The notes under the pieces: generated by a model
The model's input: only the letters and a program-made list of their open reading frames with translations
What the model was told of the DNA's origin: nothing
Database searches by the model: none
Assembly: GCF_988242995.1 (NCBI RefSeq)
Contig: NZ_OZ547043.1
Length of the DNA: 64,000 bases
Direction: 5' to 3' (one strand)
Made by a program: the position numbers and the translations under genes
Shown: positions 1 to 64,000 of the stretch, one piece after another
Numbering within the stretch: the stretch's first letter is position 1
Layout of the letters: every line of letters begins with the position of its first letter

Positions 1-945
1 CAGTTCAACAAACCGTGGAGCGAAATCGGCACGGGTCTTTCTGATAAATGCGTTCTCAGTTACGGCGCGTTCCCGGATATCGCCAACGACTTTGGCGAGA
101 AAAGTCTGCTGATGCCTGGCGGCGCGGTGATTAACGGCGACTTCAACAATGTGCTGCCAGTGGATTTGGTTGATCCGCAGCAGGTGCAGGAGTTTGTCGA
201 CCACGCCTGGTATCGATATCCCAACGATCAGGTCGGGCGTCATCCGTTCGATGGCATCACCGACCCGTGGTACAACCCCGGCGATGTCAAAGGCAGCGAT
301 ACCAACATTCAGCAGCTGAATGAACAGGAACGCTACTCGTGGATCAAAGCGCCACGCTGGCGCGGTAATGCGATGGAAGTGGGGCCGCTGGCACGCACGT
401 TAATCGCTTATCACAAAGGCGATGCGGCGACCGTTGAGTCGGTCGATCGCATGATGTCGGCGTTGAACCTGCCGCTTTCCGGCATCCAGTCAACGTTAGG
501 CCGCATTTTGTGTCGCGCGCACGAAGCGCAGTGGGCCGCAGGCAAGTTGCAATATTTCTTCGACAAGCTGATGACCAATCTCAAAAACGGCAATCTCGCC
601 ACCGCCTCTACTGAAAAATGGGAACCAGCAACCTGGCCGACAGAGTGCCGTGGTGTCGGTTTTACCGAAGCGCCGCGCGGGGCGTTAGGCCACTGGGCCG
701 CCATTCGCGATGGCAAGATTGATCTCTACCAGTGCGTGGTACCGACCACCTGGAACGCCAGCCCGCGCGATCCTAAAGGGCAAATTGGCGCTTATGAAGC
801 GGCGCTGATGAACACCAAAATGGCGATCCCCGAGCAACCGCTGGAGATCCTGCGTACTCTGCACAGCTTTGATCCGTGCCTCGCCTGTTCAACACACGTG
901 CTGGGCGACGACGGTAGCGAGCTGATCTCCGTGCAGGTGCGTTAA
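1..945 (+). CDS. hyaB: NiFe hydrogenase 1 large subunit, C-terminal part (5' end outside window)
   Basis: Open frame from base 1 to stop at 945; translation matches HyaB C-terminus including the C-terminal DPCLACSTH nickel-site motif. Confidence 0.95.
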   Translation, partial: QFNKPWSEIGTGLSDKCVLSYGAFPDIANDFGEKSLLMPGGAVINGDFNNVLPVDLVDPQQVQEFVDHAWYRYPNDQVGRHPFDGITDPWYNPGDVKGSDTNIQQLNEQERYSWIKAPRWRGNAMEVGPLARTLIAYHKGDAATVESVDRMMSALNLPLSGIQSTLGRILCRAHEAQWAAGKLQYFFDKLMTNLKNGNLATASTEKWEPATWPTECRGVGFTEAPRGALGHWAAIRDGKIDLYQCVVPTTWNASPRDPKGQIGAYEAALMNTKMAIPEQPLEILRTLHSFDPCLACSTHVLGDDGSELISVQVR

Positions 946-963
946 CAGCGAAGGAGAATCATC

Positions 964-1671
964 ATGCAACAGAAAAGCGACAACGTTGTCAGCCACTATG
1001 TCTTTGAAGCGCCAGTGCGTATCTGGCACTGGCTGACGGTGTTATGCATGGCGGTGTTGATGGTCACCGGATACTTTATCGGCAAGCCGCTACCTTCCGT
1101 CAGCGGCGAGGCGACGTATCTGTTTTACATGGGCTATATCAGGTTGATTCACTTCAGCGCCGGGATGATTTTTACCGTGGTCTTGCTGATGCGGATCTAC
1201 TGGGCTTTTGTCGGCAATCGCTACTCCCGCGAGCTGTTTATCGTGCCAGTATGGCGTAAAAGCTGGTGGCAGGGCGTGTGGTATGAAATCCGCTGGTATC
1301 TGTTTCTGGCAAAACGTCCGAGTGCCGATATTGGCCATAACCCCATCGCCCAGGCGGCGATGTTCGGCTATTTCCTGATGTCAGTTTTTATGATCATCAC
1401 CGGCTTTGCGCTGTACAGCGAACACAGCCAGTACGCTATTTTTGCGCCGTTCCGTTATGTGGTGGAATTTTTCTACTGGACGGGCGGCAACTCAATGGAC
1501 ATTCACAGCTGGCATCGGCTGGGGATGTGGCTGATTGGCGCGTTTGTGATCGGTCATGTCTACATGGCGCTGCGTGAAGACATCATGTCCGACGACACAG
1601 TGATCTCCACCATGGTCAACGGCTACCGTAGCCACAAATTTGGCAAAATAAGTAACAAGGAGCGTTCATGA
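964..1671 (+). CDS. hyaC: hydrogenase 1 b-type cytochrome subunit
   Basis: 235 aa ORF, multi-pass membrane protein, position after hyaB, RBS GGAGAA upstream. Confidence 0.95.
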
Positions 1672-2255
1672 GCGAGCAACGCGTGGTGGTAATGGGGCTG
1701 GGCAATCTGCTGTGGGCCGATGAAGGCTTCGGCGTGCGGGTGGCGGAACGGTTGTATGCCCATTACCACTGGCCCGATGAAGTCGAGATTGTTGATGGCG
1801 GCACTCAGGGACTGAACTTGCTGGGGTATGTCGAAAGCGCCAGCCACTTGCTGATTCTCGACGCCATTGATTACGGGTTGGAACCCGGAACGCTGCGAAC
1901 ATATGCCGGAGAACGCATTCCGGCTTATCTTAGCGCGAAGAAAATGAGCCTGCACCAGAACAGCTTCTCCGAAGTGCTGGCGCTGGCAGATATCCGCGGA
2001 CATCTGCCAGCACATATTGCCCTCGTCGGTCTGCAACCCGCAATGCTCGACGACTACGGCGGTAGCCTGAGCGAACTGGCGCGTGAGCAACTGCCCGCTG
2101 CGGAACAGGCGGCGCTGGCGCAGCTGGCTGTGTGGGGAATTGTGCCGCAACCGGCTAATGAATCGCGCTGTCTCAATTATGACTGTCTGTCTATGGAAAA
2201 TTACGAAGGCATTCGCTTGCGCCAGTACCGGATGACGCTGGAGGAACAGGGATGA
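1668..2255 (+). CDS. hyaD: hydrogenase 1 maturation endopeptidase
   Basis: 195 aa ORF overlapping hyaC stop by 4 nt; operon position. Confidence 0.93.
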
Positions 2256-2650
2256 GCAACGACACACCATTTAATGCGTTGTGGCAACGAATGCTGGCGC
2301 GTGGCTGGACGCCGATCAGTGAATCCCGTCTCGACGACTGGCTTACGCAAGCGCCAGACGGCGTGGTGTTATTAAGCAGTGACCCGAAACGCACGCCAGA
2401 AGTCAGCGATAACCCGGTCATGATTGGCGAATTACTGCGCGAGTTTCCCGACTATACATGGCAGGTAGCGATTGCTGACCTTGAGCAGAGCGAAGCCATC
2501 GGCGATCGCTTTGGCGTCTTTCGCTTTCCCGCCACATTAGTATTTACCGGCGGAAACTATCGCGGCGTGCTGAATGGTATTCACCCGTGGGCGGAACTGA
2601 TAAACCTGATGCGCGGACTTGTCGAACCGCAGCAGGAGCGTGCCTCATGA
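2252..2650 (+). CDS. hyaE: hydrogenase 1 operon chaperone-like protein
   Basis: 132 aa ORF, ATGA overlap with hyaD. Confidence 0.9.
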
Positions 2651-3504
2651 GCGAAACTTTTTTCCATCTGCTGGGGCCAGGAACGCAACCGAACGATGAC
2701 AGTTTCAGCATGAATCCACTGCCGATCACCTGTCGGGTGAATGGTGAACCGAGTATGGCGGCCCTGGAGCAATGTGCTCACAGCCCGCAGGTGATTGCGC
2801 TGTTAAACGAGTTACAACATCAACTAAGCGAACGCCAGCCGGCGCTGGGTGAGGTACTGGCAGTCGATCTGTTAAATCTCAACGCCGACGATCGTCACTT
2901 TATCAATACGCTTCTCGGGGAAGGGGAAGTGTCAGTGCGCATTCAGCAGGCTGATGGTAGTGAAAGTGAAATTCAGGAGGCGATCTTCTGCGGATTATGG
3001 CGGGTGCGCAGACGTCGCGGCGACAAGTTGCTGGAGGACAAACTGGAGGCTGGCTGCGCGCCGCTGGCATTGTGGCAGGCGGCAACGCAAAACGTCTTGC
3101 CGACAGATTCGCTGTTACCGCCGCCCATTGATGGCCTGATGAATGGCCTACCGTTGGCGCATGAGTTACTGGCGCATGTACGTAACCCCGACGCGCAGCC
3201 GCACAGCATTAATCTGACGCAATTACCCATCAGCGAGGCTGATCGGCTTTTTCTCTCACGTCTCTGTGGGCCGGGAAATATTCAGATTCGCACCATTGGC
3301 TACGGCGAGAGCTATATCAACGCCACGGGGTTACGCCATGTCTGGCATTTACGCTGCACGGACACCTTAAAAGGCCCGTTACTTGAGAGTTATGAAATCT
3401 GCCCGATACCGGAAGTGGTTCTGGCAGCGCCAGAAGATTTGGTCGACTCAGCGCAGCGGCTTAGCGAGGTATGTCAGTGGCTGGCGGAAGGGGCACCTTC
3501 GTAA
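2647..3504 (+). CDS. hyaF: hydrogenase 1 operon protein HyaF
   Basis: 285 aa from ATG at 2647 (MSETFFHLL); the longer track ORF from 2587 overlaps hyaE and is not used. Confidence 0.9.
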
Positions 3505-3637
3505 AAAGACGGTAAGTATCGCTTTCAGGCTTATGAATATCGCAATCGGCGAATACCTCTGGTCGTAGAGTTTCAGGATAAAGAGGGAGATCTACCATTA
3601 ACGGGTTATTTTTCTCTCTTCGCCTACAGGAGTGCGC

Positions 3638-5182
3638 ATGTGGGATGTCATTGATTTATCGCGCTGGCAGTTTGCTCTGACCGCGCTGTATCACTTTTTA
3701 TTTGTACCCCTTACCCTGGGGCTGATTTTTTTGCTGGCTATCATGGAAACCATTTACGTGGTCACCGGCAAAACAATCTACCGCGATATGACGCGCTTCT
3801 GGGGTAAGCTCTTCGGTATCAACTTTGCTCTTGGCGTGGCTACCGGCCTGACCATGGAGTTTCAGTTTGGTACTAACTGGTCATTCTATTCCAACTATGT
3901 GGGCGATATTTTTGGCGCACCGCTGGCGATGGAAGCATTAATGGCCTTCTTCCTCGAATCCACTTTTGTCGGGCTGTTCTTCTTCGGCTGGCAACGGCTG
4001 AATAAATACCAGCACCTGCTGGTGACGTGGCTGGTGGCGTTCGGTTCAAATCTCTCTGCGTTGTGGATATTGAATGCCAACGGTTGGATGCAATACCCGA
4101 CCGGTGCGCATTTTGATATCGACACCCTTCGTATGGAAATGACCAGCTTCAGCGAGCTGGTCTTTAACCCGGTCAGCCAGGTGAAATTTGTGCACACCGT
4201 AATGGCGGGCTACGTGACTGGGGCCATGTTTATTATGGCGATCAGCGCCTGGTATTTACTGCGCGGACGGGAGCGCGATGTCGCATTACGCTCGTTTGCC
4301 ATCGGTTCCGTCTTCGGTACTCTGGCGATTATCGGCACGCTGCAACTCGGAGACAGTTCTGCGTATGAAGTCGCGCAAGTACAACCGGTAAAACTGGCGG
4401 CGATGGAAGGGGAATGGCAAACGGAACCTGCACCTGCACCGTTCCATGTGGTTGCCTGGCCGGAACAGGATCAAGAGCGTAACGCCTTTGCTATCAAAAT
4501 TCCCGCGCTGCTAGGGATCCTCGCCACTCACTCATTAGATAAGCCCGTGCCGGGTCTGAAGAATTTGATGGCTGAAACCTACCCACGCTTGCAACGCGGA
4601 CGTATGGCCTGGCTGTTAATGCAGGAAATATCGCAAGGCAATCGTGAGCCGCATGTGTTGCAGGCATTTCGGGAGTTGGAAGGCGACCTGGGTTACGGCA
4701 TGTTGCTCTCCCGCTATGCGCCGGATATGAACCATGTCACAGCTGCACAGTACCAGGCGGCGATGCGTGGCGCGATACCTCAGGTTGCGCCGGTATTCTG
4801 GAGTTTCCGCATCATGGTGGGCTGTGGTTCTCTGCTGCTACTGGTGATGCTGATTGCGCTTGTCCAGACGCTGCGTGGCAAAATTGACCAGCATCGCTGG
4901 GTGCTGAAAATGGCGCTCTGGAGTTTGCCGCTGCCGTGGATTGCGATTGAAGCCGGGTGGTTTATGACCGAGTTTGGTCGTCAGCCGTGGGCGATACAGG
5001 ACATCTTACCGACATACTCCGCGCACTCCGCTTTAACCACAGGACAACTGGCTTTCTCACTGATCATGATCGTAGGGCTTTACACCCTGTTCTTAATCGC
5101 CGAAGTCTACCTGATGCAGAAATATGCCCGTCTGGGGCCGAGCGCGATGCAGAGTGAACAACCGACGCAGCAACAGGGGTAA
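3638..5182 (+). CDS. appC: cytochrome bd-II ubiquinol oxidase subunit I
   Basis: 514 aa from ATG 3638 ([12 protein letters not shown]); track ORF begins at an upstream GTG. Confidence 0.95.
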
Positions 5183-5193
5183 AGGAGAAAATC

Positions 5194-6330
5194 ATGTTTG
5201 ATTATGAAACATTGCGCTTCATCTGGTGGCTGCTGATTGGCGTGATCCTGGTGGTCTTTATGATCTCCGACGGATTTGACATGGGGATTGGCTGTTTGCT
5301 GCCGCTGGTGGCGCGTGATGATGATGAACGCCGGATAGTGATTAATAGCGTTGGTGCGCACTGGGAAGGCAATCAGGTCTGGTTGATCCTCGCAGGTGGG
5401 GCATTATTTGCCGCCTGGCCCAGAGTGTATGCAGCGGCGTTTTCCGGCTTTTATGTGGCGATGATCCTGGTGCTGTGCTCGCTGTTCTTCCGCCCGCTGG
5501 CCTTTGATTATCGCGGAAAAATTGCCGATGCACGCTGGCGTAAAATGTGGGATGCCGGTCTGGTCATCGGCAGTCTGGTGCCGCCGGTAGTCTTCGGTAT
5601 CGCCTTCGGCAACTTGTTGCTCGGCGTGCCGTTTGCCTTTACACCGCAATTACGCGTGGAGTATCTCGGCAGCTTCTGGCAACTGCTGACGCCATTCCCT
5701 TTATTGTGCGGATTGCTCAGCCTTGGGATGGTGATTTTGCAAGGTGGCGTCTGGTTACAACTGAAAACTGTTGGTGTGATTCATCTGCGTTCACAGCTGG
5801 CGACCAAACGCGCCGCACTGCTGGTGATGCTGTGCTTTTTGCTGGCGGGTTACTGGCTGTGGGTCGGTATTGATGGCTTTGTACTGCTCGCCCAGGATGC
5901 TAACGGTCCTTCCAATCCGTTAATGAAACTGGTGGCAGTGCTACCTGGTGCCTGGATGAATAATTTCGTCGAATCGCCCGTTCTGTGGATCTTCCCGCTG
6001 CTGGGGTTCTTCTGCCCATTGCTGACGGTGATGGCGATTTATCGTGGTCGCCCGGGTTGGGGATTTATGATGGCGTCATTGATGCAATTTGGCGTGATTT
6101 TCACGGCAGGCATCACGCTGTTCCCCTTTGTCATGCCGTCAAGCGTGAGTCCGATCTCCAGCCTGACGTTGTGGGACAGTACTTCCAGTCAGCTGACGCT
6201 GAGCATCATGTTGGTAATCGTGCTGATATTTTTGCCCATTGTGTTGCTCTACACTCTCTGGAGCTACTACAAAATGTGGGGGCGCATGACAACAGAAACT
6301 CTCCGCCGTAACGAAAACGAGCTGTACTAA
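5194..6330 (+). CDS. appB: cytochrome bd-II ubiquinol oxidase subunit II
   Basis: 378 aa membrane ORF directly after appC. Confidence 0.95.
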
Positions 6331-6342
6331 GGAGCAGGAACA

Positions 6343-6435
6343 ATGTGGTATTTACTTTGGTTCGTCGGCATTTTGTTGATGTGTTCGCTCTCCACCCTTG
6401 TGTTGGTATGGCTGGACCCGCGATTGAAAAGTTAA
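6343..6435 (+). CDS. appX: small cytochrome bd-II accessory membrane protein (30 aa)
   Basis: ATG at 6343 with RBS AGGAGCAGGAA; translation MWYLLWFVGILLMCSLSTLVLVWLDPRLKS; below track size cutoff. Confidence 0.8.
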   Translation: MWYLLWFVGILLMCSLSTLVLVWLDPRLKS

Positions 6436-6445
6436 CGAACGTAAG

Positions 6446-6476
6446 TCTGATGCGGCGCATTAGCGTCGTATCAGGC
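6446..6476. repeat. REP-like palindromic element
   Basis: ctgatgcggcgcattagcgtcgtatcaggc palindrome between appX and appA. Confidence 0.5.
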
Positions 6477-6514
6477 AATCAATAATGTCGGATATGAAAA
6501 GCGGAAACATATCG

Positions 6515-7825
6515 ATGAAAGCGATCTTGATCCCATTTTTATCTCTTCTGATTCCGTTAACCCCGCAATCTGCATTCGCTCAGAGTGAGCCGGAGCTGAA
6601 GCTGGAAAGTGTGGTGATTGTCAGTCGTCATGGTGTGCGTGCACCAACCAAGGCCACGCAACTGATGCAGGATGTCACCCCAGACGCATGGCCAACCTGG
6701 CCGGTAAAACTGGGTTGGCTGACACCGCGCGGTGGTGAGCTGATCGCCTATCTCGGACATTACCAACGCCAGCGTCTGGTAGCCGACGGATTGCTGACGA
6801 AAAAGGGCTGCCTGCAGCCTGGTCAGGTCGCGATTATTGCTGATGTCGACGAGCGTACCCGTAAAACAGGCGAAGCCTTCGCCGCCGGGCTGGCACCTGA
6901 CTGTGCAATAACCGTACATACCCAGGCAGATACGTCCAGTCCCGATCCGTTATTTAATCCTCTAAAAACTGGCGTTTGCCAACTGGATAACGCGAACGTG
7001 ACTGACGCGATCCTCAGCAGGGCAGGAGGGTCAATTGCTGACTTTACCGGGCATCGGCAAACGGCGTTTCGCGAACTGGAACGAGTGCTTAATTTTCCGC
7101 AATCAAACTTGTGCCTTAACCGTGAGAAACAGGACGAAAGCTGTTCATTAACGCAGGCATTACCATCGGAACTCAAGGTGAGCGCCGACAATGTCTCATT
7201 AACCGGTGCGGTAAGTCTCGCATCAATGCTGACGGAGATATTTCTCCTGCAACAGGCACAAGGAATGCCGGAGCCGGGGTGGGGAAGGATCACTGATTCA
7301 CACCAGTGGAACACCTTGCTAAGTTTGCATAACGCGCAATTTTATTTACTACAACGCACGCCAGAGGTTGCCCGCAGTCGCGCCACCCCGTTATTGGATT
7401 TGATCATGGCAGCGTTGACGCCCCATCCACCGCAAAAACAGGCGTATGGTGTGACATTACCCACTTCAGTGCTGTTTATTGCCGGACACGATACTAATCT
7501 GGCAAATCTCGGCGGCGCACTGGAGCTCAACTGGACGCTTCCAGGCCAGCCGGATAACACGCCGCCAGGGGGTGAACTGGTGTTTGAACGCTGGCGTCGG
7601 CTAAGCGATAACAGCCAGTGGATTCAGGTTTCGCTGGTCTTCCAGACTTTACAGCAGATGCGTGATAAAACGCCGCTGTCATTAAATACGCCGCCCGGAG
7701 AGGTGAAACTGACCCTGGCAGGATGTGAAGAGCGAAATGCGCAGGGCATGTGTTCGTTGGCAGGTTTTACGCAAATCGTGAATGAAGCACGTATACCGGC
7801 GTGCGCTCTCCATCAAGACAAATAA
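6515..7825 (+). CDS. appA: periplasmic acid phosphatase / phytase
   Basis: Start at [12 protein letters not shown] signal peptide; RHGVRAP histidine acid phosphatase motif; C-terminus here reads ...[10 protein letters not shown] and overlaps cspH 3' end. Confidence 0.9.
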
Positions 7826-8025
7826 ACATTTGCCGCTGTTGGTCCTCGCAGGCCATTTACGCGGCAAAATTCCACGCGTAATCCTGGTATAAGCACTTCT
7901 GCGTCGCGGGGAGTGAATGCGGAAATATGGACCTGGACTTCTTTACGACCGTCGGAGGGGATAATGAATCCTTTGCCGCTTTTGCGATCAAAGGTTTTGA
8001 CAATTCCTGTCATTTTACGGGACAA
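7813..8025 (-). CDS. cspH: cold shock-like protein CspH
   Basis: 70 aa CspA-family ORF ([21 protein letters not shown]). Confidence 0.9.
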
Positions 8026-8310
8026 ACAAATTCCTTACTGAATATACTGCGCTGCACTATACGGGGTTAATAAAATAAAGCCAGCGATATTTAAGACCGC
8101 CGGACGGCTAAAATAAAATTTGCTTAATCTCAATTATCATGCGTTAATAGCTGCGTCGGTTTGAAAGACAGACAGCATACAAAGTAGTTTACTAAAGCAG
8201 TTCTCATTATCAGGCATTATCCCCTTCTTTTGAGTCTCTCTCCTGAACACTAAGTAGTTTCTGTATTAAAGCCCTGTTTGCCGAAAGGCCCAAAATGAAG
8301 GAAGTAAAAT

Positions 8311-8523
8311 ATGTCTAATAAAATGACTGGTTTAGTAAAATGGTTTAACGCAGATAAAGGTTTTGGCTTTATCACTCCTGATGATGGCAGCAAAGACGTT
8401 TTCGTCCATTTCACCGCCATCCAGAGCAATGAATTCCGCACGCTGAACGAAAATCAGAAAGTTGAATTTTCTATTGAGCAGGGGCAGCGTGGCCCTGCGG
8501 CAGCGAACGTTGTTACGCTCTAA
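8311..8523 (+). CDS. cspG: cold shock protein CspG
   Basis: 70 aa CspA-family ORF ([21 protein letters not shown]), divergent from cspH. Confidence 0.92.
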
Positions 8524-8533
8524 GGTTGCCGTT

Positions 8534-8722
8534 ATTACTCAACATCTCCATTTCCGCTGTCCATGTTGTCATGGTTCACAGTACCGCACATCGGCATTCG
8601 ATGTGACGGAGCGAAACCCTTTGGGCGCTAAGTGTATTTTTTGTAAATCGACGATGATCACCTTTGATAACGTCGCGCTGCAAATACGCACTGACCATGC
8701 GCCGCTGGATTTCACAAAATAA
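8534..8722 (+). CDS. possible small zinc-ribbon protein (ymcF-like); start codon uncertain
   Basis: Open frame encoding CPCCHGSQYRT...CIFCKS (two CxxC pairs) between cspG and ymcE; no canonical start downstream of cspG stop. Confidence 0.3.
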   Translation: MTQHLHFRCPCCHGSQYRTSAFDVTERNPLGAKCIFCKSTMITFDNVALQIRTDHAPLDFTK

Positions 8723-8927
8723 TATCAGGCTCCCTTGTGGAGCCTTTTTTATATCTGCCTTATTTTTCTTCAACGCTGTATGTATAGTAAGCGATAACCT
8801 GTTGATTATTGAATCTTTCGGGGAGATGGCTTATAACATTTCTTACCTGACCAGGGTACCGGGAACCAACACCTTACTGGCGTGTTGCTGTCTTTTAAGA
8901 CCAGAAGAGGTTAACAGTGAATATTGA
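8697..8927 (+). CDS. ymcE: small membrane protein YmcE
   Basis: 76 aa from ATG 8697 (MRRWISQNNIRLP). Confidence 0.7.
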   Translation: MRRWISQNNIRLPCGAFFISALFFFNAVCIVSDNLLIIESFGEMAYNISYLTRVPGTNTLLACCCLLRPEEVNSEY

Positions 8928-9090
8928 AGAGTTAAAAAAACAAGCCGAAACGGAAATCGCCGACTTTATCGCGCAAAAAATCGCCGAGCTGAACAAAAAT
9001 ACAGGGAAAGAAGTCTCTGAAATTCGCTTCACCGCACGAGAAAAAATGACCGGGCTTGAAAGTTATGATGTCAAAATCAAAATAATGTGA
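8917..9090 (+). CDS. gnsA: GnsA, 57 aa regulator/antitoxin-like protein
   Basis: GTG start at 8917, translation MNIEELKKQAETEIADFIAQKIAELNK...; overlaps ymcE 3' end. Confidence 0.8.
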   Translation: MNIEELKKQAETEIADFIAQKIAELNKNTGKEVSEIRFTAREKMTGLESYDVKIKIM

Positions 9091-9138
9091 TTTTGTGAAC
9101 ATCACCCCGTGCGAGGTGATGTTCCGCTTGTTGCTAAT

Positions 9139-10212
9139 TTAGTGCCCAATCATTGTCGCTTGCGGAATTAAGCGTCGGTACAATTCCTCCGGCACCGGGC
9201 TTTGCCATACTCCCGCATACATTGCGTAACCAATCACCGCAAACATAATCCCCAGAATCAGTAGCGTCATTAACCAGCCAGACAACGCAAAGGCTTTTTT
9301 ATTTGCCGCAGGTTTTTGCAGTGAAAAGGTCAATGTTGAGGCTACCGGACATGACTCTACGCAAGTCATACAGCCGGTACATTCCACTGTTCGTACCTGA
9401 ATTAATTTATCGACCGGGATCCGTGATGGGCAATTTTTTGCGCATTTGCCACAGTCGATACAACTTTCGGCATTGCGACGAATCTTAAACGGCGATAATA
9501 GCGAAACCACGCCCATCAGCGCGCCATATGGGCAAAGATAACGACACCAGGCATGGCGAATAAACAGGCTGGCAATCAGCAAAACGGTCACGCTGATTAA
9601 TGTCGCGGTCCCCATATGACGAAAGAAATCGAGCATTTTAACGTCCATCACCACGCTGTAGGGCGACAACATAAAATAGTGAATCGCCTGAGCGGGCATC
9701 AATAACGCAATATAGAGAAAAAAACTCAACAGCAAATACTTCACGCCGCGCAGAGGAATATCCAGCCAGCGGGGAAGGACACATTGCCGACCAAACAGTT
9801 TGTTACCGAGATCGCCGATTAATTCAGAAAGCGTACCAACCGGGCATAACCATGAACAAAAGGCCTTTTTGAGTAATAGACTGATGACGATAAAAGCGAC
9901 CAATAACAGCATCGTGGCGGCGTGGACGGACGGTAACTGACCTGTTGCAAGGCTATATTTCAGATTCATCAGACCGGCAATCGGTAGCCAGCCTTCGATA
10001 CCTCCCGGTCTGGCGACAAATGTCGTACTACCTGCCGTTTCGTAATAGCGCACCCAATACCAGAACGTGATGGCAATATAAATATTCATTGCCAACAGCA
10101 ATAATTGCGTCGCTTTACGCCAGGTCGTGGCATTGCGCCAGTCATTCCACGGTAATTTGCCGCCCGTCGTGCCTGGCCGCCGCTGCCAGCGGGTTCTTCT
10201 TTTCTCTGTCAT
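9139..10212 (-). CDS. yccM: 4Fe-4S ferredoxin-type membrane protein YccM
   Basis: 357 aa ORF with CxxCxxCxxxCP clusters and TM segments. Confidence 0.9.
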   Translation of the reverse strand: MTEKRRTRWQRRPGTTGGKLPWNDWRNATTWRKATQLLLLAMNIYIAITFWYWVRYYETAGSTTFVARPGGIEGWLPIAGLMNLKYSLATGQLPSVHAATMLLLVAFIVISLLLKKAFCSWLCPVGTLSELIGDLGNKLFGRQCVLPRWLDIPLRGVKYLLLSFFLYIALLMPAQAIHYFMLSPYSVVMDVKMLDFFRHMGTATLISVTVLLIASLFIRHAWCRYLCPYGALMGVVSLLSPFKIRRNAESCIDCGKCAKNCPSRIPVDKLIQVRTVECTGCMTCVESCPVASTLTFSLQKPAANKKAFALSGWLMTLLILGIMFAVIGYAMYAGVWQSPVPEELYRRLIPQATMIGH

Positions 10213-10283
10213 GATTTTGCCAGTCTGTTAAGTTGCATACCAAATGCCACTATTCTAGTTGTTCTTAACTGGCTGATATTGAT

Positions 10284-22378: not shown

Positions 22379-23620
22379 ATGAACAAAACGCTAATCGACG
22401 CAACTGTGGCAGGGATAGTTTTACTCGCTTCAAATGCTCAGGCACAAACCGTACCGGAAGGCTATCAGCTACAGCAAGTGCTCATGATGAGCCGCCATAA
22501 CTTACGTGCGCCGCTGGCGAACAATGGCAGTGTGCTGGAGCAGTCGACGCCGAATAAATGGCCAGAATGGGACGTCCCCGGTGGGCAACTCACCACCAAA
22601 GGTGGCGTGCTCGAAGTGTATATGGGCCATTACATGCGTGAATGGCTGGCAGAGCAGGGGATGGTAAAATCGGGGGAATGCCCGCCGCCGGACACCGTTT
22701 ATGCCTATGCCAATAGTCTGCAACGTACCGTTGCGACCGCACAGTTCTTTATTACCGGCGCATTCCCCGGCTGTGATATTCCTGTTCATCATCAGGAAAA
22801 AATGGGCAGTATGGACCCAACCTTTAACCCGGTGATCACCGATGATTCCGCCGCATTCAGTGAACAGGCGGTGGCGGCAATGGAGAAAGAGCTCGGTAAA
22901 CTCCAGCTTACCGACAGCTACCAGCTACTGGAAAAAATCGTTAACTATAAAGATTCCCCTGCCTGTAAAGAGAAACAACAGTGTTCGCTGGTGGATGGCA
23001 AAAATACCTTTAGCGCGAAGTATCAACAAGAACCAGGTGTTTCCGGGCCGCTGAAAGTCGGCAACTCGCTGGTAGATGCGTTTACTTTGCAATACTACGA
23101 AGGTTTTCCGATGGATCAGGTGGCCTGGGGAGAAATCAAATCTGACCAGCAGTGGAAGGCGTTGTCGAAGCTTAAAAACGGTTACCAGGACAGCCTGTTT
23201 ACCTCACCGGAAGTGGCGCGCAATGTTGCGAAACCGCTGGTCAGTTATATCGACAAAGCCCTGGTCACCGATCGCACCAGTGCACCGAAAATCACGGTGT
23301 TAGTTGGGCACGACTCCAACATTGCCTCTCTGTTAACGGCGCTGGATTTCAAACCGTATCAGTTGCATGACCAGAACGAACGCACGCCGATTGGCGGCAA
23401 AATCGTTTTCCAGCGTTGGCATGACAGCAAAGCCAATCGCGACCTGATGAAAATCGAGTATGTGTACCAGAGTGCAGAACAGTTACGTAATGCTGACGCG
23501 TTAACCCTTCAGGCACCTGCGCAGCGCGTGACGCTGGAATTAAGCGGTTGTCCGATAGATGCCAACGGTTTCTGCCCAATGGATAAGTTTGATAGCGTGT
23601 TGAATGAAGCGGTGAAATAA
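22379..23620 (+). CDS. agp: periplasmic glucose-1-phosphatase
   Basis: 413 aa from ATG 22379 (MNKTLI), RHNLRAP histidine acid phosphatase motif. Confidence 0.93.
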
Positions 23621-23627
23621 CAGAAAA

Positions 23628-23650
23628 CTCCCCCGCGAGAAGCGGGGGAG
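23628..23650. terminator. hairpin between convergent agp and yccJ
   Basis: ctcccccgcgagaagcgggggag perfect stem-loop. Confidence 0.5.
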
Positions 23651-23657
23651 TCGCGTA

Positions 23658-23885
23658 TTAAACGTTTTTACGTTCGATGGTCTGTTCGCCCCAAAAAAGC
23701 GAATCTTTATCGGTCTTAGCAAAGGCTTTGACTAACACTTCATCGCTACCTTCTTCCCAAATCTTTTCCGCCATTTTTTCGTCGTACCCGGCGACTTCGA
23801 AAATGGCCTCGGCTATTTCCGGCGACGTATTGCGCAGAGATGCCCATTCACCGACGTGATGAGCTTTCGCTTCTTGAGTTGGCAT
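23658..23885 (-). CDS. yccJ: uncharacterized protein YccJ
   Basis: 75 aa ORF upstream of wrbA. Confidence 0.88.
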
Positions 23886-23905
23886 GCGTATCCTCCTGTT
23901 GAAGA

Positions 23906-24520
<615 letters not shown>

Positions 24521-24874
24521 TTATCTCTATTCCGTAGCGATTCGCTACCACTTATTTAAAGATAAGACGTCCTTTTCAGAGTGCAAATTTCACAACCACT
24601 TATTTGATTTATAACAACTTTCACAAGCACTTAATTTTGTCGCAAAATGACACATTTTTATCTCATCGCGTTTTTTTAATCATAAGAGCGGCTTATGGAT
24701 AATTATTGGAGATGATATCTATTCTCGCTAAGAAGCTGTTGCAGGATATTACTAAATGCGGGTCTGCCCGCGTCAGTTCACTAAGCTTAGTCCCACGTAG
24801 CGAAAATATGGCAGCCGCCATACGCCGCGTTAATTCTATGCAATATGATGTCTATACCCAGACGGAGGTCAGTA

Positions 24875-25048
24875 ATGGCAAACCATCGTGGCGGTTCCGG
24901 CAATTTTGCAGAAGACCGCGAAAGAGCATCAGAAGCAGGTAAAAAAGGTGGACAGCACAGCGGGGGTAATTTCAAGAATGACCCGCAGCGCGCATCAGAA
25001 GCAGGTAAAAAAGGTGGCAAGAGCAGTCACGGCAAAAGTGACAACTAG
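24875..25048 (+). CDS. ymdF: stress-induced KGG-repeat protein YmdF
   Basis: 57 aa from ATG 24875 (MANHRGGSGNF), RBS GGAGG; two RASEAGKKGG repeats. Confidence 0.8.
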   Translation: MANHRGGSGNFAEDRERASEAGKKGGQHSGGNFKNDPQRASEAGKKGGKSSHGKSDN

Positions 25049-25109
25049 CCGGACTAATCAGTGACGAATGGACGAATGCATTTTTGTCTGAAGCTCGTCA
25101 AAAAGTCAT

Positions 25110-25140
25110 CACCGCCGGTAACCCCGGCGGTTTTCTGTTT
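25110..25140. terminator. hairpin plus T-run after ymdF, abutting rutG 3' end
   Basis: ccgccggtaaccccggcgg stem followed by tttt. Confidence 0.5.
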
Positions 25141-26467
25141 ATGGCTCCTGATGAACAACTTCTGGCGGTGGAACGTCAACCAACCTTCTGCTTAACAACG
25201 CATTGAGTAAAATCGCGCCAAAGGTTGCTGTACCGATCCCTCCCAACGTAAAACCGCCCAGCGTGAGAGCAAAATCACCCGCGCCCAGCACTAAGGTTAC
25301 TGCGACCATAATCAAATTACCGTTCTGGCTTAAATCGACACGGTTTTGTACCCAGATCCTTGCGCCTGCGACGGCAATCAGCCCGAACACAACAATTGAA
25401 GCACCACCAATCACCGGTGCAGGAATGGTATGGATCAGCGCGCCAAATTTCGGCGAAAAGCCCAACAGCATGGCGATGACGGCAGCAGCAACAAACACCA
25501 GCGTCGAGTAGACTTTTGTCACGGCCATCACACCGATATTTTCAGCATAGGTGGTCACGCCGCTACCGCCGACAGAGCCGGAAAGCATCGTTGCCAGCCC
25601 ATCGCCCACGAATGCCCGCCCCATATATGGATCCATATTGCGTCCGGTCATCCCGGCGACCGCCTTGAGATGACCTAAGTTTTCTGCCACCAGAATCACC
25701 GCCACGGGCGCAATCAGCATCATTGCCTGACCATTAAAAGCAGGAGTGGAAAAATGTGGCAAACCGAACCAGGCAGCATGGCTGACGAGAGTAAAATTGA
25801 CGGCTTTTCCCAGCCCTAAAACGTTGGTCATCACGCCATACAGCAGACAGGCGACAATTAATCCTACGAGAATCAATAACCGCTGGATCATGCCACGGGT
25901 AAACACCGCCACCAGCCCAATACACAGCACTGTCATTACCGCCATCCAGCTATCAAAGGTCGAAGCCGATACACTTTTCACTGCGATAGGCGCTAAGTTC
26001 AGGCCAATCGCCATCACCACCGCACCCGTCACCACTGGCGGCATCAGTCGTTCAATCCAGCGCGTACCGATTTTCATCACCACCAGGCCAATGACGGTAT
26101 AAACCAGCCCACAGGCGATAATCCCGCCCAGCGCAATGCTGATATTCGGGTTAATGCCCTGACCGTTAAAGCCCGTCGCGGCAATCACCACGCCGACAAA
26201 AGCCGCGCTGGAGCCGAGATAACTGGGGACGCGCCCGCCGGTAATAAAGAAAAACAGTAACGTGCCGATCCCCGACATCAAAATGGAAAGATTGGGATCC
26301 AGCCCCATCAGAATAGGCATTAACACCGTCGCGCCAAACATCGCCACCGCGTGTTGAACGCCCATTACTGCCGTCTGAGCAAACGACAATCGTTCATCCG
26401 GCGCGACCACGCCGCTCTCTGTAGAGGTCGATTTTAACTGCCAGTGAGGAAAACCGAACATTGCCAT
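25139..26467 (-). CDS. rutG: pyrimidine permease RutG
   Basis: 442 aa from ATG at 26467 (MAMFGFPHWQL), NCS2 transporter. Confidence 0.9.
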   Translation of the reverse strand: MAMFGFPHWQLKSTSTESGVVAPDERLSFAQTAVMGVQHAVAMFGATVLMPILMGLDPNLSILMSGIGTLLFFFITGGRVPSYLGSSAAFVGVVIAATGFNGQGINPNISIALGGIIACGLVYTVIGLVVMKIGTRWIERLMPPVVTGAVVMAIGLNLAPIAVKSVSASTFDSWMAVMTVLCIGLVAVFTRGMIQRLLILVGLIVACLLYGVMTNVLGLGKAVNFTLVSHAAWFGLPHFSTPAFNGQAMMLIAPVAVILVAENLGHLKAVAGMTGRNMDPYMGRAFVGDGLATMLSGSVGGSGVTTYAENIGVMAVTKVYSTLVFVAAAVIAMLLGFSPKFGALIHTIPAPVIGGASIVVFGLIAVAGARIWVQNRVDLSQNGNLIMVAVTLVLGAGDFALTLGGFTLGGIGTATFGAILLNALLSRRLVDVPPPEVVHQEP

Positions 26468-26487
26468 CAGCTGTCTCCTTAAGGAGG

Positions 26488-26982
26488 TTAACAAGCAGGG
26501 CGCATCAGCGCGTGATAACTGCGATCAAACCACACCAGCCCGTAGGGGGTGGCGTGACGCTGAATCGCTTCGATGGCGCAAAACAGAATGTCGTGGGTGC
26601 CGACGCTCACCACCTGGCTGATACGGCAGTCAAACGAAACCAGTGCTTCTTCCAGTTGCGGGCATCCGGTCACACCAGTCTGCCAGCGGGCGGCTGCAAA
26701 GCGGTGTTCCATGGGCGTTTTGCCGCCAAAAAGGTTTGAAAGCGGCTCCTGTCCGGCGCTAAGTGTATTTACACACAGCGTTCGATTTTCATTGAATACC
26801 GGCCAGACGGACGCCCCACGATTCAGGCACACCAGTAATGTGGGCGGCGTATCGGTCACGCTGCAGACGGCGCTGGCGGTGAACCCGGCGCGCCCGGCTG
26901 GACCGTCCGTGGTGATGATATTGACCGCCGCGCCCATGCAGGACATCGCATCGCGAAAAGTTTGTTGATCGACAATGTTCAT
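26488..26982 (-). CDS. rutF: flavin reductase RutF
   Basis: 164 aa from ATG at 26982 ([11 protein letters not shown]). Confidence 0.9.
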
Positions 26983-26992
26983 AGTTTGCTCC

Positions 26993-27583
26993 TTACAACA
27001 GCCCGCAGGCTTCCTCAAAGGACAGACGTGGCAGGCGCGCATAAAGCTTGCTGCTATCGCCATAGCCGATATTAATCAGCAGATTGCTCTTCAGCGTGCT
27101 GCCCGTAAAAAAGGCGTCGTCCACGTGTTGACGGTCAAAGCCGGACATCGGGCCGGTATCCAGCCCCAGCGCCCGGCAGGCGACGATCAGATAGGCCGCC
27201 TGCATGGAACTGTTGCGAAACGCTGTTTCTTCGGCAAGTTGTGGGCTGGAGGTAAACCAACTGCGGGCATCGCCGTGAGGAAACAGCTGTGGTAACCGTT
27301 CATAAAATTCACTGTCCCAGGCGACGATCGCGGTGACGGGCGCAGTCAGGGTTTTTTGCAGATTGCCGCTGGAAAGCGCCGGGCGCAGACGTTCTTTTCC
27401 TTCTGCAGTGCGGATAAACACGATCCGTGCCGGAGAGCAGTTAGCTGATGTCGGCCCCCATTTCATCAGGGCATAAATCTCCTGTAACGTCTCATCGCTG
27501 ACGGGTGTCTCCCGCCAGCCATTGTGAGTGCGGGCATCGGTGAACAGGGTGCTAAGCGCACCTGGGCTAACGGCTTCGTTCAT
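26993..27583 (-). CDS. rutE: malonic semialdehyde reductase RutE
   Basis: 196 aa nitroreductase-like ORF. Confidence 0.9.
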
Positions 27584-27592
27584 AGCAATTCC

Positions 27593-28393
27593 TTACAGGG
27601 CGGCTTCACGGTGATGTAACAGGCTGGCAAGCCCGTTGAGTAACAGAGCATTAAACGTTTCGGGATCGGTCACGTTGCAGGCGTGTCCGCCATAGCGCAT
27701 CACCATTTTCTGGCTATCGGGCAGGGCGGCATGAAGTTCACTGGAACATGCTGATGGCACCAGCAGATCATCACTGGCGCAGATGATTTGCACCGGGCAG
27801 CGGATGCGATCCGCATGGTGACTAAAGTCAGCGCGTTTGAGGGCGTTAAGTCGACGCAGTAAATTATTTTTGCCCTGAAAATGCGCCAGTGCCAGCGCGT
27901 CTTCTGCCTCCAGGCGAGGTGCGCGGGCCGCTATCCAGTCGGCGGGATAGAGGAACAACGGCTGCGCTTCCACCCATGCCTGCGCGCCGCCGCTATGTAG
28001 TAACTGCTCGCGAACCTGAAAACAGCGGCGCGTATGGGCGTTTATTCGTAGCCAGCCGTTAACGCTGACCAGCACAGTTACCGACGCGGGATAATCCAGC
28101 GCCAGCTGCATTCCCACCAGCGCACCGAGCGCATGGCCGACCACCGCGTAACGCTCAATCCCTACGGTTACCAGCGCCTGATGCAGTTCCGCTGCCATCT
28201 GGGTGATACTGTAATCTTCTGCCAGCGTGTCGGGATTATTGCCGGTGCCGCGCTGGTCGTAACAGACTATCTGATACTCCTGCTCCAGCACCGCCAGTTG
28301 CGGTAACCAGTAACTGCCGCTACCGCCAAGACCCGAAATCAACACCACTACGGGCGCATCAGCATAAGGGGGAGGTGAGAGTGAAAGTTTCAT
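27593..28393 (-). CDS. rutD: aminoacrylate hydrolase RutD
   Basis: 266 aa from ATG at 28393 ([11 protein letters not shown]), alpha/beta hydrolase GHALG motif. Confidence 0.9.
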
Positions 28394-28400
28394 CGCGGCC

Positions 28401-28787
28401 TCACTTGGCGATATGCGCAATTGTGGCGATTTCCACCAGCGCGTCAGGTTTTACCAGTCCGCACTGAATGCAGAATCGCGCCGGTTTATCACTCGGAAAA
28501 AACTCGGCGTAGATTTCGTTAATCGCGGCGTAATTTTTCCAGTCGGTAATAAAGATGCTGTTGAAGGTCACGTCCGCCATCGTGCCACCCGCCGTCTCGA
28601 TCACCTTGCGGATGGTTTCCAGAACGTGGCGGGTTTGCGCCTTTGGGTCATCGGCAAACAGCACGTTATTATGTTGATCAAAAGCCAGCGTACCGGAGAC
28701 ATACACCACGCCATCCGCCAGCGTGCCGGGAACGAAGGGAGCCAGCGGTGCGCTGCTGCCAGCGGGAATAATTACGGATTTTGGCAT
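28401..28787 (-). CDS. rutC: aminoacrylate peracid reductase RutC
   Basis: 128 aa RidA/YjgF-family ORF. Confidence 0.9.
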
Positions 28788-28798
28788 CGTTAAACTCC

Positions 28799-30639
<1,841 letters not shown>

Positions 30640-30666
30640 ATCCTTTTCAGCCGCGTAATGGCTTGT

Positions 30667-30684
30667 TTGCAAAGCGGATGCCAG
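30667..30684 (-). promoter_or_regulatory. sigma54 (-24/-12) promoter of rut operon
   Basis: Minus strand reads CTGGCATCCGCTTTGCAA = TGGCAT-N5-TTGCA, ~25 nt upstream of rutA ATG. Confidence 0.6.
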
Positions 30685-30747
30685 TTTTTAAAAAGTGAAT
30701 GTTATTAATGTGTTAATGTTAAGTTGTCTAAAATATCTGGAAAAAAG

Positions 30748-30763
30748 TGGACTAAACGGTCAA
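30748..30763. promoter_or_regulatory. candidate RutR operator
   Basis: tggactaaacggtcaa resembles the TTGACCAnnTGGTCAA palindrome in rutA-rutR intergenic region. Confidence 0.4.
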
Positions 30764-30869
30764 AACAGTTGCACATAAAACATGCATCCGTGCGCGATGA
30801 AAGTGCAGAAGGTCGAGGCCGGGCAGGGGTTTTGCTATCCTGTTGCCAATCTACAAGAGGGGAGAGCGC

Positions 30870-31508
30870 ATGACGCAAGGCGCAGTGAAAACAACGGGTA
30901 AACGTTCGCGCGCAGTGAGCGCGAAGAAAAAAGCGATTCTTAGCGCAGCACTGGACACTTTTTCACAATTCGGTTTTCACGGCACAAGGCTGGAGCAGAT
31001 CGCAGAGTTGGCAGGCGTTTCAAAAACCAATCTGCTGTATTACTTCCCGTCAAAAGAGGCGCTGTATATAGCCGTACTGCGGCAGATTCTCGATATCTGG
31101 CTGGCACCGTTAAAAGCGTTTCGTGAAGATTTCGCCCCGCTGGCGGCGATCAAAGAGTACATCCGTCTGAAGCTGGAAGTCTCACGCGATTATCCGCAGG
31201 CTTCGCGCCTGTTCTGTATGGAGATGCTGGCAGGCGCGCCGTTGTTAATGGATGAACTGACGGGCGATTTGAAGGCATTAATTGATGAGAAATCGGCGCT
31301 GATTGCCGGTTGGGTCAAAAGCGGCAAACTCGCGCCGATTGACCCGCAGCATTTGATTTTTATGATTTGGGCTTCCACTCAACATTACGCCGATTTCGCC
31401 CCTCAGGTGGAGGCGGTGACAGGCGCGACGTTGCGCGATGAGGTATTTTTCAATCAAACGGTTGAAAACGTGCAGCGGATTATTATTGAGGGGATTCGAC
31501 CACGTTAA
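30870..31508 (+). CDS. rutR: TetR-family repressor RutR
   Basis: 212 aa from ATG 30870 (MTQGAVKTTGK), HTH region. Confidence 0.92.
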   Translation: MTQGAVKTTGKRSRAVSAKKKAILSAALDTFSQFGFHGTRLEQIAELAGVSKTNLLYYFPSKEALYIAVLRQILDIWLAPLKAFREDFAPLAAIKEYIRLKLEVSRDYPQASRLFCMEMLAGAPLLMDELTGDLKALIDEKSALIAGWVKSGKLAPIDPQHLIFMIWASTQHYADFAPQVEAVTGATLRDEVFFNQTVENVQRIIIEGIRPR

Positions 31509-31512
31509 AGAT

Positions 31513-31540
31513 GCCGGAGGAGGTTGTAACATCCTCCGGC
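31513..31540. terminator. bidirectional hairpin between convergent rutR and putA
   Basis: gccggaggaggttgtaacatcctccggc. Confidence 0.55.
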
Positions 31541-31547
31541 TTCCTGC

Positions 31548-34500
31548 TTAACCGATCGTCATTAAACTGGCGTTACCGCCAGCGGCAGCGGTATTCACAC
31601 TCAGCGAACGCTCGATATACAGTCGTTCCAGCAGGATATTGCTTTCGCCACGGGCAAAACCCTGCACCGAAACAATTGCGCCATCCCGCGCGGCAACTGC
31701 TTCACACAATGCGCGAAGCTGATCCGAATCACCGTGGAAGATCACCGCATCAAACGGTTGAGCTGTTATATTTTCCGCTTTCGCCAGTTGAATACGTTCG
31801 CTGACTGCCGATGGCAATGCCTTCACTAACTGACGATGCAGCGCGTCATCCGGCCACAGCACCTGGCTGCCCACCGCCAGCACGGCGGCGAGCTGAGTCA
31901 GCGCATCCTGCTCATCATCCGCAATACACAACACGCGCTCGCGCGGCAGCAGCGTCCAGGTGTTGCGTTCACCCGTCGGCCCTGGCAGCAATCGTTGTGT
32001 TCCTGCCTGCGCCAGCTCGCCATATTGCGTACATAACGCCTGCAATTCTGGACGGTTTGCCGCCCATTCCCGCAGTGCATTTAGCGGCTGAGTCAATGCG
32101 GCTTTCAACTGCGCATCGACCGGATACTCTGCATCCTGACGCGCGAGCGTCACTGCCAGTGCACTTTCCGGGCGATTCGCCAGCAGACGGTAGAGATAGA
32201 GCGGACCGCCTGCTTTCGGCCCGGTGCCGGACAACCCTTCGCCGCCGAATGGCTGCACCCCGACCACTGCGCCCACCATATTACGGTTAACGTACAGGTT
32301 ACCGACATGGGCCGAGCCAGTGACCTGGGCGATGGTTTCATCAATGCGCGTATGGACGCCAAGCGTCAGACCATAACCGGAAGCGTTAATTTGCTCGATC
32401 AGCTCCGGCAGCTGGTTACGGTTATAACGCACCACATGCAGCACCGGACCAAAGACCTCTTTTTGCAATTCGGCAAAGTCATCCAGTTCAATCAGCGTCG
32501 GGGCGACAAAGGTGCCGCTTTGCCATTCACGGGCATCTTCACTGTTTTCCCGCACTGCCTGGAACACCGGACGGCCTTTACTACGCATAGTCTGAATATG
32601 ACGCTCAATATTGGCTTTCGCTTCGCTATCAATCACCGGACCGATATCGGTGGTCAGGCGACCAGGATTACCCATCCGGCATTCGGCCATTGCGCCGCGC
32701 AGCATTTTCAACGTGTGGTCGGCAATCTCATCTTGCAGGCACAGCACGCGCAGTGCCGAACAACGCTGGCCCGCACTGTCGAACGCCGAGGCCAGCACAT
32801 CTATTACTACTTGTTCGGTCAGGGCGGAGGAGTCGACAATCATCGCGTTCATACCGCCGGTTTCCGCGATGAGCGGAATAGGGCGACCCTGAGCGTCGAG
32901 GCGGCTGGCGATATTGCGTTGCAGTAACGTAGCGACTTCGGTTGAACCGGTAAACATCACCCCGCGCACGCGATCATCACCCGTCAGTTGCGCGCCCACG
33001 GTTTCCCCCCGACCTGGCAGCAATTGCACCACGCCTGGCGGTACACCCGCCTCCACCAAAATGGCAATCCCTTGCGCGGCAATCAGCGGCGTTTGTTCTG
33101 CCGGTTTTGCCAGTACGCTGTTACCTGCCGCCAGTGCGGCAGCGATCTGCCCGGTGAAAATCGCCAGCGGGAAGTTCCACGGACTGATACATACCACAGG
33201 CCCTAATGGACGGTGGGTTTCGTTAGCGAAATCATCCCGCACCTGTCCGGCGTAGTAGTGGAGAAAATCGACCGCTTCGCGCACTTCGGCAATGGCGTTA
33301 CTGAAGGTTTTTCCGGCCTCACGCACCAGAATACCAATCAGTTGCTGCATCTGGCTTTCCATCAGCACGGCAGCGCGATGCAAAATTGCCGCGCGTTCAG
33401 CCGGAGGCGTGGCAAACCAGATTGGTGCGTTATTAACCGCACTTTCCAGCGCCTGTTCTACTTCACTCGGCGTGGCTTCGCGCACATAGCCCACAATATC
33501 TTTCGGCTCTGCCGGGTTAATAACGGGCGACATCTCACCAGCCGCGACCGATTGTTCCAGCATTGGCAAGGCCTGCCATTTTTGCAGTGCACTATTGAGC
33601 AGGGCAGAAGAGAGCGATGCCAGACGGTGTTCGTTAGCGAGATCCAGCCCTGCCGAGTTGTCGCGCCCGTGACCGTAAAGATCGCGCGGCAGGGGAATTT
33701 TCGGATGCGGTAATCCAGTTTGCCCTTCCTGTTGCGCCAGTTTTTCTACAGCAGTGACCGGATCGGCGACCAGTTCATCCAGGGGCAAAGAGGTGTCAGC
33801 AATACGGTTAACAAACGAGGTGTTAGCACCGTTTTCCAGCAGGCGACGCACCAGATACGCCAGCAGCGTTTCATGGGTACCGACAGGAGCATAAATACGA
33901 CACGGACGGTTAAGTTTGCCGTCGGCAACTTTCCCGGTGACCTGCTCATACAGTGGCTCGCCCATACCGTGCAGGCACTGGAACTCGTACTGACCCGGGT
34001 AGTAGTTCTGACCCGCCAGTTGATAAATTGCCGCCAGCGTATGGGCGTTATGCGTTGCGAACTGCGGGTAGATTAGATTCGGCACCGCCAGCAGCTTTTT
34101 CGCACAGGCGAGATATGAAACGTCGGTATACACCTTGCGGGTATAAACCGGATAACCTTCAAGGCCGTCCATCTGCGCGCGCTTGATTTCACTATCCCAG
34201 TACGCGCCTTTCACCAGGCGAATCATCAGACGGCGACGGCTGCGGGTGGCGAGATCAATCAGGTAATCAATCACCAGTGGGCAGCGTTTTTGATAAGCCT
34301 GAATAACAAAACCGATGCCGTTCCAGCCTGCCAGTTCCGGCTCGAAACAGAGTTTTTCCAGCAGATCGAGGGAGATCTCCAGACGATCGGCCTCTTCGGC
34401 ATCGATGTTAATACCAATATCGTACTGACGCGCCAGCAGGGTGAGTGATTTCAGACGTGGGTAAAGCTCTTCCATTACCCGGTCATACTGGGCGCGGCTG

Positions 34501-35510
34501 TAACGCGGATGCAGCGCCGACAGCTTGATTGAAATGCCCGGACCTTCATAGATGCCACGACCATTGGACGCTTTACCAATGGCGTGAATCGCCTGCTGAT
34601 AGGAAACCATATACGCCTGTGCATCTGCGGCGGTCAGCGCGGCTTCGCCCAGCATATCGTAGGAGTAACGGAAACCTTTCTCTTCCAGCTTGCGGGCATT
34701 GGCTAACGCTTCCGCGATGGTTTCGCCAGTGACGAACTGCTCGCCCATCAGGCGCATCGCCATATCCACACCTTTGCGGATCAGCGGTTCACCGCTCTTA
34801 CCGATAATGCGGTTCAGCGAGCGGGAGAGGCTGGCTTCGTTATGGGTGGAAACCAGTTTGCCGGTAAACAGCAGCCCCCAGGTGGCGGCATTAACAAACA
34901 GGGACGGGCTACGACCAATGTGTGACTGCCAGTTACCGTTGCTGATTTTGTCGCGAATTAACGCATCACGGGTGGCTTTGTCGGGAATACGCAACAACGC
35001 TTCTGCCAGACACATCAGCGCCACGCCTTCCTGCGATGACAGCGAAAACTCCTGCAATAACCCCTGGACCATACCTGCGCGACCACTGGCATTTTTTTGA
35101 TTACGCAGTTTATCGGCCAGTTGATATGCCAGTTTATGCGCCTGTTCAGCAACTGGCTGCGGCAGGCGGGCTTGTTCCAGCAGCATAGAAACCGCTTCGG
35201 TTTCCGGGCGGCGATAGGCAGCGGTGATAGCTGCGCGGGAAACCGACTGGGGCAAAATTTGCTCGGCAAAGTCGAGGAATGGCTGGTGTGGTTCCTCTGC
35301 CGGAGTGGGTGCTTCATCGCTCTCATTGGCAGCGCCAGAAAGCAGCGCAGGTAGCTCCGGAAGAGTATCGCTGTTTTCCAGTTGTTCAAGATAAGAAAAA
35401 ATCGCCTGCTTAATTAACCAGTGTGGCGTGCGATCGATACGTGTCGCGGCAGACTTAATACGCTCACGCGTCGCGTCGTCCAGCTTAACCCCCATGGTGG
35501 TGGTTCCCAT
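31548..35510 (-). CDS. putA: bifunctional proline dehydrogenase / P5C dehydrogenase / repressor PutA
   Basis: 1320 aa from ATG at 35510 (MGTTTMGVKLDD), N-terminal RHH DNA-binding region. Confidence 0.95.
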   Translation of the reverse strand: MGTTTMGVKLDDATRERIKSAATRIDRTPHWLIKQAIFSYLEQLENSDTLPELPALLSGAANESDEAPTPAEEPHQPFLDFAEQILPQSVSRAAITAAYRRPETEAVSMLLEQARLPQPVAEQAHKLAYQLADKLRNQKNASGRAGMVQGLLQEFSLSSQEGVALMCLAEALLRIPDKATRDALIRDKISNGNWQSHIGRSPSLFVNAATWGLLFTGKLVSTHNEASLSRSLNRIIGKSGEPLIRKGVDMAMRLMGEQFVTGETIAEALANARKLEEKGFRYSYDMLGEAALTAADAQAYMVSYQQAIHAIGKASNGRGIYEGPGISIKLSALHPRYSRAQYDRVMEELYPRLKSLTLLARQYDIGINIDAEEADRLEISLDLLEKLCFEPELAGWNGIGFVIQAYQKRCPLVIDYLIDLATRSRRRLMIRLVKGAYWDSEIKRAQMDGLEGYPVYTRKVYTDVSYLACAKKLLAVPNLIYPQFATHNAHTLAAIYQLAGQNYYPGQYEFQCLHGMGEPLYEQVTGKVADGKLNRPCRIYAPVGTHETLLAYLVRRLLENGANTSFVNRIADTSLPLDELVADPVTAVEKLAQQEGQTGLPHPKIPLPRDLYGHGRDNSAGLDLANEHRLASLSSALLNSALQKWQALPMLEQSVAAGEMSPVINPAEPKDIVGYVREATPSEVEQALESAVNNAPIWFATPPAERAAILHRAAVLMESQMQQLIGILVREAGKTFSNAIAEVREAVDFLHYYAGQVRDDFANETHRPLGPVVCISPWNFPLAIFTGQIAAALAAGNSVLAKPAEQTPLIAAQGIAILVEAGVPPGVVQLLPGRGETVGAQLTGDDRVRGVMFTGSTEVATLLQRNIASRLDAQGRPIPLIAETGGMNAMIVDSSALTEQVVIDVLASAFDSAGQRCSALRVLCLQDEIADHTLKMLRGAMAECRMGNPGRLTTDIGPVIDSEAKANIERHIQTMRSKGRPVFQAVRENSEDAREWQSGTFVAPTLIELDDFAELQKEVFGPVLHVVRYNRNQLPELIEQINASGYGLTLGVHTRIDETIAQVTGSAHVGNLYVNRNMVGAVVGVQPFGGEGLSGTGPKAGGPLYLYRLLANRPESALAVTLARQDAEYPVDAQLKAALTQPLNALREWAANRPELQALCTQYGELAQAGTQRLLPGPTGERNTWTLLPRERVLCIADDEQDALTQLAAVLAVGSQVLWPDDALHRQLVKALPSAVSERIQLAKAENITAQPFDAVIFHGDSDQLRALCEAVAARDGAIVSVQGFARGESNILLERLYIERSLSVNTAAAGGNASLMTIG

Positions 35511-35534
35511 GCCATTACTCCTGTTGTTCTGAAA

Positions 35535-35745
35535 GGTGCAACTTAACGTTATCGTGAAATATCCATGATGTTGCAACTTTGTGCAACCATGTTAAATGTG
35601 ACCTGCGTAGCAAGCTTAAAAATGAATGAAATGTTAATAAAAGAAATCGATATGACAGGGATTAAAAAAATAACTCAGACTTTTTCTCTGCGGCAGTTAA
35701 CATTTTTGAAAGGTGCAACCGCAAAAAATGTGAGAGAGTGCAACC
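35535..35745. promoter_or_regulatory. put control region with five GTTGCA PutA operator motifs
   Basis: ggtgcaac 35535, gttgcaac 35570, gtgcaacc 35581, ggtgcaacc 35712, gtgcaacc 35738, all in divergent putA-putP intergenic DNA. Confidence 0.6.
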
Positions 35746-35932
35746 TGATGAAAAATAGTGTCGCTGAGCACTAAAATTTAATGTAAATGGTGTGTTAAAT
35801 CGATTGTGAATAACCAGCGCTTCCGGCAGGATACGGTCGCCCTGGTAAAACATAAACTCTGCTACCCCGTTCCGGTGGCAGATATAACGGCAAGTTTCGA
35901 CATTGCCGATAATAATTTTTTGGAGACTTTAG

Positions 35933-37441
<1,509 letters not shown>

Positions 37442-37485
37442 GGGAAGGCGTTTTACCGAAAATCCCACGTCATAATCAGAAGCAG

Positions 37486-37521
37486 GCAGAGGGCAATCAG
37501 TGATTGCCCTCTGCGTTTTTT
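37486..37521 (+). terminator. rho-independent terminator after putP
   Basis: gcagagggcaatcagtgattgccctctgc stem followed by tttttt. Confidence 0.7.
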
Positions 37522-37660
37522 CTCAAAATATTTTTACATTTTCTCATCATTATCACTACATTCCGCTTGTATTTTTCTTTGCCGTAATGATAATCGCTAT
37601 CACTGCGATTTACTTTTCTTTGCATAGATTGACTCAGAAAAACGTTTAAGGGTGGGTGGC

Positions 37661-38491
37661 ATGTTTGTTCCATTTCTCATTATGTTGCGCGAAGGACTTG
37701 AAGCCGCGCTGATTGTCAGTTTGATTGCCAGCTATCTTAAGCGTACCCAGCGAGGCCGATGGATTGGTGTGATGTGGATTGGCGTGTTGCTTGCCGCTGC
37801 GTTGTGCCTGGGCTTGGGTATCTTCATTAACGAAACCACCGGCGAATTTCCGCAAAAAGAACAGGAACTGTTTGAAGGTATCGTGGCGGTGATCGCCGTG
37901 GTGATCCTTACCTGGATGGTTTTCTGGATGCGCAAAGTGTCGCGCAACGTCAAAGTACAACTGGAGCAGGCAGTCGATAGCGCATTGCAGCGTGGAAATC
38001 ATCATGGCTGGGCGCTGGTGATGATGGTCTTTTTTGCCGTTGCAAGGGAGGGGCTGGAGTCGGTCTTTTTCCTGCTGGCGGCGTTTCAACAAGATGTCGG
38101 GATTTGGCCGCCGCTGGGTGCAATGCTCGGTCTTGCTACAGCCGTGGTGCTTGGCTTCCTGCTCTACTGGGGCGGTATTCGCCTCAATCTTGGTGCATTT
38201 TTTAAATGGACCAGTCTGTTTATTCTCTTCGTCGCCGCTGGGCTGGCAGCTGGTGCCATTCGCGCATTTCATGAAGCCGGATTGTGGAACCACTTTCAGG
38301 AAATCGCCTTCGATATGAGCGCGGTGCTCTCAACTCACTCGCTGTTTGGCACGCTGATGGAAGGGATTTTTGGCTATCAGGAAGCGCCAAGTGTCAGCGA
38401 AGTCGCCGTCTGGTTTATTTATCTCATCCCAGCGCTGGTGGCATTTGCGCTGCCGCCACGTGCAGGGGCGACAGCGTCTCGCTCCGCGTAA
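37661..38491 (+). CDS. efeU: ferrous iron permease EfeU (intact)
   Basis: 276 aa uninterrupted ORF from ATG 37661 (MFVPFLIMLREGLEA) with REGLE motifs. Confidence 0.85.
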   Translation: MFVPFLIMLREGLEAALIVSLIASYLKRTQRGRWIGVMWIGVLLAAALCLGLGIFINETTGEFPQKEQELFEGIVAVIAVVILTWMVFWMRKVSRNVKVQLEQAVDSALQRGNHHGWALVMMVFFAVAREGLESVFFLLAAFQQDVGIWPPLGAMLGLATAVVLGFLLYWGGIRLNLGAFFKWTSLFILFVAAGLAAGAIRAFHEAGLWNHFQEIAFDMSAVLSTHSLFGTLMEGIFGYQEAPSVSEVAVWFIYLIPALVAFALPPRAGATASRSA

Positions 38492-38548
38492 CAAATACGA
38501 CGCAAACTCTTGCTTAGTTACAACATACTTTAAAGGGATAGTCTCGTC

Positions 38549-39676
38549 ATGACCATTAACTTCCGCCGTAACGCATTGCAGTTGAGCGTGGCTGCGCTGT
38601 TCTCTTCTGCTTTTATGGCTAACGCCGCCGATATTCCGCAAGTCAAAGTCACCGTGACGGATAAGCAGTGCGAACCGATGACCATTACGGTTAACGCCGG
38701 GAAAACACAGTTCATTATTCAGAACCACAGCCAGAAGGCGCTGGAGTGGGAGATCCTCAAAGGCGTGATGGTGGTGGAAGAGCGAGAAAATATCGCCCCT
38801 GGCTTTAGCCAGAAAATGACGGCGAATTTACAGCCTGGCGAATACGATATGACCTGCGGTCTGCTGACTAACCCGAAAGGGAAGTTGATCGTTAAAGGTG
38901 AAGCAACGGCGGATGCGGCGCAAAGCGATGCGCTGTTAAGTCTTGGTGGTGCAATTACTGCATATAAAGCGTATGTCATGGCGGAAACCACGCAGCTGGT
39001 GACCGACACCAAAGCCTTTACCGACGCTATTAAAGCAGGCGATATCGAAAAAGCAAAAGCACTGTATGCGCCGACGCGCCAGCACTATGAGCGCATTGAA
39101 CCGATTGCTGAACTGTTCTCCGATCTGGATGGTAGCATTGACGCCCGTGAAGATGATTACGAGCAAAAAGCCGCCGATCCAAAATTCACCGGTTTCCACC
39201 GTCTGGAAAAAGCATTGTTTGGCGATAACACCACCAAAGGGATGGATAAGTATGCCGACCAGCTTTATACCGATGTGGTCGATTTGCAAAAACGCATCAG
39301 TGAACTGGCTTTCCCTCCGTCAAAAGTGGTCGGCGGTGCAGCCGGACTGATTGAGGAAGTGGCAGCCAGCAAAATCAGCGGTGAAGAAGATCGCTACAGC
39401 CACACCGATCTGTGGGATTTCCAGGCTAACGTTGAAGGCTCGCAGAAAATTGTCGATCTGCTGCGTCCACAACTGCAAAAGGCCAACCCGGAACTGCTGG
39501 CAAAAGTCGATGCCAATTTCAAAAAGGTCGATACCATTCTGGCGAAATACCGTACTAAAGACGGTTTTGAAACCTACGACAAATTGACCGATGCTGACCG
39601 TAATGCGCTGAAAGGGCCGATTACTGCGCTGGCGGAAGATCTGGCGCAACTTCGCGGTGTGCTGGGGCTGGATTAA
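38549..39676 (+). CDS. efeO: periplasmic iron-uptake protein EfeO
   Basis: 375 aa ORF with signal peptide. Confidence 0.93.
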
Positions 39677-39681
39677 GCGTT

Positions 39682-40953
39682 ATGCAGTATGAAGATGAAA
39701 ACGGCGTGAATGAACCGTCACGCCGACGTTTACTGAAAGGGATTGGTGCGCTGGCGCTGGCGGGAAGTTGTCCGGTCGCTCATGCACAAAAAACGCAAAG
39801 TGCACCGGGTACGCTTTCACCGGATGCACGCAATGAGAAACAGCTGTTTTATGGTGAGCATCAGGCAGGGATCCTGACGCCACAACAGGCCGCAATGATG
39901 CTGGTGGCGTTTGATGTGCTTGCCAGCGATAAAGCCGATCTTGAGCGGTTGTTTCGCTTGTTGACTCAGCGTTTTGCTTTTCTGACTCAGGGCGGAGCAG
40001 CACCAGAAACGCCAAATCCGCGCCTGCCACCACTCGATTCCGGCATTCTTGGCGGCTACATTGCGCCCGATAATCTCACCATCACATTATCGGTGGGCCA
40101 CTCATTGTTTGATGAGCGCTTTGGCCTTGCGTCGCAGATGCCGAAAAAGTTGCAGAAGATGACGCGTTTCCCCAACGACTCGCTTGATGCAGCATTATGT
40201 CATGGTGATGTGTTGCTACAAATTTGCGCCAACACCCAGGATACGGTGATCCATGCGCTGCGCGATATCATCAAACACACGCCGGATTTGCTCAGTGTGC
40301 GCTGGAAGCGGGAAGGGTTTATTTCCGATCACGCGGCGCGTAGTAAAGGCAAAGAGACGCCGATTAATTTGCTGGGTTTCAAAGACGGCACTGCCAATCC
40401 CGATAGCCAGAATGATAAGTTGATGCAAAAAGTGGTGTGGGTGACGGCAGATCAGCAGGAGCCTGCGTGGACAATCGGCGGCAGCTACCAGGCGGTGCGG
40501 TTGATTCAGTTTCGGGTGGAATTTTGGGACAGAACGCCGCTGAAAGAACAGCAGACGATATTTGGGCGTGATAAGCAAACCGGCGCGCCGCTGGGAATGC
40601 AGCATGAGCATGATGTTCCCGATTACGCCAGCGATCCGGAAGGGAAGGTGATTGCGCTGGACAGCCATATCCGGCTGGCGAATCCCCGCACGCCAGAGAG
40701 TGAGTCAAGTCTGATGCTGCGTCGTGGCTACAGTTATTCGTTGGGCGTCACCAACTCCGGACAACTGGATATGGGGCTACTGTTTGTCTGCTATCAACAC
40801 GATCTGGAAAAAGGCTTCCTGACAGTACAAAAAAGGCTCAATGGCGAAGCGCTGGAGGAATACGTTAAACCTATCGGCGGCGGTTATTTTTTTTCGCTGC
40901 CGGGAGTGAAGGACGCGAACGATTATCTCGGAAGCGCGTTATTACAGGTTTGA
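39682..40953 (+). CDS. efeB: Tat-exported DyP-type heme peroxidase EfeB
   Basis: 423 aa, twin-arginine signal [10 protein letters not shown]. Confidence 0.93.
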
Positions 40954-40959
40954 ACGACG

Positions 40960-41060
40960 CAAATATGCCCGATGCGCAGGTTTATCGGGCATGAGTTTTG
41001 TGCACAAATTATTAATCACTTGTAGGTCGGGTAAGGCGTTCACGCCGCATCCGGCAAGTT
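40960..41060. repeat. REP-type palindromic elements
   Basis: gcccgatgcgcaggtttatcgggc and tgtaggtcgggtaaggcgttcacgccgcatccggcaag after efeB. Confidence 0.5.
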
Positions 41061-41275
41061 TTTACCAGTACTGCGAATCCTGCTGAAAGCACACAGCTTT
41101 TTTCATCACTGTCATCACTCTGTCATCTTTCCAGCAGAAACTAATGTCACTGAAATGGGTGTTTATCGTTAAACACAAGTAAATATAATGTTGCAATGAA
41201 TGCGAGTTCTGTTGTAATTATTAAGTAGCAGCGGAAGTTCCCGGCAGTGATAGTCAGTCACTATGGAGATCGCGG

Positions 41276-42340
41276 ATGGTAACGTCCTGTACTGGACATG
41301 TTTTAGATAATCAGCGCGCCACCACTCGCGGAGATTTCTCCTCCGGTAGCAACTTCGTCACTTTGTATTTTCAACCTCATCCTTTCTTTTCATGTGTTAC
41401 CGACGCCGTAAACGGTGCGCGTAGCCGTTTTTCGGCATTTTATCCAAAAGCAAACTATGGCTTACAAGGAAGCCAACCCTCTGATGTTCGTGCGCATAAT
41501 CGCGCTGCCAACGGCGCGTGTGATGAATACAAACAACTCAAGGTGCTCTCCATGGGAAGACAAAAAGCAGTGATCAAAGCTCGTCGCGAGGCAAAACGTG
41601 TGCTGAGACGGGATTCGCGCAGCCATAAGCAGCGTGAAGAAGAATCGGTCACCTCGCTTGTGCAGATGAGCGGCGTAGAAGCCATTGGTATGGCCCGCGA
41701 CAGTCGCGATACCTCGCCCATCCTCGCGCGAAATGAAGCGCAATTGCACTATCTGAAGGCTATTGAGAGTAAGCAGCTGATATTCGCCACGGGCGAAGCC
41801 GGGTGCGGAAAAACCTGGATCAGCGCAGCAAAAGCGGCAGAGGCCCTGATACATAAGGATGTCGACAGGATTATCGTCACCCGTCCAGTTCTGCAAGCCG
41901 ATGAAGATCTTGGCTTCTTACCTGGAGATATCGCAGAAAAGTTTGCTCCCTATTTTCGTCCGGTCTACGACGTGCTGGTCCGGCGCTTAGGGGCTTCCTT
42001 TATGCAGTACTGCCTGCGACCGGAAATAGGGAAGGTGGAAATTGCGCCGTTCGCCTATATGCGTGGACGTACCTTTGAAAATGCAGTCGTCATTCTTGAC
42101 GAGGCGCAGAATGTGACTGCCGCGCAAATGAAAATGTTTTTAACCCGCCTCGGGGAGAACGTGACGGTTATCGTCAACGGTGATATCACGCAATGCGATT
42201 TGCCTCGCGGCGTGCGCTCCGGATTAAGTGACGCGCTGGAACGTTTCGAAGAAGATGAAATGGTCGGGATCGTCCGATTCGGTAAAGAGGATTGCGTACG
42301 TTCGGCACTTTGCCAACGTACGCTACATGCATACAGTTAA
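41276..42340 (+). CDS. phoH: phosphate-starvation-inducible ATPase PhoH
   Basis: 354 aa, Walker A GEAGCGKT; translation may start at a downstream Met. Confidence 0.9.
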   Translation: MVTSCTGHVLDNQRATTRGDFSSGSNFVTLYFQPHPFFSCVTDAVNGARSRFSAFYPKANYGLQGSQPSDVRAHNRAANGACDEYKQLKVLSMGRQKAVIKARREAKRVLRRDSRSHKQREEESVTSLVQMSGVEAIGMARDSRDTSPILARNEAQLHYLKAIESKQLIFATGEAGCGKTWISAAKAAEALIHKDVDRIIVTRPVLQADEDLGFLPGDIAEKFAPYFRPVYDVLVRRLGASFMQYCLRPEIGKVEIAPFAYMRGRTFENAVVILDEAQNVTAAQMKMFLTRLGENVTVIVNGDITQCDLPRGVRSGLSDALERFEEDEMVGIVRFGKEDCVRSALCQRTLHAYS

Positions 42341-42357
42341 GTGTATTATCGGTACAG

Positions 42358-42388
42358 AGCCCGGGCGAACCGGGCTTTGTTTTATTTC
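42358..42388 (+). terminator. rho-independent terminator after phoH
   Basis: agcccgggcgaaccgggct stem followed by T-rich run. Confidence 0.7.
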
Positions 42389-42902
42389 ATTAACAGCAAA
42401 GACTTTCACTTCAGGTTAACGTTCAGGGGGGCGACTTTGAGCGTGTTGATAAGCTGAAATGAATTCTGGTTTAGATACTCTTACCAGGCATTTTTCGTCA
42501 TAGCACCCGACCAGTGTAATGCCGCCAGCGCGGAGAGTTTTTTGCCTATCTTTTTCCAGCCATTCAACCTGTACAGGAGGTCTGGTGCCAATTTTGCGTA
42601 TGAGGTTTAATCAGCAATGGGCCATAATTTGACTGACTGATTAACACCGAATATATTCTCCTGATTTTATTTTTTAGGGATAATATTAAAAATATAAGGT
42701 TAATCTTAATTAATTCTTCAGCTAATATTGTGTGTTGTTATTTTTTGTGGACGGCAAGCCGCAATGGCAAAATAGGTATGGTTGTAATAATCAAAACATG
42801 ATACTAACTATATATAGATCGTTGAATTGTTGGCATGTAACTCGCTACAGCGAGTAGCGTTAGTAATGAAATATAATCAACATGGATAGGTGAAGATTAA
42901 TT

Positions 42903-43589
42903 ATGAGCTTTATGGTTTTTGTAACTTGTTTGACAATTGCATTTGTCGCCGGTTTTGCTGTTGCCAGAAAATTGACACTCCGAAAAGTTGCCTCATCGGT
43001 AATCATCACTAGATCGCAACCAGTCCCTTCCTCTGCAACTTCCCCTGCGGCTAAGGCGTCGACAAGGAGCTATACACCGCAGAAAACCTATCGTGACTCT
43101 CGTTGGCAAGAACGAGATGAGTTGTTCCAGGGAATGGTTGCCGAAGGTATTTTATTGGAAGGAAAAGAGTGGTTAATTACGCGTTGTGAAAAAATTTATT
43201 TTGATAATCTGGAGAAATGGTTTGGACATTATTGTCATATCCATTGCCAGGTCTCTCTGGGGCGCTTGATCAACTTTCCAGAACAACCCGAGTTTAGCGA
43301 AGAAGAAAGAAAGCGTTTCTTTGCAATTTATAATGGAATGGCAATGGATTATGTTCTGGTTTCAAAGAAGAACAATAAAATAGTCTGTGTTATTGAGCTG
43401 GATGATCCGAGTCATGAAAGGGCAGATCGCATTATTCGTGACCGTTGGTTGAATACGATTATGACTATTGCACGGGTGCCTTTTGTACGAGCTTCTGTCA
43501 CTAAATTGGATGAAATCCCTCCGGTCTGGGATACCCGTGACAAAATTCGCCCATTAGCCGCGGCGACAAAGGGTGAACCGTTGCATTAA
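42903..43589 (+). CDS. membrane-anchored protein with DUF2726 / restriction-endonuclease-like C-terminal domain (accessory)
   Basis: 228 aa; N-terminal hydrophobic helix (FMVFVTCLTIAFVAGFAV); C-terminal DYVLVSKKNNKIVCVIELDDPSH resembles DUF2726; AT-rich 5' region. Confidence 0.7.
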   Translation: MSFMVFVTCLTIAFVAGFAVARKLTLRKVASSVIITRSQPVPSSATSPAAKASTRSYTPQKTYRDSRWQERDELFQGMVAEGILLEGKEWLITRCEKIYFDNLEKWFGHYCHIHCQVSLGRLINFPEQPEFSEEERKRFFAIYNGMAMDYVLVSKKNNKIVCVIELDDPSHERADRIIRDRWLNTIMTIARVPFVRASVTKLDEIPPVWDTRDKIRPLAAATKGEPLH

Positions 43590-43595
43590 CTAAGT

Positions 43596-43674
43596 ACCCC
43601 GGTCGGGGCTCCTCATCCCCCCGGTGTGTGCAATATACGAAAAAAAAGCCCGTACTTTCGTACGAGCTCTTCTT
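43596..43674. repeat. left copy of serX 3'-flank repeat (part A), interrupted by IS200
   Basis: 79 bp nearly identical to 44488-44565. Confidence 0.8.
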
Positions 43675-44385
43675 GTGCACAGAAAACCCCCAGCTAGGCT
43701 GGGGGTTCCGGAAAGCTTTCAGCTTTGAGCCAGTTATTAAAACCCCTTTTGATTTGTTAAAACACCTTGCGGTCTGGCAACTGCAAGTGTCAAACAAGAA
43801 ATCAAAAGGGGGTCCCAATGGGGGACGAAAAGAGCTTAGCGCACACCCGCTGGAACTGTAAATATCACATAGTTTTTGCGCCGAAATACCGAAGACTGGC
43901 GTTTTACGGAGAGAAGCGTAGGGCGATAGGCAGTATTTTGAGAAAGCTGTGTGAGTGGAAAAGCGTACGGATTCTGGAAGCAGAGTGCTGCGCAGATCAT
44001 ATCCATATGCTTGTGGAAATCCCACCCAAAATGAGCGTATCCGGCTTTATGGGATATCTGAAAGGGAAAAGCAGTCTGATGCTTTACGAGCAGTTTGGGG
44101 ATTTGAAATTCAAATACAGAAACAGGGAGTTCTGGTGCCGAGGGTACTATGTCGATACGGTGGGTAAGAACACGGCGAAGATACAGGACTACATAAAGCA
44201 CCAGCTTGAAGAGGATAAAATGGGAGAGCAGTTATCGATTCCCTATCCGGGCAGCCCGTTTACGGGCCGTAAGTAACGAAGTTGGATGCAAATGTCAGAT
44301 CGTGTGCGCCTGTTAGGGCGCGGCTGGTAACAGAGCCTTACAGGCGCATTTGAAAAACCTCCGGCTATGCCGGAGGATATTTATT
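43675..44385 (+). mobile_element. IS200-family insertion sequence (~711 bp, approximate ends)
   Basis: Left hairpin cccccagctaggctggggg, RBS-sequestering stem ccccttttgattt/aaatcaaaaggggg, tnpA, right hairpin cctccggctatgccggagg. Confidence 0.85.
43818..44276 (+). CDS. tnpA: IS200 transposase TnpA (HUH Y1 transposase)
   Basis: 152 aa from ATG 43818 (MGDEKSLAHTRWNCKYHIVFAPKYRR); HiH motif in ADHIHMLV, catalytic Tyr region GYYVDTVG. Confidence 0.9.
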   Translation: MGDEKSLAHTRWNCKYHIVFAPKYRRLAFYGEKRRAIGSILRKLCEWKSVRILEAECCADHIHMLVEIPPKMSVSGFMGYLKGKSSLMLYEQFGDLKFKYRNREFWCRGYYVDTVGKNTAKIQDYIKHQLEEDKMGEQLSIPYPGSPFTGRK

Positions 44386-44410
44386 TAAATATGGCGGTGA
44401 GGGGGGGATT
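44386..44410. repeat. left copy of serX 3' end repeat (part B): duplicate of last 19 nt of serX plus junction
   Basis: tttaaatatggcggtgagggggggatt vs tttaaagatggcggtgagggggggatt at 44564-44590. Confidence 0.8.
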
Positions 44411-44487
44411 GACTCGCTTCGCTCGCCCTGCGGGCAGCCCGCTCACTGCGTTCACGGTCTGTCCAACTGGCTGTCGCCAGTTGTCGA

Positions 44488-44590
44488 ACCCCGGTCGGGG
44501 CTTCTCATCCCCCGGTGTGTGCAATATACGAAAAAAAAGCCCGTACCTTCGTACGAGCTCTTCTTTAAAGATGGCGGTGAGGGGGGGATT
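44488..44590. repeat. right copy of ~104 bp direct repeat (serX 3' flank plus tRNA 3' end)
   Basis: Direct repeat of 43596-43674 + 44386-44410 with ~5 mismatches. Confidence 0.8.
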
Positions 44591-44659
44591 CGAACCCCCG
44601 ATACGTTGCCGTATACACACTTTCCAGGCGTGCTCCTTCAGCCACTCGGACACCTCACC
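44572..44659 (-). tRNA. serX: tRNA-Ser (anticodon GGA)
   Basis: 88 nt; minus strand reads GGTGAGGTGTCCGAGTGGCTGAAGGAGCACGCCTGGAAAGTGTG...GGGGGTTCGAATCCCCCCCTCACCGCCA with 7-bp acceptor stem, long variable arm, CCA encoded. Confidence 0.9.
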
Positions 44660-44853
44660 AAATTGTTGTTCCTGTCTTGCTGGAACGGGCGCTAATTTAG
44701 GGAAATCATGACCTGAGGTCAACAAACTTTTTTAAAAAATCGCGTGTTTATTCAAACTTCAATCAATATGCAGTTTTAATAAGCGAAATCTGCTTTTTTT
44801 GCCACCGACCACGGATTTGTTATGCTGGTGGCTTTTGTAGATCATAACGATAA

Positions 44854-45831
<978 letters not shown>

Positions 45832-45885
45832 TAAAGCATCTGGTTTCCTGCTATCCTTGGCGGGAATTGAATACAGGAGAGAGTT

Positions 45886-46623
45886 ATGTATCCCGTCGAC
45901 CTTCATATGCATACCGTTGCCAGCACGCATGCATATAGCACATTGAGTGATTACATTGCCCAGGCCAAACAAAAGGGCATTAAACTTTTTGCTATCACCG
46001 ATCATGGCCCGGATATGGAAGATGCGCCTCATCACTGGCACTTCATTAACATGCGTATCTGGCCGCGAGTGGTTGATGGGGTAGGGATCCTGCGCGGCAT
46101 CGAAGCTAACATTAAAAATGTTGATGGTGAAATTGATTGCAGCGGCAAAATGTTTGATTCGCTGGATCTGATTATTGCCGGTTTTCATGAGCCGGTTTTT
46201 GCGCCACATGACAAAGCGACCAATACGCAAGCGATGATCGCCACTATCGCCAGCGGCAATGTGCATATAATAAGCCATCCCGGAAATCCGAAATATGAAA
46301 TAGATGTTAAAGCCGTTGCTGAAGCAGCCGCGAAACATCAGGTGGCGCTGGAAATCAATAATTCCTCTTTTTTACACTCACGTAAGGGAAGTGAAGACAA
46401 TTGTCGTGCGGTAGCCGCAGCGGTACGTGACGCTGGAGGTTGGGTGGCATTAGGCTCGGATTCTCACACCGCGTTTACCATGGGTGAATTTGAAGAGTGT
46501 CTTAAAATCCTCGACGCGGTAGATTTTCCGCCAGAACGCATTTTGAATGTTTCTCCGCGCCGCTTACTGAACTTCCTTGAATCTCGCGGTATGGCACCGA
46601 TTGCGGAATTTGCAGACCTTTAA
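45886..46623 (+). CDS. ycdX: PHP-family zinc phosphatase YcdX
   Basis: 245 aa, HxH metal motif (DLHMHT). Confidence 0.93.
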
Positions 46624-46646
46624 TTACTAGTAATGGAAATATATTA

Positions 46647-47201
46647 ATGAACGAGTTTTCTATCCTCTGTCGTGTGCTGGGTTCGCTCTATTACCGCCAA
46701 CCACAAGATCCTTTACTGGTGCCGCTGTTTACCCTGATTCGTGAGGGGAAACTGGCTGCGAACTGGCCACTGGAGCAGGATGAGTTGCTGACACGTTTGC
46801 AGAAAAGCTGTGATATGACGCAAGTCTCTGCCGATTACAATGCGTTGTTTATCGGCGATGAATGTGCTGTGCCGCCATATCGTAGCGCATGGGTTGAGGG
46901 CGCGACGGAAGCGGAAGTGCGCGCTTTTCTTTCCGAACGGGGGATGCCATTAGCGGATACGCCAGCCGATCACATCGGCACATTGCTGCTCGCGGCTTCC
47001 TGGCTGGAAGATCAGTCAACGGAAGATGAGAGCGAAGCACTGGAAACACTGTTCAGTGAGTATCTGTTACCCTGGTGTGGTGCGTTCCTCGGCAAAGTGG
47101 AGGCTCATGCAACCACGCCTTTCTGGCGCACCATGGCACCGCTAACCCGCGATGCCATTAGTGCAATGTGGGACGAGCTGGAAGAAGATTCTGAAGAGTA
47201 A
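46647..47201 (+). CDS. ycdY: TorD-family chaperone YcdY
   Basis: 184 aa ORF after ycdX. Confidence 0.9.
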   Translation: MNEFSILCRVLGSLYYRQPQDPLLVPLFTLIREGKLAANWPLEQDELLTRLQKSCDMTQVSADYNALFIGDECAVPPYRSAWVEGATEAEVRAFLSERGMPLADTPADHIGTLLLAASWLEDQSTEDESEALETLFSEYLLPWCGAFLGKVEAHATTPFWRTMAPLTRDAISAMWDELEEDSEE

Positions 47202-47302
47202 ATGTGATCTGCATCACTCATAACTGCAACAGATAATTTGCCGTTGCATAAAATGTGTGCTCGATCTCATTCATGGCCGCGTTTTCTGCTATCATGCGCG
47301 GC

Positions 47303-47794
47303 ATGAACATACTTCTCTCTATTGCAATCACAACAGGCATTCTCTCCGGTATCTGGGGATGGGTGGCTGTTTCCCTGGGCTTACTAAGCTGGGCGGGCTT
47401 CCTGGGCTGTACGGCCTACTTTGCCTGCCCGCAAGGTGGGCTGAAAGGGCTGGCGATCTCCGCTGCAACCCTGCTTAGTGGCGTGGTGTGGGCGATGGTC
47501 ATTATTTACGGTAGTGCATTGGCACCACATCTGGAAATTCTCGGTTATGTCATAACCGGTATTGTCGCGTTTCTGATGTGTATTCAGGCCAAACAGCTGC
47601 TGCTTTCATTTGTTCCGGGAACGTTTATAGGCGCATGCGCGACGTTTGCCGGGCAGGGTGACTGGAAACTGGTGTTACCTTCGCTGGCGCTCGGGTTGAT
47701 ATTTGGTTACGCAATGAAAAACAGCGGCCTGTGGCTGGCGGCGCGTAGTACGAAGATCGCTCACCGTGAGCAGCAAATCAAAAATAAAGCGTGA
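47303..47794 (+). CDS. ycdZ: inner membrane protein YcdZ
   Basis: 163 aa from ATG 47303 (MNILLSIAITTG). Confidence 0.85.
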   Translation: MNILLSIAITTGILSGIWGWVAVSLGLLSWAGFLGCTAYFACPQGGLKGLAISAATLLSGVVWAMVIIYGSALAPHLEILGYVITGIVAFLMCIQAKQLLLSFVPGTFIGACATFAGQGDWKLVLPSLALGLIFGYAMKNSGLWLAARSTKIAHREQQIKNKA

Positions 47795-47823
47795 GGGGCA
47801 CTCACGCTTTCGCTTAAACAGTA

Positions 47824-47853
47824 AAATGCCGGATTATTAATTCCGGCATTTTT
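47824..47853. terminator. bidirectional terminator between ycdZ and csgG
   Basis: aatgccggattattaattccggcatt stem flanked by A/T runs. Confidence 0.6.
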
Positions 47854-47858
47854 ATCTA

Positions 47859-64000: not shown

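Follow-up and report, generated by a model that had tools for sequence, protein, structure and literature searches.

The appA–cspH junction without the group 4 capsule island as the probable ancestral arrangement in Escherichia

For both E. coli and Shigella sonnei, the operon for the group 4 capsule (G4C) has been described together with its flanking genes, cspH and appA (PMC4368438). In a survey of RefSeq genomes, only 15 of the 195 B2 strains (8%) had G4C genes, and most of these were LEE-positive, E2348/69 among them. G4C occurred mostly in intestinal pathotypes and is carried by phylogroup G, and the group 2 capsule was associated with phylogroups B2, D, and F (PMC8281228). It is already known that much of the species has no G4C cluster, and a locus devoid of it, such as the one described here, is ordinary. 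In K-12 (strain EMG2), the genes are ordered appA, etk, etp, gfcE, gfcD, gfcC, gfcB, gfcA, IS1, cspH, with 9047 nt between the stop codons of appA and cspH, and AppA has 432 amino acids and ends in ...IPACSL*, as the original prediction had stated for K-12.

We analysed a window of 64,000 nucleotides (64 kb), the whole stretch of DNA under consideration, in which appA and cspH adjoin directly. According to the list of open reading frames and the equivalent PGAP annotations, appA occupies positions 6515..7825 on the plus strand and encodes a periplasmic acid phosphatase/phytase of 436 amino acids; its frame is open from 6485, and the start at 6515 is the equivalent of the PGAP start in matching genomes. 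The TAA stop codon of appA (7823–7825) lies inside the convergent gene cspH (7813..8025, minus strand), which encodes a cold-shock-like protein of 70 amino acids with the tail ...NVYLS* and is closed by a TGA codon at 7813–7815, read as TCA on the plus strand. As had been predicted, the two coding 3′ ends, placed tail to tail, overlap in antisense by 13 bp (7813..7825), which was confirmed by the sequence and the list of reading frames. In this segment, appA and cspH share their third codon positions (7813, 7816, 7819, 7822, and 7825), and a table of codon phases revealed that the changes between species occur at 7816 and 7819, which are wobble sites of both genes, and are synonymous in both. 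The location of the variation at wobble positions common to appA and cspH explains why the overlap is evolutionarily stable.

The codons for the last four residues of AppA, H-Q-D-K (7811..7822, plus strand), are missing from the K-12-type gene, and the window translation ends in ...ALHQDK*. Immediately upstream, AppA codons 431–432 (7805..7810, plus strand) are hypervariable: they read GCT CTC in the window and AGT TTG in E. coli with the island, and the outgroups described below have AGT/AGC TTA, TCT CTC or ACT CTC; these codons lie a little outside the 13-bp overlap. On the other side of cspH, the divergent gene cspG (8311–8523, plus strand) has a 5′ UTR of the cspA thermoregulator type, and the region comprising cspG and this element (8155..8577, plus strand) was recognized by Rfam model RF01766 with 156 bits. 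An Rfam scan of positions 6000–10500 detected no RNA element at 7790–8030, and its other output was limited to the cspG thermoregulator and a sub-threshold match. The latter, to the Salmonella sRNA STnc220, is located 3′ of cspG in the ymcF/ymcE region (8680–8760) and scored 34.6 bits, well short of the gathering score, which is 60.

Both proteins are clear members of their families. AppA of the window is 98.3% identical to K-12 AppA by tblastn, it is matched by the AppA chains of the PDB (1DKL, 7Z1J) with an E value of about 1e-275 over residues 23–432, and its translation contains the catalytic motifs RHGxRxP and HD (SRHGVRAPT and AGHDTN); the homology thus covers the full length of the family fold together with its active site. 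The only other AppA-like tblastn match in the window is the paralogue agp, at about 22.4–23.6 kb. The K-12 or crystal-type end ...IPACSL is not present in the window protein, which is four residues longer, as was expected from the claim that its C-terminus differs from that of K-12. All the solved AppA structures end in ...ACSL, and the alignments with solved phytase and histidine acid phosphatase relatives (3zhc, 4ars, and 4arv) stop at query residue 431–432. Since residue 432 closes the homologous fold in these relatives, the four extra residues represent a variation of the tail, and the protein remains a member of the AppA family. HQDK is therefore a short tail located past the conserved histidine-acid-phosphatase fold and compatible with family membership, and we would expect it to have no effect on phytase function. 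CspH, a 70-residue cold-shock-domain protein encoded divergently from cspG, is 100% identical to its K-12 counterpart over residues 1–70, and the same protein accession (WP_000087763.1) is common to island-free and island-carrying genomes.

When the K-12 proteins Etk, Etp, and GfcA–E were used as tblastn queries, no match was obtained in the whole 64-kb window; thus, the seven export genes that define G4C between appA and cspH are missing, as predicted, and no gfc gene is located elsewhere in the window. The genes that flank the locus in K-12 and O157:H7 are the same as in the window, and flank identity to these two genomes is 97.6–98.4% up to position 7804 and from 7812 on (97.7% to K-12 around the junction). 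In the comparison with K-12, BLAST homology on the left side ends at 7804 and restarts on the right side at 7812, so that the breakpoint lies among the final appA codons, as predicted. Together with the alignments of the junction, these breakpoints define an empty insertion site at 7810..7812. In island-carrying E. coli, the insert is placed between the position of codon 432 (7808–7810) and the dinucleotide AT at 7812–7813, and it has the following lengths: MRSN346595, 8271 nt; O157:H7, 8276 nt; GF130, 8270 nt; K-12, 9048 nt. The surplus of 777 nt in K-12 corresponds to the annotated IS1.

The insert also changes both sides of the junction. K-12 and O157:H7 differ from the window in carrying 8270–8276 bp of additional DNA (9048 bp with IS1 in K-12), in an AppA shortened to ...SL*, and in the last cspH codons, which are CTC TCT TAA instead of TTG TCT TGA. 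The first three bases of the island constitute the TAA stop codon of the K-12-type AppA, and what persists of the HQDK-encoding sequence beyond the island serves only as the closing codons of cspH. All four island carriers inspected (K-12, MRSN346595, O157:H7, and GF130) have the AppA end ...SL* followed by a hairpin just 3′ of the stop codon (−24.5 kcal/mol, z = −4.3). None of these carriers shares the window's AppA end. Of the two outcomes that the original prediction had named as speaking against it, a gfc genome with this AppA end and a gfc locus elsewhere in the window, neither was thus observed. The exact left boundary of the insert is ambiguous, being either after 7804 or after 7810. 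The codons AGT TTG of the carriers are nearer to the AGT/AGC TTA of two outgroups than to the GCT CTC of island-free E. coli, and since the outgroup codons encode the same residues (S-L) as AGT TTG of K-12, the island can be placed directly after codon 432 (L432).

To estimate how frequent this arrangement is, a 1.3-kb query spanning the junction was compared with 5426 complete RefSeq genomes of E. coli. The junction is contiguous in 1669 of them (about 31%), and in the remaining genomes the query splits at position 513–516, equivalent to 7812–7815 of the window. The K-12 island, from etk to gfcA, is present in 3745 complete genomes (about 69%), nearly always as a single copy. Genomes with a split junction number 3753 (5422 − 1669), so that the two counts are complementary and agree within a handful. 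At this single site, therefore, E. coli has two cleanly separated alleles, one with and one without the island, and the agreement between the counts suggests that the G4C island is essentially always found between appA and cspH.

The island-free genomes share the organization of the window closely. A 1311-nt appA overlapping cspH by 13 nt is routinely annotated in them by PGAP, for example in ST2747, ST95-32, Ecol_732, 7/2, N47, and MS20657. In ST95-32, Ecol_732 (ST131-type), 7/2, and ST2747, the gene order (appCB-cbdX-appA / cspH / cspG-ymcF-ymcE-gnsA-yccM-torS), the 13-bp overlap, the 1311-nt appA with the end ...ALHQDK*, and the identical CspH are all as in the window. The junctions of island-free genomes depart from that of the window by point substitutions only; identity is 98.1–99.4% over 1.3 kb and does not exceed 98.6% when 12 kb are compared. 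No complete RefSeq genome of E. coli exceeds 98.6% identity with the first 12 kb of the window, indicating that this lineage is poorly represented among complete genomes. ST2747, which has the closest junction match, is without yccM and most of torS, retaining pseudogene fragments (L001, 4840–5380), whereas in the window yccM (9139–10212) and torS (about 10287–13028) are intact.

A rare intermediate allele, CAT CAA GAG AGA TAA, was observed in six island-free genomes (N47, N64, N17, N24, N39, and MS20657). It encodes an AppA ending in ...ALHQER* and the cspH codons CTC TCT TGA (L017/L018, positions 725–745, equivalent to 7805–7825 of the window), and it is the same as the right junction of island carriers in all but the stop codon. 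Between E. coli with and without the island, 7–8 of the 23 nucleotides of the junction differ, although the flanks are about 98% identical. The intermediate allele explains most of the differences on the right side, but not those on the left, and the clustering of changes is thus only partly explained.

To determine the ancestral state, outgroup loci were sought by scanning a collection of species-representative genomes for AppA. Four usable loci were obtained, from E. whittamii, from Escherichia sp. E1V33, and from the strains E69 and SCPM-O-B-8794, both of which are titled E. coli; the scan did not recover E. albertii, E. fergusonii, or other genera with appA, and these outgroups are cryptic-clade-type lineages only. 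They are 89–92% identical to the window over 10–18 kb, a divergence at the species level, and each one is collinear through the junction in a single HSP. No etk or gfc match was detected in the four loci by tblastn. The spacing of 67 nt between conserved anchors in appA and cspH is the same in all of them, CspH invariably ends in ...NVYLS*, and the AppA tail is ...CSLHQDK* in E69, E. whittamii, and E1V33, and ...CTLYQDK* in SCPM-O-B-8794. Because the outgroups share this spacing and these tails in the absence of the island, the tail-to-tail overlap appears to be ancestral in Escherichia and the K-12 arrangement to be derived by insertion. We consider it very probable that the junction in the window is the ancestral island-free allele, and that the K-12 state arose through a later insertion of 8.27 kb, to which IS1 was added; the inferred direction of change is therefore insertion.

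These results bear on the two histories offered in the original prediction. An ancient deletion with loss of the G4C locus is contradicted by the same junction and the HQDK/YQDK tail in the four outgroups, which bear out the hedge that the ancestral arrangement might have been a different one. Likewise, the proposed alteration of the phytase C-terminus holds as a difference from K-12, but the outgroup tails indicate that the altered form is the ...SL* of K-12 and not that of the window. According to the insertion model, appA and cspH would have started as convergent core genes with an uninterrupted junction, and a gfcABCDE-etp-etk cassette would have entered at this point early in the diversification of E. 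coli. The event would have removed HQDK, provided a TAA stop codon and a strong hairpin after codon 432, and spared cspH. The strain of the window has the empty-site allele, in which AppA would retain its native four-residue tail, and it therefore lacks the machinery for G4C export, at any rate at this locus. No explicit statement of the polarity argument or of the exact insertion point was found in the literature searched; the insertion point, the overlap with shared wobble positions, and the rare intermediate allele are refinements of a known polymorphism and not a discovery.

The island itself offers few traces of how it arrived. No integrase gene is annotated in it, no terminal direct or inverted repeats were found at its ends (L008, 2600–11150), and its GC content (about 0.50–0.52) is like that of the flanks. 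With no integrase, terminal repeats, or GC deviation, it does not conform to a classical integrative genomic island, and the mechanism of insertion is not visible. Among 40 of the 9462 members of the 90%-identity cluster of GfcD, the entries of GfcD length were named E. coli or Shigella. The nearest GfcD relatives outside this cluster, about 80% identical, belong to Citrobacter freundii, Enterobacter hormaechei, and Scandinavium. In the cassettes of C. freundii and E. hormaechei, the seven genes are arranged as in the E. coli island, but the first cassette is located between dcuS and dsbD, the second between ligB and yicG, and neither is beside appA or cspH. Their nucleotide identity with the E. 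coli island is about 72% and is confined to coding regions; homology stops inside etk and gfcA, and none was detected between the non-coding ends. The presence of the same seven genes at unrelated sites indicates that the cassette was placed independently in different genomes. Within E. coli, the divergence of the island reaches 2.9–3.2%, a depth equal to that seen in the core genes on either side; between GF130 and K-12, for instance, the island differs by 2.9% and the flanks by 1.3–2.9%. The similar divergence of island and flanks indicates that the insertion is old and that the two alleles have long existed side by side.

This long coexistence of two old alleles, with island and flanks diverged about equally, also speaks for an allelic replacement, in which the lineage of the window once had the island and later exchanged it, through homologous recombination with an island-free strain, for the ancestral empty allele, so that the strain's state would be a secondary loss. 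The patchy distribution of G4C inside phylogroups (8% of B2, and its presence in phylogroup G; PMC8281228) shows that the locus does move by recombination. However, no recombination tract was seen in the window, the flanks are 97.6–98.1% identical to K-12 with no obvious step, and the closest complete genomes are all island-free, all of which makes a replacement in this lineage unlikely.

A deletion, by which a K-12-like ancestor lost about 8.3 kb and the appA tail was fused to the end of cspH to produce a new AppA C-terminus, would account for the 9047 nt of K-12 that the window does not have and for a breakpoint in the last codons of appA. Losses do occur at this site: in LC-1302-2020, an appA end of the K-12 type is followed by only 61 nt of the island and then by an IS3-family element and unrelated genes (L010, 4001–5400), which is a real secondary loss or rearrangement in an island-carrying background. 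Nevertheless, this secondary loss keeps the ...SL* end of AppA, and no island remnant was detected by tblastn in the window. Independent deletions could not have recreated each time the spacing, frame, and HQDK/YQDK tail that four species-level outgroups share. In addition, of the CAT at the empty site K-12 keeps only AT; joining the K-12 ends would therefore produce another frame without the stop codon at 7823–7825, and a search of E. coli genomes found no precise-excision allele in which the left and right ends of K-12 are joined. A recent transfer of the segment to the outgroups, which might revive the deletion, is at odds with the 8–11% divergence across the junction. Taken together, these observations render a deletion very improbable. 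The idea that a collapse or misjoin of the assembly removed the island, for which there is nothing beyond the difference from K-12, can be dismissed, given that both ORFs are intact and in frame and that the same junction is present in 1669 independently assembled complete genomes and four other species.

Returning to the insertion model, we considered the transcripts that converge at the ancestral junction. In the scan for promoters and terminators, neither strand of the junction yielded a predicted intrinsic terminator. The RNA 3′ of the appA stop codon in the window is only moderately stable compared with shuffled sequences (z = −2.1), and that 3′ of cspH is no better than shuffled (z = −0.1). 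Given that no predicted terminator separates the two genes, it is plausible that the appA and cspH transcripts have overlapping antisense 3′ ends in island-free strains. It could be speculated, with small odds of being right, that this terminator-less overlap, conserved in at least five Escherichia lineages, renders the two mRNAs obligatorily antisense at their 3′ ends and couples appA and cspH through transcriptional interference or RNase III-type processing. If so, the stop codon and bidirectional hairpin of the G4C cassette would have uncoupled the two genes in K-12-type strains, and what is known from K-12 about their 3′ ends and the AppA C-terminus would describe a derived state.

The insertion model also implies that K-12 should not be taken as the ancestral reference at the appA–cspH locus, and that the phytase of structural studies and industry, an AppA with the end ...ACSL, would be a form shortened by four residues when G4C was inserted. 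The empty-site strains, about 31% of the complete genomes, have no G4C export machinery at this locus, and the distribution of G4C and group 2 capsules fits the published links between capsule type and an intestinal or extraintestinal lifestyle.

Other differences were observed elsewhere in the window. The pgaABCD-dgcT block, which spans 8.1 kb in strain 7/2 (L019, 32506–40658), is missing at 42383–44471; between phoH and tRNA-Ser/ghrA there are instead an ORF of the DUF2726 type (42903–43589, plus strand) and a tnpA of the IS200C type (about 43767–44276, plus strand). The whole 3-kb stretch is common to only 2 of the 5426 complete genomes, with 96.3% identity, and several others, such as the O166:H15 strains, have phoH-DUF2726-tRNA-Ser without the IS. 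Compared also with strain 7/2, the putP-efeU spacer (37445–37558) is about 113 nt long instead of about 550 nt (L019, 27113–27660), a short patch after efeB (40951–41022) is unaligned, and the IS1397 that strain 7/2 carries between torD and cbpM (L019, 7576–8924) is absent from the corresponding site of the window (19276–19279).

Follow-up and report, generated by a model that had tools for sequence, protein, structure and literature searches.

The small gene ymcF, its ATT start codon, and its association with cold shock protein genes in enterobacteria

Positions 8534 to 8722 (plus strand) of the stretch of DNA analyzed here (64,000 nucleotides of contig NZ_OZ547043.1, assembly GCF_988242995.1; referred to as the window) almost certainly correspond to ymcF, a real annotated gene of 62 codons, and this assignment is the best explanation overall for the open reading frame located downstream from cspG. 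The gene is under strong purifying selection, and initiation of its translation at the AUU codon at position 8534 is well supported by the comparison of loci from various enterobacteria. ymcF is already known as an annotated and published small gene and is not a new element; what is possibly new is that, in the sequences compared, ATT goes with coupling to a csp gene and ATG with stand-alone copies.

Identification of ymcF

A sequence-only reading of the window had singled out this frame and suggested a small gene named ymcF at this place. The suggestion was borne out by the RefSeq annotation of K-12, in which ymcF (b4723, 1051684..1051872, 189 nt) starts at an ATT codon equivalent to window position 8534. 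The YmcF protein of the window is identical to that of K-12, and the two genes share the same 62-aa product, the same place after cspG, and the same ATT start; they differ in the spacer just before the start codon (GTT in the window versus ATT in K-12). In both RM8352 and K-12 MG1655, the ymcF coding sequence (CDS) starts at ATT, 10 nt past the cspG stop. A 901-nt query extending from cspG to gnsA matched 5416 of the 5426 complete E. coli genomes, with at least 80% of the query present in 5393 of the 5426, and the RefSeq name of the feature under the match was "ymcF: cold shock small protein YmcF."

Residues 1 to 62 aligned with positions 1 to 62 of the Pfam model PF23641 (YmcF-like) with a score of 166.4 bits for a cutoff of 27 (E = 1.6e-49). 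Alignments revealed that the protein fits the core of this family, [FLM][RK]CPxC.GSQYR.S..D...NP.GA.CIFCK..M, including the four Cys residues. Its genomic position is also that of PF23641 members, as ymcF of the window lies 10 nt past a csp stop, a layout found in 40 of the 81 loci described below. A word-indexed protein search identified 137 YmcF homologs, all from Enterobacteriaceae or phages and all containing PF23641. The family is narrow, since an exhaustive profile search retrieved 42 clusters only among 1.84 billion representatives.

Two other family assignments were rejected. The putative zinc-binding family YnfU/ECs_2282 (NF047912) gave 17.4 bits for a cutoff of 37, with an hhalign probability of 2% against YnfU. 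Rieske iron-sulfur proteins gave 14 bits for cutoffs of 154 to 250 and a PDB E value of 0.09, and box I is absent; the likeness of CPCCHGSQY to the Rieske box II sequence CPCHGSQY is a short-motif coincidence. His13 of YmcF is not conserved: the distant members have Q, S, L, G, or K at this position.

YmcF and its paralog YnfQ were reportedly found by D'Lima et al. 2017 (J Proteome Res 16:3722) by comparative cold-shock proteomics, with confirmation of expression at low temperature, and the ATT starts of both proteins are said to have been identified genetically, by mutagenesis, in the same study. Two later articles cite that study, one (PMC10191623) as a source for bacterial AUU starts and the other (PMC12315717) in connection with four new E. 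coli proteins. ynfQ was listed as uncharacterized in 2024 (PMC11551758). Our literature search revealed no functional study of ymcF, and the main text of the Weaver et al. 2019 preprint and of the "Cryptic bacterial microproteome" preprint contained nothing relevant to this gene.

Conservation of the coding sequence

The sequence-only reading had kept the option that the frame is not a gene and had suggested a check of codon substitutions and of Cys conservation across enterobacteria. Eighty genome loci were fetched, making 81 loci with the window, and the first 44 codons were analyzed. Across the 81 enterobacterial loci, the median dN/dS ratio was 0.07 when the sequence was read in the ymcF frame, the alternative frames giving 1.87 and 2.19, and the entropy was 0.39, 0.25, and 1.23 for codon positions 1, 2, and 3, respectively. 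Cys9, Cys12, Cys34, and Cys37 were invariant in 81 of 81 loci, and Cys11 differed in 3. Since distant members read CPxC...CIFC, the ligand set would consist of the four outer Cys residues. An accidental open frame with fortuitous Cys codons in the 3' region of cspG would be in keeping with the absence of a canonical start and with the shortness of the frame. We give no credence to this explanation, which is refuted by the dN/dS ratio and the invariant Cys residues, in addition to the existence of a Pfam family and of homologs in many genera and in phages.

Organization of the cspG-ymcF locus

The leader (5' untranslated region) of cspG (8155..8310, plus strand) is part of a match to the Rfam cspA thermoregulator (RF01766) that extends over positions 8155-8577 with a score of 156 bits (gathering threshold, 78; E = 5e-42). 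According to the list of open reading frames and to the RefSeq annotation, cspG (8311..8523, plus strand) encodes 70 aa and is the upstream gene of a two-gene unit. Its TAA stop codon (8521-8523) is fused to GG, and the resulting TAAGG sequence (8521..8525, plus strand) provides a Shine-Dalgarno-like AAGG motif 8 nt before the start of ymcF. The ymcF CDS (8534..8722, plus strand) comprises an ATT start codon (8534..8536), 62 codons in all, and a TAA stop codon (8720-8722), and its delineation is based on PF23641, the identity with K-12, and the dN/dS ratio. Its reading frame is +1 relative to that of cspG.

The four conserved Cys residues are all encoded by TGT codons. The first putative metal-binding knuckle, C-P-C-C (8558..8569, plus strand), contains Cys9 (8558-8560) and Cys12 (8567-8569) on either side of the variable Cys11, and the second, C-I-F-C (8633..8644, plus strand), contains Cys34 (8633-8635) and Cys37 (8642-8644). 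Thus, the two CxxC pairs seen at the outset as lying about 20 residues apart are present, with 21 residues between them.

A terminator scan detected no terminator between cspG and ymcF and a strong intrinsic terminator (8727..8751, plus strand; 7-bp GC-rich stem AGGCTCC/GGAGCCT followed by a T run) located 4 nt past the ymcF stop. Because of this distribution of terminators, cspG and ymcF most likely form a two-gene cold-shock mRNA, in which ymcF would be cotranscribed as the second cistron behind a cspA-type thermoregulator leader. In a transcriptome study, ymcF and ynfQ changed together with cspG, cspH, and cspI (PMC11728337). Both this coregulation and the thermoregulator leader lend indirect support to an induction of the YmcF protein by cold shock. 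The Salmonella sRNA candidate STnc220 of Rfam was matched in Salmonella loci L015 and L024 (positions 1647-1726; 102 bits for a gathering threshold of 60), where it covers the last ~43 nt of ymcF and the terminator; the corresponding match in the window (8680-8760, plus strand) was weak, with 34.6 bits for the same threshold. Instead of being a separate gene, STnc220 may represent a fragment from the 3' end of the csp-ymcF mRNA. No RNA structure that would gate the ymcF start is conserved around the cspG/ymcF junction, the consensus of 21 coupled loci having a folding energy of -1 kcal/mol. An 8-bp stem pairing 8497-8504 with 8525-8532 in the E. coli fold was rejected as a conserved feature (z = -0.43 in comparison to shuffled sequences).

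Additional features of the region were noted. The annotated ymcE CDS (8697-8927, plus strand) shares 26 nt with the 3' end of ymcF and spans the terminator hairpin (8727-8745); if this terminator is efficient, transcripts from the cspG promoter would have to read through it to express ymcE, unless ymcE has its own promoter. On the other side of cspG, cspH is annotated on the minus strand (7813-8025), and the appA open reading frame (6485..7825) continues straight into its 3' end in the region 6485-8025 of the window. The etk/gfc capsule genes and IS1, which lie between appA and cspH in K-12, are absent from the window. The appA-cspH junction was found in 1675 of the 5426 E. coli genomes (e.g., strain 042) and is therefore a common polymorphism.

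Start codon of ymcF

The initial inspection had reported no in-frame ATG, GTG, or TTG codon from the cspG stop (8523) to the first Cys codon (8558) and had suggested, as one option, a start at the ATT near 8534. The absence of such codons was confirmed, the ATT at 8534-8536 being the sole plausible start, and the suggestion gained support from the RefSeq start at this position and from the occurrence of ATT, ATC, or ATG in the corresponding place across Enterobacteriaceae.

The frame is open for 87 nt further upstream, into cspG (from 8447), and contains there TTG, TTG, GTG, and TTG codons at 8462, 8474, 8489, and 8510, respectively, so that a mechanical search for open reading frames yields an 86-aa frame (8462..8722). 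Translation from one of these codons in the 3' end of cspG would generate a protein of 70 to 86 aa, and the choice of such upstream TTG or GTG codons as starts explains why some ortholog entries in the databases are 70 to 72 aa long. We nevertheless regard this possibility as very improbable. The extension is not conserved, and in many of the loci with ATT the frame is closed by a stop 9 to 27 nt upstream and offers no canonical start, which excludes the upstream TTG and GTG codons as a general start. Moreover, stand-alone orthologs have ATG exactly at codon 1, which is also where the Pfam model begins.

To compare start codons, the loci were aligned on the conserved core, and the codon homologous to the ATT at 8534 was examined. 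A csp stop was present 9 to 10 nt upstream in 40 loci, including the window, and the aligned codon was ATT in 37 of these, ATC in 3, and ATG in none. No intact csp was adjacent in 41 loci, and ATG was found at the same codon in 31 of them. The stand-alone loci with ATG, which were from Klebsiella, Raoultella, Enterobacter, Leclercia, Lelliottia, and Silvania, usually had a stronger AGGAG site. ATG was present at codon 2 in L058, L062, and L079 and three codons upstream (codon -3) in L032, L035, and L043. The location of ATG at three different codon positions indicates that this codon was gained several times independently. ATT was kept in the absence of an intact csp in six loci (L041, L058, L064, L069, L076, and L079). 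In five of the six, a short or decayed upstream open reading frame terminates either where csp used to stop or slightly beyond the start; the sole upstream open reading frame found in L064 consists of 5 codons and leaves 17 nt up to the start. The csp open reading frame of Citrobacter sedlakii runs without a stop, in frame, into ymcF, and the start codon of ymcF is ATG.

The Cys-rich peptide could also be a C-terminal extension of CspG produced by a +1 frameshift or by bypass of the stop codon, considering that ymcF is in the +1 frame of cspG at a distance of 10 nt and that a continuous Csp-YmcF frame exists in one species, C. sedlakii (L020). This explanation is hardly credible, since loci of the Kosakonia type have a 9-nt gap that places csp and ymcF in the same frame. 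The frame relation is therefore not conserved, which argues against a conserved +1 frameshift. In addition, there is no conserved slippery motif, and some loci have a stand-alone copy with ATG and no csp at all. The 130-codon frame of C. sedlakii NBRC 105722 (positions 1297-1689 of L020), which comprises residues 1 to 62 of Csp and the full YmcF, represents a natural fusion of Csp with YmcF or else a csp gene in decay; the assembly is a draft, so that an assembly error is possible.

Several individual loci deserve mention. Citrobacter braakii ATCC 51113 carries two copies (L014 and L083) on the same contig ~3.5 kb apart, an ATT copy coupled to csp and an uncoupled ATG copy. Locus L059, deposited under the title Chryseobacterium sp. 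18061, is a csp-ymcF locus of the Enterobacteriaceae type that closely resembles L060, from the companion assembly "Citrobacter sp. 18056" (one residue differs between the two YmcF proteins), and it probably results from contamination or mislabelling. The stand-alone ymcF genes of Enterobacter/Leclercia (L074, 1270-1503, and L057, 1285-1503) start with ATG behind an AGGAG site. Short blocks of the cspG leader of E. coli (CATGCGTTAAT, GTAGTTT..TAAAGCAGTTCTCAT) recur in their upstream regions, which look as though a deletion had removed the csp open reading frame between the leader and ymcF. The similarity does not extend beyond such blocks (24 nt at 92%, E = 1e-3) and is only suggestive.

Coupling between csp and ymcF translation

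All of the coupled sequences that were examined had GG directly after the stop codon of csp (TAAGG or TGAGG; T[AG]AGG), and the next 8 nt varied. A constant stop codon plus GG associated with a free spacer is the pattern expected of a ribosome-binding site (RBS) that overlaps the stop. The overlap between the stop and the RBS, the fixed distance of 9 to 10 nt, and the occurrence of ATT with csp and of ATG without it lead us to favor, by a modest degree, a dependence of YmcF synthesis on translational coupling, that is, on reinitiation after cspG. AUU would be an intrinsically very weak start, and YmcF synthesis therefore probably relies largely on ribosomes that finish cspG and then restart at AUU. 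With reinitiation, the amount of YmcF made in the cold would be set as a small and fixed proportion of the abundant CspG.

The same gene could be translated from the same AUU codon by 30S subunits that bind de novo at the AAGG RBS, with no need of cspG translation. The weak codon would then merely keep expression low, and cold induction would result from mRNA abundance alone. This mode of initiation is a serious possibility, to which we attach a less than even chance. The RBS is conserved and located at a good spacing, and ATT was kept in the six loci without an intact csp. infC is an AUU-initiated gene. RcsD-Hpt of Yersinia pestis has an AUU start (PMC10191623) and illustrates the use of this codon without coupling. 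Like ymcF, both infC and RcsD-Hpt begin with the rare AUU codon and have an RBS upstream from it. Unlike these genes, ymcF has its AUU 10 nt past the stop of a very highly translated gene and seemingly tied to that layout. We know of no IF3 autoregulation of ymcF. De novo binding does not readily account for the lack of ATG in all 40 csp-coupled loci, for the occurrence of ATG at three codon positions in loci without csp, or for the overlap of the stop with the RBS in every coupled locus at a fixed stop-to-start distance.

AUU and AUC may have been selected as a coupling feature and kept only where a csp gene or a remnant open reading frame stops on the ymcF RBS, with AUG appearing repeatedly, at three codon positions, where csp was lost or no longer terminates at that site. 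If so, YmcF synthesis would depend on reinitiation, and YmcF would be a substoichiometric zinc-binding partner of the Csp RNA chaperones. We put this model forward tentatively, as one that is possible rather than probable. The main caveat to coupling is phylogenetic nonindependence, as the ATT/ATG split follows a limited number of lineages and inertia contributes to it.

Putative metal-binding domain of YmcF

A model obtained by AlphaFold from 51 sequences, including distant ones, had a core of residues 11 to 40 with pLDDT values of 88 to 92 and a tail that was not confident from residue 45. The model based on 34 close homologs alone was unusable (pLDDT, 55). The top fold matches of the AF2 core were all zinc ribbons or zinc fingers, namely, the zinc ribbons of TFIIE-alpha, TFIIB, and TFS and zinc-ribbon ribosomal proteins, with which YmcF shares two CxxC knuckles that are carried by short beta-strands and separated by ~20 residues. 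The invariant motifs C9-x2-C12 and C34-x2-C37 provide the two knuckles that characterize the zinc ribbon or rubredoxin knuckle. Sequence searches retrieved no solved structure of a YmcF relative. The description of the frame as zinc-ribbon-like, made from the window alone, thus stands for the two CxxC pairs, which are invariant and make it plausible, and the fold comparison lends slight support to the remainder. YmcF appears to be a putative Cys4 metal-binding (probably zinc-binding) mini-domain of ~40 residues, of the zinc-ribbon or rubredoxin-knuckle type, followed by a variable tail of ~18 residues that is probably disordered. In a review of 2026 (PMC13348028), YnfQ is modeled as a metal-binding miniprotein that resembles rubredoxin.

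Paralog and phage copies of ymcF

K-12 harbors a paralog of ymcF, ynfQ (b4724, the next b-number), which is located in the Qin prophage 10 nt after cspI and has an ATT start preceded by a stop codon plus GG. YnfQ resembles YmcF in its length (62 aa), in the 10-nt gap after the csp stop, in the stop-plus-GG RBS, in the ATT start, and in the placement of the terminator. The downstream partners are also the same (ynfN and gnsB for ynfQ; ymcE and gnsA for ymcF), and the cspI-ynfQ-ynfR-ynfN-gnsB block parallels cspG-ymcF-ymcE-gnsA. YnfQ differs from YmcF by its sequence (~68% protein identity), by its location in a prophage or phage after lysis genes, and by the stop codon of cspI, which is TGA instead of TAA.

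The name ynfQ has been used for two different genes. The ynfQ of VanOrsdel et al. 2018 (PMC6001520, Table 1) encodes a 37-aa protein (1632890-1633003), whereas the RefSeq ynfQ (b4724; 1638256-1638444) encodes the 62-aa YmcF paralog. VanOrsdel et al. 2018 was therefore ruled out as a source for ymcF and ynfQ. Their gene was probably renamed ynfT, as the Qin list of the 2024 y-ome starts at 1632890 with ynfT.

YmcF homologs are encoded by a few lambdoid phages (e.g., Tritos and mEp460), often without annotation. The gene order in phage Tritos is holin, ydfR, endolysin, Rz-like gene, cspI, ymcF homolog (ATT start, 10-nt gap), ynfN, and gnsB. The csp-ymcF-(ymcE/ynfN)-gns cassette thus appears to be accessory cargo inserted after the lysis genes of lambdoid phages, and the chromosomal cspG-ymcF-ymcE-gnsA block looks like a domesticated phage accessory cassette.

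Implications

Programs that search for open reading frames miss ymcF or extend it wrongly, as found here for the 86-aa frame starting at a TTG codon in cspG, and several phage records omit the homolog. ymcF is accordingly a useful positive control, as a small gene with a non-ATG start that was found from sequence alone. The association of ATT with coupling and of ATG with stand-alone copies makes reinitiation at AUU after csp easy to test. With respect to function, our likeliest guess is that YmcF would act together with the RNA chaperones of the Csp family by binding either nucleic acid or another protein. If AUU is indeed selected for coupling, YmcF would be maintained at a small fixed fraction of Csp and could respond to changes in the proofreading of start codons by IF3 in the cold.

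Follow-up and report, generated by a model that had tools for sequence, protein, structure and literature searches.

Identity and reading frame of ymdF

The window analyzed here is a stretch of 64,000 nt from contig NZ_OZ547043.1 of RefSeq assembly GCF_988242995.1, in which ymdF occupies positions 24875 to 25048 on the plus strand. The gene begins with an ATG at 24875 and ends with a TAG at 25046 to 25048; these 174 nt encode 57 amino acids plus the stop codon, and their translation, MANHRGGSGNFAEDRERASEAGKKGGQHSGGNFKNDPQRASEAGKKGGKSSHGKSDN, is identical to the 57-residue product quoted in the first-pass annotation of this DNA. The gene name used there is borne out by RefSeq, which annotates ymdF on a record with 100% identity over 901 nt around the gene, that of E. 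coli SC418 (NZ_LR778147.1). In SC418 the product is labeled "general stress protein," and in many genomes elsewhere the label is "con-10 family general stress protein." The region was found in 5417 of 5426 complete E. coli genomes, and a sensitive DNA search with ymdF matched a median of two places per genome, the second being yciG.

For comparative analyses, orthologs were collected by matching a degenerate pattern, built on residues 1 to 14, to species-representative genomes. This yielded 120 loci, all in the Enterobacteriaceae, of which 117 to 119 were usable, depending on the flank that each analysis required. By both its agp-yccJ-wrbA synteny and its MANHRGG N terminus, the gene in the window belongs to the ymdF ortholog group.

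The reading frame is well supported. A Shine-Dalgarno sequence, GGAGG (24864 to 24868, plus strand), stands 6 nt before the ATG and is invariant in 117/117 aligned orthologs. The computed monoisotopic mass of YmdF minus its Met, 5748.73 Da, equals the mass of intact YmdF (UniProt P56614) measured by top-down mass spectrometry in aged colonies of E. coli BL21 (5748.73 Da; PMC5594050); therefore, ymdF is translated from the ATG at 24875. Among five genera, the variable columns at codon positions 1, 2, and 3 number 3, 4, and 29, respectively, which indicates that the annotated frame is under strong purifying selection. An alternative 67-codon frame from an ATG at 24845 was rejected: the spacing to GGAGG, the RefSeq start, and the mass all favor 24875, and the upstream ATGs fall inside a conserved block of the 5' untranslated region (UTR) described below. 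Overlapping open reading frames (58 codons in the +2 frame and 77 on the minus strand) were also set aside, since third-position variation tracks the ymdF frame and the synonymous constraint that we detected is local rather than ORF-wide. Two frames in the leader and antisense to the gene (24706 to 24942 and 24787 to 25020; 78 and 77 amino acids) match no family and look spurious, as does a 74-amino-acid gene call in the corresponding region of a Salmonella assembly (L002, 1250 to 1474), likewise with no family match.

The 901-nt stretch from 24400 to 25300 has at least 99% identity to only 4 of 5421 E. coli records, the remainder being 95 to 99% identical; its best match, SC418, is a sediment isolate, and in the interval from -110 to +99 around the ymdF ATG, the aligned row is identical in the GTDB representative "Escherichia sp. 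E1V33." Judged by these matches, the probable source of the window is an Escherichia lineage that is divergent or cryptic.

Two 22-residue KGG units in tandem

The first-pass annotation described YmdF as carrying two tandem RASEAGKKGG repeats. The decapeptide does occur twice, at residues 17 to 26 and 39 to 48, but the two copies are not adjacent; what is tandem is a longer, 22-residue unit (66 nt) that holds the decapeptide as its conserved core and is repeated twice, head to tail, with 14/22 amino acids and 44/66 nt identical. Unit 1 (24890 to 24955, plus strand) spans residues 6 to 27, GGSGNFAEDRERASEAGKKGGQ, with its core at 24923 to 24952; unit 2 (24956 to 25021, plus strand) spans residues 28 to 49, HSGGNFKNDPQRASEAGKKGGK, with its core at 24989 to 25018. 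Both end in KKGG followed by one residue, Q or K. At the DNA level, a repeat search returned direct copies of 62 nt that are 73% identical and spaced 66 nt apart; Tandem Repeats Finder gave the 66-nt unit no score. Within the protein, the longest stretch that recurs exactly is 10 residues, compared to a maximum of 6 in 20,000 protein shuffles, so the repeat is well beyond chance.

The assignment of this repeat to the KGG type holds up. The Pfam KGG model (PF10685), named "stress-induced bacterial acidophilic repeat motif" in that database, matches YmdF in two stretches with a score of 67 bits (cut-off, 20.4; E = 1.6e-18), with profile positions 1 to 22 of 22 covered; the best stretch, residues 32 to 52, lies in unit 2. 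PF10685 is present in all 120 homologs listed, and NCBIfam contains no model matching YmdF.

Two exact copies of RASEAGKKGG are a local feature, found in 7/119 orthologs, six of them Escherichia. In other genera, the first core reads RASEAGRKGG and the second RASEAGKKGG; the two exact copies in Escherichia are thus due to an R23K change, which is reachable stepwise via CGA and AGA codons. The nucleotide sequences follow a similar gradation: the cores of the two units share 27/30 nt in this strain, 24 to 26/30 in other Escherichia, and mostly 18 to 23/30 in other genera, and a 26-nt exact DNA repeat (24926 to 24951 and 24992 to 25017) is confined to this strain's lineage. Intragenic gene conversion could produce such a repeat, but stepwise substitution explains it equally well, given the 24 to 26/30 identities in other Escherichia and the single synonymous steps between them, which weakens conversion as an explanation.

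Transcription unit and leader

The local gene order is agp (+), yccJ (-), wrbA (-, 23906 to 24502), ymdF (+), and rutG (-, 25139 to 26467), so that ymdF is divergent from wrbA and convergent with rutG. The agp-yccJ-wrbA/ymdF arrangement is shared by E. coli, Salmonella, Klebsiella, Citrobacter, and Enterobacter, and the gene after ymdF varies. The first-pass annotation had placed ymdF just downstream of wrbA. That description is incorrect: the two genes lie on opposite strands and diverge over a 372-bp intergenic region with separate sigma-S-type promoters, and a wrbA-ymdF operon is rejected on the same grounds.

A putative sigma-S-type -10 element of ymdF, CACTAAGCTTAG, was located by homology at 24779 to 24790 on the plus strand. 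The promoter listed for Salmonella ymdF (STM14_1275) is given as ...TTTTTCACTATGCTTAATGTT (PMC5437024 supplement); the -10 block aligns with it and is kept in five genera. By this homology, transcription would start near A24795 and produce a leader of ~80 nt. Another promoter in that supplement corresponds, in reverse complement, to conserved blocks adjoining wrbA (PMC5437024). Since both promoters are matched here, the intergenic region holds two back-to-back sigma-S-type promoters. The more proximal hexamers TATGAT (24844 to 24849) and CTATAC (24852 to 24857) were set aside, because it is the distal -10 that matches the listed Salmonella promoter; a second, proximal ymdF promoter is possible. 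A generic sigma-70 scan returned nothing but an unrelated weak site at 24620 to 24648.

Other parts of the intergenic region (24503 to 24874) are invariant in five genera: TTTGATTTATAACAA near 24600 to 24614, TTTGTnGCAAAATGAYACATTTTT near 24636 to 24660, and TGTTGCAGGATATTAC at 24737 to 24752. These blocks may be regulator sites. The reported targets of CsgD include both ymdF and wrbA (PMC10002515).

The leader would open, within its initial 35 nt, with a stem-loop at 24796 to 24829 (plus strand), in which an outer stem, CGTAGCG/CGCCGCG, encloses an inner hairpin, ATGGC/GCCAT. Among 117 orthologs, the outer helix is 81.7% paired, with 6 of its 7 pairs changed on both sides, and its covariation score of 0.284 exceeds those of slid partners (0.147 at most) and is reached in 0 of 500 shuffles; RNAalifold recovers four of the pairs. 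This structure is probably an mRNA-stabilizing hairpin. Near 24830, the Escherichia leader lacks a hairpin of ~15 to 25 nt, GGTGAAAGAATCCTCTTTTAC or GAGGTATCACTCCTC, that is found in most other genera (L002 to L005, A3).

At its 3' end, ymdF shares a bidirectional intrinsic terminator with rutG (25111 to 25141, both strands), which reads ACCGCCGG-TAACC-CCGGCGGT followed by a T-run. Its GC-rich hairpin (25111 to 25131) has a terminator score on both strands and is kept after ymdF in five genera, and the motif GCCGG..CCGGC..TTTT occurs 3' of the gene in 96/119 orthologs. With this hairpin kept behind it irrespective of the gene that follows, ymdF is its own transcription unit. The 3' UTR also contains a perfect 8-nt tandem, GACGAATG twice, at 25063 to 25078. 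Overall, it is practically certain that ymdF is monocistronic, that it belongs to the core genes of E. coli and of every member of the Enterobacteriaceae sampled, and that it encodes two 22-residue KGG repeats and has yciG as its paralog.

Synonymous constraint and a candidate RNA element

Codons 16 to 21 (24920 to 24937, plus strand; GAA AGA GCA TCA GAA GCA) stand out by constraint at synonymous sites. Among 117 species, their synonymous entropy is 0.08 to 0.32 bits, and the rare codon AGA is kept in 114 of the 117. The codons for R-A-S-E-A in unit 2 (39 to 43) have entropies of 0.94, 1.65, 1.80, 0.63, and 1.75 bits in the same species; since the two segments are compared within the same genes, shared phylogeny cannot account for the constraint.

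A potential partner lies in the leader. A 17-nt block of the 5' UTR, ATGCAATATGATGTCTA (24838 to 24854, plus strand), is near-invariant in five genera with diverged flanks, is recognizable in 95/117 orthologs, and occurs once within the window. It is complementary to codons 17 to 21 (UGAUG/CAUCA and UGC/GCA), and both the fold of the E. coli leader and the five-genus RNAalifold consensus predict a long-range helix between the two that encloses the ribosome-binding site. In the ortholog alignment, 91.8% of the cells in this helix are pairable, compared to at most 60.5% for slid partners, and no covariation was detected. The z-score of the fold is -0.43, the helix has a predicted probability of 0.25 in the window (average, 0.43), and ~15 species retain codons 16 to 21 without a recognizable UTR block. 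The same codons can also be read, in one register, as (ARN)2-N3-(ARN)3, which makes the segment a candidate docking site for Hfq or a small RNA instead.

The RNA-level constraint on a repeat-coding segment suggests posttranscriptional control of ymdF. That the mRNA contains an undescribed conserved cis-regulatory element, whether the helix between codons 16 to 21 and the UTR or an Hfq/small-RNA docking site, is a proposal that we advance with considerable doubt. Were the helix to form, it could gate translation or stability of the ymdF mRNA by enclosing the ribosome-binding site.

A more radical reading of these data is that the locus functions mainly as RNA, either a regulatory transcript or a small RNA derived from the 3' UTR, and that the open reading frame is incidental. 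The synonymous constraint and the structured, conserved leader would fit this reading, as would a weak, full-length match of the 3' UTR (25057 to 25136, plus strand) to sroD (Rfam RF00370). However, at 22.7 bits the match lies far below the gathering score of 50, and it rests on GUGACGAA and the terminator hairpin, and we therefore rejected membership in sroD. More decisively, the intact protein has been observed at exactly the predicted mass (PMC5594050) and detected by liquid chromatography-mass spectrometry (LC-MS) in Salmonella (PMC5437024), codon-position variation follows the 3/4/29 pattern, and the amino acids are almost invariant while most third positions vary. An RNA-only role is thus exceedingly improbable.

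Properties and conservation of the protein

The first-pass annotation characterized YmdF as a small hydrophilic stress protein, and its composition agrees. At 21.1% glycine and a Kyte-Doolittle hydrophilicity of 1.71, YmdF falls within the hydrophilin definition of Garay-Arroyo et al. (2000), for which the thresholds quoted in PMC3983491 are glycine above 6% and mean hydrophilicity above 1. The protein has a pI of 9.9 and a net charge of +4, and its only hydrophobic residues are Met1, Phe11, and Phe33. Solved structures include no sequence homolog. An AF2 model of YmdF alone has a mean pLDDT of 65.9 and a pTM of 0.30, values that, coming from a single sequence, are weak evidence for disorder; it contains only two short helices, residues 11 to 24 and 37 to 45, which lie over the repeat cores. 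The model thus lends weak support to a protein that would be disordered with local helical propensity.

Residues 15 to 49, which lie outside the pattern used to collect orthologs, are 97.7% identical to the consensus among 119 orthologs, and the last ~8 residues take 59 different forms in the same set. This near invariance across the Enterobacteriaceae argues for a sequence-specific interaction over a generic hydrophilic shield. The extreme conservation of a putatively disordered YmdF, like the synonymous constraint on codons 16 to 21 with its candidate leader partner, is apparently undescribed and possibly new. In contrast, ymdF itself, its KGG repeats, its control by RpoS, its expression, and several deletion phenotypes are already published and ordinary.

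One specific activity that has been considered for KGG proteins is nucleotide binding through a Walker A (P-loop) motif. The Pfam KGG text, in the part quoted in PMC9262955, hints at such a motif, which has been discussed for YciG, and E. coli YmdF contains two matches to [AG]x4GK[ST], AGKKGGKS at residue 43 and GKSSHGKS at residue 48. Yet the pattern is found in only 28/119 orthologs, the match at residue 48 extends into the variable C-terminal tail, and a chain with so much Gly, Lys, and Ser would be expected to contain such matches by chance. A Pfam search at E values up to 1 returned no P-loop domain, 57 residues with three hydrophobic side chains cannot build the strand-loop-helix of a P-loop, and YmdF is described as devoid of the motif in PMC9262955. 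We therefore reject membership in the P-loop NTPases and consider a nucleotide-binding mini-protein very improbable.

Published expression and phenotypes

The first-pass annotation stated that the function of ymdF was not established, and it proposed expression profiling in stationary phase and osmotic stress together with a deletion phenotype. With respect to molecular mechanism, the statement stands; expression and deletion phenotypes, on the other hand, are already in the literature (PMC5437024, PMC5594050, PMC9262955, PMC7161692, and bioRxiv 10.64898/2026.04.09.717482). Expression, whose absence under any tested condition was to count against the earlier reading, has been published (PMC5437024, PMC5594050). 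In Salmonella, deletion of rpoS lowers the ymdF transcript by a log2 value of -6.8 and the protein by -5.2 (PMC5437024); in the supplement to that study, wrbA falls by -5.4 alongside the -6.8 for ymdF, in keeping with the stationary-phase association claimed for wrbA. The RpoS dependence of ymdF in E. coli and S. Enteritidis has been summarized elsewhere (PMC7161692). YmdF, YciG, and STM14_1829 of Salmonella were described as paralogous hydrophilins, and all three were seen by LC-MS (PMC5437024).

Deletion and overexpression have been studied in several settings. Biofilms of E. coli Δ ymdF strains are thin, with ~10-fold fewer cells, and are ~100-fold more sensitive to H2O2, with increased sensitivity to tobramycin and ciprofloxacin as well (PMC9262955). 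In the same work, ymdF and PA2146 of Pseudomonas aeruginosa cross-complemented, and multicopy ymdF rescued a sagS mutant. In S. Typhimurium, yciG ymdF double mutants and triple mutants grow modestly more poorly at pH 4.5 (bioRxiv 10.64898/2026.04.09.717482). For the Salmonella orthologs, Oguri 2019 is reported to have observed intrinsic disorder experimentally and to have described these small proteins as acting redundantly on flagellar motility (cited in both PMC7161692 and bioRxiv 10.64898/2026.04.09.717482). Overexpression of ymdF altered persister levels and lowered ATP (bioRxiv 10.1101/310961). The paralog YciG, at a molar ratio of 1:1, is reported to shield lactate dehydrogenase from drying (Reyes 2005, as cited in PMC3983491). 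KGG proteins have a part in the drug tolerance of biofilms of E. coli, Klebsiella, and Pseudomonas.

Mode of action

Our leading interpretation, to which we would assign a probability of roughly 0.45 to 0.5, is that YmdF is an abundant, RpoS-induced, late embryogenesis abundant (LEA)-like hydrophilin that physically protects macromolecules and is redundant with YciG. It is favored by composition, abundance, protective phenotypes, and the in vitro precedent of YciG, from which the protectant activity of YmdF would be extrapolated by analogy. The sigma-S (RpoS) promoter ~80 nt upstream gives rise to the ymdF transcript, as the literature indicates for other strains and as we presume for this one, and the leader begins with the probably stabilizing 5' hairpin. 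YmdF accumulates to high levels in stationary-phase colonies and biofilms, again on the strength of published work with other strains. Under our interpretation, it would act stoichiometrically and at high concentration form a coat or solvation layer around proteins, and perhaps also around membranes or nucleic acids; the RASEAGKKGG cores may form short, transient helices. Damage and aggregation would thereby be limited under water loss, acid, oxidative, or antibiotic stress, and this protective function would be redundant with that of YciG.

Several observations sit uneasily with a protectant. Residues 15 to 49 are conserved far beyond the need of a composition-driven, nonspecific shield, and some phenotypes look regulatory, namely, biofilm architecture and the sagS rescue (PMC9262955) and Salmonella motility (bioRxiv 10.64898/2026.04.09.717482). 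In some strains, single mutants showed neither an acid nor a motility phenotype (bioRxiv 10.64898/2026.04.09.717482, PMC7161692). It is conceivable, although we hold it to be short of an even chance, that YmdF is instead a disordered adaptor or modulator that folds on binding one specific, conserved partner, candidates for which are the ribosome, the transcription machinery, a component of the flagellar/biofilm regulatory network, or nucleic acid. In that case, the effects on stress tolerance and biofilm architecture would arise indirectly, through regulation, and not from physical shielding by YmdF. A dedicated partner would explain why the 15-49 segment is almost invariant in 119 species while the tail is free to take 59 distinct forms. 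However, group 1 LEA motifs, too, show high conservation and yet are regarded as protectants, which weakens this argument. The interchangeability of E. coli ymdF and P. aeruginosa PA2146 and the restoration of biofilm architecture and tobramycin tolerance to the sagS sensor mutant by multicopy ymdF (PMC9262955) point toward a partner, as do the redundant effects of the Salmonella paralogs on flagellar synthesis (bioRxiv 10.64898/2026.04.09.717482) and the shifts in persister levels and ATP upon overexpression (bioRxiv 10.1101/310961). However, work with S. Enteritidis failed to reproduce the motility effects (PMC7161692), and the extreme abundance of YmdF in old colonies (PMC5594050) is a better fit to a stoichiometric protectant than to a regulator.

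Comparison with known systems

By description, YmdF resembles GsiB of Bacillus subtilis, con-10 of Neurospora, and the plant group 1 LEA protein Em: all are small, glycine-rich, hydrophilic stress or dormancy proteins with repeated KGG-containing motifs. GsiB, con-10, and Em differ in repeat number and consensus and are under sigma-B or developmental control, whereas YmdF is under RpoS control. The KGG motif has been linked to LEA proteins (PMC5437024 supplement). An hmmscan against Pfam-A at E values up to 1 found only KGG and a subthreshold DUF6291 and no LEA family; the relationship between YmdF and LEA proteins is therefore not supported by sequence here.

A closer functional counterpart is PA2146 of P. 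aeruginosa, a small KGG protein with strong induction in biofilms whose deletion likewise leads to thin, drug-sensitive biofilms (PMC9262955). It belongs to another genus and lies in another genomic context, and its homology to YmdF is as stated in PMC9262955.

The closest relative is YciG (STM14_1829/SEN1538 in Salmonella), which has the same two-unit KGG architecture and a similar size, 59 to 60 amino acids. Like YmdF, YciG is an RpoS-dependent hydrophilin reported to be disordered (PMC5437024, PMC7161692) and is found intact in colonies (PMC5594050); in vitro enzyme protection, in the account given by PMC3983491, is ascribed to YciG only. The genes differ in context, with yciG heading the yciGFE operon beside trpA and ymdF being monocistronic and divergent from wrbA. 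YciG begins with MAEH rather than MANH and has a different C-terminal tail; the UTR block of ymdF is absent from the yciG leader, and codons 16 to 21 of yciG are GAG AAG GCA TCC GAC GCA. Between E. coli yciG and ymdF, 29 of the first 50 codons differ, only 6 of them nonsynonymously. Corresponding units match at 49/66 nt (unit 1 with unit 1) and 54/66 nt (unit 2 with unit 2) between the two genes, compared to 36 to 44/66 nt for units within a gene. Because the units match better between ymdF and yciG than within either gene, the internal duplication predates the split of the paralogs.

Follow-up and report, generated by a model that had tools for sequence, protein, structure and literature searches.

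The divergent rutA-rutR control region in an Escherichia coli chromosome segment: sigma-54 promoter, RutR operator and a probable rutA start at a downstream ATG

The spacer that separates rutA, the first gene of the pyrimidine utilisation operon rutABCDEFG on the minus strand, from the divergently oriented rutR on the plus strand raises two questions: which of the regulatory motifs that can be read in it govern the two genes, and at which codon translation of rutA begins. We considered both in a stretch of 64,000 nucleotides (the window). In 5421 of 5426 complete E. coli genomes a 901-bp query around the spacer has a match, that in strain ECA64 being 100% identical; the window is a segment of the E. 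coli chromosome (hya-app-tor-rut-put-efe-csg-mdo), in which the genes run hyaB, app, csp, tor, cbp, agp, wrbA, rut, put, efe, phoH, ghrA, csg, mdo and mdtG. Around the spacer the annotations of ECA64 and K-12 MG1655 give the order rutG-A, rutR, putA, with rutA and rutR divergent. The two coding sequences that bound the region are as follows.

30870..31508, plus strand: rutR coding sequence from ATG 30870, encoding a TetR-family uracil-sensing repressor (annotation)
29491..30582, minus strand: rutA coding sequence from the conserved start, 363 aa, MKIGVF... (PGAP in ECA64, TIGR03612, orthologue alignment and crystal constructs)

We are all but sure that this is a divergent rutA/rutR control region in which sigma-54, NtrC, an IHF-type bend and RutR take part, and that rutA most likely starts at ATG 30582. 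Over 341 bp the control region is 98% identical to that of K-12 MG1655. It resembles the sigma-54, NtrC-dependent K-12 rutAp in gene order and in its -24/-12 element, RutR box and proximal NtrC-like site, all three being identical base for base. Of the 12 substitutions relative to MG1655, seven are in the AT-rich stretch that runs from the RutR box to the promoter; another falls in the spacer of the distal NtrC-like site, and a further one changes A to V in a non-conserved N-terminal extension of rutA. The region is thus already well described and differs from K-12 at strain level only. What can be added to it is incremental, namely a rutA start codon further downstream and a conserved leader motif, and the re-identification of such a textbook-level regulatory region serves mainly as a positive control for recognising sigma-54 promoters and TetR-type operators from raw sequence.

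The sequence-only reading had placed a -24 GG/-12 GC element on the rutA strand, and the 18-mer that it quoted, CTGGCATCCGCTTTGCAA, is indeed present at 30684-30667 of the minus strand. The promoter and the start that it predicts can be given as:

30668..30684, minus strand: sigma-54 promoter rutAp, CTGGCATCCGCTTTGCA (consensus match, K-12 identity, ChIP-seq site OS10, RpoN genomic SELEX, 79/79 loci)
30657, minus strand: predicted rutA transcription start, 12 nt past the -12 C, which is 19 bp past the motif centre at 30676 (rule from PMC4591121)

The GG doublet lies at 30682/30681 (-25/-24) and the GC doublet at 30670/30669 (-13/-12), exactly 10 bp apart, and the core TGGCATCCGCTTTGCA has no mismatch to TGGCAY-N5-TTGCW, of which it is the sole exact match in the 64-kb window. 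About 0.30 such matches per window are expected by chance, and at least one turned up in 23 of 100 shuffles of the window; the consensus match by itself is only suggestive, not decisive. Much the same holds for the palindrome further towards rutR, where boxes with three mismatches are no commoner than expected (see below), and these two figures are what speaks for the view that both motifs are functionless and match their consensus in this AT-rich spacer by chance. We give this view practically no credit, as the sequence is identical to the sites that are bound experimentally in K-12, as both motifs are kept at fixed positions in 79 of 79 loci from many genera while their flanks diverge, and as published ChIP, gel shift and operator mutagenesis refute it. 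It is because of position, conservation and published experiments, then, that we judge the sigma-54 match and the RutR box to be real.

The comparison on which this rests comprises 80 rutA loci from one scan of species-representative genomes of the Enterobacterales (Escherichia, Enterobacter, Leclercia, Lelliottia, Klebsiella, Raoultella, Kosakonia, Phytobacter, Mangrovibacter, Buttiauxella, Pantoea, Erwinia, Tatumella and others), 79 of which were usable for the promoter and the RutR box. Upstream of rutA, all 79 have a -24/-12 element that departs from TGGCAC-N5-TTGCA at 0-2 positions, and across the orthologous loci the distance from the -12 C to the rutA ATG spans 42-171 nt, mostly 78-92. 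The spacer around both motifs diverges from locus to locus, with the sigma-54 element and the RutR box staying in place throughout.

For the promoter, the experimental record on the identical K-12 sequence bears out what had been proposed from sequence. Site OS10 of the sigma-54 ChIP-seq study of Bonocora et al. (2015) is CTGGCATCCGCTTTGCA on the minus strand, listed for rutA with a PSSM score of 9.96 and a FAT value of 6; the start predicted for it falls 19 bp past the motif centre and leaves 18 nt to the ATG annotated in K-12, and the EcoCyc status of the rutA sigma-54 promoter is given there as "predicted" (PMC4591121). The rutA-rutR spacer is also a strong genomic SELEX peak with reconstituted RpoN holoenzyme (71-73%), and in the accessible part of the supplement rutA occurs once, in a row with the sigma-54 promoter motif (PMC8743547). 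The further proposal, that expression is NtrC-dependent, agrees with published work: the operon's dependence on NtrC under nitrogen limitation is on record through citations in later papers. The literature search, which covered some sources in part, found no experimentally mapped rutA transcription start. A second, weak sigma-54 ChIP site of K-12, OA02 (CCGGCATGAACAATGCG), is absent from the 64-kb window at up to two mismatches; by coordinate conversion this antisense site would be expected near the 3' end of rutG in the ymdF-rutG spacer, at about 25060-25140.

The partial palindrome that had been likened to a RutR box proved to be the published one. It is present at 30748-30763 and identical to the K-12 box (PMC2475637).

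30748..30763, plus strand: RutR operator (RutR box), TGGACTAAACGGTCAA, centred at about -98.5 from the predicted rutA start (ChIP-chip, gel shift, operator mutant, 79/79 loci)

The box has three mismatches to the 16-bp semi-palindrome TTGACCAnnTGGTCAA (11/14 matching), with the A at position 4 and the T at position 13 present, and the window holds two matches of this quality against 2.85 expected, no more than chance would give. Table 1 of Shimada et al. (2008) nevertheless gives exactly this sequence, with the same 11/14 score, at -114.5 from the K-12 rutA start codon, on the strength of ChIP-chip and gel shift (PMC2475637). The rutA-rutR fragment is bound by RutR as a single complex with a KD of ~8.6 nM, from which uracil releases it with an I0.5 of ~9 nM (PMC2952853), and four substitutions (4 bp) in the box abolish the uracil-sensitive autoregulation of rutR; the same study places the box between the rutR transcription start and the sigma-54 rutA promoter, downstream of the former and upstream of the latter (PMC4325133). 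In the 79 usable loci the box stands at a fixed offset, with 85.5-87.5 bp between its centre and the -12 C in the Enterobacteriaceae-type arrangement and 94.5-96.5 bp in the Erwiniaceae-type. The Erwiniaceae-type loci (L035-L082; Pantoea, Erwinia and Tatumella) have two RutR-like boxes exactly 19 bp apart, at ~75 and ~95 bp upstream of the -12 C, where the Enterobacteriaceae have one. The second box is the promoter-nearer of the two, and the enhancer and distal box of these loci stand ~9 bp further from the promoter than in the Enterobacteriaceae.

Between and beyond these two elements lie three further candidate sites.

30770..30786, plus strand: NtrC-like site, promoter-proximal, TGCACATAAAACATGCA, 3 mismatches to TGCACC-N5-GGTGCA, centre at about -121
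30791..30807, plus strand: NtrC-like site, distal, TGCGCGATGAAAGTGCA, 3 mismatches, centre at about -142, 21 bp from the proximal site
30703..30715, plus strand: IHF-like site, TATTAATGTGTTA, 1 mismatch to WATCAANNNNTTR, centre at about -52

With three mismatches, each NtrC-like 17-mer taken alone is no better than chance in the window. In ~72-75 of the 80 loci the pattern GC-N11-GCA recurs in fixed register, 23-24 bp ahead of the RutR box, and the distal TGCAC...GCGCA is kept at register -44 in the Enterobacteriaceae loci; motif and conservation together point to two putative NtrC sites at 30770-30807. A 2024 paper draws the sigma-54 start, NtrC sites and RutR box together in its Fig. 1a (PMC10891134); rutA is unmentioned in the main text and the one accessible supplement of an NtrC ChIP-seq paper (PMC4066584). 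The IHF-like site, likewise, is not significant alone, the window holding 77 matches of this quality to WATCAANNNNTTR; its position and sequence, though, are kept far better than in shuffles: a match with at most one mismatch occurs in 57 of 80 loci compared with 7% of shuffles, and in 69 of 80 its centre falls exactly 40 bp upstream of the -12 C, which makes 30703-30715 a putative site of IHF binding. Relative to the predicted start at 30657, the layout from the distal end inwards would therefore be NtrC-like sites at about -142 and -121, RutR at -98.5, the IHF-like site at about -52 and sigma-54 at -24/-12. Inside each family the spacing from enhancer through operator and bend to promoter is kept within 1-2 bp. 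Spacing held so closely across genera suggests that helical phasing matters for RutR to counteract NtrC, and it fits a phasing-dependent looping mechanism, of which it may be a sign and is no proof.

In promoters of the glnAp2 type, NtrC sites are arranged in tandem more than 100 bp ahead of the sigma-54 promoter, and IHF takes part in some of them, as in glnHp2. The rutA region shares this plan in its two 17-bp NtrC-like sites 21 bp apart (~-121 and ~-142) and in an IHF-like site between enhancer and promoter, but differs in having the operator of a TetR-family repressor directly between enhancer and promoter, and in a spacer that also houses the divergent sigma-70 promoter of the repressor gene (PMC4325133).

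From this arrangement a mechanism can be proposed. Sigma-54 RNA polymerase would occupy the -24 GG/-12 GC element (30684-30668) as a closed complex, with rutA transcription initiating near 30657. Under nitrogen limitation, phosphorylated NtrC on the tandem sites 30770-30786 and 30791-30807 would loop to the closed complex and convert it to an open one, probably aided by an IHF-type bend at 30703-30715 (~-52). When uracil is absent, a single RutR dimer would sit on 30748-30763, to be released by uracil. Since the box adjoins the proximal NtrC site and lies downstream of the divergent rutR start, RutR would autoregulate rutR and damp the activation of rutA; being 6-7 bp on the promoter side of the proximal NtrC site, it may hinder enhancer function rather than binding of RNA polymerase. 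Several of these steps have been published for the identical sequence, namely sigma-54 occupancy (PMC4591121), RutR binding (PMC2475637, PMC2952853), uracil release (PMC2952853) and operator-dependent autoregulation (PMC4325133). The start point, the exact NtrC and IHF sites and the interference of RutR with NtrC are what we infer from motif and conservation.

The role of RutR could be quite different if the rut operon were transcribed mainly from a sigma-70 promoter in the spacer, directly repressed by RutR, with the sigma-54 element secondary. RutR has after all been described as the repressor of rutABCDEFG (PMC2475637, PMC4325133), and the sigma-54 holoenzyme is transcriptionally inactive at most of its ChIP sites (PMC4591121). 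A two-hexamer scan of 30500-30950, however, found no sigma-70-like promoter on either strand, and the RutR box is ~100 bp upstream of the start rather than over a promoter. Moreover, neither deletion of rutR nor acetylation of RutR raised rutA mRNA in exponential phase (PMC10891134); removal of RutR did not induce rutA, and RutR is not the main brake in that phase. We consider direct repression of this kind very unlikely and keep to NtrC-activated transcription from the sigma-54 promoter, with RutR in a modulating part.

On the other side of the spacer, conservation brings out a further element that was not picked up by the scan.

30833..30841, plus strand: extended -10-like element, TGCTATCCT, candidate proximal rutR promoter (conservation)

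In 66 of 73 loci the rutR start codon is preceded, at a distance of 34-40 nt, by the pattern TGnTATG(C/A)T. In the window TGCTATCCT lies nearer to rutR than either the RutR box or the NtrC-like sites, and the published rutR promoter is on the opposite side of the box (PMC4325133); it is possible that the element marks a further, proximal promoter of rutR besides the published one.

Where rutA begins bears on how all distances from its start codon are read. The candidate signals are:

30637..30639, minus strand: K-12-annotated rutA ATG, 382 aa, probably not the real start (K-12 annotation)
30589..30594, minus strand: Shine-Dalgarno sequence GAGAGG of the conserved rutA start, 6 nt before its ATG (GAGG columns nearly invariant in 61 leaders)

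The longest rutA open reading frame (393 aa) opens at TTG 30672, within the -12 element; a start inside the promoter would precede the transcription start, which rules this frame out. To that extent the sequence-only reading argued soundly that a frame running through the promoter favours a shorter start, and its distance of ~25 nt from promoter to ATG holds for ATG 30639, which lies 27 nt past the quoted 18-mer. The ATG that it favoured is, however, itself probably too long a choice and not the real start of the gene.

We think it very probable that translation starts at ATG 30582 instead, giving 363 aa. PGAP calls this ATG in the 100%-identical strain ECA64; the NCBIfam RutA model TIGR03612 has its position 1 at residue 20 of the 382-aa form; and the alignment of all 80 orthologues begins at the same residue, that of MKIG. 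The frame upstream of MKIG is not conserved, as a stop occurs 1-6 codons upstream in many genera and the frame is closed or shifted in most, and even within the species strain SCPM-O-B-8794 has a CGA to TGA change that places a stop upstream of MKIG. Nine loci with short leaders are without the whole extension segment, the -12 C being only 42-47 nt from the ATG. The ribosome-binding signals point the same way, AAGGA standing only 1 nt from ATG 30639 and GAGG 6 nt from ATG 30582.

In favour of ATG 30639, a 382-aa protein and an 18-nt leader, K-12 RefSeq annotates 382 aa, no stop interrupts the frame in the window or in K-12, an AAGGA precedes the codon, and within the Enterobacteriaceae the variation in the first codons (MQDAAPR) is mainly at third positions. 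Crystal structures fall on both sides, 5WAN having been solved with the long form and 6SGG and 6SGL with the 363- and 364-aa forms. Against it stand the PGAP call, the profile that begins at MKIG, an extension that is interrupted in most genera and in one E. coli genome and missing altogether in nine loci, and the spacing of only 1 nt after AAGGA, as against 6 nt after the near-invariant GAGG, and we regard a start at 30639 as unlikely. With the start at 30582, the -12 C lies 87 nt upstream of the start codon and the 5' untranslated region would be ~75 nt. The K-12 reference rutA of 382 aa is then probably 19 codons too long, which affects expression constructs and the interpretation of the leader, as well as distances in the literature that are counted from the rutA start codon, such as the -114.5 of the RutR box.

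The segment that is annotated as coding in K-12 holds a conserved element, which lies within the leader when rutA starts at 30582.

30619..30656, minus strand: 5'-leader element ACGCGG...UGCA-GGA-UGCA...CCCCGU (nucleotide conservation, 61 leaders)

Its core, GCAGGA(U/A)GCA, reads here GCAGGAUGCA at 30637-30628 of the minus strand, with flanks CG..G and GC..CG. The core columns reach 94% majority identity among 61 distinct leaders compared with 66% at third codon positions of rutA in the same genomes, and the element is common to the Enterobacteriaceae and Erwiniaceae and missing in the nine short-leader loci. The core is a real conserved feature and the reading frame of the extension is not conserved; the element appears to be previously undescribed.

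One possible fold has a 6-bp outer stem, ACGCGG/CCCCGU, which would begin at about +2 of the predicted transcript and enclose a 4-bp UGCA/UGCA hairpin with GGA in its loop. In the proposed stems 81.6% of cells are paired and one pair covaries, being AU in 13 sequences and GC in 43, which probably goes back to a single evolutionary event. The outer stem is present in the minimum-energy folds of 34 species out of 61, the inner hairpin in those of 32, and the UGCA-GGA-UGCA hairpin is seen in both the minimum-energy and centroid folds of the E. coli leader. RNAalifold predicted no consensus structure for the 61 leaders, and the E. coli leader, folded as a single sequence, comes out less stable than its shuffles (z = +1.25); on these two results a strongly structured, riboswitch-like leader was rejected. 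An Rfam scan of 30450-30950 with E values up to 10 returned no match save a meaningless one of 12.6 bits to a Bacteroides sRNA. A leader peptide, MQDAAPR, was also considered and is disfavoured: the position of its start codon reads ATG, GTG, TTG, CTG, TCG, CCG, CAG, ATA or TAG in the Erwiniaceae, its length and stop context are inconsistent, its Shine-Dalgarno spacing is 0-1 nt, and the two "synonymous" variable columns coincide with the stem mismatch and the covarying pair.

The core invites comparison with the hairpins bound by CsrA/RsmA, for which SELEX gives RUACARGGAUGU with GGA in the loop (PMC4347634). Like these, the rutA leader core can present GGA on a 4-bp hairpin, and like CsrA targets with at least two GGA sites it has a second (A)GGA, 9 nt upstream. 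Unlike the SELEX consensus, the motif is without the ACA (PMC4347634), and unlike CsrA sites that overlap the Shine-Dalgarno sequence or start codon, it lies ~40 nt upstream of a Shine-Dalgarno sequence, GAGAGG, that contains no GGA. That the GGA hairpin might bind CsrA is only a hypothesis, and our literature search found no paper linking CsrA to rutA. Supplements of a CsrA CLIP-seq study, made in rich medium where rutA is silent, list a peak in the rutR coding sequence and none at rutA (PMC5694010). The rutR peak, at K-12 1074528-1074704, corresponds to 31156-31332 of the plus strand in the window when converted from the rutR start (PMC5694010).

Taken more broadly, the ~75-nt leader may hold a post-transcriptional element, a 5'-terminal stem-loop with one or two GGA motifs that was lost in some lineages, although we consider this rather doubtful. 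If true, such an element could serve as a binding site for CsrA or some other factor, or make the mRNA more stable, and would add a layer of control to pyrimidine catabolism beyond NtrC and RutR.

Two other parts of the window drew attention. A gene for a 447-aa hypothetical protein (37589-38932, minus strand) lies between putP and efeU, with ~1.2 kb free of annotated features between it and efeU (window 37589-40122). In the phoH-ghrA interval (44830-46520) we found only a DUF2726 gene and a tRNA-Ser; the corresponding interval of K-12 presumably carries pgaABCD, ycdT and an IS element.

What the first reader, a model, noticed from the sequence alone, without database searches (positions are those of the whole stretch)
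35511..35932. Five GTTGCA PutA operator motifs in the put control region
The divergent putA-putP intergenic DNA contains five copies of GTTGCA or its complement, two of them back-to-back at 35570-35588. This is the expected arrangement for autorepression by the PutA N-terminal ribbon-helix-helix domain.
Basis: partly seen in the sequence, partly recalled or inferred. Interest (0 to 1): 0.18.

Follow-up and report, generated by a model that had tools for sequence, protein, structure and literature searches.

The report
Known PutA operators in E. coli
The five GTTGCA motifs between the divergent putA and putP genes are real, far above chance, and identical to the well-studied E. coli K-12 sites where the PutA enzyme-repressor binds to shut off proline-utilisation genes, so this is a correct re-discovery of textbook regulation.

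Summary
Observation confirmed and interpretation supported, but it is already known. The window is E. coli chromosome. The 422-bp putA–putP spacer (35511-35932) differs from K-12 MG1655 at three bases, none in a motif. GTTGCA or its complement occurs at five loci: 35537, 35570-35577 (palindrome GTTGCAAC, so six pattern hits), 35582, 35714 and 35739. About 0.33 are expected, and 0 of 20,000 dinucleotide shuffles reach five. PutA residues 1-70 are identical to the crystallised E. coli ribbon-helix-helix domain (PDB 2RBF, 2GPE).

New detail from 78 Enterobacteriaceae loci:
- Four sites, in two pairs with fixed 12-bp and 25-bp spacing, are invariant.
- The fifth, nearest the putA ATG, is confined to the E. 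coli/E. whittamii group.
- Other genera carry a fifth site elsewhere. One of these survives here as a one-mismatch relic, GTAGCA, at 35607.

Relative to published start sites, the back-to-back pair sits on the putA -35 hexamer and spacer, and the fifth site at +12 to +17. The same 21-bp block is also a published ArcA ChIP-seq/motif site.

Seen in passing: a covariation-supported RNA hairpin in the putP leader (35859-35881) with no Rfam match.

The parts
31548..35510 (-). putA CDS (1320 aa + stop): trifunctional repressor / proline dehydrogenase / P5C dehydrogenase
   Evidence: ORF listing; Pfam PutA_1st RHH, PRODH, Pro_dh-DNA_bdg, Pro_dh, Aldedh; RefSeq annotation of the matching locus
35370..35510 (-). 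Coding sequence of the PutA N-terminal ribbon-helix-helix DNA-binding domain (residues 1-47)
   Evidence: Residues 1-52 identical to PDB 2GPE/2RBF/2AY0 and 1-70 identical to 4O8A; beta-strand GVKLD invariant in 78 species
35537..35542 (-). Operator 5 (GTTGCA on the minus strand; context GTTGCACCTTTCA), +12 to +17 of the putA start site; found only in the E. coli/E. whittamii group
   Evidence: present only in E. coli, two unnamed Escherichia sp. and E. whittamii among 78 loci; start site inferred
35570..35577 (.). Operator 4, palindromic GTTGCAAC (matches on both strands), in the putA promoter spacer (-24 to -17)
   Evidence: invariant in all 78 loci
35582..35587 (-). Operator 3 (GGTTGCAC on the minus strand), coincides with the putA -35-like hexamer TTGCAC (-34 to -29)
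   Evidence: exact in 77 of 78 loci; promoter geometry is my inference, consistent
35714..35719 (-). Operator 2 (context TTTGCGGTTGCACCTTTCAA on the minus strand; from my memory this is the 21-bp duplex crystallised in PDB 2RBF), -82 to -77 of putP P1
   Evidence: GGTGCAACC invariant in 78 loci
35739..35744 (-). Operator 1 (AGGTTGCACT on the minus strand), -57 to -52 of putP P1
   Evidence: AGTGCAACCT invariant in 78 loci
35607..35612 (+). One-mismatch relic GTAGCA; exact GTTGCA at the aligned position in E. albertii, Salmonella and Kluyvera
35558..35586 (-). Inferred putA sigma-70 promoter: -35 TTGCAC (35581-35586), 17-nt spacer, -10 GATATT (35558-35563); start site about 35553
   Evidence: AATATC block at least 90% conserved; the ArcA site 35568-35598 is stated to lie at -45 to -15 of the mapped putA start site; hexamer assignment is my inference
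35568..35598 (+). Published ArcA binding site 'putA' (ATGTTGCAACTTTGTGCAACCATGTTAAATG), overlapping operators 4 and 3
   Evidence: Park et al. 2013 Tables S1-S4, S6 (PMC3798270), coordinates converted
35518..35524 (-). putA Shine-Dalgarno (ACAGGAG on the minus strand)
   Evidence: conserved block
35933..37441 (+). putP CDS, Na+/proline symporter, the second repressed gene

Best explanation
This is the put control region of E. coli. The five GTTGCA motifs are the operators bound by the ribbon-helix-helix domain at the dimer interface of PutA.

When proline is scarce, oxidised PutA is cytoplasmic and occupies these sites. The pair at 35570-35587 covers the spacer and the -35 hexamer of the putA promoter. 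The site at 35537 lies just downstream of the start site. Together these three block RNA polymerase at putA. The two sites at 35714 and 35739 lie 52-82 bp upstream of putP promoter P1 and lower putP expression. How they do so (interference with upstream promoters or activators, or cooperation with the putA-proximal sites) is not resolved here.

When proline reduces the FAD cofactor, PutA moves to the membrane to work as an enzyme, the operators are vacated, and both genes are expressed.

Shown here: the motifs, their enrichment, their identity to K-12, their conservation, and the identity of the DNA-binding domain. From the literature: binding, repression and the redox switch. Inferred: promoter overlap and the mode of putP repression.
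For: Motif positions and statistics.
Gene identities.
PutA residues 1-70 identical to PDB 4O8A, and residues 1-52 to 2GPE and the DNA complex 2RBF.
Spacer matches K-12 at 419 of 422 bases with all motifs intact.
In 78 Enterobacteriaceae loci the divergent putA-putP layout is kept. GTTGCA density is 12.5 per kb in the spacer against 0.47 per kb in the flanks. Four sites are invariant with fixed intra-pair spacing of 12 and 25 bp, and they form the longest conserved blocks of the spacer.
RHH beta-strand GVKLD is invariant.
Literature: PutA binds only the putA/putP spacer in genomic SELEX (PMC8249747). PutA represses putA and putP and switches to the membrane on proline reduction of FAD (PMC5293562; PMC5879082).
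Start-site positions come from Park et al. 2013 Table S6.
From my own knowledge, not retrievable here: Zhou et al. 2008 J Mol Biol 381:174 defined exactly five GTTGCA operators. Three were needed for putA repression and two for putP. They crystallised PutA52 on operator 2.
Against: No binding experiment exists for this strain, and none can be run here. The primary operator-mapping paper is not in the held library, so the operator numbering and the 3+2 functional split rest on my memory. Operator 5 is not conserved outside the E. coli/E. whittamii group, so its role may be minor or recent. Operators 1 and 2 do not overlap the putP P1 core promoter, so simple occlusion does not explain putP repression. 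The O4-O3 block is also a reported ArcA site, so its invariance cannot be credited to PutA alone.
Confidence: 0.95

Rival explanations
1. The back-to-back pair (35568-35598) is primarily an ArcA-P direct-repeat site for anaerobic repression of putA, and its resemblance to PutA operators is secondary.
For: Park et al. 2013 list an ArcA ChIP-seq peak and a three-repeat site ATGTTGCAACTTTGTGCAACCATGTTAAATG at -45 to -15 of putA. They report 30.8-fold putA derepression in an arcA mutant. TGTTAA-type repeats occur four times in the spacer and all four are conserved.
Against: The ArcA box score is weak (10.2 bits; the middle repeat scores -0.1 bits). The same TGCAAC core recurs at three further places that are not ArcA sites. 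Two of those are invariant with a different spacing. From memory, PutA binding to these sites has been shown directly. The two functions are compatible, so this adds to the PutA reading rather than replacing it.
Confidence: 0.04
2. The motif cluster is a chance or compositional effect of AT-rich intergenic DNA.
For: The hexamer is not enriched window-wide (55 observed, 55.5 expected). Another span holds four copies.
Against: None of 20,000 dinucleotide shuffles of the region reaches five. Density is 26-fold above the flanks across 78 species, with four positions invariant. The four-copy span lies in coding sequence.
Confidence: 0.005
3. The conserved hexamers are kept only as core promoter elements (for example the -35 TTGCAC of putA), not as repressor sites.
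For: Operator 3 coincides with a -35-like hexamer placed 17 nt from a conserved -10-like GATATT.
Against: This cannot explain operators 1, 2, 4 and 5, which are not promoter hexamers, nor the invariance of flanking bases (GGTGCAACC, AGTGCAACCT).
Confidence: 0.005

Closest known systems
E. coli K-12 put control DNA with five PutA operators (Zhou et al. 2008, J Mol Biol 381:174; PDB 2RBF)
   Same: Same organism and same locus. The spacer matches at 419 of 422 bases, all five GTTGCA motifs are identical in sequence and position, and the RHH domain is identical.
   Different: Three SNPs: 35530 T for A, which makes the O5 flank match the O2 flank over 13 nt; 35603 C for A; and 35862 C for T. None lies inside a motif.
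Salmonella enterica put control region (Maloy laboratory; PutA autorepression and membrane switching)
   Same: Divergent putA-putP, a spacer of about 420 bp, and the four core operators identical in sequence and spacing (L015, L019).
   Different: Salmonella lacks the site next to the putA ATG. Its fifth GTTGCA lies on the other strand about 25 bp beyond operator 3, where E. coli has GTAGCA.
Pseudomonas putida PutA RHH domain (PpPutA45; PDB 2JXG/2JXH/2JXI)
   Same: Homologous RHH domain (E=1e-19 to the window's PutA N-terminus). From memory it recognises the same GTTGCA core.
   Different: Different family of bacteria. Its control region was not examined here.
Other RHH repressors with tandem sub-sites (Arc, MetJ, CopG)
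   Same: A beta-sheet from a dimer reads a short core in the major groove, and repeated sites occur within a promoter. CopG-family chains are weak sequence hits.
   Different: From the literature, PutA's RHH is fused to a 1,320-residue enzyme, with one RHH dimer per PutA dimer. Release comes from relocation to the membrane rather than from an allosteric loss of DNA affinity (PMC5293562).

Membership tests
PutA (RHH) operator set of a put control region | GTTGCA core present in multiple copies within the putA-putP spacer, above chance | tested here: met
   5 loci / 6 hits against about 0.33 expected; 0 of 20,000 shuffles reach 5
PutA (RHH) operator set of a put control region | Divergently transcribed putA and putP flank the sites | tested here: met
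   same layout in 78 of 78 complete loci
PutA (RHH) operator set of a put control region | The PutA encoded next to the sites is trifunctional, i.e. carries the N-terminal RHH domain | tested here: met
   Pfam PF21775 (76 bits, cutoff 27); residues 1-52 identical to PDB 2GPE/2RBF
PutA (RHH) operator set of a put control region | Sequence identity with the experimentally characterised K-12 operators | tested here: met
   Alignment with MG1655: all five motifs and their immediate flanks identical except one base 7 nt from O5
PutA (RHH) operator set of a put control region | Evolutionary conservation of the sites together with the DNA-reading beta-strand | tested here: met
   O1-O4 invariant, with O3 exact in 77 of 78 loci; O5 only in the E. 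coli/E. whittamii group; GVKLD invariant
PutA (RHH) operator set of a put control region | Direct PutA binding and proline-relieved repression at these sites | not testable with these tools
   Literature only: genomic SELEX peak confined to this spacer (PMC8249747); gel shifts on 420-bp put control DNA (PMC5293562); site-level mapping (Zhou 2008) recalled from memory because the paper is not held
ArcA box (two or more direct repeats at 11-bp spacing) | Match to the ArcA repeat matrix plus an in vivo ChIP peak | tested here: inconclusive
   Not recomputed here. Park et al. 2013 report a ChIP-seq peak and a 10.2-bit box at window 35568-35598, with repeats scoring 7, -0.1 and 10.3 bits. They footprinted the putP site but not the putA site.
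Rfam RF02780 PutA 5' UTR thermometer | Covariance-model score at or above the gathering threshold (51 bits) | tested here: not met
   14.9 bits, E=9.5 at 35481-35544 on the minus strand

The most novel reading that the evidence does not exclude
The invariant 21-bp block ATGTTGCAACTTTGTGCAACC (35568-35588) is a composite operator read by two unrelated repressors. PutA's RHH reports proline and flavin redox state, and ArcA-P reports the quinone pool. Respiratory state and substrate availability would then converge on the same bases of the putA promoter. That double constraint would explain why the block and its spacing never vary across Enterobacteriaceae while the fifth PutA site drifts between lineages. 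The spacer also looks like an old duplication of a module of about 33 bp (GTGCAACC-N5-AAATGTGA-N5/6-site) repeated 132 bp apart.
Probability: 0.4. Interest if true: 0.3.

Novelty: already known. Interest (0 to 1): 0.08.

Why it matters
For the scan, this is a positive control. A reader working from raw sequence correctly recognised a textbook autoregulatory region, and the tools confirm it. Biologically it adds nothing new about PutA.

The modest added value is comparative:
- The conserved core is four operators in two fixed-spacing pairs.
- The fifth operator is lineage-specific.
- The putA-proximal pair coincides with a published ArcA site.

The by-product most worth a later look is the covariation-supported hairpin in the putP leader.

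Tried and rejected
1. I tried to read the primary operator paper and related reviews (PMC2665032, PMC2664619, PMC3715380, PMC2242416, PMC2666929, PMC1390768, PMC5650515). None is held. Full-text searches for GTTGCA with PutA or 'proline utilization' found nothing relevant. The five-operator definition and numbering are therefore cited from memory.

2. The Rfam scan of 35300-36100 at E<=10 gave only three sub-threshold hits, including PutA_thermometer at 14.9 bits against a 51-bit cutoff. I rejected them.

3. The generic sigma-70 scan found one weak promoter-like site (35748-35777), no more than shuffles give. I did not use it. Promoter placement instead relies on conserved hexamers and the start-site-relative coordinates in Park et al. 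2013.

4. I asked whether the second-densest GTTGCA cluster (47108-47464, four hits) could be another PutA target. It lies inside the ycdY/ycdZ coding sequence, and genomic SELEX reports no second PutA target, so I treat it as chance.

5. I considered CRP-like readings of the two AAATGTGA elements (35594-35601 and 35726-35733). The second half-sites match poorly (3 of 5 and 2 of 5), and no data were retrieved, so this is left open.

6. RNAalifold on the whole putP leader recovered only the 35859-35881 hairpin. Other apparent hairpins were not supported at the alignment quality available.

Full report
**What is there.** The window is E. coli chromosome. An 801-bp query around the finding matches 5,420 of 5,426 complete E. 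coli genomes at 95-100% identity, annotated putA | putP. On the minus strand the putA ATG is the complement of 35508-35510, and the ORF runs to 31548. putP starts at 35933 on the plus strand. Pfam assigns PutA an N-terminal RHH domain (PF21775), proline dehydrogenase and aldehyde dehydrogenase domains, and assigns PutP to the sodium:solute symporter family. PutA residues 1-70 are identical to PDB 4O8A, and residues 1-52 to 2GPE and to 2RBF, the RHH-DNA complex.

**The observation.** GTTGCA or its complement matches at 35537(-), 35570(+), 35572(-), 35582(-), 35714(-) and 35739(-). The hits at 35570 and 35572 are the two strands of one palindromic octamer, GTTGCAAC. The 'back-to-back' pair is 35570-35577 plus 35582-35587.

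Across the whole 64 kb the hexamer is not enriched (55 hits, 55.5 expected). The cluster is:
- The rest of the window gives 0.33 expected hits per 422 bp, so Poisson P(>=5)=2.3e-5 and P(>=6)=1.2e-6.
- None of 20,000 dinucleotide-preserving shuffles of the spacer reaches five.
- No other 422-bp span holds more than four. That runner-up span (47108-47464) is ycdY/ycdZ coding sequence.
- GTTGCA shares the top hexamer count in the spacer with the A/T run AAAAAT. The extended 8-mer GTGCAACC occurs three times in the spacer and once in the remaining 63.6 kb.

**Match to characterised sites.** The spacer aligns to K-12 MG1655 without gaps and differs at three bases (35530, 35603, 35862), none inside a motif. 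K-12 is the strain in which the operators were defined. I could not retrieve that paper (Zhou et al. 2008, J Mol Biol 381:174).

From memory, it reports five operators each containing GTTGCA. Three were critical for putA repression and two for putP. It also reports a crystal structure of PutA52 on operator 2, a 21-bp duplex that I recall as TTTGCGGTTGCACCTTTCAAA. The minus-strand context of the 35714 site reads TTTGCGGTTGCACCTTTCAA. That fixes the numbering as O1=35739, O2=35714, O3=35582, O4=35570-35577 and O5=35537. It also fits the split into three putA-proximal sites and two distal ones.

Papers that are held support the general picture:
- Genomic SELEX finds PutA bound only to the putA/putP spacer (PMC8249747).
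- PutA and an RHH chimaera shift 420-bp put control DNA with a Kd of about 45-58 nM. The RHH domain mediates dimerisation and sits between the two catalytic lobes. Proline reduction of FAD drives membrane binding (PMC5293562).

**Comparative test.** One scan of representative genomes with PutA residues 1-200 returned 80 Enterobacteriaceae loci. In 78 of them putP lies divergently upstream, with spacers of 356-556 bp.
- Every one of the 78 carries four or five GTTGCA loci.
- Density is 12.5 per kb in spacers against 0.47 per kb in the flanking 5 kb.
- Four sites are essentially invariant in sequence, orientation and intra-pair spacing: O4/O3 12 bp start to start, and O2/O1 25 bp. The two pairs lie 132-136 bp apart.
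- In a MAFFT alignment these sites are the longest conserved blocks: ATGTTGCAACTTTGTGCAACC (35568-35588), GGTGCAACC (35712-35720) and AGTGCAACCT (35737-35746). Mean column identity over the spacer is 66%.
- O5 is conserved in only 10-30% of sequences. It is present in E. coli, two unnamed Escherichia species and E. whittamii, and absent from E. albertii outward.
- Other genera have a fifth site elsewhere. The commonest position is about 25 bp beyond O3 on the other strand (E. albertii, Salmonella, Kluyvera). There E. coli reads GTAGCA (35607-35612), a one-mismatch relic.
- The DNA-reading beta-strand of the RHH domain (GVKLD, residues 7-11) is invariant in all 78.

**Geometry and mechanism.** Park et al. 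2013 (PMC3798270) place their ArcA site, which converts to window 35568-35598, at -45 to -15 of the mapped putA start site. They place the footprinted putP site, which begins at window 35781, at -15 to +9 of putP P1 (coordinates converted through). That puts the putA start site near 35553 and putP P1 near 35796.
- O3 then lies at -34 to -29 and coincides with a -35-like TTGCAC.
- O4 lies at -24 to -17, in the 17-nt spacer.
- A conserved GATATT (35558-35563) serves as the -10.
- O5 lies at +12 to +17.
- Occupancy of these three sites would exclude or block RNA polymerase at putA. The hexamer assignment is my inference.
- O1 and O2 lie at -57 to -52 and -82 to -77 of P1, outside its core. putP repression must therefore work another way: on upstream promoters, on an activator, or jointly with the distal sites. 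I could not resolve which.

**A complication worth recording.** The same paper lists the O4-O3 block as an ArcA ChIP-seq peak with a three-repeat ArcA site. The box scores 10.2 bits and the repeats score 7, -0.1 and 10.3 bits. putA is derepressed 30.8-fold in an arcA mutant. The invariance of this block may therefore reflect two repressors. This does not displace the PutA reading, because the same core recurs at sites that are not ArcA boxes.

**Verdict.** The feature is already known in this very organism. Interest is low.

**Other things seen.**
- A hairpin in the putP leader has a stem at 35859-35866 pairing with 35874-35881 and a loop NCGUUCC. In 46 distinct sequences 91% of cells pair, against 29-46% when the partner is slid, and six of eight pairs show compensatory changes. 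RNAalifold finds the same helix. A published Term-seq 3' end maps 7 nt downstream, at K-12 1079260 = window 35888. Rfam has nothing there.
- The small ORF ymdG lies just after O1. It is 8 codons in RefSeq K-12 (35748-35774) and 40 codons as first reported (35652-35774). PGAP's 69-residue 'hypothetical protein' (35565-35774) is the same frame extended across O4-O1.
- In this strain pgaABCD-dgcT is missing between phoH and ghrA. A DUF2726 gene and an IS200C copy take its place.

Noticed in passing
window 35859-35881 (stem 35859-35866 / 35874-35881, loop 35867-35873): Conserved hairpin in the putP 5' leader with an invariant loop (N)CGUUCC and covarying stem. In 46 distinct Enterobacteriaceae sequences 91% of cells pair, against 29-46% in slid controls, and 6 of 8 pairs show compensatory changes. 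RNAalifold finds the same helix. A published Term-seq 3' end (K-12 1079260 = window 35888) lies 7 nt downstream. No Rfam family matches. The window/K-12 SNP at 35862 (C/T) keeps the pair (C-G versus U-G). Function unknown; possibly a leader-derived stable RNA end or a regulatory hairpin.
   Followed up: partly
window 35568-35598 and 35781-35813: Two published ArcA sites (Park et al. 2013 supplementary tables). The putP P1 site ATGTAAATGGTGTGTTAAATCGATTGTGAATAA was footprinted on repeats 1 and 2. The putA site ATGTTGCAACTTTGTGCAACCATGTTAAATG overlaps PutA operators 4 and 3. TGTTAA/TTAACA occurs four times in the spacer (35590, 35632, 35697, 35793), and all four copies are at least 90% conserved.
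   Followed up: partly
window 35748-35774 (also 35652-35774 and 35565-35774), + strand: Small ORF ymdG immediately downstream of operator 1. It is annotated as 8 codons (MKNSVAEH) in RefSeq K-12 and was originally reported as a 40-residue tagged protein. PGAP calls a 69-residue 'hypothetical protein' in the same frame that runs across operators 4 to 1 and is probably spurious. The region is poorly conserved outside Escherichia.
   Followed up: partly
window 35581-35601 vs 35713-35733; 35527-35542 vs 35704-35719: Internal repeats suggest the spacer grew by duplication. GTGCAACC-N5-AAATGTGA occurs twice, 132 bp apart (after O3 and after O2), each followed about 25 bp from the operator by another GTTGCA-like site. 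The O5 and O2 flanks share TGAAAGGTGCAAC. The AAATGTGA elements resemble CRP half-sites, but the second halves match poorly.
   Followed up: partly
window 35818-35843: Strongly conserved block GCTTCCGGCAGGATACGGTCGCC in the putP leader. A short CCG/CGG stem would present GCAGGAUA, a GGA-containing loop of the kind CsrA binds. TTCCGG recurs in the loop region of the downstream hairpin. Not tested.
   Followed up: no
window 35888-35908: A further possible hairpin, CGGCAA...TTGCCG, just upstream of the putP Shine-Dalgarno. Other genera show what look like compensatory changes (for example CGACAA...TTGTCG in Klebsiella/Raoultella and GGCAC...GTGCC in Salmonella). RNAalifold on the full-leader alignment did not recover it.
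   Followed up: no
window 35481-35544, - strand: A published Term-seq 3' end lies 28 nt inside putA (K-12 1078854 = window 35482). A far sub-threshold Rfam hit to PutA_thermometer (RF02780, 14.9 bits against a 51-bit cutoff) covers the putA ribosome-binding region. Probably nothing, but the putA leader and start region may be structured.
   Followed up: no
window 42340-44854: Between phoH and ghrA this strain lacks pgaABCD and dgcT, which are present in K-12-like and many other genomes. It carries a DUF2726 gene, an IS200C transposase and tRNA-Ser instead. Only 2 of 5,426 complete E. coli genomes match the whole 2.6-kb arrangement, at 95.9% identity.
   Followed up: partly
window 47108-47464: The second-densest GTTGCA cluster in the window (four hits in 357 bp) lies within the ycdY/ycdZ coding sequence. 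Taken as chance.
   Followed up: yes

Follow-up and report, generated by a model that had tools for sequence, protein, structure and literature searches.

The locus analysed here is very probably the ordinary wild-type efeUOB operon of E. coli (formerly ycdNOB), at its usual position in the chromosome, with putP on one side and phoH on the other. It lies within a window of 64,000 nucleotides from contig NZ_OZ547043.1 (RefSeq assembly GCF_988242995.1), in which the gene order is the rut operon, putA, putP, efeUOB, phoH, a DUF2726 gene, tRNA-Ser, ghrA, ycdXYZ and csg; the rut-putA-putP-efeUOB-phoH synteny agrees with that of annotated E. coli genomes. The low-pH ferrous iron transporter of this strain is probably functional, a fair conclusion from sequence because EfeU is identical to the O157:H7 protein, the key residues of EfeO and EfeB are kept and the proximal promoter is conserved. 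The intact operon is thus real, ordinary and already described: both the K-12 frameshift and the functional intact allele were reportedly published in 2006-2007, by Grosse (2006) and Cao (2007), and many later papers restate them.

Features of the efeUOB region (positions are those of the window)
Feature	Position	Strand	Description
Terminator-like hairpin with T-run, 3' of putP	37486..37514	+	13-pair stem with 8 GC pairs, then GTTTTTTCTC
Conserved efeU promoter/operator/5' leader block	37530..37660 (~131 nt)	+	defined by blastn homology
Fur-box-like site CGTAATGATAATCGCTATC	37583..37601	+	15/19 to consensus GATAATGATAATCATTATC; invariant in four strains
CpxR-like box GCAAAGAAAAGTAAA	37609..37623	-	9/10 to GTAAA-N5-GTAAA; invariant in four strains
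efeU	37661..38491	+	276 aa, Ftr1-type inner-membrane iron permease, intact
First REGLE (RExxE) motif	37688-37702 (aa 10-14)	+	cgc gaa gga ctt gaa
GG of codon 36 (GGT), CDS positions 106-107	37766..37767	+	one G missing in K-12
Second REGLE (RExxE) motif	38045-38059 (aa 129-133)	+	agg gag ggg ctg gag
efeO	38549..39676	+	375 aa, periplasmic cupredoxin + M75 (imelysin), intact
efeB	39682..40953	+	423 aa, Tat-exported DyP-type haem peroxidase/deferrochelatase, intact
Terminator-like hairpin, 11 nt past the efeB stop	40964..40993	+	11-pair stem with 5 GC pairs, weak T-tail (AGTTTTGTGC)

The ORF listing gives an open frame at 37652..38491 (+) that would encode 279 aa from an upstream in-frame GTG; read from the ATG at 37661, the gene has 276 codons and ends with a TAA stop at 38489-38491. 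Neither translation nor alignment revealed an internal stop or a frameshift within efeU. The same ATG start and the same gene length of 831 nt are found in the RefSeq annotation of strains TCM3e1, O157:H7 PV15-279 and SC418. The original prediction had described an intact 276 aa efeU with both REGLE-type motifs, followed by intact efeO and efeB, and had named a frameshift or premature stop as the observation that would overturn it. Re-translation found neither, the ORF listing bears out the exact coordinates, both motifs could be located (see table), and the downstream frames are uninterrupted and score above their equivalog cut-offs. An antisense ORF of 215 aa (37646-38293, minus strand) overlaps efeU; this and other overlapping ORFs were considered as genes and set aside as mechanical by-products of the coding strand.

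EfeU is recognised over its full length by family models. The Pfam FTR1 domain (PF03239) covers residues 1-275 of 276 (E = 1.8e-89; 300 bits against a cut-off of 25.3). The NCBIfam cut-offs are likewise exceeded, with 331 bits against 255 for the EfeU equivalog NF041756 and 352 against 304 for TIGR00145. At 100% identity, the protein matches WP_000497942.1 (EFEU_ECO57), the EfeU of O157:H7 PV15-279, TCM3e1 and SC418, and under the EFEU_ECO57 label it occurs in exactly this form on at least 1000 public contigs. Since the FTR1 match is full-length and the protein is a catalogued E. coli product present on that many contigs, efeU is no chance ORF. A sequence search against PDB found no relative of EfeU. 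A Kyte-Doolittle scan, which is a simple hydropathy profile and no dedicated topology predictor, gave six hydrophobic peaks above 1.6; the segment at about aa 116-140, which holds the second REGLE motif, stays below this threshold because of its charged residues. [quoted passage not shown]

The K-12 allele provides the most direct comparison. The MG1655 annotation (NC_000913.3) lists efeU as pseudogene b4490, with 830 nt as opposed to the 831 nt of the gene in the window. Alignment of the two alleles contains a single gap, at CDS column 106, where the window keeps both G's of codon 36; the K-12-type single-G deletion is therefore absent from this codon of the aligned window sequence. In frame 0, translation of the K-12 gene ends after 36 residues, and downstream of the gap its +2 frame encodes exactly the protein of the window. 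Apart from the gap, the two alleles differ at 17 nucleotides, all of them synonymous (97.95% identity). The claim that K-12 carries a frameshifted efeU pseudogene was thus confirmed by annotation, alignment and the literature, and the proposed alignment places the lesion at codon 36 (37766-37767). The same frameshift is stated in passages of PMC3577903, PMC2808357 and PMC7549933.

To see how common each allele is, complete E. coli genomes were searched with a 63-nt probe laid across the deletion junction of K-12 and with the corresponding 64-nt junction of the window; the counts cover the codon-36 site alone and not disruptions elsewhere in efeU. The K-12 junction was matched exactly in 368 of 5,382 genomes (about 7%), and the 40 of these 368 that were listed all look like K-12-type laboratory strains (MG1655, DH5alpha, C600, J53, NEB 5-alpha and others), judged either by their names or by genomes of about 4.5-4.8 Mb. 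Exact matches to the junction of the window were found in 3,633 of 5,398 genomes, with the rest falling within the 95-99% band. Because so few genomes carry the K-12 junction, the undeleted codon 36 is the species norm in E. coli and the K-12 lesion is the exception. The same counts bear on whether the intact frame might be a base-calling artefact at a short G run that conceals a K-12-type deletion really there. Sequencing errors are often single-base indels, and nothing specific to this site points that way. However, the site is merely a GG dinucleotide rather than a long homopolymer, the junction recurs exactly in those 3,633 genomes, and the window is clearly not K-12, given the 17 efeU substitutions, a different putP-efeU spacer and the lack of a pga operon. 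We consider the chance of such an artefact practically nil.

The two partner genes are equally well defined. EfeO, which has the type I architecture of cupredoxin plus M75, scores 481 bits against its NCBIfam equivalog (cut-off 270) and 774 bits against PRK10378. Its residues 13-115 match PF13473 (Cupredoxin_1, 1e-24) and residues 135-368 match PF09375 (Peptidase_M75, 1.8e-42), with the HxxE motif of the latter type present as HRLE at 217-220. PDB entry 7WGU is near-identical to EfeO over residues 27-375; the 26 N-terminal residues precede the start of that construct at residue 27 and qualify as a signal peptide. The cupredoxin domain keeps C41, E66, M101 and C103, which we take to be the proposed metal site. 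EfeB scores 616 bits against TIGR01412 (cut-off 428) and matches both DyP domains, PF04261 (Dyp_perox_N) and PF20628 (Dyp_perox_C). It carries a twin-arginine (Tat) motif, SRRRLLK, at aa 13-19, and PDB entries 2Y4F and 3O72 are near-identical to it. Residues D235, H329 and R347 are all retained; judging from DyP enzymes generally, H329 is presumably the proximal haem ligand and R347 a catalytic residue. For Asp235, the catalytic role is given by the title of a paper that PMC9174327 cites, Liu et al. 2011.

Substitution patterns are in line with this picture of three maintained genes. Comparison of efeU with four strains showed 18, 17, 14 and 4 differing codons, every one synonymous and none non-synonymous. 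For efeO, the ratio of synonymous to non-synonymous codons was 31:2 against O157:H7; for efeB it was 35:7 against O157:H7 and 29-50 to 7-8 codons across the comparisons. Because synonymous differences far outnumber non-synonymous ones, the pattern indicates that efeU, efeO and efeB are under purifying selection, the signature of expressed genes. Four EfeB substitutions (P55L, P151S, A405S and R422Q) separate the protein from all three references compared, and a fifth, A338P, separates it from O157:H7 and K-12. None of the EfeB and EfeO substitutions falls at a catalytic or motif residue that was checked, and EfeB with precisely this sequence is present on 65 public contigs of E. coli.

The genes are organised as an operon: they are co-oriented and closely spaced (57 nt between efeU and efeO, 5 nt between efeO and efeB), with a Fur-like box upstream and a terminator-like hairpin after efeB. 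The latter probably marks the end of the tricistronic operon, as its position and shape suggest. At the other end, putP stops at 37441, and the terminator-like hairpin that follows it delimits the efe transcription unit on the upstream side. Between these two points, blastn homology of the spacer to other strains begins at 37530 for O157:H7 and at 37558 for K-12 and SC418; the block from 37530 to 37660 is the sole part of the putP-efeU spacer common to K-12, O157:H7 and SC418, and within its last 78 nt (37583-37660) the window, O157:H7, K-12 and TCM3e1 do not differ at a single position (100% identity). We infer that the promoter is positioned within this block. A sigma-70 site, TTTACA-18-TACATT (37533-37562), was weak, with one found against 3.5 expected by chance, and is not relied on. 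When 37300-45000 was scanned with Rfam, no RNA family was recognised within the efe operon or its leader.

The same block holds two candidate regulatory sites. The Fur-box-like site is a putative operator for iron repression, and PMC3577903, in the text concerned with this operon, gives efeUOB as repressed by Fur. The CpxR-like box on the opposite strand is a putative site of CpxR repression at high pH; negative control of efeU by CpxR is mentioned in PMC9600279 and bioRxiv 10.1101/2024.12.09.627516. As repression by both Fe-Fur and CpxR has been published, EfeUOB would be active in iron limitation at acidic pH.

Upstream of the conserved block the strains diverge. The putP-efeU spacer (37442-37660) has the same length, 219 nt, in the window and in TCM3e1, is longer in K-12 (542 nt) and SC418 (653 nt) and reaches 2672 nt in O157:H7. 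It is a hot spot of structural variation, and only its proximal ~103-131 nt are homologous across the strains compared. Even the strain whose efeU and efeO are nearest, SC418, has a long, K-12-like spacer. In its distal part, the spacer of the window has no homology to the O157:H7 or K-12 spacers. Because this distal part is structurally different (219 nt as against 2672 and 542 nt), the upstream regulatory input of efeU could differ from that in O157:H7 and K-12.

We therefore asked whether the three ORFs might be intact and the system nevertheless silent or impaired in this strain, owing either to the EfeB substitutions or to a spacer that brings the putP terminator to within ~70 nt of the Fur-box region. 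In favour of this idea, efeB differs by at least 1.7% of its nucleotides from each of 5,417 complete-genome alleles, the four EfeB substitutions mentioned above are missing from three protein references, and the distal spacer has no counterpart in O157:H7 or K-12. Yet the substitutions spare the catalytic residues and the Tat motif that were checked, the efeB codon ratios indicate purifying selection, and the protein in exactly this form recurs on those 65 contigs. Moreover, the short spacer is also present in TCM3e1, whose efeU is annotated as intact, and the proximal block is conserved from 37530, its last 78 nt being those of O157:H7. Taken together, a silent or impaired system seems very improbable. 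A related proposal is that the 219-nt spacer and the diverged efeB (P55L, P151S, A405S, R422Q) would together make regulation or EfeB activity measurably unlike that of O157:H7, a prospect we rate as exceedingly slim; if true, it could mean, for example, that read-through couples efe to proline-induced putP transcription. The reading we prefer remains an ordinary operon that would be expressed and transport iron in this strain.

The operon region is somewhat more diverged than its surroundings. For 37400-41000, the best match among 5,418 E. coli genomes is 97.0%, and the surrounding 25 kb shows 98.3-98.8% identity to E. coli genomes with standard synteny. A binned comparison placed the excess divergence in efeB and the efeB-phoH spacer, with a mosaic pattern in which bins distant from TCM3e1 are near K-12, and vice versa. 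The efeU and efeO genes are 99.5% and 99.9% identical to those of SC418. In efeB, the identity to SC418 is 97.1% despite the adjoining efeO at 99.9%, and no complete genome among 5,417 comes closer than 98.3%; the efeB-phoH spacer (40954-41275) shows 25-28 differences per 200 nt, plus indels, relative to TCM3e1. A foreign origin of the operon, or an organism outside E. coli, was considered and ruled out by the mosaic divergence, the flanks and the fact that the exact EfeU, EfeO and EfeB proteins are all catalogued as E. coli. Judged by these comparisons, the divergence is ordinary recombinational mosaicism within the species and not the mark of a foreign operon.

Several observations concern the neighbourhood downstream. 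Read from the ATG at its first position, the phoH gene (41276-42340) encodes 354 aa, in agreement with the annotation of K-12 b1020; in other strains the current RefSeq phoH product has 262 aa and begins at an internal start, and the PhoH domain is limited to residues 149-353 of the 354-aa ORF. Antisense to the 3' end of phoH, Rfam Ysr251 (Yersinia antisense sRNA 251) matches at 42142-42335 on the minus strand, scoring 192.8 bits where the gathering score is 100. The pgaDCBA genes, which lie 3' of phoH in K-12, are missing from the window (42341-44860 compared); on the K-12 map, as we take it, ycdT, an IS3 copy and ycdU are also in the pga region. Between phoH and tRNA-Ser the window instead carries a 228-aa DUF2726 gene (42903-43589), as do SC418 and TCM3e1.

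Between this gene and tRNA-Ser(GGA) (44572-44659, minus strand), the region 43596-44660 holds an IS200-type element. Its Y1 transposase ORF occupies 43818-44276 (Pfam Y1_Tnp, 7.9e-37), and Rfam STnc490 matches at 43685-43808. The insertion is flanked by a direct repeat of ~79 nt (43596-43674 and 44488-44565), which corresponds to a duplication of the normal DUF2726-tRNA spacer, and 30 nt from the 3' end of tRNA-Ser recur as a partial copy at 44381-44410 (compare 44561-44590). IS200 is not expected to make duplications as long as ~79 nt. SC418 is without an insertion at this site, its spacer being 91 nt.

With regard to mechanism, EfeU would be a seven-helix permease of the inner membrane in which the two RExxE motifs are the presumed sites of iron translocation, and in published work EfeUOB as a whole is an oxidase-dependent route of Fe2+ uptake like yeast Fet3p-Ftr1p. 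EfeB and EfeO are described in PMC9174327, in the part on these proteins, as a Tat-exported haem DyP peroxidase and a Sec-exported cupredoxin-M75 protein, respectively. Passages of PMC3577903 attribute to EfeUOB the uptake of Fe2+ in acidic, iron-poor medium and state that a complete EfeU is needed. For O157:H7, the system was reported to be functional by Cao 2007, as relayed by citing papers such as PMC3577903 and PMC9174327. The 1-bp deletion in efeU codon 36 cost K-12 the system, a loss that this strain, like most E. coli, has not suffered.

Use of haem iron in the periplasm may also belong to the activities of EfeUOB, as it too has been reported. This leads to a different view of the intact operon, in which EfeB, acting with EfeO, either frees iron from periplasmic haem (deferrochelation) or oxidises Fe2+ peroxidatively, and EfeU imports the resulting Fe3+. 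Such a view is compatible with the explanation we prefer, for it concerns mechanism and not gene integrity; the description as a low-pH ferrous transporter would then be incomplete. The name 'deferrochelatase/peroxidase subunit' that NCBIfam gives to EfeB fits it, as does the presence of the presumed haem ligand H329 and of the catalytic D235 and R347. In the passages at issue, PMC3577903 states that O157:H7 EfeUOB extracts haem iron in the periplasm and calls EfeU orthologues 'most likely Fe3+ permeases', and PMC9174327 names peroxidase activity, haem/PPIX binding and deferrochelatase activity as functions that have been proposed for EfeB. On the other hand, the citing papers, in what they say of uptake at acidic pH, assign to the system a transport of Fe2+ that depends on complete EfeU, and sequence does not discriminate between the substrates. 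We regard haem or Fe3+ as the main substrate as rather unlikely; according to the relevant passages of PMC9174327 and PMC3577903, debate continues over what EfeO and EfeB do and over which form of iron is the physiological substrate.

Among known systems, EfeUOB of E. coli O157:H7 is closest, sharing the locus, the gene order, the gene lengths, a 100% identical EfeU and the 78 nt upstream. The differences amount to two changes in EfeO (373/375 identical), seven in EfeB (416/423) and 18 synonymous changes in efeU, together with the O157:H7 spacer of 2672 nt, which contains an extra 1344-nt hypothetical ORF, as against 219 nt in the window. The O157:H7 system, EfeUOB (YcdNOB), is reportedly the subject of Cao et al. 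2007 (Mol Microbiol 65:857), and EfeU of E. coli Nissle 1917 is said to be that of Grosse et al. 2006 (Mol Microbiol 62:120). K-12 MG1655 has the same operon at the same locus (efeU b4490, efeO b1018, efeB b1019), but it has lost the codon-36 G, has a 542-nt spacer and carries pgaABCD downstream of phoH. With the high-affinity iron uptake system Ftr1p-Fet3p of yeast (OFeT family), the operon has in common an FTR1-family permease, paired RExxE motifs and an extracytoplasmic redox or metal-binding partner; in yeast this partner is a multicopper oxidase, whereas here it is a DyP haem peroxidase together with a cupredoxin-M75 protein. Similarity to Ftr1p is put at only about 25% in a passage of PMC3577903. 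Related bacterial systems include B. subtilis YwbLMN/EfeUOB, S. aureus FepABC, Bordetella FtrABCD, E. coli F11 FetMP and Campylobacter P19-cFtr1.

Past correct annotation, the intact operon is of little consequence. The strain may be credited with a potentially functional, siderophore-independent and acid-favoured iron uptake, like most E. coli and unlike K-12, and this would be relevant when K-12-based metabolic or regulatory models are moved to other strains.

Follow-up and report, generated by a model that had tools for sequence, protein, structure and literature searches.

A DUF2726 gene cassette replaces the pga island between phoH and serX in an Escherichia coli strain and probably retains an older gene order

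The 64-kb stretch of DNA analysed here, which we refer to as the window, contains a short interval between phoH and the tRNA gene serX. The conserved left flank phoH (41276-42340, plus strand) is an open reading frame with a Pfam PhoH match (E = 1e-76) and 98.5% nucleotide identity to K-12 phoH; RefSeq uses a shorter form of the window gene, with 262 amino acids and a start at 41552. The gene is followed by a terminator made of a hairpin and a T-run (42354-42383, plus strand), which was located by a terminator scan and coincides with a blastn breakpoint. On the right, serX, coding for tRNA-Ser(GGA) (44572-44659, minus strand; ARAGORN and Rfam tRNA), ends the interval, and the open reading frame ghrA (ycdW; 44893-45831, plus strand; 98.8% nucleotide identity to K-12 ghrA) serves as the conserved right flank. 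The interval between the phoH stop at 42340 and serX measures 2,231 bp (42341-44571), which agrees with the roughly 2.2 kb given in an earlier note on this DNA, and comprises an intact DUF2726 gene, a single IS200 copy and RtT-like repeats. The first two had been described in the earlier note as the only contents; both are indeed present, but the repeats had been missed. The interval does not resemble a tRNA-associated integrative island because the open reading frames and Pfam searches reveal no integrase between 42341 and 44571.

The DUF2726 gene (42903-43589, plus strand) encodes a protein of 228 amino acids that is annotated by RefSeq as a 'DUF2726 domain-containing protein'. Residues 90-205 match the Pfam profile PF10881 with 66.9 bits (cut-off 24.7; E = 1.8e-18), which places the protein in this family. 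In this protein, an N-terminal transmembrane helix is connected by a disordered linker to a PD-(D/E)XK (restriction-endonuclease-like) core, and the DUF2726 family has been assigned to the PD-(D/E)XK group (PMC3424549). An alignment revealed the conserved motif D149...E165-L-D-D168..H171, with no variation at E165, D168 and H171 and almost none at D149. The AF2 model has an overall pLDDT of 78, with values of 86-97 in 10-residue blocks for the core (residues 91-210), and its best Foldseek matches are BstEII (E = 7e-4), TnsA and BsaWI. The model thus shows the alpha/beta core typical of restriction endonucleases, the acidic residues are conserved, and a nuclease activity is putative. The protein was also considered as a known defence factor or an otherwise named protein. 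This assignment was dropped, as the anti-phage defence models of PADLOC returned no family at E ≤ 1, NCBIfam gave no match and a sequence search of the PDB yielded only noise.

The IS200 copy belongs to the IS200C family and spans about 711 bp (43675-44385, plus strand; right end ± about 5 bp), as delimited by its transposase, its leader and an empty site. Its tnpA gene (43818-44276) matches Y1_Tnp in Pfam (E = 8e-37) and is preceded by STnc490, the Rfam family of IS200 5'-UTRs (43685-43808; 146 bits). A Y1 (HUH) transposase, an element size of about 0.7 kb and a structured 5' leader are the hallmarks of the IS200/IS605 family. The repeat array was interrupted by a simple insertion of the element, as strain elppa4 carries the empty site lacking the approximately 711 bp. 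The same insertion has been annotated by RefSeq in strains 2022H047 and 2022H048 (in one of them as IS200C), and of 5,426 complete genomes of E. coli only two have IS200 at this site. The element separates two direct repeats on the minus strand. The partial one (43596-43674) is the outermost tandem copy downstream of serX and 98.7% identical to the serX-distal repeats of K-12. The complete one (44392-44529), which is annotated as 'RtT sRNA' by RefSeq in relatives, matches Rfam RF00391 with 41.1 bits (E = 7e-6), which does not reach the gathering score of 45, and includes 20 nt (44392-44411) that duplicate the 3' end of serX. The rtT repeats after tyrT (RF00391) are likewise tandem units of about 180 bp downstream of a tRNA gene, each of which duplicates the tRNA 3' end. 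However, the repeats in the window follow serX instead of tyrT, and the complete copy scores below the threshold. K-12 has three copies after serX, compared with one and a half copies here.

In K-12, the equivalent interval comprises 11,508 bp with the order phoH, pgaD, pgaC, pgaB, pgaA, dgcT, IS3D (insF4/insE4), ymdE, ycdU and serX, so that the order given in the earlier note is correct. The absence of the pga operon from the phoH-serX interval, which had been noticed from the letters alone, is confirmed by both the K-12 alignment and tblastn. Indeed, none of the K-12 queries PgaA, PgaB, PgaC, PgaD, DgcT and YcdU was matched in the whole 64-kb window (best E = 0.27, outside the interval), and PgaA, PgaB, PgaC and PgaD in particular lack any significant match by which a pgaABCD locus could be assigned. 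According to blastn, homology to K-12 stops on the left at 42383/42384, exactly at the end of the phoH terminator, and resumes on the right at 43595/43596. Position 42383 corresponds to K-12 position 1,086,099, which is located 7 bp ahead of the pgaD stop codon. Between the breakpoints, a haplotype-specific cassette of 1,212 bp (42384-43595, plus strand) takes the place of 10,861 bp in K-12 ranging from pgaD to ycdU. The locus is therefore a replacement and not a simple deletion. The GC content is 37% upstream of the DUF2726 gene and 43% within it, compared with 51% for the whole window. The phoH terminator forms the left boundary of the cassette, and copies of the tRNA 3' end are confined to the RtT-like repeats to its right.

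The distribution of both states was surveyed in the 5,426 complete E. coli genomes, with plasmids included for pgaC matches. The two states hardly ever occur together: 1,051 genomes (19%) have the DUF2726 segment and 4,382 (81%) have pgaC, at least one of the two is found in 5,395, and at most 38 genomes, equivalent to 3.6% of the DUF2726 carriers, match both. The carriers of the DUF2726 state include Shiga-toxin strains of serogroups O26 and O111. The suggestion that the region is a variable hotspot is well founded, since at least six arrangements were found at phoH-serX. The first is the K-12 type. The second is a long form of about 42 kb containing pga, dgcT, an EAL gene, fimbriae, a two-partner secretion system, a fatty-acid/PKS cluster and ycdU, and the third has a pga allele at the K-12 site that is only about 84% identical to that of K-12. 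The fourth consists of DUF2726 alone. In the fifth, DUF2726 is followed by an integrase island; in the O26 strain H19, this island starts after the RtT repeats, where serX and ghrA would follow. The sixth comprises pga deletions mediated by IS1 or IS3, as in USMARC-51688 (pgaD-IS1-ycdU), Z0117EC0148 (IS3-ymdE-ycdU) and E8 (pgaD/pgaC remnants, IS1 and a ycdU fragment). Such true IS-mediated deletions retain remnants of pgaD, ymdE or ycdU together with the junction IS and lack the full DUF2726 gene. In strain E8, pgaD is additionally joined in frame to the leftmost 217 bp of the DUF2726 haplotype, and this strain is best regarded as a rare product of illegitimate recombination; comparable partial matches to the DUF2726 segment occur in at most eight genomes.

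The fusion in E8 drew attention to a 64-codon open frame lacking a start codon (42420-42610, minus strand; six-frame translation), which was evaluated as a pgaD relic. This idea was rejected as unsupported. The frame has no Pfam match at E ≤ 10 and no BLASTP similarity to K-12 PgaD, its homologues are short E. coli fragments only, it is undetectable in Salmonella, and it is disrupted by stops and frameshifts in E. albertii and Escherichia sp. MOD1-EC7003. The frame is likely to be non-coding, or else a decayed remnant. With respect to the region as a whole, none of the complete genomes matches closely over its entire length (best full-length match 97.1%). The DUF2726 segment is closest to VCSW7 (99.3%), while the right flank is closest to HCP5S3_I2 (99.7%), which carries the long pga island. 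Since segment and right flank have different closest strains, the comparison indicates that the region is a recombination mosaic.

Outside E. coli, the phoH-serX interval was compared in Salmonella enterica and E. albertii. Strain NBRC 107761 of the latter is colinear with the window (efeO-efeB-phoH-DUF2726-serX-ghrA-ycdX-ycdY), and its DUF2726 gene is 88.6% identical at the nucleotide level, which lies between the extremes seen for the flanking genes (86.0-93.4%). In S. enterica, the order is putP-phoH-DUF2726 (72% amino acid identity)-rve-serX-ghrA-ycdX-ycdY-ycdZ-csgG. The pgaABCD genes are located away from phoH in all three non-Escherichia genomes examined, namely Citrobacter werkmanii, Enterobacter and a record labelled Salmonella enterica; in the latter, they adjoin a run of CsiD, DAO-family, aminotransferase, permease and GntR genes resembling the gab-csiD region. 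PgaC identity to K-12 is flat at 63-71% across Enterobacter, Citrobacter, Erwinia, Serratia and a record labelled Ectopseudomonas mendocina. The second pga haplotype, which is about 84% identical to K-12, adjoins phoH in E. coli-like genomes, and pga at this locus is therefore also old within Escherichia.

The absence of pga-ycdT-IS-ymdE-ycdU between phoH and ghrA has already been published. Goldstone et al. (2016, Sci Rep, PMC4951805) described a heterogeneous region between efeB/phoH and ghrA/ycdXYZ that extends from pgaABCD to ycdU and reported it to be missing from about 10-20% of E. coli strains of phylogroup A. Flanks and missing genes are the same as for the pga-less DUF2726 form, which accounts for 19% of the 5,426 genomes here. 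However, the passages of that article on the region treat presence or absence of the island only; the DUF2726 filler is not mentioned, and neither is the shared gene order in E. albertii and Salmonella. Likewise, the E. coli strains Tob1, Fec101 and B-8638 were described as lacking pga, ycdT and the IS element between phoH and csgG, with serX, ghrA, ycdX, ycdY and ycdZ being kept (Cimdins et al. 2017, MicrobiologyOpen, PMC5635171). That description was based on draft genomes and, in the section on this locus, names no replacement gene or evolutionary direction; the authors suggested a phage-derived acquisition of pga. By contrast, vertical inheritance of pga with phoH in Enterobacteriaceae and loss in Salmonella were inferred in a third study (Echeverz et al. 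2017, PLoS Genet, PMC5464674). Salmonella shares the phoH-DUF2726-serX-ghrA order of the window, and the pga-less E. coli haplotype thus resembles the Salmonella state. As pga occupies loci unrelated to phoH in the Citrobacter, Enterobacter and Salmonella-labelled genomes, any loss in Salmonella need not have happened at phoH-serX.

Taken together, the window contains the E. coli phoH-serX hotspot in the form of the 'DUF2726 haplotype', probably an old backbone state kept as a minority allele. The pga-less form most likely represents the older backbone gene order rather than a recent deletion, because the order phoH-DUF2726-serX-ghrA is also present in E. albertii and S. enterica. The hotspot accommodates two main alternative cassettes. 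In about 19% of the complete E. coli genomes, the space from the phoH terminator to the RtT-like repeats is filled by the low-GC gene for the predicted membrane-anchored, PD-(D/E)XK-fold DUF2726 protein, and most other strains carry an island of 10-42 kb extending from pgaDCBA and dgcT through ycdU. The cassettes were presumably swapped between strains by homologous recombination in the flanks, with phoH on the left and the repeats, serX and ghrA on the right, and the IS200 copy probably entered the repeat array later.

An alternative that starts from an ancestor with both pga and DUF2726 (phoH-pgaDCBA-...-DUF2726-serX) is a counterpoint to DUF2726 having been there first. According to this scenario, which we regard as unlikely, the lineage of the window, E. 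albertii and Salmonella lost pga independently, and most E. coli lost DUF2726. It would account for the two deeply diverged pga alleles, both beside phoH, and for the junction in E8, and it agrees with the vertical descent of pga inferred by Echeverz et al. (PMC5464674). The genomes matching both markers, of which E8 is the one inspected, also fit. However, a tandem of both complete cassettes was seen in no genome inspected, the 64-codon frame is unlike PgaD or anything outside E. coli, pga is found at unrelated loci in other genera, and at least four independent losses would be required. Far less probable is a recent deletion, in which an IS-mediated or illegitimate event removed pgaDCBA through ycdU from a K-12-type ancestor. 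Such events are known at the locus from USMARC-51688, Z0117EC0148 and E8, and an IS200 copy sits in the interval. This explanation is largely refuted by the 1,212 bp, including an intact gene, that have no K-12 counterpart, by the failure of tblastn to find a pga or ycdU remnant in the window, by the rarity of the IS200 insertion and its intact empty site in relatives, and by the same arrangement in E. albertii and Salmonella. Finally, repeats and an IS element can break assemblies, but a collapsed or mis-joined pga island is extremely improbable, as exactly the same junction sequences occur in numerous independent complete genomes, whether these contain IS200 (2022H047 and 2022H048) or not (elppa4, VCSW7, ST2747 and others), and the short arrangement is present in hundreds of them. 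The statement that the locus lacks the K-12 operon holds as a description of absence. It also suggests a loss, whereas the evidence favours an alternative, probably older cassette shared with E. albertii and Salmonella.

Relatives of the DUF2726 protein, 44-54% identical, are encoded inside type VI secretion system (T6SS) clusters, either between tssA and tssF or adjoining vgrG. Because of this location, the protein may be a stranded T6SS component. A broader reading joins an ancient cross-species cassette polymorphism, an ancestral DUF2726, a later insertion of pga displacing it in most E. coli and a DUF2726 protein that is a stranded T6SS accessory or immunity-like factor; we put it forward tentatively, as a combination that is rather doubtful as a whole.

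The match of the pga-less form to the Salmonella and E. albertii order adds direction to the published presence/absence pattern, and 'loss of pga' is therefore probably the wrong description for these strains; the direction also affects the interpretation of the missing pga genes in Salmonella. The pga-less state itself occurs in about a fifth of the complete E. coli genomes and is an ordinary polymorphism of the pan-genome. The prediction that the strain cannot make PGA from the phoH-serX locus is upheld by the tblastn results and by the near exclusivity of pgaC and DUF2726. That the strain makes no PGA at all is a well-supported prediction, based on the 64-kb window and the population counts. 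A strain predicted to lack PGA/PNAG and the diguanylate cyclase DgcT is relevant to biofilm phenotypes and to PNAG-directed vaccines and antibodies. Judging from the function of pgaABCD, its biofilm matrix would rely on curli and other polymers in place of the PGA synthase and export machinery and DgcT. The csg genes for curli are located about 3 kb downstream in the window.

The window represents a segment of the E. coli chromosome with the gene order putP-efeUOB-phoH ... serX-ghrA-ycdXYZ-csg. Between the end of phoH (42340) and the tRNA-Ser(GGA) gene serX (44572-44659, minus strand), an interval of 2,231 bp contains five features, namely the phoH terminator hairpin (42354-42383), an AT-rich stretch of 519 bp with 37% GC (42384-42902), an intact 228-aa ORF for a DUF2726 protein (42903-43589; Pfam match, E 1.8e-18), an IS200 element (~43675-44385) with a Y1 transposase gene (43818-44276) and an IS200 leader of the STnc490 family (146 bits), and one and a half copies of RtT-like repeats (43596-43674 and 44392-44529). 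In the complete repeat (44392-44529), 20 nt of the serX 3' end are duplicated. The earlier note had described this interval correctly, in coordinates and in content, leaving only the RtT-like repeats unmentioned. The K-12 gene order that it gives also agrees with the MG1655 record, in which phoH is followed by pgaD, pgaC, pgaB, pgaA, dgcT, IS3D, the ymdE pseudogene, ycdU and serX, and in which the interval spans 11,508 bp as compared to 2,231 bp in the window.

A blastn comparison with K-12 placed the left breakpoint at window position 42383 (K-12 position 1,086,099), where the phoH terminator ends and 7 bp remain before the stop codon of pgaD, and the right breakpoint at 43596, where the serX-distal RtT-like repeats begin. 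Between the breakpoints, 1,212 bp of the window have no counterpart in K-12 and 10,861 bp of K-12 have none in the window. Therefore, the difference is a cassette replacement and not a clean deletion. The GC content of both cassettes is below average (37-43% in the window cassette and 44.8% in the K-12 island; whole window, 51%). Moreover, tblastn searches with the K-12 proteins PgaA, PgaB, PgaC, PgaD, DgcT and YcdU detected no homologues in the 64-kb window. Together with the breakpoints, this confirms that pgaABCD is missing from the phoH-serX locus.

The frequencies of the two cassettes were determined in 5,426 complete E. coli genomes. The 1,212-bp DUF2726 segment gave a match in 1,051 genomes (1,043 at ≥80% coverage) and pgaC in 4,382 (4,321 at ≥80% coverage), while a concatenated query revealed either marker in 5,395 genomes; at most 38 carry both and 31 carry neither. 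Among the carriers of the DUF2726 segment are the O26:H11 strain H19, O111 strains, O166:H15 and ETEC from pigs, together with poultry, soil and human isolates. The rarity of pgaC among these carriers served as a stand-in for the DNA of the source genome outside the window: since at most 38 of the 1,051 carry both markers, the chance of a pgaC match anywhere, plasmids included, is ≤3.6%. This value and the lack of Pga homologues in the 64 kb support the previous suggestion that the strain probably cannot make the exopolysaccharide poly-N-acetylglucosamine (PGA) from this locus.

The polymorphism was already known from two reports. In the part of the study by Goldstone et al. that covers the region, efeB/phoH and ghrA/ycdXYZ are described as its flanks (PMC4951805). 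According to the corresponding part of Cimdins et al. (2017), the strains Tob1, Fec101 and B-8638 lack ycdT (dgcT), the pga operon and the IS between phoH and csgG and retain serX and ghrA through ycdZ (PMC5635171). Unlike the present analysis, these parts of the two reports mention neither the DUF2726 gene nor the synteny with other genera. Thus, the pga-less state of the phoH-serX locus is a common, published pan-genome polymorphism.

Comparison with other species bears on the direction of the change. The type strain of E. albertii has its genes in the same order as the window (efeO-efeB-phoH-DUF2726-serX-ghrA-ycdX-ycdY), and its DUF2726 gene shares 88.6% nucleotide identity with that of the window, as co-divergence with the flanking genes predicts (efeB, 90.4%; phoH, 93.4%; ghrA, 86.0%; ycdX, 86.6%). 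Salmonella enterica has the order putP-phoH-DUF2726-(rve-type gene)-serX-ghrA-ycdX-ycdY-ycdZ-csgG, with amino acid identities to the window of 72% for DUF2726, 95% for PhoH and 78% for GhrA. In all three non-Escherichia genomes examined for it (Enterobacter, Citrobacter werkmanii and a record labelled Salmonella enterica), pgaABCD is located at loci unrelated to phoH. The next-closest PgaC relatives with a named source form a flat band of ~63-71% identity, which covers Enterobacter, Atlantibacter, Erwinia, Serratia and Citrobacter and extends even to a record labelled Ectopseudomonas mendocina. It is most parsimonious to regard phoH-DUF2726-serX as the older gene order and the window cassette as a probably ancestral alternative rather than the product of a loss. 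While the absence of the K-12 pga operon stands, the loss implied by the earlier note is thus not borne out by the synteny with E. albertii and Salmonella. The pga island would have taken the place of DUF2726 in the lineage from which most E. coli descend, and the older form would have persisted as a minority allele moving by homologous recombination. The latter part of this proposal fits the mosaic identities around the locus, where the nearest strain differs between the left flank, the cassette and the right flank.

In the main competing explanation, an ancestor would have carried both cassettes and reciprocal losses would have followed; in its favour, the pga genes next to phoH also show deep divergence within Escherichia. 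A second pga haplotype, with ~84% nucleotide identity to K-12 (PgaC, 95% amino acid identity), is adjacent to a phoH gene that shares 97% identity with that of the window (phoH-pgaDCBA-dgcT contigs, loci L027 and L029). It corresponds to 80 records of complete genomes with 80-90% identity, a divergence that is roughly genus-level within genomes labelled E. coli.

Genuine pga deletions do occur in E. coli, but they look unlike the window: pgaD-IS1-ycdU in USMARC-51688; IS3, a ymdE fragment and ycdU in Z0117EC0148; and pgaD/pgaC fragments, IS1 and a ycdU fragment in E8. A pgaD relic would have proved a deletion, and strain E8 suggested a candidate, a minus-strand frame at 42420-42610 that is open over 64 codons and has no start codon. 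In E8 (L018, 5954-6500), its equivalent is fused in frame with a K-12-type pgaD at codon ~81, so that 217 bp of the left segment of the DUF2726 haplotype stand in place of the last 162 bp of pgaD; the parental sequences share no detectable homology at this junction. The frame was not counted as evidence because it has no similarity to PgaD and no Pfam match. Furthermore, no homologues were found outside E. coli; in E. albertii and Escherichia sp. MOD1-EC7003 the frame is interrupted by frameshifts and stop codons, and Salmonella has no detectable counterpart.

The IS200 element is not the cause of the pga absence. It is a simple insertion into the RtT-like repeat array, as strain elppa4 shows the empty site. 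Only two of the 5,426 genomes, the near-identical 2022H047 and 2022H048, carry IS200 at the identical position; their copy (L002, 8399-9109) is 96.2% identical to that of the window, and the adjacent DUF2726 gene 95.8%. The similar divergence of element and gene is compatible with an old insertion as well as with repeated targeting of one site next to the RtT-repeat hairpin. The array consists of tandem units of ~180 bp following serX, each with a copy of the tRNA 3' end (window 43596-44590; L001, 16962-17584), of which K-12 has three and the window one and a half. RefSeq labels these units 'RtT sRNA, processed from tyrT transcript', although it is serX that they stand behind.

Several differing arrangements between the same flanks support the view that the phoH-serX region is a variable hotspot. 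For instance, strain HCP5S3_I2 (L006/L023) has a long form of ~42 kb from phoH to serX, with pgaDCBA, dgcT, an EAL-domain gene, a chaperone-usher fimbrial operon, a two-partner secretion pair, a fatty-acid/polyketide-type cluster and ycdU. The cluster ends next to ycdU in an ACP S-malonyltransferase gene, whose place is taken in K-12 by the ymdE pseudogene, and in Z0117EC0148 a truncated ACP S-malonyltransferase is annotated at the ymdE/ycdU position. Thus, ymdE looks like a remnant of the terminal transferase gene, and the K-12 island like an IS3-truncated derivative of the long form. In the O26 strain H19, an integrase gene comes directly after DUF2726 and two RtT repeats, at the place otherwise taken by serX and ghrA.

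The DUF2726 protein (228 aa) is of full length when set against its relatives. In its AlphaFold model (mean pLDDT 78), a hydrophobic helix at the N-terminus (residues 3-30) is followed by a disordered linker (28-56) and an alpha/beta core predicted with confidence. The top structural matches, with weak scores, are BstEII (E 7e-4), TnsA and BsaWI, which have the restriction-endonuclease fold, in agreement with the published assignment of DUF2726 to the PD-(D/E)XK superfamily (PMC3424549). E165, D168, H171, R176, R179 and D180 are invariant in the alignment and D149 is nearly so; no defence-system model matched the protein. Relatives with 44-54% identity lie inside type VI secretion system (T6SS) clusters (L019/L020, 9001-9660; L021, 9001-9636), one in the order tssM-tssA-DUF2726-tssF-tssG-tssJ-vgrG. 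Another, from an Erwinia genome, immediately precedes vgrG, and a third is located in a Dickeya integrative or conjugative element. An ImpA_N/VasL gene is also present ~4 kb downstream of the phoH-linked copy of Salmonella (L010, 7001-13272). Based on these neighbourhoods, we only hypothesise that the predicted membrane-anchored PD-(D/E)XK protein might have a T6SS-related role.

Two further observations concern the left flank. The Rfam family Ysr251, a Yersinia antisense sRNA, strongly matches the minus strand of the window at 42142-42335 (192.8 bits; gathering score, 100). The match runs in antisense orientation to the phoH 3' end and may only reflect the conservation of the phoH coding sequence. 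Finally, efeU is apparently intact in the window (279-codon ORF, 37652-38491), while K-12 carries it as a frameshifted pseudogene.

Follow-up and report, generated by a model that had tools for sequence, protein, structure and literature searches.

Genetic organization of the phoH-serX interval

The window, i.e., the whole 64,000-nt stretch of contig NZ_OZ547043.1 (NCBI RefSeq assembly GCF_988242995.1) that was analysed here, carries in the interval between phoH and serX an open reading frame of 228 codons with an ATG start (42903..43589, plus strand), which is the ORF claimed by the initial annotation and is labelled 'DUF2726 domain-containing protein' in RefSeq at the same coordinates. The exact 228-residue protein is on record in E. 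coli (70 contigs). The features of the locus are as follows.

42354..42380 (+), intrinsic terminator of phoH, an 11-bp stem followed by a T-run, its sequence kept in all Escherichia alleles
42384..43595 (no strand), lineage-variable 1.2-kb cassette, 40.6% GC, delimited by BLAST breakpoints against K-12
42640..42902 (+), AT-rich upstream/promoter region, 29.7% GC, defined by composition
42840..42855 (+), imperfect palindrome with 7-bp arms and a 2-nt spacer, from sequence, folding and allele alignment
42872..42877 (+), putative TATAAT -10 box within the 11-nt block TGAAATATAAT, from allele alignment
42888..42893 (+), Shine-Dalgarno-like AGGTGA, 9 nt 5' of the ATG, from the sequence, in a region covered by the allele alignment
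42903..43589 (+), CDS for the membrane-tethered (predicted) DUF2726 protein, 228 residues, from the ORF list, Pfam, RefSeq and the identical protein on record
43596..43674 (-), left part of an RtT-type repeat unit cut by IS200, from repeat comparison and an uninterrupted strain
43675..44380 (+), strain-specific IS200 copy with leader/STnc490 at 43685-43808 and tnpA at 43818-44276, from the uninterrupted strain, Rfam and the ORF list
44381..44565 (-), RtT-type repeat unit with a copy of the serX 3' end, from repeat comparison and Rfam
44572..44659 (-), serX tRNA-Ser(GGA), an island integration hotspot, from the tRNA position and the O26:H11 island

The terminator at 42354..42380 forms the boundary between phoH and the cassette. 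BLAST comparison with K-12 placed the cassette breakpoints at 42383 and 43596-43620, and the counterpart in K-12 is a block of about 10.9 kb comprising pgaDCBA, dgcT, IS3, ymdE and ycdU. The gene itself has 43.4% GC and a GC3 of 39%. A functional tie to phoH as the cause of the synteny was considered and rejected, because the strong terminator and 350-560 bp separate the two genes and because the relatives in Citrobacter, Erwinia, ICEs and T6SS loci do not adjoin phoH. Stops interrupt every reading frame of the 560 bp upstream, where no ORF is kept among alleles, and downstream of the gene lie RtT repeats. No partner gene for a toxin-antitoxin or effector-immunity pair was found there; nor was a conserved partner ORF seen in any context examined (phoH, ICE, T6SS, tdc and other loci). 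The initial annotation had likewise seen no partner, and the gene is an autonomous single gene whose separate AT-rich promoter region includes a conserved -10 box and Shine-Dalgarno sequence.

The AT-richness of the upstream DNA noted earlier is evident from its 29.7% GC (42640-42902) against 51% across the whole window. A sigma-70-like site with 10/12 matches is located at 42629-42657, and the 11-nt block TGAAATATAAT is identical in 8/8 aligned sequences of E. coli, E. albertii and Salmonella, the Salmonella upstream region being unalignable apart from this block with TATAAT. The -10 box and the Shine-Dalgarno sequence are thus kept as far as Salmonella, and the TATAAT at 42872..42877 is likely the promoter element of the DUF2726 gene, with a predicted transcription start near 42884. 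Judging from the base composition, expression is probably low through the AT-rich upstream DNA, and H-NS-type silencing of the gene may be guessed at. The 'perfect palindrome' reported at about 42840-42855 turned out to be a 7-2-7 hairpin: ACTCGCTACAGCGAGT and its reverse complement ACTCGCTGTAGCGAGT differ at the two central bases, which leaves a 7-bp stem and a 2-nt loop. Its folding energy is ordinary (z=-1.57; 13/200 shuffles fold as well), and in the O26:H11/CP53 allele and E. albertii the arms no longer pair, no compensating change being present. The palindrome was therefore rejected as an operator or RNA element on account of its lack of conservation and its ordinary folding energy, and it is probably non-functional.

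Comparison with an uninterrupted strain gave the bounds of the IS200 insertion (43675-44380), whose adjacency to the gene had been noted before and which lies directly downstream of it; Rfam places the IS200 leader STnc490 at 43685-43808. The duplicated serX att-like sequence of the initial annotation does exist, as 44381-44410 is a copy of the serX 3' end with 93% identity to 44561-44590, but its reading as att-like did not stand: it is part of an RtT-type repeat unit of about 180 bp, of which K-12 also carries several copies downstream of serX. The repeat array is annotated as RtT in other strains, while the Rfam RtT match at 44392-44529 scores 41.1 bits, under the gathering score of 45. Since K-12 carries the array too, the duplication is no scar specific to the DUF2726 gene. 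The proposed island hotspot is borne out by O26:H11, in which an integrase island is inserted at serX, adjoining the gene.

Distribution and selection

The full-length gene is found beside phoH in 1043 of 5426 complete E. coli genomes, i.e., it is an accessory gene of about 19% of them and is absent from 81%, and not a ubiquitous core gene of the locus. Its position beside phoH is common to E. albertii, a cryptic Escherichia clade and Salmonella. The suggestion that it could be a degraded island remnant is not borne out: the gene is full-length in 1043 of the 1049 carrier genomes, dN/dS against E. albertii is 0.03 for the domain and about 0.46 for the linker, and its dS in the same comparison (0.41-0.47) is similar to that of the neighbouring phoH (0.32). 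These values show strong purifying selection on the domain at the sequence level. Truncated versions exist, e.g., one of 151 residues in S. Agona. No fuller island containing the gene, for which the initial annotation had proposed to compare the phoH-serX interval across E. coli genomes, was found at this locus. Neither six-frame translation of three alleles nor tblastn with four integrases/transposases gave a significant match in 42384-42640, and an integrase remnant or fuller island there was rejected. The gene is an intact, selectively maintained single gene and not a decaying remnant. The E. coli copy may have resided in the chromosome between phoH and serX for a long time, and most E. coli lineages would have lost it when the pga-dgcT-ycdU block replaced the cassette.

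Membrane anchor, linker and DUF2726 domain

The encoded protein can be divided into the following parts.

42909..42968 (+), predicted N-terminal transmembrane anchor, residues 3-22, followed by RKLTLRK, from the AlphaFold helix and family charge statistics
42987..43094 (+), disordered Ser/Thr/Pro-rich linker, residues 29-64, from pLDDT, composition and alignment
43095..43547 (+), conserved module, predicted to be cytoplasmic, residues 65-215, with an SRWxxRDELF motif helix and the DUF2726/Vsr-like PD-(D/E)xK core, from Pfam, alignment and AlphaFold
43347..43415 (+), putative catalytic motif D149-x15-E165-L-D-D168-x2-H171 (DYVLV...IELDDPSH), from residue conservation

The single N-terminal hydrophobic helix described initially spans residues 3-30 in the AlphaFold model, and the Ser/Thr/Pro-rich linker was recovered as well: these residues make up 17 of the 36 positions 29-64, pLDDT is below 50 over residues 27-56, and the length and sequence of the linker differ among relatives. 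An N-terminal transmembrane helix is present in 121 of 140 representative relatives, with a Lys plus Arg count of 0.33 before the helix and 4.3 after it, and 116 of the 121 follow the positive-inside rule; this protein has no charge before the helix and RK..RK after it. Because the positive charges almost always follow the anchor in these relatives, the predicted orientation is N-terminus outside and C-terminal domain cytoplasmic.

Pfam assigned DUF2726 (PF10881) to residues 90-205 (43170-43517; E=2.8e-18, model positions 3-116 of 126), in line with the DUF2726, restriction-endonuclease-like fold proposed from the peptide of residues 139-196. The proposed NERD-like character of this region found no counterpart, since no NERD match appeared in the Pfam scan and DUF2726 was the sole domain at E<=10. 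The domain is modelled by AlphaFold with a pLDDT of about 90, and its alpha-beta-beta-beta-alpha-beta core can be superposed on known PD-(D/E)xK members of the Vsr subclass, so that the predicted model shows a Vsr/DUF559-class PD-(D/E)xK fold. This agrees with the published grouping of DUF2726 with Vsr/DUF559 in the PD-(D/E)xK superfamily (PMC3424549). RAP domains, whose targets are RNA, resemble the predicted fold just as closely, and no similarity to any solved structure is detectable at the sequence level. When the PD-(D/E)xK catalytic residues were checked in 60 diverse relatives (20-75% identity), E96 (codon 43188-43190, which completes the acidic set), D149, E165, H171, R179 and D180 were invariant. 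The family motif D...(I/V)ELD(D/G)xxH with a downstream RxxRD is present as DYVLV...IELDDPSH...RIIRD, and the catalytic motif occurs in 137 of 140 representatives. The alignment thus shows an intact constellation of E96, D149, E165, D168 and H171 at the putative metal site. Informative domain fusions were sought in long homologues and rejected, as these contain just tandem DUF2726 domains or an unannotated periplasmic region; the tandem forms give a hint that the domain may work as a dimer.

Relatives on mobile elements and in T6SS clusters

In each of five diverged TIGR03755/03756-type ICEs (PFL_4xxx-type conjugative elements), a relative of the protein occupies the same position after TraG_N. 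At least 33 inovirus contigs carry relatives, and transmembrane-anchored ones are found in Vibrio filamentous phages in GenBank; in PHROGs, the only result was phrog_14167, which has no assigned function. Plasmid carriage was rejected, since close matches occurred only in chromosome-sized records filed as plasmids, and the true plasmid matches are 26-32% identical.

In the T6SS clusters of Citrobacter, Rahnella and Pantoea, a relative lies between tssA and tssF, separated from these genes by 18 and 27 nt, and is apparently co-transcribed with them. The 90%-identity cluster of this protein also holds members from Enterobacter, K. aerogenes and Salmonella; the gene context was examined for those of Citrobacter, Rahnella and Pantoea. 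One T6SS locus keeps the gene though tssA is reduced to 56 residues. Moreover, in 2260 E. coli genomes the match to this slot is limited to its tssA and tssF flanks, as two pieces, which lie 586 bp apart with nothing annotated between them in the 12 matches listed of these genomes. Because these clusters match the flanks only, at the spacing given for the matches listed, the DUF2726 gene is dispensable, optional cargo in the tssA-tssF slot. A core or accessory T6SS component is present wherever the cluster type occurs, which the DUF2726 gene is not, and a structural role in the T6SS was rejected on the same grounds. Nor does the gene resemble half of a T6SS effector-immunity pair, which would have an adjacent conserved small partner gene and, for the effector, a PAAR, Rhs or MIX marker or an adaptor: in the T6SS loci, tssA and tssF flank it directly. 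In Erwinia, a relative adjoins a VgrG island, and in Citrobacter the gene also stands alone at the tdc locus.

The 30 genes flanking distant chromosomal homologues are mostly housekeeping genes, about 3 being mobile-element-like, so that enrichment of the wide family in defence islands is not visible in this small sample. In PADLOC-DB v2, the 228-residue protein matched 0 families at E<=1, and none of 9 relatives had a significant match (7 without matches, 2 marginal with E of 0.018 and 0.021); the NCBIfam models gave no match for the protein or the 9 relatives.

Comparison with known systems

The protein shares the acid...D...E-x-D/G-x-x-H active-site layout of Vsr, DUF559 and I-Bth0305I (PDB 1cw0, 3hrl, 3r3p), but differs from them in having an N-terminal anchor and a linker, in lacking a dcm partner and in not residing in an intron. 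It is not Vsr proper, as there is no NCBIfam or Pfam Vsr match and its neighbours, phoH and serX, include no methyltransferase. The RAP domain proteins (FASTK family), which bind RNA in eukaryotic organelles, have neither a membrane anchor nor any detectable sequence similarity to it.

In architecture it is comparable to SNIPE, a GIY-YIG nuclease bound to the membrane, which cleaves phage DNA in the course of injection and is toxic without its transmembrane segment (Saxton et al., bioRxiv 10.1101/2025.11.03.685801). Both have a single N-terminal transmembrane helix with the N-terminus on the outer and the nuclease on the cytoplasmic side (by prediction for the DUF2726 protein), a variable N-terminal region with a conserved nuclease, and a broad distribution as a single gene. 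However, the DUF2726 protein is Vsr-like instead of GIY-YIG, is less than half the size, and lacks the DUF4041 domain that binds DNA or the tape measure protein; neither DUF4041 nor GIY-YIG was matched in it by Pfam or PADLOC. Epona, a single-gene defence from a V. cholerae integron with an Mrr_cat nuclease and a two-TM holin-like domain (bioRxiv 10.1101/2024.07.02.601686), likewise joins a PD-(D/E)xK-superfamily nuclease to a membrane segment in one small protein, but belongs to the Mrr subfamily and has two holin-type helices in place of the Vsr/DUF2726 domain and single anchor, and no search run detected homology between the two.

The likeness to the entry-exclusion and superinfection-exclusion proteins of conjugative elements and phages (F TraS, SXT Eex, HK97 gp15) is of another kind: these, too, are small proteins of the inner membrane whose genes lie on the mobile element itself. 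The exclusion genes of F and SXT adjoin traG, as the ICE-borne DUF2726 relatives follow TraG_N. HK97 gp15 is reported to block genome injection at the membrane. Unlike the DUF2726 protein, these proteins have no nuclease domain and block a partner protein, and there is no sequence relationship.

Proposed function and alternative explanations

We tentatively propose, as the best of the readings considered, that the protein is a membrane-tethered nuclease confined by its location, which would cut foreign DNA as it enters the cell. The 2-residue N-terminus would face the periplasm and the single helix would anchor the protein in the inner membrane, from which a flexible linker of about 35 residues would extend the Vsr/DUF559-class PD-(D/E)xK domain toward the cytoplasm. 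The tether would keep the nuclease at the cytoplasmic face of the membrane, where it may cut nucleic acid that appears there; the likeliest substrate would be foreign DNA that a phage injects, that is taken up from a filamentous phage or that arrives by conjugation, and the nucleoid would be spared. The outcome would be a one-gene entry-exclusion or direct-defence nuclease, SNIPE-like but of another fold and with no adaptor domain. The location-restricted nuclease is supported by the presence of relatives on DNA-transfer elements (ICEs, inoviruses and T6SS cargo), by the precedents of SNIPE and Epona, by the intact active site, the strong purifying selection on the domain and the single-gene autonomy, by the variable N-terminal region paired, as in SNIPE, with a conserved nuclease domain, and by the predicted cytoplasmic topology. 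Against it stand the lack of PADLOC and NCBIfam matches and the mostly housekeeping flanks of distant homologues; the protein also has no DUF4041-like adaptor or DNA-binding domain by which it would find entering DNA, and its fold is equally close to the RNA-acting RAP domains.

An unlikely alternative is a membrane-tethered endoribonuclease or RNA-binding protein with an RNase Y-like architecture and a RAP/FASTK-related fold, which would process or degrade RNA at the membrane. N-terminally anchored cytoplasmic RNases are an established design, RNase Y being one, and the occurrence of distant homologues alone among housekeeping genes in many phyla would suit a physiological role. But ICEs, inoviruses and T6SS islands carry the closest relatives, 19% of complete E. 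coli genomes have the gene, which is accessory there, and the invariant E...D...ExD..H matches the DNA-cutting Vsr/DUF559/I-Bth0305I group (PMC3424549). The single-gene abortive-infection effector suggested by the initial annotation, or a toxin of that sort, is about equally improbable; such a protein would stay idle on the membrane until infection freed it or switched it on, and would then kill the cell by destroying host and phage nucleic acid. The intact nuclease site, the absence of a partner gene and the carriage of relatives on mobile elements are compatible with it, as are the fusion of DUF2726 to AbiJ N-terminal domains in other proteins (PMC3710099) and the toxicity of SNIPE without its transmembrane segment, which points to a latent danger of such nucleases; yet the protein has no sensor domain, antitoxin or protease site and matches no PADLOC Abi model, and long chromosomal maintenance under strong purifying selection with no visible regulator argues against it. 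In our analysis the location-restricted nuclease appears to fit the family architecture at least as well as a suicide effector.

An accessory part of envelope-spanning machines (the T6SS or the type IV mating apparatus of ICEs), of which the phoH-linked copy would be an orphan without its machine, is suggested by the embedded tssA-tssF position in Citrobacter, Rahnella and Pantoea, by the fixed position after TraG_N and by the VgrG island in Erwinia. It is nevertheless improbable, as the 2260 E. coli genomes match the flanks only (586 bp apart in the 12 matches listed), one locus keeps the gene beside a 56-residue tssA, the phoH-linked copy is strongly selected with no machine nearby, and the catalytic nuclease site is invariant. 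Very improbable is a remnant without function, left by an old island integrated at serX and drifting to loss: a composition foreign to the genome (GC 43.4%, GC3 39%), the hotspot, the absence from 81% of complete E. coli genomes and truncated forms such as that of S. Agona (151 residues) would agree with it, but it is largely refuted by the selection analysis (domain dN/dS of 0.03, dS similar to neighbouring core genes), and 1043/1049 copies are full-length, the -10 box and Shine-Dalgarno sequence are kept to Salmonella and the catalytic residues are invariant.

Implications for the DUF2726 family

Extending the location-restricted nuclease to the family, transmembrane-anchored DUF2726 (more than 5,600 clusters at 50% identity in many phyla) could be a general one-gene 'portal guard', an idea more speculative still. 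Such proteins would tell self from foreign by place and cut single- or double-stranded DNA at the inner face of the membrane, serving as innate defence on chromosomes, entry exclusion on ICEs, superinfection exclusion on filamentous phages and a companion barrier on T6SS islands. If the proposed location-restricted function holds, the protein would be the smallest known location-discriminating defence nuclease, of about 200 residues, encoded by one gene and with no adaptor domain, and the principle of SNIPE would then hold for an unrelated nuclease fold and for thousands of family members. Entry exclusion by PFL_4xxx-type ICEs and superinfection exclusion by Vibrio filamentous phages would likewise gain an enzymatic mechanism, of which we know none for either. 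The E. coli phoH-serX interval offers a clean natural polymorphism, with either the DUF2726 gene or the pga-dgcT-ycdU biofilm block. Even if the proposed function fails, DUF2726 could still be annotated as a predicted membrane-tethered, cytoplasm-facing nuclease domain of the Vsr class.

Gene surroundings and upstream DNA

The gene order in the E. coli window is efeB, phoH, the DUF2726 ORF, IS200, serX, ghrA and ycdX, in which two features are central here:

42903-43589, + strand, DUF2726 ORF (228 aa)
43675-44380, IS200, interrupting one RtT-type repeat unit

The same ORF is labelled 'DUF2726 domain-containing protein' by RefSeq in other strains, and the identical 228-aa protein is already on record in E. 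coli (70 contigs). The DUF2726 identity proposed in the initial annotation was confirmed by a Pfam scan (aa 90-205, E=2.8e-18), and since this was the sole domain matched, the NERD domain suggested there is absent. The upstream DNA is AT-rich as described, the 263 bp ahead of the gene having 29.7% GC vs 51% for the window. That annotation was largely right about the locus, and its errors lie in the 'remnant' and the 'palindrome'. The latter, ACTCGCT-AC-AGCGAGT, is a hairpin with a 7-bp stem and a 2-nt loop whose folding is matched by 13 of 200 shuffles; other alleles, and E. albertii as well, carry substitutions that break the stem without compensation. Upstream of the gene, only an 11-nt block including TATAAT (42872-42877) and a stretch just before the ATG are conserved to Salmonella; a Shine-Dalgarno sequence, AGGTGA (42888-42893), precedes the ATG in Escherichia alleles.

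The ~250 bp that separate the phoH terminator from the AT-rich promoter region (42384-42640) are kept in every Escherichia allele, that of E. albertii among them, and missing in Salmonella. Compared with O26, CP53 and the cryptic clade, the window allele has a 27-nt deletion here. None of the six frames of this segment is open, and an Rfam search of it gave no match. Elsewhere in the window, matches above the gathering score were obtained for Ysr251 ('Yersinia sRNA 251', antisense; 42142-42335, - strand, opposite the phoH 3' end; 192.8 bits vs a gathering score of 100), the cspA thermoregulator (8155-8577, +), the sRNA ES056 (50260-50351, -) and the sRNA ES036 (CssrF; 60445-60487, -).

Distribution and age of the locus

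Homology to K-12 ends at 42383, just past the phoH terminator, and restarts at 43596-43620 within the repeats, so that a 1.2-kb cassette of 40.6% GC occupies the place of pgaDCBA-dgcT-IS3-ymdE-ycdU. The gene is carried by 1049 of 5426 complete E. coli genomes, in two allele groups of ~99% and ~95.6% identity (O26:H11 belongs to the latter); in most E. coli, its place was probably taken by the pga block. Its adjacency to phoH is common to E. albertii, a cryptic Escherichia clade and Salmonella. In Salmonella, an IS comes next after the gene, and beyond it lies sequence similar to the repeats that flank serX. In a comparison with E. albertii, the gene has a dS of 0.41 (phoH, 0.32) and a dN/dS of 0.03 over aa 65-215, as against about 0.5 over the anchor and linker. 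The gene is real, intact and under selection. The idea of a degraded island remnant does not fit a full-length gene contiguous with phoH in 1043 of the 1049 carriers and a domain dN/dS this low; a dead remnant is therefore very improbable, and we read the gene as an old chromosomal resident maintained by selection. A Citrobacter copy, 91% identical to the Salmonella protein, stands alone at the tdc locus, so the gene is mobile as a cassette of its own too.

The serX duplicates, earlier described as att-like, are RtT-type repeats of ~180 bp, every unit of which includes a copy of the serX 3' end. Two to four units of this type are present in K-12 and other strains, which makes them a constant part of the locus and no scar of the DUF2726 gene. 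O26:H11 has an integrase island inserted at serX, and there the gene stays by phoH, outside the island. This island (10313-18687 of the related locus L079) encodes a tyrosine integrase, a YfjI-family protein, an inovirus-type Gp2 protein and a 'TOTE conflict system' primase-domain protein; thus the hotspot beside the gene collects conflict systems.

The IS200 leader (STnc490 RNA, + strand; 43773-43807) shows complementarity to the DUF2726 mRNA over codons 5-22 (42916-42968): 30 nt at 80% and, overlapping them, 14 nt at 93%. For the duplex, -39.1 kcal/mol is predicted (vs -24.6 +/- 4.7 for other segments); among 393 background segments one reached this value, and among 200 shuffles none did. 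It is odd that IS200 sits 85 nt downstream of a gene with which its leader could pair, and the complementarity may be due to chance because this IS200 copy is specific to the window strain.

Several public records are probably mislabelled: among the contigs of loci L017 and L024, a 'Collinsella sp.' MAG contig 99% identical to the window's E. coli locus and a 'Chryseobacterium sp.' contig that shares its T6SS locus with one from Citrobacter, the marker matches being near-identical, and PLSDB 'plasmids' of 0.7-4.9 Mb carrying the chromosomal gene (CP088669.1, NZ_CP141089.1 and CP061244.1).

Protein architecture

The protein belongs to Pfam DUF2726 and the Vsr-like branch of the PD-(D/E)xK fold; membership tests ruled out Vsr proper, NERD, SNIPE and any PADLOC system, the PADLOC models giving no match to it. 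Its AlphaFold model (mean pLDDT 78, around 90 in the domain) has a helix at aa 3-30, disorder at aa 27-56, and then a helix and an alpha/beta core. Across 60 relatives (20-75% identity), six residues never vary (E96, D149, E165, H171, R179 and D180) and two more, D168 and R176, hardly do; on this conservation the active site looks catalytically competent.

A profile search yielded 5618 family clusters at 50% identity, and among the 140 best representatives, each at least 140 aa, the catalytic motif is kept in 137 and an N-terminal TM helix is present in 121, with a median start 2 residues from the N-terminus. The K+R count is 0.33 before this helix and 4.3 after it (positive-inside in 116 of the 121). 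These statistics predict a cytoplasmic nuclease domain held at the membrane via a variable linker. Long relatives have tandem DUF2726 domains, or a signal peptide, periplasmic region and TM helix ahead of DUF2726. In T6SS-embedded homologues (loci L014 and L023, proteins P0178-P0191), the NCBI starts lie at an internal Met, probably a systematic start-codon error. The annotated proteins of 145-150 aa thereby lose the TM helix and the SRWE..DLFWGM motif, both family-conserved and both present in a longer ORF of 219 aa.

Genomic contexts of related clades

In the closest clades (37-75% identity), the gene has the same slot in five diverged integrating conjugative elements (ICEs) from E. coli, Dickeya, Pectobacterium and two metagenomes, in the order DUF1525, TraU, two further genes, TraG_N, an opposite-strand gene of 137-139 aa, sometimes a gene of 182-187 aa, and DUF2726, with an integrase downstream save on the truncated fifth contig. 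Neighbouring genes match TIGR03755 and TIGR03756, both of them ICE families. In Citrobacter, Rahnella and Pantoea, it lies between tssA and tssF of a T6SS cluster with gaps of 18-50 nt, and the 90%-identity protein cluster of this homologue includes Enterobacter, K. aerogenes and Salmonella (by cluster membership only). In 2260 E. coli genomes just the tssA and tssF flanks match (586 bp apart with nothing annotated between, in the 12 listed), which makes the gene optional cargo of T6SS clusters and no part of the machine, and a T6SS/T4SS accessory factor is accordingly a rather improbable reading. At one metagenomic T6SS locus (L083, 6815-6985), tssA is cut to a 56-aa ORF and the adjoining DUF2726 gene is intact. 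In Erwinia, the gene adjoins a VgrG island. More distant TM-anchored homologues follow the pI/pIV genes of Vibrio filamentous phages, in 7 GenBank phages and among 48 IMG/VR contigs, 33 of them with inovirus markers. No conserved partner gene was found in any context examined.

Proposed function

The features established for the protein are its Vsr-class nuclease fold, putative metal ligands that do not vary, the N-out/C-in signature of its anchor, its evolution under purifying selection and its autonomy as a single gene. We tentatively propose that it is a membrane-confined nuclease for exclusion of, or defence against, entering DNA. Confined by the tether to the inner membrane face, the nuclease would meet DNA as it enters the cell, and such a role would suit the recurring carriers, ICEs and inoviruses, since their own DNA crosses the inner membrane. 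An experimental precedent for this design is SNIPE, which has its nuclease in the cytoplasm behind a single N-out TM helix, cuts phage DNA during injection and is toxic once its anchor is removed (bioRxiv 10.1101/2025.11.03.685801); Epona likewise joins a membrane segment and a PD-(D/E)xK nuclease (bioRxiv 10.1101/2024.07.02.601686).

Of 30 genes next to distant homologues on chromosomes, most are housekeeping genes, and no defence-system model matches; both points count against a defence role. Housekeeping neighbourhoods, together with a RAP-like fold, favour a membrane-tethered RNase, which we consider unlikely. An abortive-infection or toxin effector, as the initial annotation suggested, is equally unlikely.

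In the accessible text of the literature matching full-text 'DUF2726', no function or membrane-tether architecture is reported for this family, and we found there no earlier description of a membrane tether with the domain in the cytoplasm throughout the family, of the fixed slot in ICEs or of the optional one in T6SS clusters. Together these three make the DUF2726 family testable, and the gene would be of greater interest if the idea of a DNA-entry nuclease is true.

Follow-up and report, generated by a model that had tools for sequence, protein, structure and literature searches.

The direct repeat at the 3' end of serX is a known array of tRNA-linked repeats with an IS200 inside

[quoted passage not shown] They were first seen in tyrT by Egan and Landy (1978) and catalogued by Rudd (1999), and Escherichia coli K-12 possesses 22 copies at ten loci, with one to five copies per locus (PMC8144298). 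Some TLRs lie between the tRNA genes of an operon, and others follow 5S rRNA genes (PMC8144298). In the supplement of the same work, the copies associated with serX carry the EcoGene names rsX1-4, which denote the K-12 serX deletion interval, and a K-12 strain was made from which all 22 TLRs were deleted (PMC8144298). In the literature, TLR RNA that is co-transcribed with a tRNA or rRNA and processed has been demonstrated only for the RtT of tyrT and for rrB (for rrB, PMC8144298). For the 5S-linked RrB, it has been shown or proposed that RNase E acts at the repeated 3' end and that the RNA is expressed when transcription reads through a terminator (PMC8144298).

The stretch of DNA analyzed here (the window) is 64,000 nucleotides long and belongs to contig NZ_OZ547043.1 of assembly GCF_988242995.1. 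It contains serX, the gene for tRNA-Ser(GGA), at 44572-44659 on the minus strand, which was called by ARAGORN, scored 53.8 bits against the Rfam tRNA model and is identical to serX of K-12. The original prediction, made from the letters alone, described a direct repeat of about 104 bp with about five mismatches that takes in the last 19 nt of serX, with the left copy split by an IS200 between ttctt and taaa. Pairwise alignment bore out this description. The left copy (43596-43674 plus 44386-44410, 104 nt with the IS removed) and the right copy (44488-44590, 103 nt) differed in a global alignment by 3 mismatches and one 1-nt indel, which is about 96% identity and slightly better than predicted, and the inserted element was located at 43675-44385. 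The homology between the two copies ends sharply at either side, and a 104-nt repeat at 96% identity far exceeds what chance would give. The tRNA part of the right copy is the last 19 nt of serX (44572-44590, minus strand; AATCCCCCCCTCACCGCCA). The same 19 nt recur with 19/19 identity at 44392-44410 in the left copy. The 77-bp segment between the copies (44411-44487) and its inverted repeat, which lies at 44464-44483, were likewise as described.

The spacing of these elements reveals a tandem organization. On the minus strand, the CCA of serX is at 44572 and the next CCA is at 44392, which gives a period of 180, with the same 19 nt before each CCA and the same flank after it. Together, the two repeat copies and the 77 bp that had been regarded as unique make up 1.57 copies of a head-to-tail tandem unit of about 180 bp. 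The one complete unit, which is of the rsX type, is 180 nt long (44392-44571, minus strand); it starts with the base that follows the CCA of serX and runs as far as the next CCA. Along it lie a terminator (T1), a structured core and a copy of the last 19 nt of the tRNA. In order, the parts of such a TLR unit are an AU-rich spacer with a strong bidirectional terminator; a structured core, which is closed by the pairing of a G-run on the 5' side with the tRNA-derived 3' strand; and the 19 nt that repeat the tRNA 3' end. T1 follows directly after serX (44531-44566, minus strand) and is a 16-bp A-tract/U-tract hairpin, AAAGAAGAGCUCGUACGAAGGUACGGGCUUUUUUUU, that is bidirectional in form; it was found in the RNA fold of 44392-44571 on the minus strand, and its plus-strand version was found by a scan. 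In the same fold, the closing helix (P1) has GGGGGAU (44507-44513, minus strand) as its 5' strand and, as the partner of this strand, AUCCCCC (44403-44409), which lies within the tRNA-derived 3' end. The 19-nt copy at 44392-44410 (minus strand) closes the unit and is the hallmark of the TLR family.

The second unit is partial. Its first 6 nt (UAUUUA; 44386-44391, minus strand) were identified by the alignment of the copies and are cut off from the rest by IS200, while the unit is uninterrupted in strain elppa4. The remaining 79 nt (43596-43674, minus strand) comprise the terminator copy T2 (43640-43674, minus strand) and the 5' part of a core, and end with ...CCGACCGGGGU at a distance of 6 nt from a stop codon, the same end point as in elppa4. 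Because the window holds one unit in full and 85 nt of a second, truncated one, the locus presents itself as a 104-nt repeat, consisting of the 19 nt, the terminator and the start of the core, around 77 seemingly unique bp that are the rest of the core. The stop codon belongs to a gene on the plus strand (42903-43589), which borders the array at its truncated end and lies in a low-GC segment (GC 31-44% across 42450-43350). It is named a DUF2726-domain gene from the PGAP annotation of the identical arrangement in elppa4; an NCBIfam search of its protein returned no family match, so that the name rests on PGAP in related strains. In the lineage of the window, this gene stands in for the pgaABCD-dgcT-ycdU block of K-12.

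The closest relatives of this array are rsX1-4 of K-12. The locus, orientation, unit, 19-nt tRNA-Ser 3' end, terminator and core are the same in both, and an alignment of the window unit with a K-12 unit over 181 columns showed 2 mismatches and 1 indel. Different from the window with its one full unit, 85-nt partial unit and IS200 in the second unit, however, K-12 MG1655 has three full units and a 60-nt partial unit between serX and ycdU. The distal truncation points also differ, as the neighboring gene is ycdU in K-12 and the DUF2726 gene in the window. Strain NCTC9064 has two units, and elppa4 has one unit plus a partial one, which is the arrangement of the window without the IS200. The same layout of about 1.5 copies, i.e., tRNA, terminator, TLR, 19 nt, terminator copy and truncated next unit, was also found at proK and lysQ.

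Similar to the serX array, the RtT repeats of tyrT-tyrV (rttR; RF00391) are tandem units of about 180 bp that end in the last 19 nt of their upstream tRNA. Egan and Landy reportedly described, in 1978, a 178-bp unit repeated 3.14 times in the tyrT-tyrV operon. The two types of unit share a homologous core, GGAUGAGAA..GGUUCGA..CCCGNAGGGCGAG..GAGU, and the same closing helix, and Rfam aligns the serX unit over the whole RtT model. The match of the window unit to RF00391 (44392-44529, minus strand; model positions 1-130) covers the 77 bp together with parts of both repeat copies and scored 41.1 bits (E = 7e-6), which is 4 bits under the gathering score of 45. The orthologous units of K-12 and NCTC9064 scored 46.3 bits and one K-12 unit scored 36.1 bits; thus, the scores of the serX locus (36.1-46.3 bits) fall on either side of the gathering score, and PGAP annotates the serX-linked units of related strains as "RtT sRNA". 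The tyrT units themselves scored 133-137 bits, compared with 41-46 bits for the serX units. Moreover, the tRNA-matching segments of the serX unit are those of tRNA-Ser, whereas those of the tyrT unit are of tRNA-Tyr, and the serX unit opens with a strong terminator, has an extra 8-bp hairpin and lacks a tpr-like ORF.

The core itself was compared among the TLR loci of K-12. Reading of the tyrT, lysT, argV-Q and proK loci revealed a common core, ..AACGTTGC..GCAACGGCCCGAAGGGCGAGCGAAGCGAGT followed by ATCC, and a core with ..CCCGNAGGGCGAG..GAGT followed by ATCC is common to all K-12 TLR loci. In the serX unit, CCCGCAGGGCGAGCGAAGCGAGTCA is followed by ATCC, as in the lys, arg, pro and tyr TLRs. 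The unit is thus a member of the TLR family, and the repeat is already known as the long-known RtT-type TLR array after serX in E. coli and its relatives, present here in about 1.6 copies with an IS200 inside. We consider it highly probable that the feature as a whole is the TLR array of the serX operon, orthologous to rsX1-4 of K-12 and a member of the family that includes the 178-bp RtT repeats of tyrT, with a dual-terminator and read-through mechanism.

The serX array is polymorphic in copy number and deeply conserved at its locus. At least one complete unit, as judged by a 123-nt core, was found in 3365 of the 5426 complete E. coli genomes, at 1 to 11 places per genome (median 2). The other 2061 genomes are without a complete serX unit, and CFT073 has a partial unit only; the number of units in E. 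coli hence ranges from 0 to about 11. A scan across genera with one genome per species found 79 loci at which a TLR joins tRNA-Ser; they are spread over more than 20 genera of the Enterobacterales, including Escherichia, Salmonella, Citrobacter, Klebsiella, Enterobacter, Kosakonia, Phytobacter and Atlantibacter, as well as Mixta, Pantoea and Erwinia of the Erwiniaceae. These loci each contain 1 to 4 tandem copies spaced 174-186 nt apart. At nearly all of them, the array directly follows an intact tRNA-Ser 3' end, similar to the window, where no base separates the unit from the serX CCA and both have the same orientation. The flank past the last TLR is a duplicate of the flank past the tRNA, and its terminator stems vary among genera and match inside one genome. 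This pattern indicates concerted evolution of the duplicated flank.

This distribution bears directly on the proposal that the repeat is the scar of an integrase-mediated insertion or a miniature integrative element, according to which a tyrosine integrase that targets tRNA genes duplicated its att site at serX and left the 77 bp as a remnant or as a tiny mobilisable element. The same arrangement is found without any enclosed island in K-12, which has three full units; a complete unit is present in the 3365 E. coli genomes, and the unit follows tRNA-Ser directly in more than 20 genera. By the terms that the original prediction had set for itself, the proposal was not upheld. The idea of a discrete miniature element holds loosely, and the unit belongs to the known TLR family. 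The DNA between the repeats is not foreign; more than 20 genera have conserved it at this locus, and its structure is under constraint. The unit neither contains nor adjoins a recombinase gene, the 77 bp hold no ORF, and the sole transposase gene nearby is tnpA of the IS200 that arrived later. In addition, copy number changes by whole units, as predicted by unequal recombination, and TLRs also occur between tRNA genes in operons and behind 5S rRNA.

Several features nevertheless speak for an integrase. The 19-nt identity starts inside the T-loop, between TTCGA and AT, which is the classic position of crossover, and the core is flanked by the 5' half (CCGGGGTTCGA) and the 3' half of a T-arm. 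Homologous cores lie beside five types of tRNA with ends that are specific for each tRNA; therefore, the element must somehow have been re-templated or moved in the past. Furthermore, serX is a real integration hotspot, where CFT073 carries an island of about 113 kb with an integrase. Similar to the serX TLR, this island, PAI-CFT073-serX, has a direct repeat that takes in the 3' end of serX at the same hotspot. The island starts immediately past the CCA of the intact tRNA, and its far end, beside the tyrosine integrase, carries only CCCCCTCACCGCCA, after which comes the native TLR-type flank. Its att repeat is therefore 14 nt long, whereas the TLR repeats 19 nt plus 85 nt of flank; the island has an integrase and a cargo of about 113 kb, whereas the TLR has no recombinase and encloses 77 bp of conserved structured sequence. 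Neither a recombinase gene, nor a repeat equal to the att core of known serX elements, nor foreign or variable enclosed DNA was found at the serX TLR.

Proviruses of about 45 kb are also found at tRNA-Ser genes that bear TLR arrays. A scan of viral contigs with a generic pattern of the TLR core returned 26 loci. Those inspected were provirus calls, mostly of about 45 kb, that included the host flank of attR at tRNA-Ser: a tyrosine recombinase gene lies about 90 nt from a 3' fragment of tRNA-Ser, and 1 to 4 TLRs then follow at 0.1-1.2 kb from the contig end. Carriage of TLRs by phages was considered for these matches and rejected, as the TLRs are on the host side of attR, and the array is on the host side of attR in the island of CFT073, too. 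BLAST searches of 50,697 phage records with the units of serX and proK found no genuine phage copy; the serX unit had no match, and the matches of the proK unit were Salmonella chromosomal contigs and a 7-kb unannotated record only. The sequence comparisons thus place serX among the integration hotspots, yet indicate that its TLR is not a product of integrase events, and we regard an origin of the repeat as an integrase scar or miniature integrative element as very unlikely.

The terminal unit is truncated at three points in three lineages, next to ycdU in K-12, next to dgcT in CFT073 and next to the low-GC DUF2726 gene in the window. A secondary crossover by an integrase, which would end the terminal partial units at a pseudo-T-loop (GGTTCGA), was considered for these truncations. 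The end points of the window (..GGGGT) and of a provirus locus (L096; ..GGGGTTCG) fit this idea, whereas those of K-12 (..CACCGGG), CFT073 (..GCGACAG) and proK (..TTCGACTCGA) do not, and neither do the end points across genera, which scatter broadly. The idea was dropped, as there is no consistent end point.

The complete unit (44392-44571, minus strand) is predicted to fold with -76.8 kcal/mol (z = -4.3 relative to shuffled controls) into a structure with the 16-bp terminator hairpin, the closing helix and internal hairpins. When the TLRs of the ser, tyr, lys, arg and pro loci are compared, P1 has a 5' strand that varies by locus and stays complementary to the 3' strand of each tRNA. Across these TLRs, 86% of the cells of P1 were paired, versus at most 59% with slid partners; none of 500 shuffles reached the observed value, and 4 pairs had double changes. 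For 76 distinct serX-type units from more than 20 genera, 95.4% of the cells were paired in the RNAalifold consensus, versus at most 48% when slid, with compensatory double changes at 15 pairs; these covariation counts derive from related sequences in a MAFFT alignment on which the structure was also predicted, which inflates the agreement somewhat. The inverted repeat of the original prediction is an 8-bp hairpin, CAACUGGC GACA GCCAGUUG (44464-44483, minus strand), of which 7 of the 8 pairs had compensatory double changes among the 76 units. As in RF00391, both the closing helix and the internal helices are kept by compensatory change. The 77 bp are thus a conserved, covarying and structured core and not cargo.

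Such covariation is difficult to reconcile with a neutral local tandem duplication, in which the 3' end of serX and its flank were copied once without any RNA function, kept by chance and homogenized by gene conversion. A one-off duplication does not explain why helices were preserved by so many compensatory changes of base pairs, why the unit was kept at one and the same place in both Enterobacteriaceae and Erwiniaceae, or why a homologous core is found at ten K-12 loci and beside five types of tRNA. On the other hand, the range of copy numbers in E. coli is without obvious consequence, the copies within a genome evolve in concert, and all 22 TLRs of K-12 can be deleted (PMC8144298). Given that this deletion strain was made and that 2061 of the 5426 E. 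coli genomes lack a complete serX unit, any TLR function is dispensable, and the extra copies may be neutral. As an account of the repeat as a whole, neutral duplication is nevertheless highly improbable.

The resemblance of parts of the unit to a tRNA raises the question of a degenerate tRNA pseudogene, that is, a duplicated tRNA-Ser that lost its 5' two-thirds and received an insertion in the T-loop. The unit contains a hairpin similar to a T-arm (GGGGGG-AUGAGAAG-CCCC) and, farther on, a second 5' half of a T-stem with TTCGA, then AAT, the 3' half of the T-stem, the 3' strand of the acceptor stem and CCA, and all of these segments agree with the cognate tRNA in the units of ser, tyr, pro and lysQ. 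The unit has no trace of a D-arm, an anticodon arm or a variable arm, however, and ARAGORN called neither a tRNA nor a pseudo-tRNA at the unit. Moreover, the core is common to units that are linked to different tRNAs and therefore was not derived from each tRNA separately. A pseudogene is extremely unlikely as the explanation of the unit; it would account for the origin alone and is compatible with the TLR assignment.

Three separate segments of the unit change with the tRNA to which it is linked at the ser, tyr, pro, lys and arg loci: the 19-nt end, the 5' half of the T-stem with UUCGA about 77 nt upstream, and the G-run that is complementary to the 3' strand of the T-stem and acceptor. The core is placed exactly at the position of the T-loop. 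It is conceivable, though rather unlikely, that the serX unit and the other long-form TLRs are selected RNAs that mimic the 3' half of their own tRNA. If so, the RNA could be a tRNA-specific decoy or sensor, e.g., for a factor that processes 3' ends or binds T-arms, and a role at the DNA level could be that of a pseudo-att landing pad beside the integration hotspot.

As members of the TLR family, the serX units may be expressed in a manner similar to that of rrA, rrB and rrF, which are found after the 5S rRNA genes of rrnA, rrnB and rrnD, respectively (PMC8144298). In those loci the TLR lies between T1 and T2, as it does at serX, and their 18-nt copy of the 3' end of the upstream RNA was proposed to be a signal for processing by RNase E (PMC8144298). 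Different from the serX units, however, rrA, rrB and rrF are linked to 5S rRNA and bind Hfq and CsrA via GGA motifs, and they scored unlike the tRNA-linked members in a prediction of CsrA binding (PMC8144298). The order of tRNA, T1, TLR and T2 at serX would correspond to a dual-terminator design. Transcription presumably starts at a predicted promoter-like site upstream of serX (TTGACC-17-TAAATT; 44694-44722, minus strand), which was found by a consensus scan. By analogy with RrB, read-through of T1 would yield an RtT-like RNA of about 140-170 nt, the end of which would be set by the tRNA 3'-processing machinery, as its 3' end is identical to that of the tRNA and is followed by the same AU-rich spacer. 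RNase E would cut just past the CCA, and exonucleolytic trimming would follow. By the same analogy, the serX unit would be co-transcribed with its tRNA and processed to a discrete RNA. T1 looks strong in the predicted fold, and read-through may be slight. The number of units probably shifts by unequal homologous recombination or by slippage between units; unequal recombination does not account for the origin of the first unit.

The element that splits the second unit is an IS200C-type IS200 of 711 bp (43675-44385, plus strand), the ends of which are ambiguous by 2 nt (TT). It was recognized with the Rfam STnc490 model and from the PGAP annotation of matching strains, in which it is named "IS200/IS605-like element IS200C family transposase". 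Elements of the IS200 type are about 0.7 kb long and have a single 152-aa tnpA and a structured 5' leader, with neither terminal inverted repeats nor target duplication. The element in the window likewise has a single tnpA (152 aa; 43818-44276, plus strand), a structured 5' leader RNA (43685-43808, plus strand; Rfam STnc490, 146 bits) and a junction with only the 2-nt ambiguity, which places it in the IS200/IS605 family. A scan also found a hairpin at its right end (44358-44376) that is terminator-like on both strands.

The IS200 lies 6-8 nt past the CCA of the TLR, and its left end adjoins the T-run of the T2 terminator. The IS200-TLR junction of the window was found in 7 genomes only, and 4 further genomes carry an IS200 at this offset right behind serX itself. 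In NCTC9064, an IS200 occupies the same position within the unit as in the window. A preference of IS200 for TLRs was considered, as another strain has an IS200 just after a lysV-linked TLR, and was rejected; both left ends adjoin the T-run of a bidirectional terminator, and the terminator is more likely the target of IS200 than the TLR. The IS200 would thus have arrived later than the array, beside the bidirectional T2, and the hairpin at its right end may now serve as a substitute terminator for read-through transcripts.

A repeat across the 3' end of a tRNA gene is usually read as an att site, which at serX would falsely flag the scar of a mobile element. The TLR/RtT arrays that follow serX, serW, tyrT, proK and lysV and those of the lys and arg operons should therefore be recognized before island boundaries are called. 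The copy in the window makes the function of TLRs no more testable than the K-12 copies already do. However, the covariation across genera and the concerted evolution of the dual terminators within genomes argue that the structure of TLRs is under selection.

The interval between phoH (window 41276-42340) and the serX array of tRNA-linked repeats (TLRs) consisted in the window lineage only of a low-GC segment of 1.25 kb (window 42340-43595, GC content 31-44%), in which a DUF2726 gene lies (window 42903-43589). In contrast, the interval of K-12 and CFT073 contains pgaABCD-dgcT(-ycdU) in place of this low-GC segment. The low-GC segment directly adjoins the TLR array, at a point 6 nt past the DUF2726 stop codon. 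Moreover, the terminal, partial TLR unit was cut at three different points in three lineages.

IS200 was located 6-8 nt past the TLR CCA at two unrelated loci, which were serX (window 43675 and 44385) and lysV of strain FDAARGOS_1371 (L089 830-1540). Because a bidirectional terminator hairpin lies with its T-run directly against the left end of IS200 at both loci, the results suggest that IS200 targets the 3' side of bidirectional terminators rather than TLRs as such. In addition, the right-end hairpin of IS200, CCTCCGGCATAGCCGGAGG (window 44358-44376), had a terminator-like score on both strands and would probably halt transcripts that run into the IS from the serX/TLR side.

Other Rfam matches in the window were Ysr251, a Yersinia antisense sRNA (42142-42335, minus strand, 192.8 bits), which lies antisense to the 3' portion of phoH, as well as the cspA thermoregulator (8155-8577, plus strand, 156 bits), ES056 sRNA (50260-50351, minus strand, 119.7 bits) and ES036/CssrF (60445-60487, minus strand, 40.9 bits), the last three of which exceeded their gathering scores.

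Comparison of the T-arm-like segments of the K-12 TLR loci L004, L007 and L009 with window 44484-44513 showed two tRNA-like elements in the long-form TLRs of ser, tyr, pro and lysQ, each of which matches the cognate tRNA. The first is a hairpin resembling a T-arm (T5'-AUGAGAAG-T3'), and after it comes another T-stem 5' half with UUCGA. The common core occupies the place where the remainder of the T-loop would be.

TLR arrays were also found at the ends of ~45-kb IMG/VR proviruses (L096 12938-13720; also L093-L103 and L107), in the terminal order tyrosine recombinase, tRNA-Ser 3' fragment and 1-4 TLR units. In L096, one terminator variant was present in the first and last flanks and another in the internal units. 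Its terminal partial unit ends exactly within the pseudo-T-loop (..GGGGTTCG|) and adjoins an HTH gene. Finally, a more divergent TLR-like array with units of ~180 nt was identified after a different tRNA-Ser 3' fragment (..GAGGGTTCGAATCCCTCCCTCTCCGCCA) at L091 9960-10800. The core of this array showed only loose similarity; therefore, the TLR family may reach beyond Enterobacterales-type units.

Follow-up and report, generated by a model that had tools for sequence, protein, structure and literature searches.

IS200 is the smallest autonomous bacterial insertion sequence and is notoriously inactive, to the point of being nearly dormant. In Salmonella, the element measures 707 bp and the controls on its expression have been mapped: a left-end terminator at nt 12-34 acts in both directions and stops about 85% of incoming transcripts, and a stem at nt 69-138 sequesters the Shine-Dalgarno (SD) sequence and lowers translation about 20-fold, with art200 and Hfq repressing it further (PMC4513863, PMC5435999). 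The Y125F form of the Salmonella IS200 transposase, TnpA, is its catalytically dead mutant control (PMC4513863).

The biochemically characterized relatives are IS608 of Helicobacter pylori and ISDra2 of Deinococcus radiodurans, whose Y1 HUH TnpA proteins are homologous to that of IS200 (E of ~1e-16 to 1e-19 to the chains PDB 2a6m, 2vhg, and 2xm3, with the HUH motif and the Tyr aligned). They share with IS200 the subterminal hairpins, insertion 3' of a fixed short sequence, the absence of target duplication, and a top strand on the lagging-strand template. Unlike IS200, they also carry tnpB and their hairpins are imperfect, and their targets are TTAC and TTGAT, respectively, in contrast to the TTNTT behind a hairpin that we found in IS200 relatives. 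In IS608, the tetranucleotide 5' of the left-end (LE) hairpin foot recognizes the target TTAC (PMC5027513). Our literature search did not find any biochemistry of IS200 TnpA, and the peel-and-paste scheme and guide pairing discussed below for IS200 are carried over from IS608 and ISDra2.

We compared with these systems a locus within a window of 64 kb, by which we mean the whole stretch of DNA analyzed. It holds a complete 711-bp IS200 of the IS200/IS605 family, lying between a DUF2726 gene and serX on an E. coli-like chromosome, an assignment in which we are highly confident. The element is already known and this is an ordinary copy of it, in the same length class as the Salmonella element. 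Its features, in window coordinates, are as follows.

43675..44385, plus strand: complete IS200 element, 711 bp, from the full-length match to other E. coli copies
From 43675, plus strand: element start GTGCACAGAAAA, followed by the left hairpin, read from the sequence
43681..43686, plus strand: A-run (GAAAAC context) directly 5' of the left hairpin, the proposed left guide
43685..43707, plus strand: left-end perfect hairpin AACCCCCAGC-TAG-GCTGGGGGTT, element nt 11-33, from the DNA fold
43712..43726, plus strand: small hairpin AAAGCT-TTC-AGCTTT, from the Rfam STnc490 consensus structure and the minimum free energy (MFE) fold
43737..43826, minus strand: putative art200 antisense RNA, in sequence that is 100% IS200, with coordinates inferred from the Salmonella description (PMC4513863)
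43743..43811, plus strand: 5'-UTR stem-loop with a 13-bp lower stem, element nt 69-137, from the MFE and centroid folds
43818..44276, plus strand: tnpA, encoding a 152-aa Y1 (HUH) transposase, ATG at 43818, stop ending at 44276, from Pfam and NCBIfam
44358..44376, plus strand: right-end perfect hairpin CCTCCGGC-TAT-GCCGGAGG, from the DNA fold and the terminator scan
44377..44385, plus strand: right-end tail ATATTTATT, ending in TTATT, the same TTNTT form as the target

A preliminary description of this DNA, made from its letters, had placed an IS200 at 43675-44385, and both its coordinates and all of the features it listed were borne out. To fix the ends, we aligned the window copy with nine further full IS200 copies, drawn from eleven E. 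coli loci and each with flanks of its own. Each of the nine is 711 bp long, starts with GTGCACAG, and ends with ATATTTATT, and the window copy has this length and these same first and last bases. Tandem pairs fix both ends as well: in E. coli Ch1 and in Y. pestis, they read ...GGAGGATATTTATT|GTGC... where a right end meets a left end. The two ends of the window IS200 are not inverted copies of each other, and terminal inverted repeats are absent.

The window copy differs from eight E. coli copies of its own subtype at 0 to 3 positions and from three copies of the 'IS200C' subtype at 23 to 27, the length being 711 bp throughout. Two copies, one between yedP and yodD in E. coli TUM1886 and one adjoining add in E. 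coli Ch1, are identical to it (0/711 differences). A search with the hairpin cores found a single IS200 copy within the 64-kb window. Among 5426 complete E. coli genomes, an IS200 copy with at least 80% coverage was present in 2063, at up to 35 places per genome. Judged from sequence comparison, the identical copies at many loci show that IS200 has moved recently on the evolutionary scale.

Compared with the IS200 of Salmonella and E. coli, nothing substantial differs in the window copy, which is of an E. coli subtype 23 to 30 nt away from the 'IS200C' subtype. They are alike in their single 152-aa TnpA with Y125, in the terminator hairpin and SD stem at the published positions, in the right-end hairpin, and in lacking both inverted terminal repeats and target duplication. 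IS1541 of Y. pestis is collinear with the window copy, with 87% nucleotide identity over the full length and a 152-aa TnpA. It has the same hairpin sequences at both ends, the ATATTTATT tail, and terminator-type left flanks, but its first 12 nt are GTGCCCAG instead of GTGCACAG. The copy number of IS1541 in Y. pestis is far higher, and tandem pairs are common there.

The only open reading frame in the element is the 152-aa one, and tnpB is absent. Its product matched Pfam PF01797 (Y1_Tnp) with an E value of 7.9e-37 and NCBIfam transpos_IS200 (NF033573) with 144 bits against a cut-off of 55, was identical to RefSeq WP_000502112.1, and aligned to the Sulfolobus and IS608 structures 2ec2, 2f4f, and 2a6m with the motifs conserved. 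H61 and H63 lie within DHIHM, and Y125 and Q129 within QDYIKHQ (Tyr-x3-Gln). The complete TnpA frame claimed in the preliminary description was thus confirmed with its catalytic residues in place, and alignment revealed neither truncation nor frameshift, with the HUH histidines and Y125 kept. In Edwardsiella and Brenneria, the reading frames of the IS200 copies are truncated or chimeric, which makes "intact" a real statement for the window copy. The further claim that the element is potentially mobile holds structurally only, as IS200 is nearly dormant.

The two end hairpins and the stem occluding the ribosome-binding site, which the preliminary description had also proposed, are all present and match the published IS200 anatomy. 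The left hairpin core CCCCCAGCTAGGCTGGGGG (43687-43705) occurs once in the window and in 0 of 100 shuffles, and the hairpin folds as DNA with -11.7 kcal/mol (z = -4.35). By analogy with the family, it may also be recognized by TnpA on single-stranded DNA. In the leader RNA, the lower stem pairs CCCCTTTTGATTT (43743-43755) with AAATCAAAAGGGG (43799-43811), and the predicted fold buries the SD sequence AAGGGGGT (43806-43813), which ends 4 nt before the ATG. Folding of the 5' leader gave this SD-burying stem in both the MFE and centroid structures, with -70.6 kcal/mol and z = -5.16; the z scores of the hairpins and the leader, all between -4.3 and -5.2, are relative to dinucleotide shuffles.

In an alignment of 15 leaders from different taxa, the leader was the most conserved non-coding part of the element. 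The SD stem was kept throughout this alignment, with compensatory changes at several pairs of the lower stem (for example, C-G to U-A, U-A to C-G, and G-C to A-U). The small hairpin at 43712..43726 fared differently, its region forming a different and weaker 4-bp helix in the alignment fold (columns 41-44 with 53-56). The tnpA promoter is weak and undefined, and it is for this reason uninformative that our promoter scan found no consensus sigma-70 promoter for tnpA or art200. The published start of tnpA transcription, at about nt 40, lies near the small hairpin.

Rfam STnc490, the family for the IS200 leader/antisense region, matched end to end at 43685-43808, with 146 bits against a gathering score of 56. 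The match is on the plus, tnpA-sense strand and takes in the left-end terminator hairpin, whereas STnc490/art200 has been described as an antisense RNA (PMC4513863, PMC5435999); the strand and extent of the family are therefore not simply those of art200.

Downstream of the reading frame, the 3' region before the right hairpin is structured. The right hairpin CCTCCGGCTATGCCGGAGG (44358-44376) is found at one place in the window and nowhere in shuffles, folds as DNA with z = -4.34, and was flagged as terminator-like on both the plus and minus strands. A Vibrio copy keeps this hairpin by a compensatory change from CCTCC/GGAGG to CCACC/GGTGG.

All of the distant relatives were fetched by an exact match to the 19-mer of the left hairpin, which biases the sample toward close left ends, and the invariance of the left hairpin among them is built in because this 19-mer was the search pattern. 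Among the matches listed, the 19-mer stands in IS200-like left ends of very distant metagenome-assembled genomes (MAGs), often at contig ends, from Bacillota, Peptococcaceae, Mailhella/Desulfovibrio, Elusimicrobia, Saccharibacteria, and Oxalobacter. Such a distribution means that either the hairpin is extremely constrained or horizontal spread has been wide. The same 19-mer also occurs in another repeated element, ...CCCGTTAAAGAAATA[19-mer]ATGCTTATT, at many contig ends and with no IS200-type sequence after it; this element was seen in the Ruminococcus MAG RUG14215 (loci L086-L096) and also in loci L030 and L033.

The conservation of the leader bears on whether the element still moves. It could be intact yet effectively immobile, and be kept as a domesticated RNA locus (for its 5'-UTR sRNA or art200) or for its terminators. 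This would agree with the leader being the most conserved non-coding part across taxa, with the terminator-like character of both end hairpins, with the regulation of Salmonella genes by tnpA 5'-UTR sRNAs (PMC4513863, PMC5435999), and with IS200 transposition being rarely detectable. Nevertheless, transposition must have been fairly recent to leave identical copies at many different loci and as many as 35 places in one genome. The TnpA frame is intact with its catalytic residues, and the tandem copies and same-site reuse described below point to ongoing activity. We consider domestication unlikely, though it has some standing, and prefer to regard the copy as a structurally intact, if nearly dormant, IS200.

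The element is flanked by the following features.

43596-43674: terminal partial RtT-type unit forming the left flank, with A-run, hairpin, and TCTTCTT
43640..43674, plus strand: target, consisting of A-run, hairpin, and TCTTCTT, a bidirectional intrinsic terminator, terminator-like on the plus strand in the scan
44386..44565, minus strand: RtT-type repeat unit, 180 bp, with a tRNA-like 3' end (CCA), a body, and a terminator copy
44572..44659, minus strand: serX, tRNA-Ser(GGA), from ARAGORN, with an Rfam tRNA score of 53.8 bits

The window reads cttctt|GTGCACAG at the left junction and ATATTTATT|taaatatgg at the right; with T residues on either side, their placement is ambiguous by 2 nt, and the junctions may be drawn up to 2 nt leftward. 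In K-12, the unoccupied junctions of the repeat units downstream of serX read cttctt|TAAATATGG and cttctt|TAAATATGGCGG, and the window reads cttctt, then the IS, then taaatatggcgg. Because the window flanks, once joined, equal the K-12 junction, this is a simple and precise insertion, in which the target was not duplicated and the flanks lost no bases. The preliminary description had taken the element to mark a recent rearrangement at this locus, which is too strong a claim for flanks that join into an unoccupied K-12 junction. It had also placed the insertion between ttctt and taaa(t/g) of the serX flank; the junctions were correct, but the right flank is an RtT-type unit and not serX.

The hairpin of the target (43647-43668) has one mismatch, and the IS lies immediately 3' of its TTCTT. 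With only 5 uninterrupted pairs, it makes a weaker terminator than most IS200 targets. It is a second copy of the terminator next to serX (44509-44565), and its two directions serve the DUF2726 ORF (plus strand) and the serX/RtT transcript (minus strand).

On the right, the IS abuts the distal end of the 180-bp RtT-type unit, a repeat supported by the direct repeats D1-D3. This unit scored 41.1 bits against Rfam RtT (RF00391), below the gathering score of 45, and RefSeq labels the same sequence 'RtT sRNA' in E. coli 2022H048 (locus L001) and K-12 BW25113 (locus L003); it is RtT-type and not a proven RtT member. In every such unit, a terminator copy follows the tRNA-like 3' end, ...CCGCCA. The window has one unit plus the terminal partial unit, PRO_A-1401-6M-A has none (L002, position 3470), and K-12 BW25113 has four (L003, 2636-3380). 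The strains with zero and four units are without an IS at this place. An integrated island, with the duplicated serX 3' end and terminator as its attachment sites, was considered and ruled out: the duplication is the 180-bp RtT-type tandem unit, present 0, 1, or 4 times in other E. coli independently of the IS. On the other side of the element, the DUF2726 ORF (228 aa, 42903-43589, plus strand) lies between phoH and the serX region. K-12 carries a pga-dgcT-IS3-ycdU block at this position, which makes it a variable region next to a tRNA gene.

The plus strand of the window is leading-strand sequence (GC skew +0.034, Chi 13:3, KOPS 10:0), which puts the top strand of the element on the lagging-strand template. 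As one copy, it is consistent with the rule for the IS200/IS605 family (PMC5027513) rather than a statistical test of it.

We scanned GTDB, with one genome per species, for the 19-nt core of the left hairpin. The scan gave at least 120 loci, those listed coming from Yersinia, Vibrio, Brenneria, Dickeya, Edwardsiella, Oxalobacter, Mailhella/Desulfovibrio, Bacillota, Elusimicrobia, and Saccharibacteria. When the E. coli copies were added, the listed loci yielded 108 distinct left flanks from many phyla, and it is to these matches listed plus E. coli that all of the following counts refer. At least four of the last six nucleotides were T in 106/108 flanks, and positions -1 and -2 were T in 99%. 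The last five nucleotides were TTTTT in 60 flanks, TTCTT in 10, TTGTT in 10, and TTATT in 9, so that the TTCTT of the window shares second place with TTGTT. The last 40 nt folded at -10 kcal/mol or below in 95% of the flanks, compared with 21% of 2000 control positions, and a T-rich end combined with a stem of at least 5 bp was found in 72/108 flanks and 14/2000 controls.

A GC hairpin and T-run precede each of the nine E. coli copies, and in E. coli examples the IS lies about 50 bp past the stop codon of a co-oriented gene (nuoN, brnQ, glgP, ompX or mepM). With its TTCTT behind a hairpin, the site in the window is thus typical of those that IS200 occupies. That the nucleotide position is fixed points to insertion directed by sequence and not to mere tolerance at harmless sites, although the enrichment at terminators could partly reflect selection for harmless sites rather than targeting alone.

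Nearly all of the 19 left-end variants among the matches listed retain the A-run 5' of the left hairpin. A-runs stand 5' of both hairpins and T-rich sequence at both cleavage sites, and neither varied among the relatives recovered. By analogy with IS608, the A-run 5' of the left hairpin is likely a guide that pairs with the T-rich target.

The target pattern itself is not new, since a 2025-26 preprint found terminator-like sequences enriched upstream of IS200/IS605 elements. The preprint reads this enrichment as limiting transposase expression, not as targeting. For an explicit published statement that IS200/IS1541 targets terminators, the literature searched gave only this preprint and incidental mentions. 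We lean toward the view that IS200-group elements actively recognize intrinsic terminators as single-stranded hairpin-plus-T-tract targets, beyond merely surviving there. In such recognition, the conserved A-run would pair with TTNTT, and the right end, made up of its hairpin and ATATTTATT, would mimic the target and so give rise to tandem copies.

Head-to-tail pairs of IS200/IS1541 were seen in E. coli Ch1 (L125, 1-1011) and in Y. pestis NCTC5923 (L098, L099, and L101). In these pairs, the second copy begins directly after the ATATTTATT of the first, so that the right end looks like the element's own target.

The full arrangement of the window was found in only 2/5426 complete E. coli genomes, and its left junction in 14/5426. 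In three other strains, the very same nucleotide position (gagctcttctt|) is occupied by an IS200 of the 'IS200C' subtype, with 23 to 27 differences from the window copy, as follows.

L001 (2022H048), 3477-4187: IS200C copy at the same position
L132 (GmM077), 2571-3281: IS200C copy at the same position
L133 (DA33137), 2571-3281: IS200C copy at the same position

The GmM077 and DA33137 loci are without the RtT unit. In isolate 362, the paralogous serW/RtT site (clpA-serW-infA) holds a copy of the window's subtype with 3 differences (L134, 2579-3289). From these sequences, the simplest reading is that of a preferred site hit by independent insertions, and the serX and serW sites together suggest either that this is a hot spot open to reuse or that the repeated flanks allow exchange. 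As a third part of the active recognition proposed above, the serX/serW RtT terminators would be reusable hot spots for different IS200 subtypes, which would enter them independently.

Exchange would mean that the copy arrived by homologous recombination, either from an occupied serX site in another lineage or by gene conversion from serW/RtT. In favor of this, the same nucleotide position is occupied in 2022H048, GmM077, and DA33137, a copy of the window's subtype, 3 differences away, sits at serW in isolate 362, and the window copy is flanked by repeated sequence, some 80 bp of it to the left and 180 bp to the right. However, every occupied serX site found has a copy of the other subtype, 23 to 27 differences away, the immediate flanks of the window copy are of the serX type with several differences from the serW flanks, and independent insertion fits the strong target preference. 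Arrival by recombination is, in our judgment, quite improbable. It is very improbable indeed that the IS was at this locus ancestrally and has been precisely excised wherever the site is empty: IS200/IS605 excision is scarless and leaves a site that looks never occupied (PMC5027513), but the full arrangement occurs in only 2 and the left junction in only 14 of the 5426 genomes, the occupied sites carry two subtypes 3-4% apart, and the window copy is identical to copies elsewhere, unlike an old resident copy.

We favor independent insertion into a preferred terminator site. By analogy with IS608 and ISDra2, TnpA acting on single-stranded DNA would bind both subterminal top-strand hairpins, Tyr125 would cut and a single-stranded circle would be released, and the circle would be pasted 3' of a short target without duplicating it. 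That target is here, as in nearly all of the relatives examined, the T-rich end (TTNTT) of an intrinsic terminator, with the A-run as the likely guide. Once in place, the element would produce very little TnpA, as the left hairpin would terminate incoming transcription, the 13-bp stem would bury the SD sequence, and art200, where expressed, would add to the repression together with Hfq.

For the host, the insertion splits the terminal RtT-type repeat from the terminator of the serX operon. The right-end hairpin, which is followed by TTTTT when read on the minus strand, probably provides a substitute terminator, and the insertion is therefore likely to be close to neutral.

For the annotation of the window, the finding is minor: one more nearly dormant IS copy at a harmless intergenic site. 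The insertion is useful as a lineage marker given the rarity of the full arrangement (2/5426 complete E. coli genomes). Nevertheless, the serX/serW RtT terminators are apparently reusable IS200 sites, and shared occupancy is thus not proof of shared ancestry. More generally, the TTNTT-after-hairpin rule across phyla offers a testable target model for IS200.

The origin of the window itself was looked at through the 13.6-kb putA-efe-phoH stretch (30000-43600), whose best identity among the 5426 complete E. coli genomes, a collection without Shigella, was 98.7%, with soil and water isolates as the best hits. By this similarity, the source of the window may be an Escherichia lineage that has been poorly sampled, or Shigella.
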